Below, one piece after another: positions 1 through 4,934 of a stretch of 4,934 bases of DNA (positions are counted from its first letter, which is position 1; each line of letters opens with the position of its first letter). Source of the stretch: a virus (taxonomy: Duplodnaviria > Heunggongvirae > Uroviricota > Caudoviricetes); the IMG/VR virus record IMGVR_UViG_2623620491_000007; one strand, given 5' to 3'. The translations under genes were made by a program, and so were the position numbers. Below the pieces are notes generated by a model. That model did not search any database. It saw only the letters and a list, made by a program, of their open reading frames with translations, and had not been told where the DNA came from.

Positions 1-228
1 ACAGAAACTGTGGCGGACATTGTGCAGTCGCTGCCATCGTTTACTGAAACGCGAGCGGATGACCTGGTTTTACCATCGCTGCATATGGCAAACCGCGAAT
101 TGCGTCGGGCGAAAAATCATGTTCAGAAGTGGGAGCGAGTCTGCGCCGCGCTGCGGGAGCTGAACAAGCACCGGGATATTGTTCGACAGATTACTGATTC
201 TTCCCGCCGTGTTGTATCGGAAAAGTGA
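1..228 (+). CDS. 3' end of an upstream phage gene (frame open from position 1, stop TGA 226-228); probably a replication-region protein given its position just before a ren-like gene, identity unresolved
   Basis: Frame 1 is open from the first base to TGA at 226-228; about 50% GC like the neighbouring phage genes; the next gene starts 16 nt downstream with its own SD. No motif recognised in the 75 visible residues. Confidence 0.5.
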   Translation, partial: TETVADIVQSLPSFTETRADDLVLPSLHMANRELRRAKNHVQKWERVCAALRELNKHRDIVRQITDSSRRVVSEK

Positions 229-243
229 TTGCCGGAGGCGCTT

Positions 244-660
244 ATGGCAAAAGTATTTACACCAGAAGAGCGGGAAAAAATTAAAGGGCAGGTTGTTGAA
301 CTTGTACGTCTGAGCGGTCGCGAGACGTTACGGGCACTGGAGGCTAAAACCGGTGCATCAAGGTATTACATAAGCACTCTCGCCAGAGAACTGGTCGCCA
401 GTGGTGATGTTTACAATTCAGGCTACGGATTATTCCCGTCTGAGCAGGCGCGTAAAGACTGGCAAAACGCCCGCAAAAAACTATCCAGGGCAAAGGCGAA
501 GAAACCGGTTGTGGTTGATCCGGACCTTATCTGGTCATTACCTGACGGAGAAATACGTCGCTACGATAGCCGTCTAAACATAATCTGTAGCGAGTGCCGG
601 AAGAGTGAAGTTATGAAACGTGTACTGGCATTTTATCAGGGAAATCTTCGGTATTTATAG
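244..660 (+). CDS. ren: Ren-like protein (lambda Ren family, exclusion-associated), 138 aa from ATG 244
   Basis: C-terminal ...ICSECRKSEVMKRVLAFYQG resembles the lambda Ren C-terminus (...FKECRQSAAMKRVLAVYG...) as I recall it. SD GGAGG at 234-238 lies 5 nt before ATG 244; the ORF-track start at 229 is a TTG with no SD. An HTH-like segment GRETLRALEAKTGASRYYISTLARELVASG is present. Position after a replication-type gene matches lambda P-ren order. Confidence 0.55.
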   Translation: MAKVFTPEEREKIKGQVVELVRLSGRETLRALEAKTGASRYYISTLARELVASGDVYNSGYGLFPSEQARKDWQNARKKLSRAKAKKPVVVDPDLIWSLPDGEIRRYDSRLNIICSECRKSEVMKRVLAFYQGNLRYL

Positions 661-736
661 ACGTTACTAGATCAAAGAGCATTAGTTCATACGTAAATTG
701 ACATTTTTCTGGCACAGGGGAGAGCTAGCGTGGTTG

Positions 737-771
737 TCCGCTTTGTGCCAGAAGCGGAAGTTGCTAAAATG
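737..771. repeat. Left copy of a palindrome-containing repeat: TCCGCTTT-N7-AAGCGGA, then 5 nt, then CTAAAATG
   Basis: TCCGCTT (737-743) is the reverse complement of AAGCGGA (752-758), giving a 7 bp stem with an 8 nt loop; CTAAAATG follows at 764-771. The same blocks recur at 2959-2988. No T-run on either strand, so not an intrinsic terminator. Confidence 0.5.
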
Positions 772-867
772 GTTTACCGTGTCCAAAGGAGTCAGGGGCA
801 ACAACGCGATATTGCTGACTGAGGTTTGGATCTAATCCTAGGACATGTCAGGAGCAATGCTAATCTA

Positions 868-896
868 TTCATTAAAGCAGAGTATATGCCTATAAT
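868..896 (+). promoter_or_regulatory. Candidate sigma70 promoter for the AT-rich cassette (-35 TTCATT 868-873, 17 bp spacer, -10 TATAAT 891-896)
   Basis: Perfect -10 hexamer TATAAT at 891-896 with a weak -35; it sits about 85 nt upstream of the SD and ATG of the first cassette gene. AT-rich context means other hexamers are possible; not tested. Confidence 0.3.
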
Positions 897-979
897 TTAG
901 AACCTTGCTATGGACATGAAAATGTGTAACATGCAATAGATCTCTACACACAGCAGGATTCCTACACCAAGGAGTGTTT

Positions 980-1381
980 ATGATTAACGAATCCAGTCCT
1001 TTCCCAGACAACGAAATTATATCCTTCTATGACTGTACTGGCATGCCCATTTTTTATCTACATAGTGATGGTGAAAGTTTTTATCACTATGACGGAACCC
1101 CACTAGCCTATTTATATAATAATGAATATATAGTTTCATATTCAGGTCAGTATTTAGGTTGGCTATATAATGGGAGTATTATAGATTATAAAAATGGGGC
1201 TTATGTTTTTTTTACAGCTTATAGTTCTGGTGGGCCATCGCGACCAAGCCGAAAGTTTCGACCAAGTCGATTATCAAGAAAGAGCAGACCTGCTAAATTA
1301 AGTCGTAATAGTCGACCGTCACGACCTTCAAGACAAACCAGATGGAGCGAGCGAAGCAACATGAGTTTTTTCAGTAGTTAA
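980..1381 (+). CDS. Hypothetical small protein (133 aa) with a Tyr/Gly-rich repeated N-terminal domain and a basic Ser/Arg/Pro-rich repetitive tail
   Basis: SD AAGGAG at 969-974 lies 5 nt before ATG 980 (the ORF-track start at 974 is a GTG inside the SD). N-terminal half shows repeated motifs (FYDCTG..IFYL, SFYHYDGTPLAYLY, EYIVSYSGQYLGWLY, IIDYKNGAYVFF); C-terminal tail is SRPSRKFRPSRLSRKSRPAKLSRNSRPSRPSRQTR. Very AT-rich. Confidence 0.65.
   Translation: MINESSPFPDNEIISFYDCTGMPIFYLHSDGESFYHYDGTPLAYLYNNEYIVSYSGQYLGWLYNGSIIDYKNGAYVFFTAYSSGGPSRPSRKFRPSRLSRKSRPAKLSRNSRPSRPSRQTRWSERSNMSFFSS
1236..1335 (+). repeat. Degenerate in-frame tandem repeats (about 18 bp units, e.g. CGACCAAG at 1241-1248 and 1259-1266) encoding the SRPSR-type peptide repeats
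   Basis: Direct reading: CGACCAAG recurs 18 bp apart, with further TCGACC/CGACC units at 1312-1326; this corresponds to the repeated S-R-P-S-R peptide units in the protein tail. Confidence 0.5.
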
Positions 1382-1459
1382 ATTCTCGTTGTATTAAAAA
1401 ATAGATTGATTTGAAAGTTAGCATATTTACCTACTATCAAATAATGAAAAGGGTTAAAG

Positions 1460-2875
1460 ATGAGTAATCTTCCTACTACAGTAAATACAACCGCAGTAAC
1501 CACTGGTGTTGATAATTTCACAACGTCATTAACTACTTACCTCACCGATTTGAATCTTCCGGCAAAGGGCGTTTTAGTCGGCAATGATCAGAGGTACACT
1601 GTAATTGATAACTTCCCAAAGGTTATTGGTGGTATTGACAGTGCAAGGCGTTCAGATTCGTTATATCTATCAAAGTTTATTGCAGCGTGCGGCGCTGGCC
1701 TTTTTGATGCAGCACTCAATTTTTTATGGAATGAAACAGTAGTAAATTTGAGATGGAAGGTTTCCCTTAACGATATAGACTATTTTTATGACAGTATTGT
1801 CACTGACACAAAAAGAAGAGATAAGCTTAAAACTGTAGATGATTTAGTTAATATAGAGGAGTGGGAGCTTGTTAAGGGTTGCCACTTAACGGGATTACTT
1901 TCGGATATAGGTTTTAAACATCTTGATTATATAAGAGATATGAGGAACTGGGCTAGTGCAGCACATCCTAACCAAAGTCAGCTAACAGGATTCATGCTCA
2001 TCTCATGGCTTGAAACCTGCATCAAAGAAGTGATTGCGAAAGAACCAGAACCTTCTGCATTACAAATAAAGAGAGTACTATCTAACATCAGAGGCGCTAA
2101 CTTAGAAGGCGATGACTTAGCCCATATAAAATCTGCGATGGAAAGCTTACCTCAAGATGTTGTTGATTCTTTCTTAAGAACTATATTTGGGATGTATACT
2201 AATGATAACGCGGCTGTACAGGTTAAGAATAATATAAAAGGAATTGCAAAAAAATGTTGGGATCTTTCGTCAGAAACTACGAAGTATAGTTGTGGTATAA
2301 GATATCAATCTTTTGCAGCTAACGGAGAGAGAGCTAGGAAAGATGCGGCTAATGAGTTTTTAACTACTGTATCTGGTCTTCCATATCTTCCATCAGACTC
2401 TTTGGCTGTTGAAATATCAATCAGAGTGACAAATTTATACCAGGCCCATTTTGGATGGAATAATTTCCATAATGAACCTGCTCATGCATCCTCTTTGGCA
2501 GCATATATCTCCTCTGCTGGGAATGTCCCTGACTCAGTTCGATTTGAATATGTTAAGACTATAGTTTTGTGTTATTTGGGCAACAGCTATGGAGTGTCTA
2601 ATATGGCCGTTTCTTACTATGAAGAAATGATTGGTAAGTTCGGCGAGGCAGAGTTAAAAGAGTTCGTAAAAATAATTTATGATAAAGACGTGATATCTAG
2701 GCTTGCAACTCAAACATGTGCTTCTCGATATAAACATATAGCATCCAATTTTGTTAGCAGAACTACCAATCAAATAACCTCGCAAGCTCTTAATGCGATC
2801 ATAGCATCGACTGCTCTCCAGTTACCGAACCTATCGAAAGCAACGGCCTACGATAAACTTATTCGCTCATACTAA
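1460..2875 (+). CDS. Hypothetical protein, 471 aa, no recognisable catalytic or NTP-binding motif; candidate effector of a phage-exclusion/defence cassette
   Basis: Long uninterrupted ORF in AT-rich DNA; SD-like AAAAGGG at 1447-1453 lies 6 nt before ATG 1460; stop TAA at 2873-2875 is followed by an intrinsic terminator. Thr-rich low-complexity N-terminus (residues about 5-27). One R-x6-H element (R162...H169, RNWASAAH, nt 1943-1966) is reminiscent of, but not diagnostic for, HEPN-type Rx4-6H motifs. No Walker A, no nucleotidyltransferase, RT, TIR or Sir2 signatures seen by eye. Confidence 0.8.
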   Translation: MSNLPTTVNTTAVTTGVDNFTTSLTTYLTDLNLPAKGVLVGNDQRYTVIDNFPKVIGGIDSARRSDSLYLSKFIAACGAGLFDAALNFLWNETVVNLRWKVSLNDIDYFYDSIVTDTKRRDKLKTVDDLVNIEEWELVKGCHLTGLLSDIGFKHLDYIRDMRNWASAAHPNQSQLTGFMLISWLETCIKEVIAKEPEPSALQIKRVLSNIRGANLEGDDLAHIKSAMESLPQDVVDSFLRTIFGMYTNDNAAVQVKNNIKGIAKKCWDLSSETTKYSCGIRYQSFAANGERARKDAANEFLTTVSGLPYLPSDSLAVEISIRVTNLYQAHFGWNNFHNEPAHASSLAAYISSAGNVPDSVRFEYVKTIVLCYLGNSYGVSNMAVSYYEEMIGKFGEAELKEFVKIIYDKDVISRLATQTCASRYKHIASNFVSRTTNQITSQALNAIIASTALQLPNLSKATAYDKLIRSY

Positions 2876-2911
2876 ATACTGTGAGGCAAAAACAGGCTTG
2901 GATCAGATAAC

Positions 2912-2938
2912 AGCCCTCTCTATTCGAGGGCTTTTTTG
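2912..2938 (+). terminator. Rho-independent terminator ending the AT-rich cassette
   Basis: Stem AGCCCTC (2912-2918), loop TCTATTC, stem GAGGGCT (2926-2932), then TTTTTTG; it lies 37 nt after the TAA of the 471-aa gene. Confidence 0.65.
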
Positions 2939-2958
2939 TAGGAATGCTTAATTGAATA

Positions 2959-2988
2959 TCCGCTTTTCGCTCAAAGCGGACTAAAATG
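2959..2988. repeat. Right copy of the palindrome-containing repeat: TCCGCTTT-N7-AAGCGGA directly followed by CTAAAATG
   Basis: TCCGCTTT (2959-2966) pairs with AAAGCGGA (2973-2980) around a 6 nt loop; CTAAAATG at 2981-2988. Blocks are identical to the left copy at 737-771 apart from the loop and a 5 nt insertion in the left copy. Confidence 0.5.
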
Positions 2989-3027
2989 TTGGCTTGTGTC
3001 TGACTTAGAGCATTTAAGGAAGTGCTG

Positions 3028-3246
3028 GTGGTGACTGGTTGTTGTGTTCCATTTCTACAGAACAAAATCACAGAAACTATACCCAATAGTTGTATTGAAT
3101 CACTGACGAGACAGCCTCATATTTATCAGGACTGGTGTGCGTCTAATACAGGAGGTTGTCGTGCTGGTTCTCAAATGTGCGCTGGCTATTGCGGCTGTAA
3201 TGGCAATTTATTGTCTTGCTATTGTTCTTATGGATCGCCTTTTTGA
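3028..3246 (+). CDS. Possible small cysteine-rich protein (about 72 aa, 14 Cys); coding status uncertain
   Basis: ORF-track frame 3022-3246. AAGGAAG at 3015-3021 is too close to GTG 3022, so GTG 3028 or 3031 is the more plausible start. C-terminal CAGYCGCNGNLLSCYCSYGSPF is Cys-dense. No homolog recalled; it fills the gap between the cassette terminator and the hok promoter. Confidence 0.2.
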   Translation: MVTGCCVPFLQNKITETIPNSCIESLTRQPHIYQDWCASNTGGCRAGSQMCAGYCGCNGNLLSCYCSYGSPF

Positions 3247-3257
3247 CTGATTTCATA

Positions 3258-3286
3258 TTGGCGAGGTAACGGGAGTTAAGTAGAAT
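3258..3286 (+). promoter_or_regulatory. Candidate promoter of the mok/hok mRNA (-35 TTGGCG 3258-3263, 17 bp spacer, -10 TAGAAT 3281-3286)
   Basis: Hexamers with canonical spacing; the predicted start near 3293 gives a leader of about 113 nt before mok and a transcript of about 420 nt to the terminator, in line with hok-family mRNAs. The predicted 5' end is complementary to a segment downstream of hok. Confidence 0.35.
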
Positions 3287-3405
3287 GCCTGCGGGTGCTT
3301 GGGGCTATCTGTCTCAGGCATGAACACCAAAAGGCAGATAGAGAAGAGCCCCAGTTAACATTACGCGTCCTGCAAGACGCTTAACATTAATCTGAGGCTC
3401 AATCT

Positions 3406-3618
3406 ATGAACGGCAAATCTAGGTTAGCCTCTTACGTGCCGAAAGGCAAGGAGAAGCAGGCTATGAAGCAGCAAAAGGCGATGTTAATCGCCCTGATCGT
3501 CATCTGTTTAACCGTCATAGTGACGGCGCTGGTAACGAGGAAAGACCTCTGCGAGGTACGAATCCGAACCGGCCAGACGGAGGTCGCTGTCTTCACAGCT
3601 TACGAATCTGAGGAGTAA
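3406..3618 (+). CDS. mok: Mok-like reading frame: in-frame N-terminal extension of hok whose translation enables hok translation (70 aa)
   Basis: ATG 3406 is preceded by GAGG at 3394-3397 (8 nt spacing) and runs in frame through hok to the same stop. This mirrors chromosomal mokC/hokC annotation, where both share a stop, as I recall it. Confidence 0.5.
   Translation: MNGKSRLASYVPKGKEKQAMKQQKAMLIALIVICLTVIVTALVTRKDLCEVRIRTGQTEVAVFTAYESEE
3463..3618 (+). CDS. hok: Hok/Gef-family type I toxin (small membrane-depolarising peptide), 51 aa
   Basis: Translation MKQQKAMLIALIVICLTVIVTALVTRKDLCEVRIRTGQTEVAVFTAYESEE matches the Hok/Gef/RelF family: hydrophobic transmembrane helix followed by the conserved TRKxLCE..R..G..EVAAF/VF..YE block. 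Closest to HokD/RelF and Gef from memory. SD AAGGAG at 3448-3453 lies 9 nt before ATG 3463; stop TAA 3616-3618. Confidence 0.85.
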   Translation: MKQQKAMLIALIVICLTVIVTALVTRKDLCEVRIRTGQTEVAVFTAYESEE

Positions 3619-3676
3619 GAGACCCGGCGGGGGAGAAATCCCTCGCCACCTCTGATGTGTCAGGCATTCTCAACGC

Positions 3677-3710
3677 ACCCGCATTTAACCCGTTTCGGCG
3701 GGTTTTTTGT
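3677..3710 (+). terminator. Rho-independent terminator of the hok transcript
   Basis: GC-rich hairpin (AACCCG 3687-3692, loop TTTCGG, CGGGTT 3699-3704; alternatively ACCCGC 3677-3682 with GCGGGT 3698-3703) running into TTTTTTGTT at 3703-3711. Confidence 0.55.
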
Positions 3711-3893
3711 TGCGCGCTGAATACGCAGGGGGAAAAATAACCATATATTTGATTATATACACAACAAAAAATAAAAGTCATTGTACCTGCACATTAAACA
3801 ATCCAATATACGGCGTGAAATAAATATTTTTCAGATTAATATTTTTGTCTCTATGTGGATATAACCGTTTGTACTTATAAACCTGGAGGCATC

Positions 3894-4106
3894 GTGGAAA
3901 AAATAAAGAAACTATTTAGTAGCAAATACGCAGTCATACGTCGTGATGACCTGTCAGTTATAGTCGAAATGGATTACTTCCCTGAAACCCCAAAATCAAT
4001 GATGTATCGTAATGGTCGAAAGGTAATTTTTTTACCGATGAGGGTAAGTGACATTATGGGAAATGATAAACTGCTGGATGAATTGCGAGTCAGAGCATCC
4101 TGTTAG
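3894..4106 (+). CDS. Hypothetical small phage protein (about 70 aa from GTG 3894)
   Basis: ORF-track frame 3855-4106. The best start is GTG 3894, 4 nt after GGAGG (3885-3889). It is preceded by an AT-rich, promoter-like intergenic region and ends 71 nt before the DUF1367-like gene. No motif recognised. Confidence 0.35.
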   Translation: MEKIKKLFSSKYAVIRRDDLSVIVEMDYFPETPKSMMYRNGRKVIFLPMRVSDIMGNDKLLDELRVRASC

Positions 4107-4177
4107 TATTGGCATTAATTCTGTTATACTACATAACGGGCTGAACACCCATTCTACTGCGCCAGCGGAGAACTACG

Positions 4178-4777
4178 ATGGCGCATATACAACTGGTCAA
4201 ACAAACCTCTTCCGGATTACTTCTCCCGGCGACGCCGGAGAGTTGCGATTTTTTGCATCAAATCAAAATAGGTGAGTGGATACACGCAGACTTTAAGCGT
4301 GTGCGTAACTACGCATTTCACAAGCGTTTTTTTAAACTCCTGCAACTGGGATTCGATTACTGGACTCCGAGCGGTGGGGTGATCACGCCTCGAGAACGAG
4401 AACTGGTATCAGGCTTCGTTGAGTACCTGTGCGAATCAGTAGGTCGGGAACATACGCCAGCTCTGAGCGAAGCCGCAGAGCAATATCTGAATACAGTTGC
4501 AACACGCAGAACCCGGGATACGGCCTTACTCAAGTCATTTGACGCTTTTCGCGAATGGGTAACCATTCAGGCCGGATTTTACACCGAACATTTTTATCCG
4601 GACGGTAGTCGTGGGCGCAGGGCAAAATCTATCGCATTTGCGAACATGGACGAAACCGAGTTTCAGCAGGTTTATAAATCTGTACTGAATGTGCTGTGGA
4701 ACTGGATCCTGTTCCGTAAATTTTCCTCTCCGGAGGAAGTCGAAAATGTGGCCGCACAGTTACTGGAGTTTGCGTAA
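4178..4777 (+). CDS. DUF1367-family lambdoid phage protein (nin-region gene), 199 aa
   Basis: GGAG at 4166-4169 lies 8 nt before ATG 4178. The product (MAHIQLVKQTSSG...FHKRFFKLLQLGFDYW...) matches my recollection of the conserved DUF1367 proteins found upstream of DUF1364/rusA/Q in lambdoid prophages. Stop TAA 4775-4777. Confidence 0.8.
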   Translation: MAHIQLVKQTSSGLLLPATPESCDFLHQIKIGEWIHADFKRVRNYAFHKRFFKLLQLGFDYWTPSGGVITPRERELVSGFVEYLCESVGREHTPALSEAAEQYLNTVATRRTRDTALLKSFDAFREWVTIQAGFYTEHFYPDGSRGRRAKSIAFANMDETEFQQVYKSVLNVLWNWILFRKFSSPEEVENVAAQLLEFA

Positions 4778-4934
4778 TGGTGGATTTACGTAAAGCGGCG
4801 CGGGGGCAGATGTGCACCGTCAGAATTCCTGGCTACTGCAATCACAATCCCGAAACTTCTGTGCTGGCGCATTACAGGCTGGCGGGGACGTGCGGAACAG
4901 CGACAAAACCACACGATATGCAGGCAGCGATTGC
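4777..4934 (+). CDS. DUF1364-family (YbcO-like) Cys-rich lambdoid phage protein, 5' portion; continues past the window end
   Basis: ATG 4777-4779 overlaps the preceding stop (TAATG). Translation MVDLRKAARGQMCTVRIPGYCNHNPETSVLAHYRLAGTCGTATKPHDMQAAIA resembles the YbcO/DUF1364 N-terminus (MxDLRKAARG..C.VRIPG.CN.NPETSVLAH.R) from memory. Confidence 0.8.
   Translation, partial: MVDLRKAARGQMCTVRIPGYCNHNPETSVLAHYRLAGTCGTATKPHDMQAAI

Follow-up and report, generated by a model that had tools for sequence, protein, structure and literature searches.

Defence hot spots of prophages and satellites have been described at P2 and P4 (Rousset et al., 2022; PMC9122126). [quoted passage not shown] Also close to the locus described here are HEPN abortive-infection and toxin proteins (AbiD/F, AbiU2, AbiV, Abi_C/DUF4145, HepN toxins, Csm6) and the hok/sok loci of plasmid R1 and of the chromosome (hokD). 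For hok/sok, an early report of T4 exclusion is cited in a 2026 re-test in which hok/Sok gave no T4 protection in MG1655 or BLR (PMC13047441).

The 4,934-nt stretch of DNA analysed here (the window) resembles the P2 and P4 hot spots in that conserved flanks surround changing cargo in similar prophages, including recognised defence systems. It differs from them in its position between DUF977 and hokD, within the early-right region of Rac-like lambdoid prophages, and in the two similar 22-nt hairpins that delimit its cargo. Literature searches yielded no description of a DUF977-hokD slot. We consider it fairly probable that the interval is an accessory-gene slot of a Rac-like lambdoid prophage, holding a mobile AT-rich "moron" with two separable single-gene defence candidates of the abortive-infection type.

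Conserved flanks and variable cargo of the slot

The following features frame the cargo:

10..228, + strand: 3' end of a DUF1627 (YdaW-like) gene (Pfam PF07789, E 2.7e-37), which closes the Rac-type replication block
244..660, + strand: DUF977 or "Ren-like" gene (Pfam PF06163, E 1.8e-27; PHROG 142 "Ren-like exclusion protein", E 1e-43), conserved left flank of the slot
3161..3250, + strand: unannotated small ORF for a 29-aa hydrophobic membrane peptide, GTG start with AGGAGG 5 nt upstream
3258-3286, + strand: promoter-like site of hok (promoter scan)
3293..3708, + strand: hok mRNA with Sok-target leader, mok (3406-3618), hok (3463-3618), 3' fold-back element and terminator (3687-3704)
3855..4106, + strand: putative gene for an 83-aa Rem homologue (PHROG 1813, E 2.8e-35), conserved backbone
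4178-4777, + strand: DUF1367 gene (PF07105, E 6e-98), nin-region equivalent
from 4777, + strand: start of a DUF1364/YbcO gene (PF07102, E 5.6e-26), nin-region equivalent

Upstream of the interval lie the Rac-type replication genes ydaU, ydaV and DUF1627 (the latter is annotated after ydaU/ydaV in E. coli PF9285), and downstream lie DUF1367, DUF1364/YbcO and DUF1133. The block of nin-region equivalents (4178..4934) was also assigned PHROG 319 ("NinB/Orf"). A 252-nt ORF annotated as "protein Rem" is found at the same position after hokD and equals the ORF at 3855..4106 in length. According to the ORF list, every ORF of the window is on the + strand. A sequence-only reading had described co-oriented modules between the replication and nin genes, and both the placement and the orientation are borne out.

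Gene content between DUF977 and hokD is not invariant but differs widely among E. coli prophages, with more than 15 cargo types next to near-empty sites, as in strains A20, which has a 233-bp filler in place of cargo, and T7Express. The DUF977 gene adjoins many of these cargos, which include FRG, DUF5677, DUF4209, QueH, methyltransferases, STAS with an ATPase, an ATP-dependent nuclease and SIR2 (both called by RefSeq annotation), DUF7167, and Doc alongside hok. Sister prophages also carry Rst_3HP-like and gop-beta-cll/PD-Lambda-2-like genes in the slot. In exactly the same position, PADLOC recognised Hp1/Hp2/Hp3, which we take to be Rst_3HP, in the LD39-1 prophage (E 5e-41 to 4e-11), and cll with PD-Lambda-2_C/beta in the DEC5E prophage (E 2e-28 and 3e-41). 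Non-defence cargo (QueH, an MFS transporter, a chaperonin) occupies the slot as well. The earlier suggestion that the AT-rich cassette sits where accessory and defence-type functions cluster is therefore well founded.

Since thousands of prophages have DUF977 and hokD next to cargo of all kinds, these two genes belong to the backbone and are not acquired modules, and the AT-rich part (736-2981) is the sole variable cargo of the interval, with a possible role in defence. This speaks against the original proposal of a compact defence island in which the Ren-like gene, the cassette and hok/sok each act as an independent exclusion module. Such an island would agree with the PHROG 142 label, with the complete hok/sok locus, with the early T4 report as quoted in the re-test and with the adjacency and common orientation of the modules. 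However, both flanks are shared by prophages with entirely different cargo, and in the two E. coli prophages sharing this cassette, DUF1971/TehB substitutes for hok, so that hok is dispensable at the slot. Together with the results on Ren and hok given below, this makes the three-module arrangement very unlikely.

Lambda Ren shields the phage from Rex and is not known to exclude other phages. The window protein shares with it the relative position after the replication genes, the PHROG and a C-terminal motif (ECRxSxxMKRVLAxY), but it has 138 aa compared to 96 aa, and BLASTP aligned just 20 C-terminal residues (60% identity, pairwise E 1e-6). Moreover, the Pfam DUF977 model did not match lambda Ren, and literature searches on lygF / DUF977 returned nothing relevant. 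DUF977 is not known to act in exclusion and, as far as the alignment indicates, its link to lambda Ren is weak. It had also been stated that each module ends with its own hairpin or terminator. The only canonical terminators of the interval belong to the cassette (2912-2932) and to hok (3687-3704); after the Ren-like gene, the terminator scan found just hairpins without a T run.

The hok/mok toxin locus is complete. The 51-aa Hok protein matches Hok/Gef (PF01848, E 3e-23), the mok frame overlaps it, and the Rfam sok/hok-leader model RF01794 matches 3293-3468 over its full length (104 bits vs a gathering score of 59). In the MFE and centroid folds of the mRNA, GGGUGCUUGGGG at the 5' end (tac) pairs with the region around 3675-3685 at the 3' end (fbi), with a z-score of -5.9. 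The toxin, overlapping mok, sok-matching leader, 5'-3' fold-back and terminator are all as in known hok/sok loci, from which the window locus differs in being conserved prophage backbone and not variable cargo. K-12 hokD matches only about 3449-3711 (the hokD coding region and 3' end) and is without the leader of the window locus. A candidate isrK at 3627-3708, coinciding with the 3' end of the hok mRNA, was rejected (26.6 bits vs a gathering score of 50). The reduction of T4 propagation by hok/sok was not reproduced in the re-test cited above.

The small ORF upstream of hok, which the sequence-only reading did not name, is intact in all eight prophage copies, with nine, four and two variable sites at codon positions 3, 1 and 2, respectively. 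It lies within a segment (2955-3278) shared by 1,776 of 5,426 E. coli genomes, in which the segment carries no annotation.

Composition, boundaries and spread of the cassette

The cargo itself comprises:

736..2981, + strand: two-gene mobile cassette of 2.25 kb (GC 33-40%; 93-94% nt identity elsewhere), the true variable cargo
737..758, + strand: left junction hairpin TCCGCTT-tgtgccag-AAGCGGA (pattern TCCGC-N8-16-GCGGA; repeat family D2, inverted pair I1)
868..896, + strand: promoter-like site with a perfect TATAAT (891-896) and a weak -35 TTCATT (868-873), read from the sequence
980..1381, + strand: 133-aa 4-fold beta-flower protein with a conserved basic (S-R-P-S-R-x)n tail (Pfam PF21784, E 7.8e-28, cut-off 25 bits)
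1460..2875, + strand: 471-aa all-alpha protein with a predicted HEPN-like N-terminal half and a helical-repeat C-terminal half (predicted structure)
2912..2932, + strand: intrinsic terminator with a 7-bp stem, five GC pairs and a T run, kept in cassette copies
2959..2980, + strand: right junction hairpin TCCGCTTT-tcgctc-AAAGCGGA, the second match to the TCCGC-N8-16-GCGGA pattern

Both genes lie within a block of 33-40% GC, whereas the flanking sequence has about 50%. The AT-rich cassette of the earlier description is therefore real, but it holds two genes and is not one unit of unknown content. Regarding the hallmarks of a moron, an atypical composition and an own terminator are present, and a candidate promoter is represented by the conserved TATAAT with its weak -35 element. 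This TATAAT does not vary among five cassette copies, one of them from Pectobacterium at 80% identity; the promoter-like site as a whole scores below the threshold of the consensus scan. Two further candidates for small ORFs (730-822 and 910-939) were rejected because their start codons vary among cassette copies.

The cassette is a discrete unit. On the left, homology with other cassette-bearing elements begins at 734-745 and backbone homology of other prophages stops at 758-767; on the right, cassette homology stops at 2975-2985 in Enterobacter, Proteus and Pantoea. The pattern TCCGC-N8-16-GCGGA has two matches in the whole window compared to 0.03 expected, one at each end of the cassette, and the right hairpin is at the same time the left end of the widespread segment mentioned above. 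A chimeric empty-site query joining left and right flank found matches that mostly reflect the resemblance of the two hairpins, and it led to strain A20. A looser hairpin pattern, applied to all loci, was uninformative. We rejected an integron gene cassette, as there is no integrase beside the window cassette and the flanking hairpins are 22 nt long and present at both ends. An integron attC is a single, longer site.

Only two of the 5,426 complete E. coli genomes contain the cassette. Outside this species, 736-2981 recurs at 93-94% nucleotide identity in i) Enterobacter mori (loci L092-L095), at a chromosomal site by Rhs/HigBA and downstream of P2-type tail genes (GpU, GPD), which for one copy (L094) adds to the likeness to the P2/P4 hot spots, and ii) Proteus mirabilis (loci L089-L091), in an integrase island at smpB beside SMODS and S_4TM genes. 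A Pantoea plasmid has a 5'-truncated copy (1262-2985) with a 3' stump of the beta-flower gene and an intact 471-aa gene (96% identity). The cassette is thus rare in E. coli and, judged by these similar copies in unrelated contexts, horizontally mobile.

The beta-flower and 471-aa proteins

For the beta-flower protein, the AF2 model has strands across residues 14-68 (pLDDT 85-90) and a further strand of two residues at 77-78, while the tail is disordered. Both the N-terminus and the tail show conservation across 20 homologues, and AAGGAG precedes the ATG at 980; the N-terminal conservation supports this start. It resembles Cernunnos as a small single protein with the PF21784 domain, and differs from it in the conserved SRPSR-repeat tail and in its relatives: a profile search with the 20 homologues reached 29 proteins, none of them from Vibrio, including V. 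cholerae. Since V. cholerae is not represented among these 29, the shared Pfam family is all that connects the window protein to Cernunnos. By this analogy it may be a candidate abortive-infection-type defence protein.

The 471-aa protein carries the motif R162-N-W-A-S-A-A-H169 (R-x6-H; R-N-x5-H), whose residues R162, N163 and H169 do not vary among 75 sequences of 47-85% identity. In structure comparison the protein matches HEPN domains best, and sub-threshold profile matches to DUF4145, Abi_C, HEPN_AbiU2 and HEPN_RiboL-PSP (E 0.045-0.16) all fall at residues 60-200. The motif, the structural matches and the occurrence as a single gene, within mobile elements and close to defence genes, are shared with HEPN abortive-infection and toxin proteins. 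Differences are a motif spacing at the long end of Rx4-6H and a helical-repeat extension of about 270 aa. In the model, the motif lies at a helix end and loop and not clearly at a helix start.

Sequence profiles gave no significant match to any HEPN family, nor did PADLOC, NCBIfam or Pfam. Using hhalign, the family reached E 0.13 against a DUF4145 protein and no meaningful alignment with an AbiV-HEPN neighbour protein. PDB sequence searches with profiles of the full family and of residues 60-200 found no matches. Foldseek with the whole protein returned nothing significant from the PDB (weak armadillo/importin-like matches, E > 0.03) and no matches among the BFVD viral models. Judged from the predicted structure, the N-terminal half looks HEPN-like and may act as a nuclease.

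The family comprises at least 1,722 homologues and 197 species loci in bacteria and archaea, and it is found on 90 plasmids. Its identity of 35-66% across both domains points to extensive horizontal transfer. Neighbouring genes include CBASS-type, DUF4145, RM, TIR and TA genes, in a tally without a background rate in which many other neighbours are housekeeping genes. Among 80 species loci there is no conserved partner, and a cyanobacterial pair in five related loci is the sole recurrence.

This has consequences for the question whether both proteins form one obligate two-component system, either sensor and effector or antitoxin and toxin. The pair is co-transferred as a unit, with a spacer kept at 77-78 nt in E. 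coli, Enterobacter and Proteus, and a single terminator follows the second gene. However, a beta-flower neighbour is absent from all 80 species loci that contain a homologue of the 471-aa protein, and the Pantoea plasmid has just a stump of that gene. Conversely, in Pectobacterium the beta-flower gene occurs by itself, in Scalindua its partner encodes a 726-aa SMC-like protein, and Cernunnos is active as a single gene (bioRxiv 10.1101/2024.07.02.601686). An obligate pair is thus quite improbable compared to two separable genes.

Possible function of the cassette

Taken as two separable candidates, the genes make the cassette a plausible anti-phage defence unit. In the lysogen, its own promoter would drive its transcription. 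The 471-aa protein would be held in an inactive state, and its helical-repeat region would respond to infection by another phage, through a component or a consequence of that infection; the HEPN site might then cleave RNA and arrest the infected cell. The beta-flower protein would work independently of it.

Alternatively, the cassette could be a selfish or host-fitness moron without an anti-phage role: a toxin-like addiction gene acting alone, a regulator with a catalytically inactive HEPN-like scaffold or a counter-defence gene that benefits the prophage. Against this, the invariant R/N/H triad argues for a probable catalytic role, as far as conservation can tell. Likewise, the recurrent contexts beside CBASS-type, RM, TIR and Abi-type genes and the recognised defence systems in the same slot of sister prophages favour defence. 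For counter-defence in particular, the lack of any relative in 50,697 phage genomes or in viral structure models is unexpected. We therefore regard a cassette without an anti-phage role as rather unlikely.

A more far-reaching view is that the TCCGC-N-GCGGA hairpin pair marks an undescribed kind of hairpin-bounded cassette, with the hairpins as exchange sites within the Rac-like slot and between prophages, plasmids and islands of different genera, and that the 471-aa protein founds a HEPN-type abortive-infection family that is pan-prokaryotic and listed in no defence catalogue. In this combined form the view is distinctly unlikely. The matching end hairpins offer a way to test how such cargo moves.

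A search for the simple conserved flanks of the slot (DUF977 and the hok segment) in thousands of E. coli genomes, like those made for P2 and P4, could yield further candidates. An active cassette would bring into the anti-phage repertoire a beta-flower (Cernunnos-type) protein, a little-studied kind, from an E. coli prophage. It would likewise bring in a large family that Pfam, NCBIfam and PADLOC do not cover, that extends from Enterobacterales to cyanobacteria and archaea, and that is accessible to a one-gene cloning test.

Gene layout of the window and the hok locus

The gene content of the window agrees with the description in the sequence-only reading, and its proposed co-orientation holds as well, with all substantial open reading frames on the plus strand:

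10-228, + strand: 3' end of a DUF1627 gene (Pfam)
244-660, + strand: DUF977 gene (Pfam), PHROG 142 'Ren-like exclusion protein'
980-1381, + strand: 4-fold beta-flower protein (PF21784, E 7.8e-28)
1460-2875, + strand: 471-aa protein (PHROG 27609, labelled function unknown)
3293-3708, + strand: complete hok/mok/sok locus (Pfam and Rfam)
3855-4106, + strand: 83-aa ORF (PHROG) with the position and length of a gene annotated 'Rem' elsewhere
4178-4934, + strand: DUF1367 gene and start of a DUF1364/YbcO gene (Pfam)

None of 5,426 complete E. coli genomes matched the full window in a megablast search, and the best two cover 81% of it. The nearest complete genome is that of strain PF9285, where the region lies inside a Rac-type prophage, preceded by racR, ydaS, ydaT, ydaU, ydaV and DUF1627 and followed by DUF1133 and the lysis genes. 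The AT-rich block noticed between the flanking genes is real (GC 33-40% versus about 50% in the flanks). For the first gene, the designation Ren-like is backed by PHROG grouping and position, but direct likeness to lambda Ren is confined to 20 C-terminal residues, and lambda Ren is not recognised by the Pfam DUF977 model. Likewise, of the three modules, each proposed to end with its own hairpin or terminator, the AT-rich cassette (2912-2932) and hok (3687-3704) have a canonical terminator, but not the Ren-like gene, where the hairpins downstream lack a T run.

The hok locus proved intact on every test run: it combines the Hok/Gef domain, an overlapping mok frame, a promoter-like site (3258-3286) and the terminator with a full-length Rfam match to the hok leader/Sok target (104 bits versus a gathering score of 59) and a predicted mRNA fold that pairs the 5' end with the 3' fold-back element (z -5.9). 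The activity of hok/sok against T4, invoked as an argument for a defence module, was not reproduced in a 2026 re-test (PMC13047441).

Two further observations concern the surroundings of hok. A sub-threshold Rfam match to IsrK, a Salmonella prophage sRNA (3627-3708, + strand; 26.6 bits versus a gathering score of 50), coincides with the 3' fold-back element and terminator of the hok mRNA. Besides, an unannotated small ORF at 3161-3250 (+ strand), starting with GTG 5 nt downstream of AGGAGG, encodes a 29-aa hydrophobic peptide (VLVLKCALAIAAVMAIYCLAIVLMDRLFD). This ORF is intact in all eight prophage copies compared, with variation mostly at third codon positions, and its segment occurs in about 1,776 of the 5,426 genomes, whether or not hok follows downstream; candidates for its predicted product are a small membrane protein and a toxin-like peptide.

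A variable cargo slot and the hairpins at the cassette ends

The DUF977 end and the hok end are found in thousands of prophages with differing genes in between (megablast, 5,426 complete E. coli genomes). The cargo includes QueH, alone or with a methyltransferase, hok with Doc, sce7726 with a Beta protein, DUF4406, DUF551, a dATP/dGTP pyrophosphohydrolase, FRG, DUF5677 or DUF4209 proteins, a STAS-like protein with an ATPase, an ATP-dependent nuclease, an alpha/beta hydrolase, DUF7167, KilA-N, SIR2, SAM methyltransferases, a TPR protein and an MFS transporter. In strain A20 the slot holds a filler of only 233 bp, and in T7Express hokD directly follows DUF977. Invariant gene content across related phages had been named as the observation that would speak against a defence island here; since the cargo between DUF977 and hok is so varied, the interval is clearly not invariant.

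When the cargo of four sister prophages was scanned against PADLOC, two of them gave matches: three genes of LD39-1 correspond to the models Hp1, Hp2 and Hp3, and two genes of DEC5E to cll and PD-Lambda-2_C/beta, names which we take to denote the Rst_3HP, gop-beta-cll and PD-Lambda-2 systems. The idea that such functions cluster in this interval is thus borne out, as defence systems occur in the slots of sister prophages besides other accessory genes. The picture of three consecutive modules, however, has to be abandoned in favour of a single cargo cassette between two backbone elements: DUF977 and hok are part of the prophage backbone that flanks the slot. In both E. coli genomes that carry the window's cassette, a minus-strand DUF1971/TehB gene stands in place of hok. 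K-12 MG1655 matches only window positions ~3449-3711, which comprise the hokD coding region and 3' end. As hokD (relF) lies directly downstream of relBE in the Qin prophage of K-12, relBE may be the occupant of the equivalent cargo position there.

Each end of the cassette (736-2981) falls within a 22-nt hairpin (TCCGCTTTGTGCCAGAAGCGGA at 737-758, TCCGCTTTTCGCTCAAAGCGGA at 2959-2980). The two hairpins are similar, and the pattern TCCGC-N-GCGGA has only these two matches in the window, compared with 0.03 expected. The same hairpins enclose the Hp1-3 cargo of LD39-1 as well as the nearly empty site of A20, and the homology of other prophage backbones to the window stops exactly at them. They may be either recombination sites or merely conserved junction sequences. 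Such hairpins also lie at 171-190 and 3504-3523 in L099, 2637-2656 in L100, 5276-5297 and 7499-7520 in L092 (E. mori) and ~6488-6507 in L105; the pair is positioned exactly at mobile-cassette ends in four genera.

The cassette and its two genes

The cassette is a discrete mobile unit. It is rare in E. coli (2 of 5,426 genomes) and recurs at 93-94% nucleotide identity in three further settings: in Enterobacter mori at a chromosomal site adjoining an Rhs toxin and HigBA as well as downstream of P2-type tail genes (GpU, GPD), and in Proteus mirabilis within an integrase island at smpB, where SMODS and S_4TM genes come next. A Pantoea plasmid carries a copy truncated at its 5' end (window 1262-2985). 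A TATAAT at 891-896 is invariant among the copies, even in that of Pectobacterium at 80% identity, and this putative promoter together with the cassette's own terminator would fit the classical moron layout. Upstream of the -10 box, the non-coding stretch 736-880 (+ strand), which contains a bulged hairpin at ~790-822 (AGTCAGGGGCAA...TTGCTGACT), is also strongly conserved, including in Pectobacterium, and may act as a regulatory site or encode a small RNA; small ORFs within it were discarded, as their start codons are not conserved among the copies.

In the AlphaFold2 model of the beta-flower protein, short strands are spread over residues 14-78 (pLDDT 85-90), and the tail is modelled with low confidence. 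The sequence of this tail is conserved, with (S-R-P-S-R/K-x) repeats and the end RWSExSNxSFF. The fold was described in 2023 (PMC10584680). With the window protein, Cernunnos, a single-gene integron cassette of V. cholerae that protects against phages and has homologues reported mainly in Escherichia prophages (bioRxiv 10.1101/2024.07.02.601686), shares the Pfam domain PF21784; an independent screen found Cernunnos again. Since the 29-member subfamily of the window protein does not include Vibrio, the link to Cernunnos, its sole functional one, applies at family level only. The RefSeq start (L001, 7043-7381; 112 aa) lies 21 codons downstream of that of the window gene. As an N-terminal MxNExxPFPENEI segment is conserved in 20 homologues and an AAGGAG site is present, the evidence supports the longer predicted product of 133 aa.

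The 471-aa protein gave no match in Pfam, PADLOC and NCBIfam scans. Its family comprises at least 1,722 homologues, with 197 species loci at 35-66% identity, in Bacteroidota, Firmicutes, cyanobacteria, Chloroflexota, Patescibacteria and several archaeal groups, among others; it occurs on 90 plasmids and in none of 50,697 phage genomes. The block Y-I-R-x-M-R162-N163-W-A-S-A-A-H169-P-N, invariant in 75 aligned homologues, agrees with the HEPN signature Rx4-6H in which a polar residue follows the arginine. For individual members, sub-threshold Pfam matches recur to DUF4145, Abi_C, HEPN_RiboL-PSP and HEPN_AbiU2, which are HEPN-type by name or description, and these persist with residues 60-200 alone. 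Alignment of the family with a DUF4145 neighbour protein (hhalign) places LDYIRDMRNWASAAHP with VDRMRKLRNEAS--HL at the motif, a match that is not significant. Judging from these features, the N-terminal half is likely HEPN-like, which makes the protein a candidate member of the HEPN family; the C-terminal ~270 residues form a helical repeat whose only matches, of armadillo-like type, are weak.

Defence context and separability of the two genes

Homologues of the 471-aa protein, both close and distant ones, adjoin SMODS and S_4TM genes in Proteus, CD-NTase with Cap15, DUF4145 and small integrases in E. hormaechei, HigBA and Rhs in E. mori, CbtA/CbeA in Serratia, and HicB and Phd genes on small Clostridium plasmids. 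In a rough tally, about 18 of 134 nearest neighbours (~70 species) are of defence type; counted by model, these comprise the PADLOC candidates PDC-M52B (5) and PDC-S29 (1), Type I restriction specificity subunits (4), PvuRts1I/SRA (2), CAP12/Pycsar TIR (2), AAA_15/AAA_21 (2) and Fic (2). Many of the remaining neighbours are housekeeping genes, and as raw counts these numbers are suggestive of defence rather than decisive. In the E. hormaechei locus (L096), a 66%-identical homologue and the DUF4145 gene, next to CD-NTase and Cap15, are bracketed by two 200-aa tyrosine-recombinase genes (4043-4645, 7226-7828). In E. mori, the cassette occupies this same budR/acetolactate-decarboxylase site in the chromosome, suggestive of a defence hot spot in Enterobacter that has recombinases of its own.

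The two proteins could form one system, as their genes travel as a pair in Enterobacterales, separated by a conserved spacer of 77-78 nt. However, neither the beta-flower gene nor any other conserved neighbour accompanies the 471-aa homologue in any of 80 species loci; on the Pantoea plasmid the 471-aa gene is intact, whereas only a stump is left of the beta-flower gene; Pectobacterium has the beta-flower gene alone; and in Scalindua it comes after an SMC-like gene (726 aa) and lies next to AbiV-HEPN or Schlafen-type genes. Because this evidence for separability is the stronger, we take the cassette to hold two single-gene candidates whose linkage is incidental. In Candidatus Scalindua and related metagenome contigs (L086-L088), the beta-flower gene always follows the 726-aa protein, whose SMC_N match is faint, with HEPN_AbiV or SLFN_AlbA_2 genes adjoining, and the pair may be a different beta-flower-containing two-gene system.

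For these two linked candidates, we consider a defence role of the cassette reasonably probable, and an RNase mechanism of the 471-aa protein less so. Its most likely mode of action would be abortive infection through RNA cleavage, and the beta-flower protein would act apart from it. The finding stays inside known kinds, namely prophage defence hot spots and HEPN-type Abi proteins, and its unexplained feature is the hairpin-bounded architecture. In the cassette, a Cernunnos-type beta-flower protein is combined with a representative of a HEPN-like family that is large and uncharacterised; this combination is new, rare and mobile, and it offers two easily testable genes.

What the first reader, a model, noticed from the sequence alone, without database searches (positions are those of the whole stretch)
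737..2988. Cassette is bracketed by two copies of the same palindromic element (737-771 and 2959-2988)
Both copies contain TCCGCTTT, a 6-8 nt variable loop, AAGCGGA and then CTAAAATG; the left copy has a 5 nt insertion before CTAAAATG. One lies about 240 bp upstream of the first cassette gene, the other about 20 bp downstream of the cassette terminator. Neither has a T-run, so they are not simple terminators. Such repeats flanking a compositionally foreign block suggest recombination boundaries for cassette exchange, or paired binding sites for a dimeric regulator. The left copy also overlaps an alternative 9 bp stem (708-716 with 745-753), so mutually exclusive structures are possible.
Basis: seen in the sequence. 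Interest (0 to 1): 0.6.

Follow-up and report, generated by a model that had tools for sequence, protein, structure and literature searches.

The report
Cassette-exchange recombination sites in prophages
The two small palindromes are the left and right junction sites of a widespread gene-cassette swapping system found in prophages, plasmids and chromosomes of enteric and related bacteria, and a tiny integrase-like gene found elsewhere next to the same kind of site is a candidate for the enzyme that does the swapping.

Summary
Both palindromes are real (737-758, 2959-2980; 0 expected by chance). They are two classes of one 8-6-8 site. L is TCCGCTTT-GTGCCA-nnAGCGGA. R is TCCGCTnn-TCGCTC-AAAGCGGA. 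The shared CTAAAATG is not part of the element.

In about 330 related loci, homology between different cargos stops at these sites. The outer arm and spacer stay with the replicon. The inner arm travels with the cargo. Behind the lygF-side L site I found 21 different cassettes, and 25 in front of the hok-side R site. Tandem cassettes are joined as R-(16-20 nt)-L. No empty site exists in 5426 E. coli genomes.

The window's own cassette recurs at 94% identity in a P2-like phage, with breakpoints in the two spacers. Phage P2's fun(Z) gene is bracketed by the same L and R sites. Inverted repeats around fun were proposed as site-specific recombination sites in 2004.

The arms do not covary, which argues against a selected hairpin structure.

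A 200-aa tyrosine recombinase is followed by an L-type half-site in all 11 contexts read, making it a candidate enzyme. It is conserved across Gammaproteobacteria and present in 919 of 5426 E. coli genomes.

Verdict: recombination boundaries for cassette exchange. This is a new member of a sparsely described kind.

The parts
737..758 (+). L-type site: outer (replicon-side) arm 737-744 TCCGCTTT, spacer 745-750 GTGCCA, inner (cassette-side) arm 751-758 GAAGCGGA
   Evidence: The same 5' flank, arm and spacer are followed by 21 different cassettes. Homology to the P2-like copy of the cassette starts at 745.
2959..2980 (+). R-type site: inner (cassette-side) arm 2959-2966 TCCGCTTT, spacer 2967-2972 TCGCTC, outer (replicon-side) arm 2973-2980 AAAGCGGA
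   Evidence: Many E. coli matches to the right flank start exactly at 2959. 25 different cassette ends precede the constant spacer, arm and flank.
751..2966 (+). The exchangeable cassette, inner arm to inner arm: leader with inner motif AGTTGCTAAAATGG (759-772), Bflower gene 980-1381, 471-aa gene 1460-2875 (phrog_27609, function unknown), intrinsic terminator 2912-2937
   Evidence: 94% identical over window 745-2981 in a P2-like phage contig with different outer arms (L346). Present in only 2 of 5426 E. coli genomes.
661..750 (+). Conserved left backbone block after lygF. It contains TGGCACAGGG (710-719), an inverted copy of the CCCTGTGCCA junction seen in integrase-proximal sites, and it forms the alternative stem 708-716/745-753
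   Evidence: Phage P2 has an 11-bp perfect version: TGGCACAGAGT-N19-ACTCTGTGCCA.
2967..3260 (+). Conserved right backbone block, including a 28-aa hydrophobic ORF (3161-3246, with an AGGAGG ribosome-binding site) just upstream of the hok promoter
244..660 (+). lygF/ydaW (DUF977), left anchor gene of the hotspot
3293..3618 (+). hok/mok/sok type I toxin-antitoxin locus, right anchor of the hotspot

Best explanation
The two palindromes are the left (L) and right (R) recombination sites of a cassette-exchange system.

Each site is double-stranded DNA with two 8-9 bp inverted arms, (G)TCCGCTTT and AAAGCGGA(C), around a 6-bp asymmetric centre. The centre is GTGCCA in all L sites and TCGCTC in all R sites. 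The arm facing the replicon and the centre stay with the replicon. The arm facing the cargo travels with the cargo. The crossover therefore lies in or at the edge of the centre.

L and R centres differ, so L should recombine only with L and R only with R. That would allow the DNA between them to be swapped between two replicons, or a circle [L-cargo-R-spacer] to be added to an array, without loss of the resident cassette. This is a natural counterpart of recombinase-mediated cassette exchange with heterospecific sites.

Here the sites sit in the lygF-hok hotspot of a Rac-like prophage and hold a two-gene cassette of unknown function.

What is shown: the boundaries, the hybrid arms, the array grammar and the mobility of this cassette.

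What is inferred: the reaction is site-specific. It is catalysed in trans by a 200-aa, catalytic-domain-only tyrosine recombinase, whose gene is always followed by an L-type half-site acting as a primary (attI-like) site.
For: (1) Boundaries. Between loci with different cargo, homology ends at the 3' end of the L site and resumes at the first base of the R site. E. coli matches to the right flank start at window 2959, and matches to the left flank end at 753/758.

(2) Different cargo. 21 distinct cassettes follow the lygF-side L site and 25 precede the hok-side R site. Across all loci there are 206 distinct cassette left ends and 264 distinct right ends.

(3) The inner arm goes with the cargo. 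The same cassette start keeps its own arm behind different left contexts.

(4) Reciprocal hybrids. In L012-type prophages the outer site is TCCGC..GCAGA and the internal site is TCTGC..GCGGA, while both parental forms exist elsewhere.

(5) Grammar. L-to-R far apart occurs 179 times and R-to-L adjacent 85 times, with start-to-start spacing of 38-42 nt. L-to-R adjacent occurs 0 times. All sites in a locus share one orientation.

(6) This cassette moved. It is 94% identical over window 745-2981 in a P2-like phage next to ogr, with unrelated outer arms.

(7) P2 fun(Z) is bracketed by an L site (15336) and an R site (17433). In 1773 genomes that match either flank of that P2 junction, the flanks break exactly at the spacer edges.

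(8) No covariation between the arms: 83.1% paired vs 83.7% in shuffles. The palindrome is conserved as sequence, as expected for a protein-bound inverted repeat.

(9) Candidate enzyme. It is a 200-aa PF00589 protein, 77-95% identical across Gammaproteobacteria. In 11 of 11 distinct contexts its stop codon is followed 29-30 nt later by GTGCCA + nnAGCGGAC, fused to the hairpin CAGGGCTG-N4-CAGCCCTG, with different cassettes behind it. The gene is in 919 of 5426 E. coli genomes and sometimes lies inside this very hotspot (L011).

(10) Prior proposal of site-specific recombination at inverted repeats flanking fun: Nilsson et al. 2004, as summarised in PMC8987985.
Against: No recombination has been demonstrated. 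All evidence is comparative.

The recombinase gene is not in the window, and most loci that carry the sites lack it nearby. It appears in only a few of the 120 species-level loci.

Short-homology recombination by phage RecET or Red, using the identical 14-22 bp, would give the same breakpoints.

The R class was collected with an exact 3' pattern, so its constant half is partly an ascertainment effect.

The platform-side L sites have a competing upstream stem (708-716 here, 11 bp in P2). That hints at a folded single-strand substrate, which the double-stranded model does not explain.

I could not read the 2004 paper to confirm that its repeats are these.
Confidence: 0.68

Rival explanations
1. 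The palindromes are conserved linker sequences with some other primary role. Cargo is swapped by general or phage-encoded homologous or short-homology recombination (RecA, RecET, Red) that uses the 14-22 identical bases, as proposed for the promoter/stem-loop (PeSL) cassettes of T4-type phages and for relaxed recombination by Rad52-like recombinases.
For: Rac-like and lambdoid phages encode RecET/Red-type recombinases, which tolerate short or diverged homology (PMC3945230, listed). PeSL elements mediate modular shuffling in T4-type phages (PMC2839356). Most loci with the sites have no dedicated recombinase nearby. The breakpoints coincide with the edges of the identical sequence, as homology-driven exchange would also give.
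Against: It does not explain why cassettes of unrelated content all carry the inner arm and the C-r-TT motif in inverted orientation at both ends. It does not explain why two distinct centres are conserved from Idiomarina to E. coli. It does not explain why a tyrosine recombinase gene is followed by an L-type half-site in 11 of 11 contexts, or the fixed R-(16-20 nt)-L junction. No other primary role was found: no T-run, no promoter, no Rfam family, no covariation.
Confidence: 0.17
2. The sites work as folded single strands, like integron attC sites. The composite R-spacer-L, or the platform-side hairpin plus GTGCCA, folds into an imperfect stem, and one strand is exchanged and then resolved by replication.
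For: The composite has the attC layout: box8-spacer6-box8, a variable 16-20 nt centre, then box8-spacer6-box8. L sites on the platform side always have a complementary partner for their 5' arm just upstream (attI-like hairpin, P2 11-bp stem, window 708-716). The single-strand folds are more stable than shuffled sequence, with z about -3.3 to -3.9.
Against: The stem of the individual 22-mers shows no covariation. The recombinase lacks the IntI-specific insertion and scores far below the integron-integrase cut-offs (17.6 vs 435 bits). There are no RYYYAAC/GTTRRRY cores. Cassettes contain genes in both orientations with their own terminators.
Confidence: 0.1
3. The palindromes are operators for a dimeric regulator, or RNA hairpins (terminator, processing or stabilising elements) that insulate the cargo from phage transcription.
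For: The 8-6-8 inverted repeat is the right shape for a dimeric DNA-binding protein. The sites lie at gene boundaries. The hairpins are moderately stable (-6.7 and -7.5 kcal/mol).
Against: There is no T-run, and the cassette has its own terminator 20 nt upstream of R. The array orientation relative to neighbouring phage genes is flipped in Citrobacter-type prophages. There is no covariation. The sites occur in chromosomes and plasmids between ordinary metabolic genes in about 115 Enterobacterales species. No regulator gene co-occurs with them. None of this explains the breakpoints.
Confidence: 0.04

Closest known systems
Inverted repeats flanking the Z/fun insert of P2-like coliphages (Nilsson, Karlsson & Haggard-Ljungquist 2004, Mol Biol Evol 21:1; known to me only through PMC8987985)
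   Same: Phage P2 carries the same L and R sites around fun(Z). The 2004 work proposed site-specific recombination at repeats flanking fun, in phages and in bacterial genomes.
   Different: The window's instance is in a different phage family (Rac-like lambdoid) and a different hotspot (lygF-hok). I found no published text that prints these motifs or links them to a recombinase, and searches for integron-like or attC-like cassette systems returned nothing that describes this one. I could not read the 2004 paper itself.
Integrons (IntI, attI, attC cassette arrays)
   Same: A tyrosine recombinase gene lies next to a primary site and is followed by cassettes. A bipartite imperfect-palindrome site lies between cassettes. 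Part of each junction site belongs to the downstream cassette.
   Different: The recombinase is 200 aa with no IntI insertion and is far below the integron-integrase cut-offs. The sites have no RYYYAAC/GTTRRRY cores. There are two heterospecific site classes. Cassettes are multi-gene, in either orientation, with their own signals. Most arrays have no recombinase nearby.
pdif modules of Acinetobacter plasmids, and the XerC-like/dif-like system of Tn6022 (PMC11014353)
   Same: Discrete modules are bounded by inversely oriented arm-6 bp-arm tyrosine-recombinase sites, and the modules are shuffled between replicons. In Tn6022 a mobile-element-encoded small recombinase is followed by its own site.
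   Different: The arms bear no resemblance to the XerC/XerD arms of dif (from my own knowledge of the dif sequence). Both arms of one site are alike, which suggests a homodimer. Neighbouring cassettes are separated by a pair of sites (R-spacer-L), not by one shared site.
Engineered recombinase-mediated cassette exchange with heterospecific lox/FRT sites
   Same: Two incompatible spacer variants flank the cargo, which would allow swapping without deletion.
   Different: This is a natural system. Incompatibility of the L and R spacers is inferred, not tested.
PeSL mobile regulatory cassettes of T4-type phages (PMC2839356)
   Same: Short conserved stem-loop-containing repeats bracket variable genes in phage hyperplastic regions.
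   Different: PeSLs are a promoter plus a terminator and act through homologous recombination. Here no promoter or T-run is present, and a dedicated recombinase is implicated.

Membership tests
P2 Z/fun-type flanking inverted repeats (Nilsson 2004) | Inverted repeats bracket a variable, horizontally acquired insert at a fixed position in a temperate phage | tested here: met
   The window has L at 737 and R at 2959 around an AT-rich cassette. P2 has L at 15336 and R at 17433 around fun(Z).
P2 Z/fun-type flanking inverted repeats (Nilsson 2004) | The sequence is identical to the repeats defined in that paper | not testable with these tools
   The paper is not held. Only a one-sentence summary in PMC8987985 was available.
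Integron | IntI-type integrase (about 320 aa, with the IntI-specific insertion) | tested here: not met
   The protein is 200 aa. NCBIfam integron-integrase models score 17.6 and 17.2 bits against cut-offs of 435 and 265.
Integron | attC sites with RYYYAAC ... GTTRRRY cores and crossover at G|TT | tested here: not met
   The arms are TCCGCT/AGCGGA. The breakpoints lie at the 6-nt centres, 9-10 nt before the only GTTG-like motif.
Integron | A recombinase gene adjacent to a primary site, followed by an array of cassettes separated by recombination sites | tested here: met
   11 of 11 contexts have the attI-like half-site 29-30 nt after the stop codon. Arrays lie downstream in Pantoea L344 and Idiomarina L337.
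XerCD dif/pdif sites | An 11-6-11 site with XerC and XerD arms resembling GGTGCGCATAA / TTATGTTAAAT | tested here: not met
   By inspection of the site consensus against the dif sequence recalled from my own knowledge. No formal alignment was run.
REP/BIME/REPIN dispersed repeats | Many copies dispersed genome-wide in either orientation | tested here: not met
   In E. coli the median is 1 place per genome and the maximum 3. In the prophage loci read, nearly all lie at the lygF-hok hotspot. All sites in a locus share one orientation.
Intrinsic terminator | A GC-rich stem followed by a T-run | tested here: not met
   The scan lists 2912-2937 as a terminator but neither palindrome.
Structured RNA element | Compensatory changes that keep the stem, or an Rfam match | tested here: not met
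   83.1% paired vs 83.7% in shuffles. No Rfam hit at either site or in the arrays.
Shufflon sfx sites (Rci) | A GTGCCAA spacer followed by the conserved arm TCCGGTnnnTGG | tested here: not met
   The spacer is similar, but the arm lies on the other side and in the opposite orientation. The comparison uses the sfx sequence recalled from my own knowledge and the site consensus.

The most novel reading that the evidence does not exclude
The L and R sites, the R-spacer-L junctions and the 200-aa tyrosine recombinase with its attI-like half-site form one previously unrecognised, integron-like but mechanistically distinct cassette system, with two heterospecific sites and exchange rather than insertion. 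On this reading it supplies the cargo of classic phage defence hotspots (P2 Z/fun, the Rac lygF-hok hotspot) and of cassette arrays in chromosomes, plasmids, ICEs and genomic islands across Gammaproteobacteria. That would answer how phage hotspots turn over their cargo.
Probability: 0.45. Interest if true: 0.88.

Novelty: new member of a known kind. Interest (0 to 1): 0.74.

Why it matters
How cargo, often anti-phage defence genes, is exchanged so precisely at prophage hotspots is an acknowledged open question. Rousset et al. 2022 could only speculate about cos-end recombination.

These sites give a concrete and testable answer. They define the 22-bp junctions, predict which pairs recombine, and come with a named candidate enzyme that is present in 17% of complete E. 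coli genomes. The same sites link P2-like and lambdoid phages, plasmids, ICEs, genomic islands and chromosomal arrays in about 115 Enterobacterales species. They therefore describe a shared cassette pool that moves accessory genes, including a polymyxin-resistance-like eptA module in Idiomarina, between very different replicons.

The sites could also be used directly as search anchors for new defence systems, and possibly as a compact natural tool for cassette exchange.

Tried and rejected
- **Terminator or promoter.** The consensus scan found neither at the palindromes. The TTGACA at 698 has no usable -10. The TGGCAC...GC motif has sigma-54-like letters, but the spacing is off by one (inspection).
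- **Structured RNA.** No Rfam hit and no covariation.
- **REP-like dispersal.** Rejected.
- **Empty site.** Not found with a synthetic junction query in E. coli (the closest, L093, still has about 230 nt and a degenerate arm). Not found with the gapped pattern in IMG/VR. Not found for the P2 G-FI junction.
- **Defence annotation of the cargo.** PADLOC gave none. Pfam found only Bflower. PHROGs gave phrog_27609, function unknown.
- **A recombinase next to the arrays.** Clustering ORFs from the 120 species loci gave mostly LysR, SDR, AKR and MFS families and no common recombinase. The small integrase turned up only as a minor cluster.
- **Similarity to XerCD dif, Hin/Gin sites or Rci sfx.** Considered from memory and rejected.
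- **IS200/IS605-type hairpin ends.** Rejected because the breakpoints lie inside the palindromes, not at a distance from them.
- **Literature searches.** The motifs, lygF and integron-like systems gave nothing relevant. The 2004 and 2006 P2 papers are not held.
Full report
**1. The observation**

The window is part of a Rac-like lambdoid prophage. In order it holds:
- the end of a DUF1627 gene (10-228);
- lygF/ydaW, a DUF977 gene (244-660);
- an AT-rich two-gene block;
- a short conserved stretch with a 28-aa ORF;
- hok/mok/sok;
- rem;
- a DUF1367 gene.

The pattern TCCGCTT-N6-10-AAGCGGA matches exactly twice, at 737-758 and 2959-2980. Shuffles give 0.00 expected matches. The block between the two sites has GC 0.33-0.41, against about 0.50-0.54 outside. 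It carries a Bflower-domain gene, a 471-aa gene with no Pfam or PADLOC match, and its own intrinsic terminator at 2912-2937. The palindromes and their positions are therefore confirmed.

**2. Where the cargo boundaries lie**

4853 of 5426 complete E. coli genomes match some part of the window. Only two carry this cassette. In ten loci fetched first, most prophages break homology at window 649 and resume at about 3265-3293, so those prophages use a different junction.

A large sub-family does share the 98 nt after lygF up to the left palindrome, and the 300 nt from the right palindrome to hok. The left segment is in 2251 genomes and the right segment in 1709. Many right-flank matches start exactly at 2959, and left-flank matches end at 753 or 758.

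In 80 IMG/VR loci found through DUF977, the palindromes occur only between lygF and hok, always in one orientation, and nowhere else in up to 16 kb. An all-against-all comparison of the cargo regions shows the same thing. Homology between different-cargo loci ends at the 3' end of the left site and resumes at the first base of the right site.

**3. Two site classes, and who owns which half**

The sites fall into two classes.

| Class | Layout | Constant part | Variable part |
|---|---|---|---|
| L | TCCGCTTT . GTGCCA . nnAGCGGA | 5' flank, 5' arm and centre | 3' arm and everything downstream |
| R | TCCGCTnn . TCGCTC . AAAGCGGA | centre, 3' arm and 3' flank | 5' arm and everything upstream |

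The variable arm goes with the cargo. The same cassette start keeps the same arm behind different left contexts. Both cassette ends carry the consensus rrAGCGGA-C-r-TT in inverted orientation.

A reciprocal signature is visible. In L012-type prophages the outer L is TCCGC..GCAGA and the internal L is TCTGC..GCGGA, while the two parental forms, TCCGC..GCGGA and TCTGC..GCAGA, exist elsewhere.

I counted 21 different cassettes behind the lygF-side L site and 25 in front of the hok-side R site.

On the left it is the cassette's own inner motif. On the right it is a backbone variant of CTAGAAGG.

**4. Arrays and grammar**

When there are several cassettes, they are joined as R-(16-20 nt)-L. The start-to-start spacing is 42 nt in 51 cases, 40 in 16, 39 in 9 and 38 in 5, and there are 81 distinct junction sequences. 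Over 592 sites the transitions are:

| Transition | Count |
|---|---|
| L to R, far apart | 179 |
| R to L, adjacent | 85 |
| L to R, adjacent | 0 |

The median cassette is 1.6 kb, with a range of 0.2-7.1 kb. One cassette (BCCT transporter plus DUF2254) ends exactly at the 3' edge of an internal L site and is followed by four different second cassettes.

No empty site exists. A synthetic L/R junction found none in 5426 E. coli genomes. A gapped pattern found none in IMG/VR. The equivalent query for phage P2 found none among 1773 genomes that match either flank of the junction, and there the flanks break exactly at the spacer edges.

**5. Range**

An exact scan for the R centre plus arm in IMG/VR gave more than 25 different right flanks, including Citrobacter- and Klebsiella-type lambdoid prophages. 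In those prophages the array is flipped relative to rem/ydfU.

In those genomes the sites form same-orientation arrays in chromosomes and plasmids. They lie between ordinary accessory genes: LysR regulators in 33 loci, then SDR, AKR, MFS and GNAT families.

**6. What the palindrome is not**

- It is not a terminator or a promoter.
- It matches no Rfam family.
- It is not REP-like in E. coli, where there are 1-3 places per genome.
- Across 48 distinct L sites the two arms vary independently: 83.1% paired against 83.7% in shuffles, so there is no excess of compensatory change.

The symmetry is therefore conserved as sequence rather than as a selected stem. That is what a protein-bound inverted repeat of the 8-6-8 (or 9-6-9) kind looks like, and it is the typical layout of a tyrosine-recombinase core site. 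Conservation of the two centres across genera is then explained by the need for partner sites to share the overlap sequence.

**7. A candidate enzyme**

A minor ORF cluster in the arrays is a 200-aa tyrosine recombinase. It matches PF00589 only, has no core-binding domain, and reaches no NCBIfam cut-off. More than 8000 homologues exist, 77-95% identical from E. coli to Providencia, Pantoea, Idiomarina and Cycloclasticus.

I read 11 distinct contexts: E. coli prophages, Erwinia, Providencia islands next to ssrA, an Idiomarina chromosome, a Cycloclasticus-type ICE, and Pantoea. In every one the stop codon is followed 29-30 nt later by a hairpin, CAGGGCTG-N4-CAGCCCTG, fused to GTGCCA and a cassette-type arm nnAGCGGAC, with different cargo behind it. 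This looks like a primary (attI-like) site. Pantoea and Idiomarina have R or R-spacer-L sites downstream.

The gene is in 919 of 5426 E. coli genomes and on plasmids. In some Rac-like prophages it lies inside this very hotspot (L011).

**8. This cassette moves**

The Bflower plus 471-aa cassette recurs at 94% identity in a P2-like phage contig next to gpD/ogr. Homology covers only window 745-2981, and the outer arms there are unrelated: CCTGCAAA.GTGCCA on the left and TCGCTC.GTTGCGGA on the right. Phage P2 itself has an L site after gene G and an R site before the F operon, and the two bracket fun(Z).

**9. Mechanism**

The best-supported reading is site-specific exchange. L recombines with L and R with R, with the crossover in the centre.
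- A double event swaps cassettes between replicons.
- A single L x L event with a circle [L-cargo-R-spacer] adds a cassette and creates the R-spacer-L junction.
- The differing centres protect the resident cassette from deletion.

Shown: the boundaries, hybrid arms, grammar and mobility. Inferred: that catalysis is by the small recombinase, that the L and R centres are incompatible, and that the substrate is double-stranded.

One thing remains unexplained. Platform-side L sites always have a complement to their 5' arm and centre just upstream: window 708-716, an 11-bp perfect repeat in P2, and the hairpin after the integrase gene. This could mean a folded single-strand substrate, as in integrons.

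The main rival is short-homology recombination by RecET, Red or RecA at conserved linkers. It gives the same breakpoints, but it does not explain the cassette-borne inverted arms, the two conserved centres or the recombinase-site linkage.

**10. Comparison with what is known, and novelty**

[quoted passage not shown] 2004. I could not read that paper. The kind of element is therefore known for P2, and the window's instance in a lambdoid hotspot is a new member.

I found no text that prints these motifs or links them to a recombinase, and searches for integron-like or attC-like cassette systems returned nothing that describes this one. Rousset et al. 2022 treat the exchange mechanism at phage hotspots as open.

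The system works like an integron or like pdif modules, but it fails their defining tests. It has no IntI-type integrase, no attC cores and no Xer arms.

Noticed in passing
window 3161-3246: A 28-aa hydrophobic ORF (MLVLKCALAIAAVMAIYCLAIVLMDRLF, GTG start, AGGAGG 5 nt upstream) sits between the R site and the hok promoter. It is 93-96% conserved wherever the R site adjoins hok. It could be a small membrane peptide or toxin. It has no PHROG match.
   Followed up: partly
window 980-2875: The cargo is a two-gene operon: a 4-fold beta-flower protein (PF21784) plus a 471-aa protein (phrog_27609, no Pfam or PADLOC hit). It is found in only 2 of 5426 E. coli genomes and also in a P2-like phage. A 66%-identical homologue lies in the opposite orientation relative to the sites (L347/L348). 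It is a candidate anti-phage system of unknown type.
   Followed up: partly
window 708-722; L349 (phage P2) 15309-15349: Upstream of platform-side L sites lies an inverted copy of the junction (TGGCACAGGG here). In P2 it is an 11-bp perfect inverted repeat, TGGCACAGAGT-N19-ACTCTGTGCCA, which overlaps the L site's 5' arm and competes with the 22-bp palindrome.
   Followed up: partly
window 3627-3708: A weak match to the isrK Hfq-binding sRNA family (26.6 bits, below the gathering score of 50, E=0.008) lies just downstream of hok and overlaps a terminator-like hairpin.
   Followed up: no
L012 1129-7890 (E. coli GN4741) and relatives: Some Rac-like prophages carry chromosome-type metabolic cargo between the sites: a BCCT transporter, DUF2254, a LysR regulator, gamma-glutamylcyclotransferase and an MFS transporter. 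This suggests the phage hotspot draws on the same cassette pool as the chromosomal arrays.
   Followed up: partly
L337 10632-17533 (Idiomarina sp. X4): The cassette directly behind the small recombinase carries a PhoQ/PhoP-like two-component pair, an EptA-type phosphoethanolamine transferase, PAP2, DAGK and a sulfatase. This is a polymyxin-resistance-like module bounded by an attI-like L site and an R site.
   Followed up: no
L001 3959-3980 (E. coli PF9285): The only other E. coli copies of this cassette have a point mutation in the R outer arm (AAAGAGGA). Downstream they lack hok and carry a TehB-family gene instead.
   Followed up: no
L003-L010 (E. coli loci): A second, more common version of the lygF-hok hotspot has no palindromes. 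There lygF overlaps the next gene (GTGA), and homology to the window stops at 649 and resumes at 3265-3293. The same hotspot is therefore served by at least two different junction types.
   Followed up: partly

Follow-up and report, generated by a model that had tools for sequence, protein, structure and literature searches.

A mobile prophage cassette carrying a beta-flower gene and a HEPN-like gene in a defence hotspot: two candidate single-gene phage-defence systems

The HEPN superfamily was reportedly defined by Anantharaman et al. in 2013. Cernunnos, an integron cassette of Vibrio cholerae N16961, consists of a single gene with measured anti-phage activity (Darracq et al., bioRxiv 10.1101/2024.07.02.601686). 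Its homologues, accepted by those authors at a blastp E < 1e-5 and at least 50% coverage, were reported in Escherichia prophages and in Bacteroidota (bioRxiv 10.1101/2024.07.02.601686). The beta flower is a fold of eight short antiparallel strands forming four hairpins (Durairaj et al. 2023, PMC10584680). Prophage defence hotspots have been described for P2/P4 (Rousset et al. 2022, PMC9122126).

In this work we analysed a two-gene cassette in a stretch of viral DNA of 4,934 nucleotides (the window). With a little more confidence than doubt, we read it as a mobile cassette that lies in a hotspot between DUF977 and hok, probably has its own promoter, and carries two independent single-gene defence candidates of the abortive-infection type. 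The features considered below are as follows (coordinates and strand in the window).

736..2981, + strand: whole mobile cargo cassette, 2,246 bp, 38.3% GC
737..758, no strand: left boundary palindrome TCCGCTT-TGTGCCAG-AAGCGGA, an inverted copy of the right site
868..896, + strand: promoter-like site, with -35 TTCATT at 868-873, a 17-nt spacer and -10 TATAAT at 891-896
980..1381, + strand: ORF1, 133 aa, ATG at 980, a 4-fold beta-flower protein
1418..1445, + strand: weak promoter-like site within the 78-nt gap, upstream of ORF2 (TTAGCA-16-AATAAT)
1460..2875, + strand: ORF2, 471 aa, predicted all-alpha
1943..1966, + strand: candidate HEPN Rx4-6H catalytic motif R162-N-W-A-S-A-A-H169, codons within ORF2
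2912..2940, + strand: intrinsic terminator, stem AGCCCTC/GAGGGCT, 7-nt loop, T6
2959..2980, no strand: right boundary palindrome TCCGCTT-TTCGCTCA-AAGCGGA, inverted relative to the left site

The coordinates agree with the original prediction of two ORFs of 133 and 471 aa on the same strand, 78 bp apart (gap at 1382-1459). Both are more than chance reading frames, because they have many homologues, are under purifying selection and lie in a segment that is missing from related phages.

ORF1 is preceded by a strong Shine-Dalgarno sequence (AAGGAG, 7 nt upstream) and belongs to Pfam PF21784 (4-fold beta flower, Bflower), with 97.6 bits against a gathering cut-off of 25 (E = 7.8e-28); residues 15-131 cover positions 2-116 of the 116 in the model. 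The RefSeq name, 4-fold beta-flower protein, agrees. The AlphaFold2 model shows eight strands in residues 14-78 (pLDDT 84-91), followed by a tail of low confidence. In 23 sequences the hairpin-turn glycines vary hardly or not at all, the basic Ser/Arg/Pro-rich tail (approximately 84-125) is conserved in 22 homologues, and a dN/dS of 0.23 indicates purifying selection. Homology searches returned numerous homologues of ORF1; its own subfamily is small (4 representative clusters at E <= 1e-30 vs. 404 at E <= 1e-3). Cluster look-ups surfaced no Vibrio member, and ORF1 had no match in PADLOC-DB v2 (E <= 1) or NCBIfam.

ORF2 is predicted to consist of a HEPN-like domain (approximately residues 60-195) followed by a helical-repeat C-terminal half (approximately 200-471). 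The predicted fold of the domain is the helical bundle of HEPN proteins, and the candidate motif has the Rx4-6H form, with a spacing of 6 and a polar residue, N163, after R162. R162, N163 and H169 are invariant across 45 homologues (47-85% identity to ORF2), and the C-terminal half has invariant motifs of its own (H330, NNFxNEPxHA and GNGYG). The family is large (over 1,700 clusters when grouped at 90% identity), conserved in length and 40-66% identical across bacterial phyla and archaea, and selection on ORF2 is strongly purifying (dN/dS 0.05-0.07). No HEPN or other family was matched in Pfam at E up to 10; PADLOC-DB v2 (E up to 1) and NCBIfam were likewise without a match, and PDB sequence searches returned noise only, whether the query was the protein itself or a profile. 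The Foldseek comparison of the predicted structure that accompanied the original prediction as a check was run against the PDB and viral models. It gave no significant global match, the weak hits being armadillo/importin-like repeats (E = 0.02-0.2, TM <= 0.3). In hhalign, the ORF2 profile had no significant alignment to an AbiV-HEPN protein, and its best local alignment to a DUF4145 (HEPN) protein fell on the RN..H motif, also without significance. From motif and predicted fold, ORF2 is a very widespread HEPN-type protein and probably an RNase. The original prediction had seen no known defence signature in either protein; this no longer holds, as ORF1 carries the domain of Cernunnos and ORF2 a predicted HEPN fold and motif.

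The two proteins had also been regarded as one module. Partners were sought at 70 ORF2 loci of other species, both with an HMM for the beta flower and by clustering all neighbouring genes against one another: the beta-flower gene was absent from 70/70 and the neighbours were not conserved. Conversely, Pectobacterium, Scalindua and metagenome contigs have relatives of ORF1 that lack an accompanying ORF2, and in Pectobacterium, Scalindua and four further types of contig the genes around them are unrelated (NERD, SMC-like and housekeeping genes). Judged by genomic context only, ORF1 therefore resembles Cernunnos in having no obligate partner. Moreover, ORF1 is frameshifted in Proteus and truncated on a Pantoea plasmid, yet ORF2 is intact and constrained there. 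ORF1 and ORF2 are thus separable and not an obligate pair.

These observations make it unlikely that the beta-flower protein senses for, or regulates, the HEPN effector in an obligate two-gene system, for example through contact between the basic Ser/Arg tail of ORF1 and the helical-repeat half of ORF2. Such a system would fit the co-orientation of the genes, their fixed spacing, the lack of a detectable terminator in a signal scan of the gap, and the presence of the pair together in E. coli, Enterobacter and Proteus; armadillo/importin repeats, moreover, bind basic peptides, although the ORF2 matches to them were not significant. Some cooperation between the genes is possible, because all Enterobacterales copies with ORF2 identity of at least 97% have ORF1 or a remnant of it upstream, at the same 78-nt spacing. 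A type II toxin-antitoxin or addiction module, in which ORF1 would be the antitoxin of a HEPN toxin and the pair would stabilise the cassette or the prophage instead of acting against phages, is very unlikely and was rejected because the genes are separable. Almost every genome has its ORF2 homologue as a solitary gene, and no small partner is conserved beside it; Proteus and Pantoea keep ORF2 while ORF1 decays; and the ORF1 fold is neither of the MNT type nor that of another known antitoxin.

The extent of the cassette is given by Enterobacter (L078-L084) and Proteus (L075-L077) loci, which have exactly the 736-2981 span in common with the window at 93-94% identity within unrelated flanks; the cassette is horizontally mobile. 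Its GC content is 38.3%, compared to 49.0% in the left flank and 46.2% in the right flank. By part, GC is 37.6% in ORF1 (GC3 26%), 38.2% in ORF2 (GC3 31%) and 24% in the gap between them, and 200-nt windows range from 33% to 43.5%. The compositional anomaly claimed from the sequence (28-38% against about 50%) is consequently real, with the value of 28% holding for short stretches only. The segment is not a conserved core of normal composition, since a comparison with related phages did not find it in them. In 50,697 phage records, tblastn found no match to ORF2 and a single weak match to ORF1, in a Rhizobium phage. The cargo is also rare in its host: 2 of 5,426 complete E. coli genomes carry the cassette of this pair. 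These data support the view of the segment as inserted cargo of foreign composition that probably brings its own expression signals. The leader (736-979, 244 nt) was considered as a structured RNA and rejected, because Rfam gave no match there and the folding z-score was -0.21.

Upstream of ORF1, the predicted TATAAT is present and perfect (891-896), while the -35 element, TTCATT, is poor. A consensus scan missed the site at 868-896 because its -35 agrees at only 3/6 positions. Five diverged cassette copies, one of them from Pectobacterium and 80% identical, all keep the sequence CTATAAT, which makes 868-896 a plausible promoter of the cassette. The second, weak promoter-like site lies between the ORFs; the Pantoea plasmid retains ORF2 with just ~200 nt of cassette sequence upstream. 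The intrinsic terminator expected after ORF2 is there: its stem (2912-2932) has 7 bp with 5 G-C pairs, is followed by TTTTTT and is kept in all copies. Together with the foreign GC and the absence from related phages, this is the architecture of a moron, as originally proposed, with a candidate promoter that has a conserved -10 and a weak -35. In the lysogen, this promoter of its own probably drives expression of the cassette.

The insertion had been placed beside ren. The gene upstream of the cassette is a DUF977 gene with the PHROG label 'Ren-like', but it is not lambda ren itself; hok/sok, DUF1367 and DUF1364 follow downstream, in that order. An 83-aa ORF at 3855-4106 was considered as Rem and discarded, as it does not resemble the protein annotated as Rem in strain EC25. 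Comparison between E. coli prophages, another check proposed at the outset, showed that the cargo at this position differs from one to the next. In other E. coli prophages the DUF977-hok slot is occupied by PD-T7-1 (7e-157), a CBASS cyclase with a 2TM effector (5e-144 and 1e-84), a Tmn-like YobI NTPase (1e-66), PDC-S39 (8e-103), a PDC-M68A-like nuclease or a BstA-like gene. The suggestion that defence genes collect in this neighbourhood was therefore correct, and the DUF977-hok slot of this Rac-type prophage is a defence hotspot. In the literature we found no paper describing this slot of Rac/Qin-type prophages, and nothing specific on its boundary sites or the small recombinase described below.

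The palindromes at both ends of the cassette are not confined to it. The left site (33-44 nt) opens other cargo in 42 of the 5,426 E. coli genomes, and the right site with its outer flank occurs in 1,586 of the 5,426, ~450 nt upstream of hokD. Similar sites elsewhere bound other cargo and also flank a tyrosine recombinase of 200 aa that consists of the catalytic domain only and is present, for instance, in E. coli EC25 and E. hormaechei. Units bounded by such sites occur in arrays, some of which include a tyrosine recombinase. An integron gene cassette was considered and rejected, because attC and IntI are absent: the sites are unlike attC, being 22-nt palindromes that stand at the two ends in mutually inverted orientation. 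A tentative reading, which we hold possible but rather doubtful, is that this cassette belongs as a unit to a so far undescribed system by which Enterobacterales exchange cargo and that ORF2, in addition, founds a new single-gene HEPN defence family. In such a system, diverse defence genes (this pair, CBASS, PD-T7-1, the Tmn-like NTPase and others) would lie between inverted palindromic sites of ~22-45 bp (TCCGCTYYTSGCWC-AAAGCGGAC). The 200-aa catalytic-domain-only tyrosine recombinase, found between cassettes in some arrays, would recognise these sites. At the DUF977-hok slot of lambdoid prophages, and also in islands on chromosomes and plasmids, the system would insert defence cargo, exchange it or flip its orientation. 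For prophages, the boundary sites and the small recombinase point to a way of exchanging defence cargo that can be tested. Roughly 29-45% of complete E. coli genomes have the boundary site of the slot, which makes the slot a cheap mining ground for more systems.

The cassette is a good candidate for phage defence, because it carries a beta-flower gene and a HEPN-type gene in a variable slot. The surroundings of ORF2 homologues are of the same kind: the adjoining genes include CBASS, DUF4145, AriA, GajA, AbiLi, MADS and a type I MTase, and small plasmids also carry homologues. By analogy with these systems and with Cernunnos, both genes may be active against phages. ORF2 would be a HEPN ribonuclease that its helical-repeat C-terminal half, in a putative sensing role, keeps inactive until a phage component is detected; the R162/N163/H169 site would then cleave host or phage RNA and translation would stop. 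ORF1 would be a Cernunnos-type beta-flower protein, acting alone through its beta-barrel and basic Ser/Arg-rich tail. We consider it quite improbable that the genes instead serve the phage or the host outside defence, in RNA processing, host takeover, counter-defence or a surface or virulence role. In favour of such roles, neither family has an assigned function, and the same is true of PHROG 27609; moreover, an association with lipids or membranes was the first possibility discussed for beta-flower proteins (PMC10584680). They are at odds with the dominance of defence genes in the slot and around the homologues, with the anti-phage phenotype measured for Cernunnos, and with the near absence of both genes from the phage records. 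If ORF2 protects as the defence reading proposes, it would represent a new single-gene HEPN defence family missed by current tools. ORF1, for its part, would make the Cernunnos/beta-flower family accessible through a gene native to E. coli.

Among the known systems, Cernunnos is the closest to ORF1. Both have PF21784 and are small, single-domain, stand-alone genes, a likeness drawn at the level of the domain, and the spread of ORF1 relatives agrees with the reported Escherichia prophages and Bacteroidota. In contrast to Cernunnos, ORF1 belongs to a small subfamily (4 clusters at E <= 1e-30) and its cassette sits in a prophage, bounded by palindromes and without attC sites. ORF2 compares with the HEPN Abi proteins and toxins (DUF4145, AbiV, AbiD/F, AbiJ, ApeA, Tha and MNT-HEPN) in its predicted bundle, its invariant R-N-x5-H, its single-gene layout and its neighbourhoods of defence islands and prophages. 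It differs from them in lacking a match to the HEPN profiles of Pfam, PADLOC and NCBIfam, in a motif spacing of 6, which is the upper limit, and in a 270-residue helical-repeat C-terminal half without a known counterpart.

As in morons and prophage hotspots (lambda rexAB/ren and P2/P4), AT-rich extra DNA with a promoter-like site and a terminator lies between conserved phage genes, and the DUF977-hok slot houses defence systems that differ between prophages; unlike in those cases, specific palindromes delimit the cargo. Compared to integron attC/IntI, Xer/dif and shufflons, the sites are not attC-like, IntI is absent, the two sites of a cassette are mutually inverted, and the candidate recombinase has 200 aa and the catalytic domain alone. 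With these systems the cassette nevertheless shares diverse promoter-bearing cargo, short imperfect palindromes and an organisation in arrays, some of them with a tyrosine recombinase.

The cassette spans window 736-2981 and carries two genes in the same orientation, ORF1 and ORF2, of the lengths and the 78-nt spacing given in the original prediction, whose coordinates agree with ours.

Features of the cassette and of the hok/sok locus that follows it (window positions; GC values computed)
737-758: left site, 22-nt palindrome TCCGCTT-TGTGCCAG-AAGCGGA
891-896: promoter-like site, perfect TATAAT, with a weak -35 (TTCATT) and a 17-nt spacer
980-1381, + strand: ORF1, 133 aa from the ATG at 980, AAGGAG upstream; GC 37.6%, GC3 26%
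Gap between ORF1 and ORF2: GC 24%
1460-2875, + strand: ORF2, 471 aa; GC 38.2%, GC3 31%
2912-2932: terminator, 7-bp stem, 5 G-C pairs, T6
2959-2980: right site, 22-nt palindrome TCCGCTT-TTCGCTCA-AAGCGGA
3293-3468: sok, Rfam match (104 bits, E = 1.2e-23)
End at 3618: Hok/Gef ORF, Pfam HOK_GEF, 70 aa if the start is at 3406; Hok domain at residues 25-66

Computed GC was 38.3% in the cassette against 49.0% and 46.2% in its left and right flanks, and varied from 33% to 43.5% in 200-nt windows. The compositional anomaly is therefore real, but milder than the earlier hand count had suggested. The intrinsic terminator expected downstream of the genes was found. The proposed promoter held in part: CTATAAT was unchanged across five diverged copies of the element, but the -35 is weak and a consensus promoter scan did not call the site.

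The window matched a Rac-type prophage at ttcA in E. coli LSN03-016011/A, with the gene order intR, xisR, recET, kilR, repressor region, ydaT/U/V, DUF1627, DUF977, the two ORFs, DUF1367 and DUF1364. The DUF977 family bears the PHROG label 'Ren-like exclusion protein', and a complete hok/sok locus (3293-3618) follows the cassette. Related phages had window 1-649 and 3281 onwards in common, with different genes between; 2 of 5,426 complete genomes of E. coli had the two-gene segment, and a search of 50,697 phage records did not find it. The position is thus variable among related prophages, and other cargo occupied the same slot, between DUF977 and hok.

Cargo of the slot in other strains and phages (PADLOC E values)
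Strain D3: 1,210-aa YobI-type NTPase (Tmn-like), 1e-66
Strain 2013C-4991: CBASS cyclase and 2TM effector, 5e-144 and 1e-84
Strain EC25: PD-T7-1 and a 200-aa integrase, 7e-157
Strain C012: PDC-M68A-like nuclease, 2.2e-22
Strain S1-SRB-02-B: DUF4209 protein (PDC-S39), 8e-103
Phage 666R9: BstA-like protein, 3.2e-21

This varied cargo directly supports the general idea of a moron in a defence hotspot, which is backed by position and domain content; from its gene content, the DUF977-hokD interval is a defence hotspot in E. coli prophages. In strain A20 the slot was nearly empty (L100, the A20 locus, 1500-1890), with the left and right sites about 230 nt apart in non-coding DNA between DUF977 and hokD. 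Both sites are retained there, and they are therefore part of the phage backbone even without cargo.

Homology of the window with the Enterobacter and Proteus loci covered exactly 736-2981. Read outward, both ends carry a copy of a single site, TCCGCTYYTSGCWC then AAAGCGGAC, the two copies being inverted relative to each other. When genera are compared, the inner arm and centre of the site travel with the cargo and the outer arm varies with the backbone; among E. coli genomes, it is the cargo and inner arm that vary, and the outer arm and flank stay the same. The left site was present in 42 of the 5,426 E. coli genomes and the right site with its outer flank in 1,586, while a joined outer-flank query matched in 2,424, mostly via its right half. 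The site motif also marks the end of adjoining cassettes at the Enterobacter and Proteus loci (SMODS + S_4TM), and the Pantoea and E. hormaechei units have it at their boundaries; over 1 Mb of loci it was clustered at cassette boundaries (chance expectation, about 4 matches). Different defence cargo lay between inverted sites at the comparison loci L097 (288-4520), L085 (4640-7900) and L095 (5016-8030), such sites being found both in this prophage slot and in Enterobacter, Proteus and Pantoea islands, and in strain C012 paired changes in both arms of each site preserved the palindrome. A tyrosine recombinase of 200 aa that is no more than a catalytic domain (PF00589, E = 1e-16) lay between sites in E. 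coli EC25 and, twice, in E. hormaechei; strain 2013C-4991 has it there as a pseudogene. The window itself contains no recombinase gene. From this pattern, the boundary sites look like sites of site-specific cargo exchange or inversion, and inversion rather than excision is predicted because their orientation is inverted. A literature search on palindromic boundary sites with a small recombinase found no description of such an arrangement.

The original prediction took the two genes as a single module, a claim that comparison between species did not support. The 78-nt spacing was the same in E. coli, in Enterobacter mori and related contigs, and in Proteus mirabilis. However, at 70 loci where other species carry ORF2 homologues, neither a nearby beta-flower gene nor any conserved neighbour was found, and the ORF2 homologue (66% identical) of E. 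hormaechei and of a 'Chryseobacterium' contig has a convergent DUF4145 gene as its partner. ORF1 relatives were also present where ORF2 was absent: in Pectobacterium (88% identical), in Scalindua and in further contigs, where the adjacent genes were of NERD, SMC-like, AbiV or housekeeping type. Moreover, ORF2 was intact beside broken copies of ORF1: in Proteus (L075-L077, 4952-5345) ORF1 is frameshifted and annotated as 114 aa, and on a Pantoea plasmid (L096, 5001-5180) its 5' part is replaced, leaving a 3' remnant behind a pair of a 392-aa protein and a HerA-type ATPase. ORF2 identity in these copies was 92-97%, and dN/dS was 0.05-0.07 for ORF2 vs. 0.23 for ORF1. Because the genes occur apart, ORF2 survives ORF1 decay and selection differs, we read the cassette as two probably independent single-gene modules, linked by happenstance.

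The original prediction saw no signature of a known defence family in either protein, which is not supported: ORF1 was matched over its full length by PF21784 (4-fold beta flower; Pfam, 97.6 bits, E = 7.8e-28), the domain of Cernunnos; its RefSeq name is likewise 4-fold beta flower. This fold was defined by Durairaj et al. 2023 (PMC10584680). The AlphaFold2 model has eight strands (residues 14-78, pLDDT 84-91); its C-terminal region, modelled with low confidence, is a basic tail rich in Ser, Arg and Pro (GGPSRPSRKSRPSR...RWSE.SN.SFF) and is kept in 22 of 22 close homologues. The family is small, most members being 115-125 aa: when 1.84 billion representatives were searched exhaustively with a profile, 404 representative clusters were matched at E <= 1e-3, 129 at E <= 1e-10 and 4 at E <= 1e-30.

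ORF2 had no Pfam, NCBIfam or PADLOC matches, and its sole family match was PHROG 27609 (function unassigned). Its homologues form more than 1,722 clusters that hardly vary in length (about 471 aa) and occur in many bacterial phyla and archaea (40-66% identity in species-representative genomes); in Clostridium, Bacillus and Acinetobacter they are also carried by small plasmids. The HEPN motif is Rx4-6H, usually with a polar residue after R. An alignment of 45 homologues revealed the invariant block H154..Y157-I158-R159..R162-N163-W-A-S-A-A-H169-P-N, in which R162-N-x5-H169 fits this motif, polar residue included. The best local hhalign alignment to a DUF4145 (HEPN) protein, RDMRNWASAAH vs. RKLRNEAS--H, was not significant. 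The C-terminal 270 residues are helical repeats with weak similarity to armadillo/importin. They have invariant motifs of their own: a second invariant cluster at residues 330-380 (window 2447-2599; H330, N335-F336, E339, A343, G374-N375..G378-S380; consensus AH.G.NNF.NEP.HA ... GNGYG.S) might form another active site or one that binds a ligand.

Defence genes adjoined ORF2 elsewhere. In Proteus an integrase island at smpB contains the ORF1-ORF2 pair, with a SMODS + S_4TM pair directly after, and in E. hormaechei the homologue adjoins DUF4145 and a CD-NTase/Cap15 pair. Among 142 neighbours at 45 diverse loci (PADLOC E <= 1e-10; qualitative evidence, without a background rate), matches included AriA, GajA/PtuA-type ATPases, MADS, NsnB, AbiLi, a type I methyltransferase and several candidate systems. 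The 'Chryseobacterium sp. 18061' contig (L004, CACSKA010000007.1) carries its homologue (66%) and convergent DUF4145 gene with enterobacterial-type boundary sites; this unit is identical in make-up to that of Enterobacter hormaechei, which points to recent transfer or to a mislabelled or contaminated assembly.

Further features lie right of the cassette. Between it and sok/hok, a 28-codon ORF (3161-3247, + strand, GTG start, strong AGGAGG 5 nt upstream) encodes a hydrophobic peptide, MLVLKCALAIAAVMAIYCLAIVLMDRLF, which had no Pfam matches and resembles a type I toxin or a small membrane peptide. Just past hok, a weak, sub-threshold match to the Hfq-binding sRNA isrK (3627-3708; 26.6 bits, where the gathering score is 50) has a terminator-like hairpin at its end (3687-3704). 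A second low-GC stretch (3700-4110, 32-38%) contains an 83-aa ORF (3855-4106) of PHROG 1813 (function unassigned); its identity as Rem was rejected, as it is dissimilar to the Rem annotated at the same position in strain EC25. The stretch from hok to DUF1364 (window 3273-4934), elsewhere characteristic of E. coli lambdoid prophages, was 97% identical to L002 (PP818812.1, 'Actinobacillus phage vB_Apl-pPE4', labelled A. pleuropneumoniae), which may reflect a wrong host label or a backbone in common.

In the likeliest mechanism, ORF2 would be a HEPN RNase switched on through its C-terminal repeat domain, and ORF1 a Cernunnos-type beta-flower protein acting independently alongside it; we infer every functional step of this scheme. 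The newest aspects of the cassette are the ORF2 family as such and the possible palindrome-bounded cargo exchange. ORF2 is listed with the SO_3166 HEPN toxin (5yep), HI0074, the sacsin HEPN domain, Roquin, Csm6, AbiA and MNT-HEPN toxins. Cernunnos is a V. cholerae single-gene integron cassette giving phage resistance, with homologues reported to be preferentially in Escherichia prophages and in Bacteroidota (bioRxiv 10.1101/2024.07.02.601686), and was recovered again in a second, independent screen. It is the sole functional datum for the PF21784 domain, which it has in common with ORF1, a likeness at the level of the domain.

Follow-up and report, generated by a model that had tools for sequence, protein, structure and literature searches.

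The window, i.e. the whole analysed stretch of 4,934 nucleotides, is a piece of an Escherichia coli prophage of the Rac-like lambdoid type. A small gene and a large gene lie on the same strand with a 79-nt gap between them, inside a module bracketed by two short palindromes (Table 1). The GC content of the module (about 745–2972) is 35–39%, against about 50% in the flanks. The small gene codes for a beta-flower protein with a long basic tail, and this tail is the main subject of the present analysis.

Table 1. Coordinates of the features found in the window
Feature	Position	Strand	Basis and details
Palindrome at the left edge of the cargo slot	738..758	+	CCGCTTTGTGCCAGAAGCGGA; pattern search
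Two-gene low-GC module, 2.2 kb	745..2972	+	common to lambdoid and P2-like phage contexts
Shine-Dalgarno-like AAGGAG	969..974	+	5 bases before ATG 980; read from the sequence
Small gene, 133-aa 4-fold beta-flower protein (PF21784)	980..1381	+	Pfam, RefSeq name, dN/dS
Flower domain, residues 13–80, four Tyr/Gly-rich beta-hairpin repeats	1016..1219	+	AlphaFold2 and repeat register
Fixed basic tail, residues 86–121 (36 aa), 12 triplets (small residue, R/K, P or other)	1235..1342	+	ladder, family alignment
C-terminal motif W122-S123-x-x-S126-x-x-x-F130-F131	1343..1372	+	conservation across ~110–130 aligned representatives
Large gene, 471-aa all-alpha protein, HEPN-like predicted RNase, large unannotated family	1460..2875	+	
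Candidate HEPN catalytic motif R162-N-W-A-S-A-A-H169 (R-x6-H)	1943..1966	+	within invariant M-R-N-x5-H-P-N
Intrinsic-terminator-like hairpin and T-run, end of the two-gene unit	2912..2940	+	7-bp stem, 5 GC pairs, then TTTTTTGT; consensus scan
Palindrome at the right edge of the cargo slot	2960..2980	+	CCGCTTTTCGCTCAAAGCGGA; pattern search

A rare cassette in a variable prophage slot

The E. coli strain LSN03-016011/A carried the cassette of the window with 99.4% identity. In this strain it was flanked by a DUF977 gene and by the hokD/DUF1367 region, and the prophage was integrated next to ttcA. With loci L012 and L040 the module showed 94.4% identity over 2,232 aligned columns. A P2-like phage contig bore a 94.4%-identical copy of the block, placed downstream of the tail genes. 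As the module is common to lambdoid and P2-like phage contexts, both genes travel as a single 2.2-kb unit. Among complete E. coli genomes, two of 5,426 contained this rare cassette, and none of the deposited phage genomes did. A distant blastn search of E. coli detected nothing beyond the same two cassette-bearing genomes.

The cargo was bracketed by two copies of a 21-bp palindrome in direct orientation, reading CCGCTTT-N7-AAGCGGA followed by CTAAAATG, for which 0.00 matches were expected from 200 shuffles. Similarity to prophages with other cargo ended just past the left palindrome and resumed at the right one. For E. coli prophages with the unrelated cargoes FRG, RelA/SpoT, and QueH plus KwaB-like, similarity to the window broke off and restarted exactly at the palindromes, and in the P2-like context both junctions of the module (745 and 2972) fell inside a boundary palindrome. 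These elements may be recombination or terminator elements which delimit a cargo slot. An assignment as integron attC sites was rejected because the GTTRRRY core was missing, and no attC site was found near beta-flower genes by Rfam search.

Between the DUF977 gene and hokD, other E. coli prophages carried KwaB-like, RelA/SpoT, FRG-domain, Sll1717 ATPase, QueH, or hydrolase genes. This slot is a variable cargo hotspot. Downstream of the cargo, a complete hok/sok-type type I toxin–antitoxin module was located at 3293–3618, with the Rfam sok model RF01794 at 3293–3468 (104 bits) and, extending to 3618, a Hok/Gef ORF (Pfam HOK_GEF, E = 3e-23). Between the right palindrome and sok, a short ORF (3161–3252) with a strong AGGAGG site ahead of it encoded the 29-residue hydrophobic peptide VLVLKCALAIAAVMAIYCLAIVLMDRLFD, which could be a small membrane peptide.

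The small gene and its conserved basic tail

The small ORF started at ATG 980, a position equivalent to the start given by RefSeq, and ended with the stop codon at 1379–1381. Its product matched Pfam PF21784 with E = 7.8e-28 and 97.6 bits (cutoff 25), and RefSeq names it ‘4-fold beta flower protein’. The dN/dS value was about 0.2 against the 91%-identical homologue in L012 and 0.05–0.1 against a 75%-identical Pseudomonas homologue. When the flower and the tail were computed separately, dN/dS was low in both. The interval 980–1381 is thus a genuine gene under purifying selection, and with the Shine-Dalgarno-like AAGGAG, the Pfam match, and a dN/dS of about 0.05–0.2 the ORF proposed by the initial annotation is real.

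When 1.84 billion representative proteins were searched exhaustively with the profile (E ≤ 1e-3), 404 family clusters at 50% identity were obtained. Most of them were 115–125 residues long, with an alignment that extended through the tail. Named members came from Proteobacteria, Desulfobacterota, Planctomycetota, Firmicutes, Chloroflexi, and one archaeal MAG. The small protein had no match in PADLOC, NCBIfam, or PHROGs; by tblastn it had no match in plasmids and a single partial match in phages, to a Rhizobium phage. As a full-length match above the curated cutoff with a four-hairpin, eight-strand fold, it differed in nothing essential from PF21784 and is a canonical member of this already catalogued family. 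From the viewpoint of annotation the gene is ordinary, i.e. already named, rare, and prophage cargo. Among the family representatives P0161, P0190, P0192, P0207, and P0209, some opened with a signal or lipoprotein-like sequence and some consisted of two flower–tail units in tandem. Judged by these N-termini, a part of the beta-flower family is probably exported.

Residues 13–80 (68 residues) contained 12 tyrosines and seven glycines and were arranged in four 16-residue repeats, IISFYDCTGMPIFYLH, ESFYHYDGTPLAYLYN, EYIVSYSGQYLGWLYN, and GSIIDYKNGAYVFFTA. AlphaFold2 placed eight strands in four beta-hairpins with pLDDT of 86–91, the strand pairs being 14–17/23–27, 33–36/41–46, 50–53/58–63, and 66–68/76–78. 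The four Tyr/Gly-rich quasi-repeats and the stacked beta-hairpin domain read from the sequence by the initial annotation, which had also suggested a structure prediction, therefore correspond to the 4-fold beta-flower of PF21784. By eye, D18-C-T-G21 and Q57-Y-L-G60 fitted the [DNEQ]xxG motif, which is semi-conserved at hairpin tips, and the remaining hairpin tips were D-G, S-G, or N-G turns (D30-G31, D38-G39, N64-G65, and N72-G73). The glycines G21, G39, G56, G60, G65, and G73 were near-invariant across the family. Residues 1–85 carried a net charge of −8.

The beta-flower fold came to light only through structure-prediction mining; the paper on it (Durairaj et al. 2023, Nature; PMC10584680) describes the flower and, for many of its members, a hydrophobic helix at the C-terminus. 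[quoted passage not shown] The Tubby domain is made of 12 strands plus one long helix at its centre, against eight short strands in the window protein, whose short W-S..F-F end follows a 36-residue linker.

After the flower, a Gly-Gly-Pro hinge (G84 conserved in 71%, G85 in 80%, and P86 in 84% of representatives) opened the basic tail. Between residues 88 and 121, arginine or lysine recurred with a step of three to give 12 consecutive positions; in 10,000 shuffled tails no such ladder exceeded eight. The tail was composed of four units of nine residues, P-x-[KR]-x-x-[RK]-x-x-[rk], starting at P86, P95, P104, and P113. The number of units equals the number of petals. Net charge over residues 86–121 was +14. 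Median charges of flower and tail in the family were −4 and +8, compared with −8 and +14 in the window protein. Among representatives that were at most 50% identical to one another, the median share of basic residues lying in one phase was 0.78, against 0.45 in shuffles, and 87 of 122 representatives had a share of at least 0.7, which was reached by 2.4% of the shuffles.

Conservation was evaluated position by position over 150 representatives aligned to the profile. Proline was kept in 65–88% at positions 89, 95, 104, 113, and 116 (the range is the same with 86 included), and a basic residue in 62–87% at positions 88, 91, 97, 100, 106, 109, and 115. At the C-terminal end, W122, S123, F130, and F131 were conserved in 98%, 90%, 80%, and 92%, respectively. 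The tail and the W-S..F-F end aligned to the PF21784 profile and were kept in about 110–146 aligned representatives. P86 and W122 stood exactly 36 residues apart in 111 of the 125 representatives (89%). The divergent beta-flower protein of locus L064 also had 12 triplets, and in the tandem two-flower proteins P0161 and P0209 each flower had its own tail and W-S..F-F end. The first position of the triplet was serine in the subfamily of the window and valine, alanine, or leucine elsewhere; the ‘SRPSR’ appearance of the tail results from this serine.

The basic repeat of the initial annotation stands with respect to charge, but the repetition is a pattern of three and nine residues in the protein and not an 18-bp DNA unit. 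Degenerate 18-bp tandem repeats had been placed at 1236–1335. Tandem Repeats Finder reported nothing in this region except a 9-bp unit in 2.4 copies (1313–1334), and a repeat scan found one 12-nt pair with 18-nt spacing (1241/1259). Codon usage was mixed, with three different codons for arginine, four for serine, and three for proline. The repeat scans thus ruled out an 18-bp tandem array. The suggestion that copy number varies between isolates was to be judged by an alignment of homologous loci; all 20 close homologues that could be evaluated had the same tail length. With no DNA array, mixed codons, and a constant tail length, a contingency-type variable repeat was also rejected.

The high positive charge might alternatively reflect a protamine- or histone-like disordered tail by which the protein coats or condenses DNA or RNA. 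This would fit the net charge of the 36 residues and the low AlphaFold2 confidence after residue 86 (pLDDT 36–64), which also agrees with the disorder that the initial annotation had allowed for. The arginines, however, are single and isolated at a strict period of three among position-specific conserved prolines, the length is fixed, and a conserved aromatic end follows, a combination unusual for simple charge-driven binders. Serine at triplet position 1 is confined to one subfamily. Moreover, the PF21784 match covers residues 15–131, corresponding to profile positions 2–116 of 116, so the tail lies inside the family model. We therefore regard a protamine- or histone-like disordered tail as improbable, although the ordered ladder itself might bind nucleic acid. 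Fixed length together with position-specific conservation means that the tail is a conserved element of the domain, neither protamine-like nor variable in copy number.

The large gene and its pairing with the small gene

The large protein belongs to a family of more than 1,722 clusters with no Pfam domain and corresponds to PHROG 27609, whose function is unannotated in PHROGs. AlphaFold2 gave an all-alpha model (mean pLDDT 80) with a long C-terminal alpha-solenoid. The R162...H169 motif did not vary among 33 family members, nor among 13 members reaching down to 29% identity. From this motif, which conforms to the R-x4-6-H pattern and is shared with HEPN abortive-infection and toxin proteins, the large protein is predicted to be a HEPN-like RNase. 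It differs from those proteins in having the long alpha-solenoid, no match in Pfam, NCBIfam, or PADLOC and hence none to a curated HEPN family, and no sequence relative among solved structures, as the family profile had no match among PDB sequences. Pfam scans of eight distant family members gave no significant match; one distant member showed a faint DUF4145 match (E = 0.13). The Foldseek search of the large protein against PDB gave nothing significant.

The two genes are adjacent as stated by the initial annotation. They are on the same strand, the consensus scan found no terminator-like site between them and one behind the large gene (2912–2932), and they were moved together in the 2.2-kb unit. 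That annotation had further suggested that the small protein is a sensor, regulator, or neutraliser partner, and conservation of the pair is where this proposal was not borne out. Upstream sequence was fetched for 79 large-family loci, 62 of which were non-redundant, and a beta-flower gene stood upstream of the large gene in five of the 62, namely four copies of the window-type module and L064. Elsewhere the upstream neighbours were helicase-like giants, ATPases, Hcp, or HTH proteins, or there was none. Conversely, 16 fetched beta-flower loci lacked a large-family gene. An 88%-identical beta-flower protein occurred in Pectobacterium polaris with no large-family gene nearby, and in at least four contigs the gene for an 85%-identical large protein followed an Hcp gene at a distance of 30 nt, with no beta-flower gene. 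In Pseudomonas aeruginosa the large gene stood alone beside an integrase (listed in 2,210 blocks of the collection), and in Vibrio parahaemolyticus it also occurred without a beta-flower gene. As each gene is also found alone elsewhere, the two appear from these gene neighbourhoods to be separable units and not an obligate pair, and with pairing this shallow a dedicated neutraliser role is unsupported.

In loci L129–L132 (gene at 4001–5416 in L129), L049, and L050, an Hcp gene (T6SS_HCP) lay 30–126 nt upstream of the large-family gene. The Hcp was nearly the same before 85%-identical and about 60%-identical large-family genes, which suggests that the large gene is swappable cargo behind orphan hcp genes. 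In such orphan Hcp–cargo pairs of T6SS islands, Hcp occupies the upstream position held here by the beta-flower protein. The beta-flower protein is unrelated to Hcp, and the module of the window lies in a prophage with no secretion genes nearby.

Small antitoxins commonly accompany HEPN toxins, as in HEPN-MNT systems, and the small gene precedes a HEPN-like gene; the small protein might therefore be considered an antitoxin or immunity protein against a toxic large protein. Such a role is very improbable, since the large gene has near-identical as well as distant homologues with no beta-flower gene, beta-flower genes mostly occur with no large gene, and what precedes the large gene differs greatly between loci. 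In its obligate form the antitoxin role was rejected on the basis of the unpaired large gene of P. aeruginosa and of the 85%- and 88%-identical singles.

Optional cooperation of the two genes is a better candidate, kept alive by L064. In this locus a gene for a divergent 122-residue beta-flower protein (3484–3852) precedes, at a distance of about 110 nt, a large-family gene with 58% identity. The L064 beta-flower protein is Trp-rich rather than Tyr-rich, has a near-pure (S-R-P)n tail, and its gene is located downstream of a Mrr-type endonuclease gene. In a two-component system the beta-flower would sense a signal or act as an adaptor and control the HEPN-like effector, whose alpha-solenoid might bind the arginine ladder. 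Transfer of one block between two phage types, a terminator after and not between the genes, the short gap, and the diverged pair of L064, in which the gene order and a 12-triplet SRP tail recur, all leave room for a functional link. The upstream slot in close relatives is taken by Hcp, another small beta-barrel protein, and the top Foldseek matches of the large protein were armadillo/importin structures with (KR)n or NLS peptides, although these matches were non-significant (E ≥ 0.06, TM about 0.2). Against this stand the two highly similar singles, the restriction of the beta-flower gene to the window-type module and L064 among the 62 loci, the 16 beta-flower loci lacking the large gene, and the fact that Cernunnos, a family member discussed below, works as a single gene. 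On balance we consider a two-component system unlikely, and we treat the small protein as a separable unit in what follows.

Probable anti-phage role and proposed working principle

Cernunnos is a V. cholerae integron cassette of PF21784 which confers phage protection as a single gene, and its homologues are reported mainly from Escherichia prophages (Darracq et al., bioRxiv 10.1101/2024.07.02.601686). A later, independent screen also recovered Cernunnos. The window protein resembles it in Pfam family, carriage on a mobile element, and Escherichia prophage setting, and differs in that Cernunnos is a single-gene cassette, while the window gene shares its module with the 471-residue gene. The link between the two runs through family membership and the literature, not through sequence comparison, and the 84-sequence profile search (58 clusters) contained no V. 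cholerae beta-flower member. PADLOC had no match for either protein of the window; its library predates Cernunnos.

Elsewhere, beta-flower genes adjoined PDC-S46, AbiTii (E = 1.5e-47), AbiV with a Mrr endonuclease, or an integron-like array with a ParE toxin–antitoxin pair. Because Cernunnos gives phage defence, the slot carries cargo, and the family has defence neighbours, a role as anti-phage cargo is favoured, and by analogy with Cernunnos this is most likely the function of the small protein. Taken as a whole, a canonical PF21784 gene with a fixed tail and a separable neighbour, acting as anti-phage cargo like Cernunnos, is the reading that we find rather probable. In Candidatus Scalindua the beta-flower gene directly followed a gene for a 726-residue ATPase matching PADLOC PDC-S46 (E = 4.6e-274), and this pair (L002 3737–6402, L003, L004, and L009) was kept in three contexts. 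In L122 and L123 (5001–10357) a beta-flower gene was located 18 nt upstream of genes for an AddB-like protein (PDDEXK_1, 872 residues) and an AddA-like protein (UvrD helicase).

The protein is built of three parts, all of which define the family: an acidic flower of four hairpins, a Gly-Gly-Pro hinge with a basic ‘ruler’ of 36 residues after it, and the W-S..S...F-F end. For this protein we suggest, with low certainty, a lasso-and-plug working principle. If the tail were extended and polyproline-II-like, with three residues per turn, all arginines would lie on one face. At about 3.1 Å per residue, the 36 residues would span about 110 Å, which is about one turn round a disc of 30–35 Å, so that one 9-residue unit could run along each acidic petal. 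The W-S..F-F end might then plug the hydrophobic centre of the flower, as is described for C-terminal helices of other beta-flowers. A polyanion or an acidic protein made by the phage could displace the tail and thereby switch the protein on. Given the low AlphaFold2 confidence in the tail, the lasso-and-plug principle is built purely from conservation, charge, and geometry.

A more far-reaching and decidedly speculative extension would take flower, arginine ruler, and aromatic plug as a portable switch, in which the four 9-residue tail units would normally rest on the four petals and the ladder, once freed by a phage product, would be read by a neighbouring effector. With equally little confidence, the effectors might be the HEPN-like alpha-solenoid protein here, PDC-S46 in Scalindua, and the AddAB-like nuclease elsewhere, with Hcp filling the same upstream slot in sister modules.

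The available sections of the paper on the fold (PMC10584680) do not describe a 36-residue basic ruler of period three, and this ladder architecture is apparently undescribed before. Typical beta-flower members carry such an Arg/Pro ruler in four units, followed by a conserved aromatic end, and a tail of seemingly low complexity can therefore be a precisely conserved element. One member of the family has been shown to block phages, and the ruler with its aromatic end provides a hypothesis, testable by mutation, for how beta-flower proteins may act.

Follow-up and report, generated by a model that had tools for sequence, protein, structure and literature searches.

The 4,934-nt stretch of DNA analysed here (the window), a segment of a Rac-like lambdoid E. 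coli prophage, was found to carry a gene for a 471-aa protein that very probably includes a HEPN domain with a motif of the active-site type. HEPN RNases are a major effector class of prokaryotic immunity (Cas13, Csm6, RnlA, PrrC, HepS), and the protein is most likely an RNase of this class that works as a stand-alone effector of abortive infection, a reading to which a probability of about 0.6 is given. A first-pass annotation, made by eye from the sequence, had pointed to a single R-x6-H element as a possible mark of such an enzyme, and this suggestion is now supported by the conservation of the motif, by its alignment with the profile of the HEPN family DUF4145 and by the location of the gene in a slot that also holds known anti-phage systems.

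The gene and a smaller gene upstream of it make up a 2.2-kb cassette (approximately 737-2980) bounded by two 22-nt palindromic sites (Table 1). The insert has a GC content of 35–39%, against approximately 50% in the flanks, and the pattern TCCGCTT-N8-AAGCGGA has two exact matches in the window where none is expected. The product of the smaller gene has a basic Ser/Arg/Pro-rich C-terminal tail and belongs to Pfam family PF21784 (Bflower, E 8e-28; named '4-fold beta flower protein' in RefSeq), a fold described in 2023 without a known function.

Table 1 Features of the window. Positions are those of the whole stretch, and residue numbers refer to the 471-aa protein.
Feature	Position	Strand	Description
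DUF1627 gene			C-terminal end, first in window
DUF977/ren-like gene	229-660		
Left 22-nt palindromic site	737-758	+	TCCGCTT-TGTGCCAG-AAGCGGA; direct and inverted repeat with 2959-2980
Beta-flower gene	980-1381	+	133 aa from ATG at 980 (GTG at 974 in the ORF list)
Gene for the 471-aa protein	1460-2875	+	ATG start, all-alpha product
HEPN domain	1631-2074	+	Residues 58-205
Predicted catalytic motif	1943-1966	+	R162-N163-W-A-S-A-A-H169; from translation and conservation
C-terminal all-alpha domain	2075-2872	+	Residues 206-471, proposed sensor/regulatory
Second conserved block, in the C-terminal domain	2447-2593		H330, N335, F336, E339, P357, G374, N375, G378
Intrinsic terminator-like hairpin	2912-2940	+	AGCCCTC-TCTATTC-GAGGGCT, then T-run TTTTTTGT; 37 nt after the stop codon
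Right 22-nt palindromic site	2959-2980	+	TCCGCTT-TTCGCTCA-AAGCGGA; pair of 737-758
hok/mok/sok	3293-3468 (Rfam sok); 3406-3618 (Pfam Hok)		
phrog_1813 gene, then DUF1367/NinB-like gene			After hok/mok/sok

The reading frame was confirmed by an identical ORF in RefSeq (E. coli entry WP_073841078, hypothetical protein). A regular-expression scan of the translation returned RNWASAAH as the sole R-x(4-6)-H element and none of the Walker A, HNH-like and GIY-YIG patterns, in agreement with the first-pass annotation. One PD-(D/E)xK-like string was returned, which fits the pattern only loosely and has no nuclease family match behind it. The N-terminus is indeed Thr-rich, with 11 Thr in the 24 positions of residues 6-29, while its description as a low-complexity stretch does not extend to a disordered tail, since a confident helix is predicted at residues 10-30 (pLDDT 87–91) and includes positions conserved among 42 close homologs (V17, D18, F20, L24, Y27 and L28). 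The Thr richness itself is not common to the homologs and is specific to the lineage of this protein, without evident significance.

The AlphaFold model of the protein (pLDDT 87.5, pTM 0.73) displays 28 helices. Residues 58-205 contain the core four-helix up-and-down bundle of HEPN domains, interrupted between helices 2 and 3 by a variable insert. R162 and N163 belong to the final turns of helix 149-166, and H169 to the loop preceding helix 177-192, which is where the published survey of HEPN domains places the active site, at a helix end and in the following loop (PMC3710099). Listed HEPN structures were, with the value for each in brackets, AF0298 (2hsb, 11.1), 2jpu (10.9), TTHA0636 (1wwp, 9.8), the sacsin HEPN domain (9.6), the HepT toxin (9.4), HI0074 and AbiA (9.1 each), MtlR (8.6), AMPylated HEPN toxins (8.2–8.3), Csm6 (7.8), LsoA (7.7), HepS (7.1) and AbiV (6.4), and Csx1 and Roquin were present in the same list. 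HEPN families carry a conserved acidic residue in helix 2 near the motif, often within Ex3[KR] (PMC3710099); the Ex3[KR] pattern is absent here, and D83, which is 95% conserved and stands at the start of helix 82-103 (helix 2), is a candidate for this auxiliary residue. For the C-terminal half, neither a degenerate second copy of the HEPN domain nor an origin by internal duplication was upheld, both being rejected at the sequence level (hhalign probability <1% for the N- against the C-terminal part and 3.5% for C1 against C2).

An R-x(4-6)-H element alone is uninformative because shuffled copies of the protein contain 0.96 such matches on average, with a probability of 0.63 of at least one. 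Since chance alone yields matches, the significance of the motif derives from conservation and fold only. No substitution of R162, N163 or H169 occurs in 42 homologs of 47–85% identity (alignment A1), in which the block HLDYIRDMRNWASAAHPN is almost invariant, and these three are the sole invariant columns in alignment A2, which comprises 39 sequences and reaches down to 22% identity. The pattern RN-x5-H is kept without exception in the 64 intact homologs from genomes, which represent many bacterial phyla as well as archaea, and the corresponding motif of a 417-aa sister subfamily is MRNHASPAH. Non-conservation of R162 and H169 among homologs, named in the first-pass annotation as an outcome that would speak against the assignment, was thus not observed. 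That annotation had also placed the element at the permissive edge of the Rx4-6H motif, which understates it, a six-residue spacer together with a following N being a recognised HEPN variant. According to the survey, some families have a six-residue spacer, and R is usually followed by N, D or H (PMC3710099); here this polar residue is N163, invariant in all alignments.

The only family with a sequence-profile link to the protein was DUF4145 (PF13643), which is associated with restriction and defence genes. In Enterobacter a homolog has a DUF4145 gene as its immediate neighbour, and an alignment built from that gene matched the family in hhalign with a probability of 82% over 58 columns and a score of 40.0 (60 column-shuffled controls: 13.5 ± 2.5, maximum 22.3). 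The correspondence between the two families runs from helix 3 through the R-N...H motif to helix 4, with R, N and H aligned. DUF4145 differs in having Rx4H, the Rx6H of the present family including a two-residue insertion, and the compared DUF4145 proteins are of approximately 190 aa and lack the C-terminal domain. The DUF4145 Pfam model gave no match to the protein (E up to 1) and was not among the 25 most-matched families listed for 39 relatives (E up to 10). Abi_C (PF14355) was the sole HEPN family among those 25, with weak matches in two of the 39 relatives (best E 0.082, below the gathering score), and comparison with a single AbiJ/Abi_C protein gave an hhalign probability of 0.8%.

Other libraries were silent or nearly so. 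The protein had no match in Pfam (E up to 1), NCBIfam or PADLOC-DB v2.0.0 (E up to 1), nor did seven diverse homologs in the latter (E up to 0.01); in PHROGs it matched only the unnamed family phrog_27609, and sequence-profile searches of the PDB with the full-length and HEPN-domain alignments gave only noise (E 0.3–0.6). Membership of the family in candidate system PDC-M52 as component A was rejected, the homologs matching no PADLOC model; PDC-M52B is found downstream of a family member in five cyanobacterial loci. No paper on the protein was found by accession, UniProt id or PHROG number, and no family member was recognised by accession or peptide motif among the validated HEPN systems of DefensePredictor in the available portion of its supplementary text. 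None of the searches made placed the protein in a non-defence family, the other outcome against which the first-pass annotation had cautioned. By sequence comparison the protein belongs to none of the curated HEPN families and PADLOC systems tested, and it is best filed as an unannotated family inside the known HEPN effector class, of which it has the structural and motif features.

The family is large, with at least 1722 clusters when grouped at 90% identity and 1015 representatives at the 50% level. With few exceptions the relatives are of 410–490 aa; Pfam domains are absent from all of them, and every source gives them the name 'hypothetical'. The hosts include Enterobacterales, P. aeruginosa (>1000 contigs), Vibrio, Acinetobacter, Bacillus, Clostridium, Streptomyces, Rhodococcus, cyanobacteria, Chloroflexota, Planctomycetota and several archaea, such that the family spans Proteobacteria, Firmicutes, Actinobacteria, Cyanobacteria and Chloroflexota as well as archaea. 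In the genomic survey run with alignment A1, members share 40–66% identity with the E. coli protein across phyla and into archaea. IncF plasmids in E. coli, Shigella and Klebsiella carry a 476-aa subfamily of 29% identity, and the 417-aa sister subfamily has 25% identity. A tblastn search of 50,697 deposited phage genomes revealed no homolog; members are present in prophages and in IMG/VR contigs, and none occurs in these sequenced virions. Its distribution is patchy, mobile and unusually well conserved.

The slot occupied by the cassette lies between the replication/ren-like genes and hok of the Rac-like prophage. The left site with its phage flank was found in 38 IMG/VR prophage contigs, in which a right-type site follows at discrete distances, and eight different cargos occur between the two sites. 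At a left–right distance of 1466 nt (12 loci) the cargo is a NUDIX protein with a second gene, at 1707 nt (3 loci) one 356-aa protein, and at 2222 nt (1 locus) the cassette of the window. Longer distances correspond to CBASS, with a SMODS cyclase (E 5e-144) and a SLATT 2TM effector (2994 nt, 1 locus), to a 379-aa gene with the 417-aa sister homolog (3251 nt, 1 locus), to Hp1-Hp2-Hp3, matched by three PADLOC defence models and taken by us to be the Rst_3HP system (3333 nt, 3 loci), to Tmn, a YobI-like NTPase (E 1e-66; 4108 nt, 7 loci), and to the 379-aa and 417-aa genes with further genes including one for a 200-aa recombinase (5803 nt, 1 locus). Three of the seven alternative cargos (CBASS, Tmn and Hp1-3) are known anti-phage systems, and by the usual hotspot argument the sharing of the slot ranks the 471-aa protein among defence candidates. 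The hotspots of P2, P4 and other prophages are likewise fixed temperate-phage slots with alternative anti-phage cargos (Rousset et al. 2022, PMC9122126); the present slot differs in belonging to Rac-like/lambdoid prophages, in extending from the ren-like DUF977 gene to hok and in being delimited by two specific 22-nt palindromic sites that accompany the cassette to plasmids and chromosomes, and no published description of such a site-delimited Rac-like slot was found in the literature.

Elsewhere in the family, the neighbours of homologs include AbiJ/Abi_C, DUF6602, DUF4145, CBASS, HigBA, pAgo, Old, TIR effectors and MADS components. Because housekeeping genes also adjoin many distant homologs, the defence-island signal outside Enterobacterales is moderate.

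In eight prophages with different cargo, sequence conservation with the window stops 0–6 nt past the left site, and in prophages with other cargo it resumes at the right site. The palindromic sites are the exact junction of conserved backbone and variable cargo in these eight prophages. The cassette is rare in E. coli, being present in two of 5426 complete genomes; it was also detected at approximately 94% nucleotide identity in an Enterobacter chromosome, where a tail gene of a P2-like prophage adjoins it, and in contigs from metagenomes, and homology with the non-phage copies begins at 736-745 and ends at 2981-2985. On IncF plasmids the 29%-identical homolog also lies between such sites, with the same left-type and right-type spacers. 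A gene for a 200-aa tyrosine recombinase, with copies 91–98% identical to each other, lies in or beside cassettes of a plasmid, an Enterobacter island and a prophage; none is present in the window. As the left and right spacers differ, a double exchange, left with left and right with right, is suggested as the mode of movement over excision. Homologous exchange at the short conserved boundaries by RecET/Red is the alternative.

Prophage-borne HEPN defence has precedents in HepS (Gifsy-1 prophage of Salmonella; PDB 9oik) and Tha (S. aureus prophages), which sense a phage structural protein and cut RNA; the present protein shares with them the prophage location and the single-gene HEPN architecture, HepS in particular being described as a single HEPN-domain protein. 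Other HEPN RNases have partners, namely the MNT antitoxin for HepT-MntA (type VII toxin-antitoxin), Dmd/RnlB for RnlA/LsoA, and a CARF domain or crRNA for Csm6/Csx1/Cas13. None of these partners was detected among the ORFs and neighbours examined, and specifically there is no nucleotidyltransferase gene beside the 471-aa protein, whose neighbours are the beta-flower gene and hok/sok, or beside the homologs examined. With these partners missing, any control must be built into the protein itself or come from the phage.

It is possible, though unlikely, that the HEPN RNase serves the stabilisation of, or addiction to, mobile elements, or competition among them (plasmids, ICEs, satellites), rather than anti-phage defence. 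Members are carried by conjugative IncF plasmids (among 90 plasmids with a match to the family, 50 are conjugative), by an ICE and by integrase-linked islands, and toxin–antitoxin genes (RelB, HigBA, hok/sok) often adjoin them. In addition, the level of conservation across phyla and archaea is unusually high for a defence gene, a point against the defence reading which suggests a conserved cellular target. On the other hand, the same site-bounded slot holds bona fide anti-phage systems, no conserved antitoxin gene accompanies the family in the loci examined, and HepS and Tha provide the precedent for defence from a prophage.

Considerably less probable is that the beta-flower protein and the 471-aa protein constitute a toxin–antitoxin or sensor–effector pair, with the latter inactive alone. 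The two genes share a strand and are separated by 78 nt in one cassette with a single terminator, and the beta-flower gene is upstream in all eight loci where the 471-aa protein is at least 98% identical. A Pantoea plasmid, however, encodes an intact protein of 96% identity, annotated as a CDS, while just 36 codons are left of its beta-flower gene; at 66% identity or below, homologs have varied neighbours and no beta-flower gene, and the 417-aa sister subfamily is paired with the unrelated 379-aa gene. An obligate partnership was rejected on account of this absence and truncation. On this basis the family works without a fixed partner. About as improbable is a non-catalytic HEPN domain that binds a ligand or a nucleic acid, of the kind present in MtlR or attached to nucleotidyltransferases, which would make the protein a regulator or scaffold: non-catalytic HEPN domains characteristically lose Rx4-6H (PMC3710099), whereas R, N and H are the sole invariant residues of this family.

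For the stand-alone HEPN RNase, a course of action can be proposed from the published properties of HEPN enzymes, which are metal-independent endoribonucleases with a composite active site formed from two motifs (PMC3710099), and from HepS and Tha. R162-N163-x5-H169 in the bundle would be the active site of such an endoribonuclease, and two copies of the protein would presumably have to pair their motifs to form it. The C-terminal domain of approximately 265 aa, with its polar cluster of H330, N335, E339 and N375, may keep the enzyme silent and sense infection. Phage infection would then activate the enzyme to cut cellular or phage RNA (tRNA, mRNA or rRNA), and the cutting would stop the growth of both the infected cell and the phage, resulting in abortive infection.

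A wider reading, put forward tentatively and with little confidence, is that the protein founds a very widespread class of single-protein immune sensor-effectors of bacteria and archaea, whose C-terminal domain, with its polar cluster, directly recognises a conserved signal of phage or cellular origin and switches on the HEPN RNase, and that its cassette is one cargo of an undescribed exchange system in which the two different 22-nt sites and the 200-aa tyrosine recombinase serve to swap defence cassettes among lambdoid prophages, plasmids and chromosomes. If true, this system would be a natural recombinase-mediated cassette exchange, and defence cargos with specific mobile palindromic bounds could explain exchange between unrelated replicons. 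Although frequent in P. aeruginosa and on IncF plasmids, the family is hypothetical in every database and was missed by the profile libraries searched; the fold, the three-residue catalytic prediction and the defence-hotspot context turn it into a directly testable candidate and bear on the annotation of thousands of genes.

The ends of the cassette that carries the beta-flower gene and the gene of the predicted HEPN RNase coincide exactly with two 22-nt palindromic sites, each made up of 7-nt inverted arms (TCCGCTT/AAGCGGA) and an 8-nt spacer and occurring as a 'left' or a 'right' type. The same sites were found in 38 viral loci, the prophage contigs L089-L126, and at least eight different cargos lie between the left/right pair in prophages. 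On IncF plasmids such a pair flanks a homolog 29% identical to the 471-aa protein, and in Enterobacter the sites stand in tandem and separate successive gene cassettes.

Feature coordinates in the window and in comparison loci carrying homologs or sites (L-numbers)
Feature	Locus	Position	Remark
Left 22-nt palindromic site	window	737-758	edge of cassette
4-fold beta-flower protein gene	window	974-1381	PF21784; upstream of the predicted RNase gene
Right 22-nt palindromic site	window	2959-2980	edge of cassette
hok/mok/sok type I toxin-antitoxin locus	window	3293-3618	Rfam sok 104 bits; Pfam Hok/Gef E 3e-23
Further 22-nt sites	L008	5397, 9151	
	L009	7487	
	L010	5276, 7499, 10024	
	L088	1103	
200-aa tyrosine recombinase	L005	5043-5645, 8226-8828	
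	L008	7521-8123	
	L103	5396-5995	
Recombinase remnant	L103	3878-4099	
	L117	4762-4983	
Slot with 417-aa homolog	L103	2256-5259	prophage contig
	L117	3602-6605	prophage contig
142-aa retropepsin-like aspartyl protease	L051	7672-8097	
	L052	7741-8166	
	L057	7694-8119	
	L069	7650-8075	
	L074	7742-8167	

A candidate for the enzyme acting on the 22-nt sites is a 200-aa tyrosine recombinase, encoded within or beside site-bounded cassettes bearing members of the 471-aa protein's family. Its copies share 91-98% mutual identity, distant relatives are present in L040 and L042, and none lies inside the window. In L117 and L103 the slot is occupied by a homolog of the 417-aa sister subfamily, 25% identical to the 471-aa protein and displaying the motif MRNHASPAH; upstream of it lie an unrelated 379-aa gene and what is left of a degraded recombinase. 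This subfamily comprises at least 435 clusters, annotated as hypothetical without exception.

The hok/mok/sok locus directly downstream of the slot belongs to the conserved prophage backbone. On the other side, the backbone just 5' of the left site (window 700-736) contains TTGACA and, about 15-17 nt on, TAGAGCT, and an equivalent left flank with both elements occurs in L089-L126. A consensus promoter scan made no call for them at this position; they might represent a backbone promoter reading into any cargo in the slot.

Within the cassette, the beta-flower protein adopts a fold first described in 2023 and without known function. Its C-terminus is a basic tail rich in Ser, Arg and Pro (SRPSRKFRPSRLSRKSRPAKLSRNSRPSRPSRQTRWSERS), and a direct repeat with 18-nt spacing is found in the tail region (1241-1270). 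The beta-flower gene accompanies that of the predicted RNase in the closest clade only, and deposited phage genomes hold almost no relatives of it. The predicted RNase itself displays a second strongly conserved block in its C-terminal domain (residues 330-378, window 2447-2593), whose columns H330, N335, F336, E339, P357, G374, N375 and G378 each reach 85% conservation or more among sequences as distant as 22% identity; this block could bind a ligand or a trigger, or else contribute to the active site.

In five cyanobacterial loci an aspartyl protease gene lies 330-400 nt downstream of the homolog of the 471-aa protein. Its product is matched by two models, PDC-M52B (a PADLOC candidate; E 1e-50) and Asp_protease_2 of Pfam; no PADLOC model matched the homologs themselves.

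Two database records deserve comment. L017, labelled Chryseobacterium sp. 18061, equals L005 (Enterobacter hormaechei) in its identity to the query (66%), and both have the same 194-aa ORF downstream, with coordinates that agree exactly; contamination or mislabelling of the assembly is possible. PP818812.1, named Actinobacillus phage vB_Apl-pPE4, has 95% nucleotide identity to the E. coli Rac-like backbone of the window, an odd match given the Pasteurellaceae host of the named phage.

The 22-nt site pair may constitute a cassette-exchange system, for which no published description was found in the literature.

Follow-up and report, generated by a model that had tools for sequence, protein, structure and literature searches.

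A Probably Complete hok/mok/sok Module of the HokD/HokW Subfamily in an Escherichia coli Lambdoid Prophage, with Two Rare Substitutions in Its RNA Elements

The locus at positions 3258-3710 of the phage DNA analyzed here (a stretch of 4,934 nucleotides, referred to as the window) in all likelihood contains the whole of a canonical type I toxin-antitoxin module, hok/mok/sok, which belongs to the prophage subfamily HokD/HokW. The carrier is a Rac/Qin-like lambdoid prophage in E. coli, where the module is a moron with the replication genes on one side and the Q-antiterminator region on the other. The hok/sok family has been known since the 1980s, and the locus is an already known, textbook member of it. 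The closest phage relative, hokW/mokW/sokW, was characterized experimentally in 2021 (PMC8621323). What is new is limited to two rare substitutions specific to this lineage, A3302G and A3346G, in the RNA elements of the module.

The entire 4934-nt window was 100% identical to a contig of E. coli assembly GCA_012647285.1 and to one metagenome scaffold, and ten further similar places were found besides these two. From this identity to public E. coli sequences, the window is a natural sequence and one that was already known. The genes around the locus are as follows.

10-228: DUF1627 gene, terminal part
229-660: DUF977/LygF gene
974-1381: 4-fold beta-flower protein, the first gene of a two-gene cargo
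1460-2875: 471-amino acid protein without assigned function, the second cargo gene
3855-4106: 83-amino acid open reading frame (phrog_1813) downstream of hok
4178-4777: DUF1367/IrsA gene
Window end: YbcO-like gene, initial part only

In a prophage sharing the upstream cargo of the window, a TehB-family gene was observed in place of the hok module, and prophages with different cargo, such as an AAA/RloB pair, were observed to have an identical mok. Screening of the neighboring open reading frames with PADLOC gave no defence-system match. A homologue of Rem, as in the Qin prophage of K-12, was considered for the frame at 3855-4106 and was ruled out by the lack of BLASTP similarity. Beyond the window, the 100%-identical contigs run into a DUF1133 Q-like antiterminator and then a holin. 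Together with the DUF1627, DUF977, DUF1367, and YbcO neighbors, this continuation bears out the original prediction that the locus lies within a prophage, and the window is a section of an E. coli lambdoid prophage of the Rac/Qin type.

The reading frames of the module and their ribosome-binding sites are the following.

3463-3618, plus strand: hok toxin gene, 51 amino acids (Pfam PF01848 HOK_GEF)
3406-3618, plus strand: mok frame, 70 codons, in frame with hok, from the ATG at 3406 to the common TAA at 3616-3618
3394-3397, plus strand: mok Shine-Dalgarno sequence (SD) GAGG, 8-nt spacing to the ATG, invariant in 28 homologues
3448-3453, plus strand: hok SD AAGGAG, read from the sequence and conserved

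The hok product is a small membrane peptide of the Hok/Gef type, about 50 amino acids long, with the conserved Cys and a transmembrane segment. It matched PF01848 with an E value of 1.2e-23 and a score of 82.9 bits (cut-off, 22), and C15, T17, L29, E31, and E40 were invariant in the alignment of the window Hok with HokA-E, HokW, and R1 Hok. The exact protein was found on at least 1000 contigs, labelled HokD, and the locus also matched PHROG 251, "MokW-like host killing." Upstream of hok, the overlapping mok leader frame begins with its own SD; its exact 70-amino acid product was present on 149 public contigs, and mok was in frame with hok in 84 of the 100 scorable IMG/VR relatives among the matches listed. 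The hok/mok unit was free of frameshifts, IS elements, and truncations. The claims made earlier of a full-length Hok with its conserved motifs, and of a mok with a proper SD and the stop codon of hok, thus hold.

Transcription signals were assigned as follows.

3258-3286, plus strand: hok/mok promoter, -35 TTGGCG at 3258-3263, 17-nt spacer, -10 TAGAAT at 3281-3286 (consensus scan and homologue alignment)
3293/3294-3710, plus strand: full-length hok mRNA, 417-418 nt, with the 5' end placed by homology and the 3' end at the U run of the terminator
3687-3710, plus strand: intrinsic terminator, stem at 3687-3704 and U run to 3710 (terminator scan)

The assignment of the promoter rests on homology because the scan by itself, which returned 3 sites against 2.7 expected, was without significance. 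A -10-like hexamer is present at the aligned position in nearly all of the 28 homologues, being TAGAAT in the closest ones, and the -10 of the window is the same as that of hokW in phage 933W. Another 7-8 nt downstream is the base aligned to +1 of the hok mRNA of plasmid R1, the numbering of which (G4, C5, T6) puts +1 at the first G of GGCGCTT (PMC9841398). The predicted length is in line with the promoter, terminator, and transcript of about 420 nt that had been proposed. Rfam RF01794 matched 3293-3468 with 104 bits and an E value of 1e-23, and the full mRNA gave a minimum free energy of -168.3 kcal/mol, with z = -6.7 against shuffles. Together with matches to 5141 records, annotated hokD, in 4724 of 5426 complete E. 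coli genomes, these values excluded a chance origin of the locus.

The regulatory elements within the mRNA were located from predicted folds and from the alignment of 28 distinct homologues (the window included), which were prophage and chromosomal loci of Escherichia species, Shigella, Kluyvera, Pseudocitrobacter, and Kalamiella and one R1-type plasmid locus.

3293-3304, plus strand: tac (translational activator), carrying A3302G (predicted folds, conservation)
3295-3321, plus strand: metastable 5' hairpin of the nascent transcript (nascent folds)
3346-3352, plus strand: ucb, or anti-SD box, carrying A3346G (predicted folds, conservation)
3394-3431, plus strand: Sok target hairpin of the open truncated mRNA (fold of truncated RNA)
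3626-3647, plus strand: GC-rich 3' stem-loop, the expected protective end of the processed mRNA (fold, conservation)
3668-3680, plus strand: fbi (fold-back inhibition) element, carrying C3668T (pairs with tac in the fold)

The predicted partner of tac depends on the state of the RNA: it is 3311-3321 while the RNA is nascent, fbi when it is full length, and ucb when it is truncated. The closed form was the minimum free energy structure of the full-length RNA, in which tac (3293-3304) pairs with fbi (3668-3680) in a helix of 12 bp, with a pairing probability of about 1 for the outer 8 bp, and ucb (3346-3352) pairs with the mok-SD region (3394-3400). In RNAs lacking the 3' end, the predicted structure was the open form, composed of the tac/ucb stem and the 3394-3431 hairpin, which would be accessible to Sok; at the foot of this hairpin the mok SD (3394-3398) is paired with dcb (3427-3431), and these five base pairs are essentially invariant in the 28 homologues. 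Over the same alignment, 87% of the cells in the full-length structure were paired, compared with 38-46% in slid controls, a percentage somewhat inflated by the derivation of the structure from the window sequence; unaffected by this are the 42 pairs changed on both sides, compared with 18-27 in the controls. Pairing was maintained in 94.6% of the cells for the 5'-3' fold-back of tac and fbi, 96.4% for the open tac/ucb stem, 97.7% for the metastable hairpin (33-45% in slid controls), and 94.4% for the 3' stem-loop at 3626-3647, where 3 pairs were changed on both sides. Furthermore, tac, ucb, and fbi were the least variable parts of the unit, with an entropy of 0.05-0.14.

The metastable hairpin, the ucb/mok-SD helix, the tac/ucb stem, and the SD/dcb target hairpin are accordingly all found in the predictions. 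Alignment to characterized loci (R1, HokA-E, and HokW), which had been suggested as a check of the locus, gave counterparts for all of the RNA elements of R1 hok/mok/sok (parB), namely tac, the metastable hairpin, ucb, the mok SD, dcb, the 3' stem-loop, and fbi, so that the modelled RNA anatomy of the window matches the R1 model element by element. The R1 model was confirmed by mutational scanning, and the R1 counterpart of the 3' stem-loop is needed for the stability of Tr-hok (PMC9841398).

An active Hok had been said to require an antisense control, and a gene for it was found on the opposite strand with a promoter of its own.

3414->3344, minus strand: Sok antisense RNA gene, 71 nt (positional homology with sokW of 933W and sokC of K-12)
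3449->3421, minus strand: Sok promoter, -35 TTGCCT at 3449->3444, 17-nt spacer, -10 TAACCT at 3426->3421 (read from the sequence)

The predicted Sok is thus encoded in cis, overlapping the start of mok. Its start at 3414 is nine bases into mok, and the annotated sokC of K-12 and sokW of 933W likewise start at the mok ATG+8; the 3' end at 3344 was placed by alignment to the 71-nt sokW of 933W. The predicted RNA folds into a 14-nt single-stranded 5' tail, one long hairpin, and a U-rich 3' end, with a folding energy of -32.3 kcal/mol and z = -6.2. Positions 3421-3450 of the plus strand have exactly the sequence of YO-597, a sokW probe published by Takada et al, who studied Sp5 (PMC8621323), and they include the hexamer replaced in the mutagenesis primer YO-421, which, as we infer, served to make their promoter-less sokW mutant. 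The Rfam "sok" family matched the plus strand (the hok leader) and gave no match on the minus strand; its strand could not be used for placing Sok because this model matches the hok-sense strand. Within a unit that is rigid elsewhere, variation was greatest in the target of the Sok 5' tail, a pattern that would fit an insulation among several hok/sok copies in one cell.

With respect to family membership, 102 phage records matched the locus under the labels hok/mok, MokW, "host killer," or "gef," and it shared 92-97% identity with loci that carry a hokD or mokW annotation in phages and prophages. Homology of DNA over the whole unit, the extended Sok hairpin, and the location in a lambdoid prophage place it in the HokD/HokW subfamily. 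The hokW/mokW/sokW loci of 933W and Sp5 (VT2-Sakai) are 92.5% identical in nucleotides to the window over 410 nt, and hokW-sokW of Sp5 is a working type I toxin-antitoxin module that assists lysis on induction (PMC8621323). Like the window, the 933W locus has an in-frame mok, a 71-nt Sok, and a Sok hairpin extended by 16 nt beyond the Rfam consensus, and its HokW is 94% identical to the window Hok. The two differ in the Hok C-terminus (TAYESEE in the window against VDYESEK), in the Sok 5' tail and its target (AAUCUAUGAACGGC in the window against AAUCCAUGCUGAAC), in A3302G, A3346G, and C3668T, which are present in the window, and in the sequence 3' of fbi. They also differ in position, because the module lies in a nin-like region here and near the right genome end in 933W; the hok/mok/sok module is a mobile cassette that moves among phage backbones and positions.

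The more distant relatives share the same plan. In hokC (gef)/mokC/sokC of the E. coli chromosome, Hok is 84% identical to that of the window, mok is in frame, and the DNA identity is about 74% over the whole unit, whereas the locus belongs to the chromosomal core genome, is cut off at its 3' side by IS186 in K-12, and is without the 16-nt Sok hairpin extension. In plasmid R1, mok is also in frame with hok and the Sok promoter, TTGCGC-17-TATCCT, has the same geometry as in the window; however, R1 Hok is just 41% identical to the window Hok, and in the plasmid-borne locus the 5' hairpin is longer and the Sok hairpin shorter.

On this basis, the module would be expected to operate as follows. 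The promoter at 3258-3286 would drive the mRNA of about 418 nt, as its homologues suggest, and the nascent 5' end would fold to the metastable hairpin, for which both the in silico folds and their conservation argue. In the complete mRNA, tac would then pair with fbi and ucb would hide the mok SD, a structure predicted in silico and conserved, so that the mRNA would be untranslatable, refractory to Sok, and stable. By analogy with plasmid R1, slow 3' trimming to the 3626-3647 stem-loop would strip fbi, after which tac would pair with ucb and the mok SD/dcb target hairpin would form. As in R1 and hokW, the Sok 5' tail would bind this target and block the translation of mok, and therefore the coupled translation of hok, and the duplex would be cut by RNase III. 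Once the supply of Sok ends, Hok would be made and the inner membrane depolarized. From the 94%-identical HokW, we infer that Hok would be toxic here and neutralized by Sok; in a preprint on Hok diversity, chromosomal hokA, hokB, and hokC with an intact-looking structure are cited as giving no post-segregational killing.

Prophage induction is the most likely trigger. In the Sp5 lysogen, sokW RNA vanished after mitomycin C, HokW appeared RecA-dependently about 1 h before the endolysin, growth arrest preceded that of the deletion mutant by about 40 min, and phage release was approximately two-fold higher with hokW-sokW (PMC8621323). Our best guess, by analogy, is that the lysis-assisting role of hokW-sokW may apply here. 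Since hok points the same way as the early-right operon, with Sok running toward it, read-through from this operon on induction would, by our own reasoning, interfere with the Sok promoter, although the trigger mechanism may not transfer from 933W because the module sits elsewhere in the 933W genome.

Private or rare bases were found at seven positions in the lineage of the window in comparison with 25-29 distinct relatives.

3288, between the -10 and the transcript start: rare base
3302, plus strand, in tac: A3302G
3346, plus strand, in ucb and in the 3' tail of Sok: A3346G
3528, in hok: rare base, synonymous
3668, plus strand, in fbi: C3668T
3684: rare base
3693, plus strand, in the terminator stem: C3693T

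Each rare base within a helix gives a G.U wobble and never a mismatch. A degenerate-pattern scan found A at both 3302 and 3346 in all of at least 120 IMG/VR loci; A3302G was found in 2 IMG/VR contigs, on another backbone, and A3346G was absent from the IMG/VR contigs searched. No compensatory change was found opposite A3302G, U3670 and U3314 being unaltered in the window as well as in the two contigs that carry A3302G independently. Owing to two G.U pairs, the tac/fbi duplex is weakened by 3 kcal/mol, to -18.5 kcal/mol from -21.5 kcal/mol for the consensus, although the helix is still formed, and the terminator is less stable (-9.2 kcal/mol compared with -11.8 kcal/mol for the consensus) because C3693T makes a C-G pair into U.G. 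A3346G converts the tac/ucb pair U3300-A3346 to U.G and extends the closed ucb/SD helix at its end by a G3346-C3400 pair, which the window alone forms among the 28 homologues (0 of the 27 others). On the Sok strand, it makes the base of the hairpin firmer and shortens the U-tract that follows from UUUU to UU. R1 has neither A nor G but U at this position, so that its tac/ucb stem is one pair shorter. The original prediction had seen no obvious lesion, and this stands for IS elements, frameshifts, and truncations, but it is qualified by A3302G and A3346G, which lie in the most conserved RNA elements.

Three other readings of the locus were weighed against that of a complete module assisting lysis. 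That it could be a decayed relic like hokD (relF) of the Qin cryptic prophage of K-12, an orphan toxin frame without its own antisense control, is suggested by the name hokD given to such genes in RefSeq and by the Hok peptide, which differs from K-12 HokD in one residue (50 of 51 shared, 98%); both genes are in a lambdoid prophage early region, and their DNA identity from the hok SD through the coding region and 3' UTR to fbi and the terminator is 97.7%. However, alignment to K-12 hokD refuted this reading, which is accordingly highly improbable, since the homology ends at the relBE fusion immediately upstream of the hok SD, where K-12 lost the promoter, tac, ucb, mok, and sok, whereas the window keeps the entire 5' leader, including the promoter, tac, ucb, mok, and the Sok gene with its promoter. 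K-12 hokD is the relic, and the window is the undamaged form of that locus. A tentative possibility of more weight is that the module is active but serves mainly to stabilize the prophage, by killing cells from which it has been lost or excised, or in abortive infection against superinfecting lytic phages that shut off host transcription. R1 hok/sok is cited as giving post-segregational killing and lowering T4 plating, hok genes are reported to be four-fold enriched in prophages, and the movement of the cassette across phage backbones and positions would also fit such a role. The only direct test of a prophage hok/sok, on the other hand, found that phage release was improved and that the uninduced lysogen showed no growth phenotype (PMC8621323), and hok is described as not enriched near defence systems.

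The remaining reading accepts a complete module but takes it to be attenuated, in that A3346G and the weaker tac/ucb stem would bias the processed mRNA to the closed form, with little or no Hok made even without Sok. We consider this unlikely, and equally doubtful is its extension that a locked-closed allele would represent a prophage toxin domesticated by a retuned RNA switch with the gene unbroken, the natural equivalent of the R1 suppressors obtained by FASTBAC-Seq. The unpaired probability of the mok SD failed to distinguish the open from the closed form because the SD is paired in both, and the balance was computed instead by constrained ensemble energies. For the truncated RNA, ddG(open-closed) was +2.8 kcal/mol, compared with +0.6 kcal/mol for the functional hokW of 933W, +1.0 kcal/mol for R1, and approximately 0 for the median relative, and it dropped by about 3 kcal/mol at each of four tested 3' ends when G3346 was reverted to A. 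Attenuation is also favored by the 3346-3400 pair peculiar to the window, by the A at 3346 that is otherwise universal in the HokD/HokW subfamily among the matches listed, and by seven single substitutions in R1 that add pairs to the SD/anti-SD stem and abolish toxicity (PMC9841398). Those suppressors, however, are inside the SD and not at the distal end of the helix, the values for the relatives span -4.7 to +7.3 kcal/mol with two exceeding that of the window, a difference of 2-3 kcal/mol is within the error of nearest-neighbor prediction, and A3302G acts slightly in the opposite direction. The allele is unchanged in at least 12 assemblies, a persistence that is neutral evidence. The balance is predicted to be shifted by about 2 kcal/mol toward the closed form relative to 933W, inside the natural range, and A3346G is, at a probability that we set low, a subtle candidate attenuator and not a demonstrable lesion.

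Beyond annotation, the importance of the locus as a complete hok/mok/sok module is little. For annotation, the label "HokD toxin" alone should give way to one that names the complete hok/mok/sok module of the hokD/hokW type and places Sok on the opposite strand, and the natural G3346 allele is a ready means of testing the closed/open switch model beyond plasmid R1.

The hok/mok/sok module lies between other small or uncharacterised elements of the prophage, the positions of which are as follows.

974-2875, + strand: two-gene cargo, encoding a 4-fold beta-flower protein (family PF21784) followed by a 471-aa protein
2912-2932: terminator, 3' of the two-gene cargo
3161-3250, + strand: 29-codon ORF without annotation, from GTG (3161) to TGA (3250), directly upstream of the hok promoter
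3855-4106, + strand: 83-aa ORF, downstream of hok

The 471-aa cargo protein matched phrog_27609, and searches of Pfam, NCBIfam and PADLOC for it returned no match. The same two genes are carried by E. coli PF9285, in which a TehB-family gene is present in place of the hok module, and they may function as a moron or as a defence pair not yet characterised. The 29-codon ORF is preceded by a strong Shine-Dalgarno sequence, AGGAGG at 3150-3155, and its product is a hydrophobic peptide, VLVLKCALAIAAVMAIYCLAIVLMDRLFD, with a conservation of 86-100% among the 12 fetched loci, one of which is a prophage without hok. No match for this peptide was found in Pfam, PHROG or NCBIfam; possible identities are a small membrane protein and a further small toxin. 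The 83-aa ORF is located where K-12 Qin and several phages have rem. No similarity to K-12 Rem could be detected, and its sole match was phrog_1813, a family of unknown function.

With respect to RNA families, the Rfam model RF01794 ('sok antitoxin') matched 3293-3468 on the + strand, which is the hok-sense strand carrying the mRNA leader and not the strand encoding Sok, the antisense RNA, indicating that pipelines using this model will annotate 'sok' on the wrong strand. There was also a weak, sub-threshold match to isrK, an Hfq-binding sRNA of the Gifsy-1 prophage of Salmonella, at 3627-3708 on the + strand (26.6 bits at E 0.008, the gathering score being 50), which spans the stem-loop of the hok 3' UTR and the terminator and may represent chance or a distant relationship.

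Within the HokD/HokW subfamily, mok was out of frame in a minority of relatives, namely, the locus of E. coli 300709 (6190-6265) and, among the matches listed, 14 IMG/VR loci, so that in-frame and overlapping-stop arrangements coexist in one subfamily. The shift results from the insertion of 1 nt (AGGTCAAGG) together with a shortened N-terminus, and mok then stops after 19 codons at a TGA that overlaps the hok ATG (CTATGA). The seven lineage-specific changes between 3288 and 3693, when read on the coding strand, were all A to G or C to T except that at 3288, where relatives have G or A and the ancestral base is ambiguous; this pattern could reflect transition bias or simply the small sample. 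The Tyr47 codon of hok is part of a UACG motif (3601-3604, + strand) that is conserved throughout the family. The Hok diversity preprint reports that TadA A-to-I editing turns the equivalent Tyr codon to Cys in hokC, hokD and hokE, and the presence of the motif makes a similar editing layer possible in the window's hok.

The greatest variability within the transcribed unit was found at the following element.

3398-3414, + strand: target of the Sok 5' tail

Its entropy was 0.93, whereas that of the switch elements of hok mRNA (tac, ucb and fbi) was 0.05-0.14. At least 12 distinct variants of the target were present in 99 IMG/VR loci among the matches listed, the window's variant being the commonest there (21 of the 99). 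The hok locus is present in a median of 2 and a maximum of 9 copies per E. coli genome. The variability of the tail target, together with the multiple copies, would be consistent with hok/sok pairs in one cell being insulated from each other.

Follow-up and report, generated by a model that had tools for sequence, protein, structure and literature searches.

Does the hok toxin gene carried by this viral DNA have a partner antisense gene, sok, on the opposite strand, and if so, where does it lie? The window, by which we mean the whole stretch of 4,934 nt that was analysed, comes from a Caudoviricetes record (IMGVR_UViG_2623620491_000007). A preliminary description listed weak promoter-like hexamers and a GC hairpin on its minus strand but could not place sok with confidence, and proposed either that the antitoxin gene is present but divergent or that it is missing or hok is controlled differently. 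We found that the locus is an ordinary, previously described prophage hok/sok toxin–antitoxin module of the hokW/sokW type. It is complete, with hok, mok and sok, and belongs to a type that was already annotated in 1999–2000 and was tested in 2021.

Organization of the hok/mok module

The plus strand of the window carries the following features of the toxin module:

3258–3286, plus strand: hok promoter, TTGGCG-17-TAGAAT, found by consensus scan (9/12 match), just 5' of position 3293, where the Rfam match begins
3293–3708, plus strand: predicted full-length hok mRNA, from RF01794 model positions 1–157 and the minimum free energy (MFE) fold
3406–3618, plus strand: mok leader ORF (70 codons), same reading frame as hok, an arrangement also seen for mokW and mokC
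3463–3618, plus strand: hok toxin gene, 51 amino acids, HokD/HokW type, from Pfam HOK_GEF
3687–3708, plus strand: intrinsic terminator of the hok mRNA, from a terminator scan

The Hok protein matched Pfam family PF01848 (HOK_GEF) with 81.6 bits against a cutoff of 22. It was 98–100% identical to HokD/HokW proteins, and proteins that were 100% identical to it were found in prophage contigs. The mok frame (ORF 3406–3618), which has GAGG 9 nt upstream of its start, overlaps hok from upstream, and its initiation region would be the target of the antisense RNA. In the MFE fold of 3293–3708 (z = -5.9), the tac element (3293–3304) at the 5' end of the hok mRNA paired in silico with a 3' fbi element at approximately 3668–3680, with 3675–3680 as the partner of the 5' end; this pairing of the two ends would correspond to the tac–fbi fold-back known from R1. 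Sok aside, the locus (hok promoter, mok, the 51-aa Hok, tac–fbi pairing and terminator) looks intact.

The neighbouring genes are typical of lambdoid prophages: DUF977/LygF, Rem and DUF1367/IrsA in the window, with RusA and Q in relatives. Homologues were present in 4,723 of the 5,426 complete E. coli genomes, where the RefSeq name is hokD. Near-identical hokD loci of the E. coli type also appeared in records attributed to unrelated genera, namely Acinetobacter idrijaensis (L019), Xanthomonas pisi (L025) and Actinobacillus phage vB_Apl-pPE4 (H70/H78). Two of these records are very short contigs (275 and 431 bp), pointing to contamination or misattribution and not to a real host range.

Several further elements were observed around the module. 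The interval from the DUF977/LygF gene to hok contains two cargo genes (974–2875, plus strand): the first encodes a 135-aa ‘Bflower’ (PF21784) protein with a tail rich in serine, arginine and proline, and the second is a 471-aa ORF that had no Pfam match. Other genes (DUF4209, alpha/beta hydrolase) occupy this spot in relatives, and it looks like a variable cargo site of the prophage. A putative 37-aa, strongly hydrophobic ORF (MRLIQEVVVLVLKCALAIAAVMAIYCLAIVLMDRLFD; 3137–3250, plus strand) stops just upstream of the hok promoter; a Pfam search of its translation gave no match. An Rfam match to isrK at 3627–3708 (plus strand), which overlies the 3' end of the hok mRNA with fbi and the terminator, scored 26.6 bits, far under the gathering score of 50. 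This candidate was rejected, and the match probably arose by chance or was driven by the terminator hairpin.

Strand of the Rfam match

A covariance-model search for Sok, proposed in the preliminary description, did return a match, although on the strand of hok. Rfam model RF01794, named ‘sok’, matched 3293–3468 on the plus strand over its full length (model positions 1–157) with 104 bits, against a gathering score of 59. The model also fell on the hok-sense strand in E. coli K-12, opposite the annotated sokC; in VT2-Sakai, opposite sokW; and in an R1-type plasmid. What RF01794 models is the leader of the hok mRNA, which it covers from tac up to the hok AUG. Since the model sits on the hok-sense strand, the match certifies a conserved hok/sok leader only, and we rejected it as direct proof of the antisense gene in the window as well as in K-12, R1-type and VT2-Sakai sequences. 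Pipelines that trust the strand of RF01794 would put sok on the wrong strand, and the strand that the model calls should not guide annotation of the antitoxin. A literature search for ‘CssrC’, an alias in the Rfam name, found nothing.

Probable sok promoter

Two hexamers on the minus strand were assigned to the sok promoter:

3444–3449, minus strand: sok promoter -35, TTGCCT; aligns with TTGCGC of R1, is invariant in 39 sequences of the hokD/W clade, and is the same in VT2-Sakai and 933W
3421–3426, minus strand: sok promoter -10, TAACCT (fits TANNNT), 17 nt past the -35; from sequence, conservation and the mutant of the equivalent site in Takada et al. 2021

We consider it highly probable that TTGCCT (3449–3444), the 17-nt spacer and TAACCT (3426–3421) on the minus strand form the sok promoter, and that sok lies at approximately 3414–3344 on the same strand. 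Both hexamers, as well as TAGATT at 3421–3416, had been listed in the preliminary description with exact coordinates. The promoter is on the strand opposite hok, is situated between the start codons of hok and mok, and would fire towards mok. The segment 3470–3420, which includes the -35, the spacer and the -10, was 100% identical to the corresponding sequences of 933W and VT2-Sakai. In R1, the minus strand reads TTGCGC, 17 nt, TATCCT, 7 nt, Sok; by this layout, the hexamers in the window are positional homologues of the R1 sok promoter. The R1 sequence used here was 100% identical to thousands of plasmids.

Calling these hexamers weak was fair. They matched the consensus at seven of 12 positions, and 260 sites in the window were equal or better by hexamer match, which justified the caution of the earlier reading. 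Sites of the form TTGnnn-16..18-TAnnnT numbered 12 in the window, compared to 10.1 ± 2.6 in shuffled sequences. By hexamer match alone, the sok promoter is at chance level; it stands above chance because of its position, its conservation and the published experiments, to which the earlier reading had no access. With a match of 7/12 and so many equal or better sites, inspection of the sequence alone cannot locate sok. A consensus promoter scan (threshold 9/12) and a simple terminator scan of the minus strand at 3340–3470 reported nothing. This negative result is not evidence of absence, as the scans were too strict for a 7/12 promoter and a bulged hairpin of 24 pairs.

Conservation was assessed in a comparison set of 53 genome loci and 80 viral loci encoding relatives of the Hok protein of the window. 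Among the 87 unique sequences, which are those captured by a pattern of the sok architecture, all 87 had TTGnnn followed, after a spacer of 17–18 nt with GTAAGAGGC at its end, by a -10-like hexamer. The -35 variants were TTGCCT (62 sequences), TTGACC (24) and TTGCGC (one), and the modal -10 was TAACCT (45). Across the 39 clade members with the same spacing, entropy was zero at both hexamers. The +1 position, 7 nt past the -10, was G in most sequences.

The 17-nt spacer (3427–3443, minus strand) holds a small hairpin that covaries between clades, with the forms GCC-UUUC-GGC in the window, GACC-UUAC-GGUC in hokC and GCGC-AAA-GCGC in R1. On the plus strand, this hairpin is located just upstream of the hok Shine–Dalgarno sequence. 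It is probably an element of the hok mRNA that overlaps the sok promoter.

Experimental data are available for the promoter of sokW. In an Sp5 lysogen, sokW RNA was seen by Northern blot and was gone after treatment with mitomycin C (Takada et al. 2021, PMC8621323). In the same study, hokW cloned with its own sokW was non-toxic, hokW cloned with a promoter-less sokW mutant was toxic, and sokW supplied in trans gave partial recovery of growth (PMC8621323). We mapped the oligonucleotides of that study onto the window. A search for one locus containing all Sp5 primers found none among the fetched loci, and VT2-Sakai and 933W were then taken directly. The complementing sokW fragment corresponds approximately to 3312–3466 and the hokW probe YO-597 exactly to 3451–3422. 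The mutagenic primer YO-421 changes the equivalent of 3420–3427 from TAGGTTAG to CCGGCTCG, which on the minus strand turns TAACCT into GAGCCG and yields the promoter-less sokW that gives no protection. As YO-421 alters exactly this hexamer, the TAACCT noted earlier is the experimentally supported -10 of an identical promoter. By analogy, we infer that the copy in the window behaves like sokW: it would produce a discrete, unstable antisense transcript that neutralises Hok, as is known for the near-identical sokW (PMC8621323).

Position and structure of the predicted Sok RNA

The RNA predicted downstream of this promoter has the following parts:

3344–3414, minus strand: predicted Sok (sokW-type) antisense RNA, 71 nt, by ungapped alignment transfer from the sokW misc_RNA of AF125520 and AP000422
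3401–3414, minus strand: putative recognition element, the Sok 5' tail (GCCGUUCAUAGAUU), which is complementary to the start codon of mok and to its flanks; from fold, conservation and analogy with R1
3346–3400, minus strand: stem-loop of Sok with 24 pairs, G·U wobbles among them (G3400 is paired to C3346); from fold, covariation and strand asymmetry
3365–3380, minus strand: apical extension of the stem-loop, GCGUC-UUGCAG-GACGC, seen as 16 inserted nt when aligned with the Rfam consensus, R1 and sokC
3336–3345, minus strand: presumed termination region, a pyrimidine-rich tail (UUCUCUAUCU) that follows the stem; from alignment with UAUCUUCUUU at the same place in R1

In both 933W (AF125520) and VT2-Sakai (AP000422), sokW is annotated opposite hokW as a 71-nt misc_RNA with its 5' end 9 nt inside mokW. 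The ends given here for Sok were taken from these annotations, themselves made by analogy, and mapped onto the window. They place the 5' end at G3414, which is 7 nt past the -10 and lies inside mok by 9 nt. For sokC of K-12, an overlap with mokC of equal length is annotated, and a start 9 nt inside mok is common to three systems (K-12 sokC, sokW and R1 Sok). R1 Sok as described by Faridani et al. starts with (G)ACUAGACAUAGGG and covers the mok AUG at the same distance (PMC1635323).

The predicted RNA, at 71 nt close to the 60–70 nt expected of Sok, combines a 5' tail over the mok AUG, a stem-loop and a U-rich 3' tail. Its MFE fold reached -34.8 kcal/mol (z = -6.2) and resembled the folds of R1 Sok and sokC. 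The first 7 nt were unpaired, and AUAGA (3407–3403) paired with a 3' UCUAU beyond the annotated end of Sok. For R1 Sok, pairing with the target is initiated by a single-stranded tail of 11 nt (PMC1635323). The GC hairpin had been placed correctly in the preliminary description (GCGTC at 3365–3369 and GACGC at 3376–3380 on the plus strand, with a 6-nt loop between them); it forms the apex of the Sok stem-loop, an extension that the hokD/hokW clade has in common. This extended form, with a 50-nt hairpin, was found in 50 of the 87 unique loci.

In an alignment of 30 sequences, 93% of stem cells were paired, compared to 33–52% when the partner was slid. Seven pairs had changed on both sides, and there were 36 such cells versus 11.4 in shuffles. 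Covariation alone has no power to separate the two strands, but G·U pairs do. The hairpin had three to five G·U pairs on the Sok strand and zero or one on the hok strand, and one U·G pair was invariant (30/30 sequences). Folding was more stable on the Sok strand in each of the 87 sequences, with means of -23.4 and -14.2 kcal/mol, a gap of approximately 9 kcal/mol. This asymmetry between the strands argues for selection acting on the minus-strand RNA.

The lack of a clear U-tract was also described accurately: the minus strand continues after the large hairpin with UCUUCUCUAUCU, which contains no uninterrupted run of U. The sequence after the stem is UUUUCUCUAUCU in most relatives and UAUCUUCUUU in R1, and by comparison with these tails, an interrupted U-tract is normal for Sok. 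Sok promoters fall short of the consensus and the U-tracts of Sok terminators are interrupted, so sok will routinely be “lost” in consensus scans and when a sequence is read by eye; the right test is homology to sokW, sokC or R1. The present result, which removes a false alarm of a missing sok, matters little.

Similarity to known hok/sok systems

The closest known system is hokW/mokW/sokW of 933W and VT2-Sakai/Sp5 from E. coli O157:H7. Like the window locus, it belongs to a lambdoid prophage, has mok in frame with hok and encodes a 51-aa toxin; its sokW shares the identical promoter (3470–3420), the 50-nt extended hairpin and the same 5' end relative to mok. The region was 92.6% identical overall, with a slightly different Hok C-terminus. 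The two Sok sequences differ at eight of 71 positions: six in the 5' tail or beside the mok start (3413–3409 and 3405), with the remaining two at 3371 in the loop and at 3346 in the U-rich tail.

The hok/sok (parB) system of R1 has the same gene order and logic, and its sok promoter occupies the homologous place (TTGCGC-17-TATCCT). It also shares the Sok 5' tail over the mok AUG, the stem-loop, the interrupted U-rich tail, the tac–fbi fold-back and the Rfam match to the leader. R1 Sok, however, is 64 nt long with a 38-nt hairpin, whereas the Sok of the window has an apical extension of about 16 nt. The start codons of mok and hok are 58 nt apart in R1, where the two genes use different frames, and 57 nt apart in the window, where they share one frame. 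The toxins are approximately 44% identical (PMC8621323), and the R1 system is plasmid-borne while that of the window is carried by a prophage. The earlier suggestion of a sok that is present but divergent was right about its presence, with the correct -35 and -10. Divergence holds relative to R1 Sok only (apical extension, different 5' tail); within its own clade, this sok has the sokW promoter and an RNA body with few differences.

Among the hok genes of K-12, hokC (gef) resembles the window in having mokC in frame and sokC reaching 9 nt into mokC on the opposite strand. The base of the sokC stem is likewise GCCUC...GGGGC, and it is followed by UUUUCUCUAUCU. In sokC, by contrast, the hairpin is short (32 nt), and of the two promoter hexamers the -35 is better (TTGACC) and the -10 poorer (CACTCT) than in the window; hokC is chromosomal and adjoins IS186. 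The hokD gene of the K-12 Qin prophage (relF; relBE-hokD) encodes nearly the same toxin and has the same 3' half of the mRNA. K-12-type hokD loci are truncated upstream and lack mok as well as the -10 and the RNA body of sok; the window represents the complete form. Homology to such loci (L008, L046 and matches with 54% coverage) breaks exactly at 3449.

Proposed regulation and alternative explanations

A mechanism can be proposed from R1 hok/sok and sokW (PMC1635323, PMC9841398, PMC8621323), with the anatomy and conservation taken from the window. A minus-strand sigma-70 promoter between the start codons of mok and hok would produce an RNA of approximately 71 nt (3414 to 3344), whose free 5' tail would be complementary to the mok translation-initiation region and whose remainder would form a long, G·U-rich stem-loop and a pyrimidine-rich tail. 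The full-length hok mRNA would be locked by tac–fbi pairing until slow trimming of its 3' end refolds it and uncovers the mok initiation region. Sok, which would be constitutive, abundant and short-lived, would bind the processed, refolded mRNA through its 5' tail; binding would block translation of mok and with it the coupled translation of hok, and RNase III would cleave the duplex. Once sok is no longer transcribed, for instance upon prophage induction, which was shown for Sp5, translation of the stable hok mRNA would follow and Hok would damage the inner membrane.

The window has a private change at 3346 (A to G on the plus strand, U to C in Sok), which is located just past the GGGGC of the stem and breaks the UUUU run of the relatives. 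The change turns a G·U into a G–C pair at the base of the Sok stem and an A–U into a G·U pair in the tac helix on the hok strand; as pairing is kept, it is structurally tolerated on both strands. It might alter termination or 3'-end formation of Sok. A weakened or decaying sok, in which the sub-consensus promoter and this change lead to too little Sok or to heterogeneous read-through RNA at a locus heading towards inactivation, would fit the 7/12 hexamers and the rarity of the change: an exact-match search found it in no IMG/VR contig and in none of the 5,426 complete E. coli genomes, in which the best match was 60/61 nt (98.4%). This is nevertheless very unlikely. The promoter is base for base that of the functional sokW, R1 Sok is a discrete 64-nt RNA with an equally interrupted tail (UAUCUUCUUU), and the change preserves pairing on both strands. 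Both reading frames (hok and mok) are intact, as are the promoter of hok and its terminator, and an intact toxin without its antitoxin would be counter-selected.

The overlapping hexamer TAGATT (3421–3416) could serve as the -10 of an allele-specific promoter, in which case Sok would lose approximately 5 nt from its 5' end and its recognition tail would be truncated. TAGATT agrees with the -10 consensus at four of six positions, compared to three of six for TAACCT, and it recurs in eight unique sequences with the same tail allele. On the other hand, it has no usable -35, as it is 22 nt from TTGCCT and the hexamers 16–18 nt upstream match TTGACA at no more than two of six positions. The other 11 tail alleles have TAACCTACATG or TAACCTACGTG in its place, whereas TAACCT is invariant, and mutating TAACCT was sufficient to abolish sokW function. 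Being allele-specific and without a -35 partner, TAGATT was rejected as the -10, and we regard this reading as extremely improbable. That the locus has no antisense regulator, with hok restrained only by the folding of its own mRNA (tac–fbi) or silent like K-12 hokD (relF), is almost certainly wrong. Loci of hokD without sok do exist (L008, L046), and the RefSeq/PGAP annotation of the homologous E. coli loci shows hokD only, with no sok feature, although this annotation is uninformative. Unlike the sok-less loci, which break at 3449 and have no -10, Sok body or mok, the window retains all three, including the mok start, and they are conserved throughout the clade; the strand asymmetry of the hairpin likewise points to selection on a minus-strand RNA. 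Neither a missing sok nor a different control of hok therefore found any support.

Allelic variation of the recognition tail

The conserved sokW-type promoter and stem-loop are accompanied by a highly variable 5' tail. Across the 39 members of the hokD/W clade, which are otherwise near-identical and have almost invariant promoter hexamers and stem-loops, the tail at 3414–3398 was hypervariable: 12 of its 17 columns varied, and the mean was 0.75 bit; within it, the CAU opposite the mok AUG was invariant. At least 12 discrete tail alleles were present among these sequences, including GCCGUUCAUAG and GUUCAGCAUGG. The same segment (3398–3414, minus strand) also specifies mok codons 2–3. As a tentative explanation, which the sequences suggest but which we hold to be somewhat less probable than its opposite, diversifying selection may keep the antitoxin of each prophage private; the window would then carry one such specificity allele, along with a change at 3346 that might alter the 3' end of its Sok. 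Under such selection, one prophage could not be lost under cover of the Sok of another. Where copies of the locus were co-resident in one genome, their tails were different in nine of the nine genomes examined.
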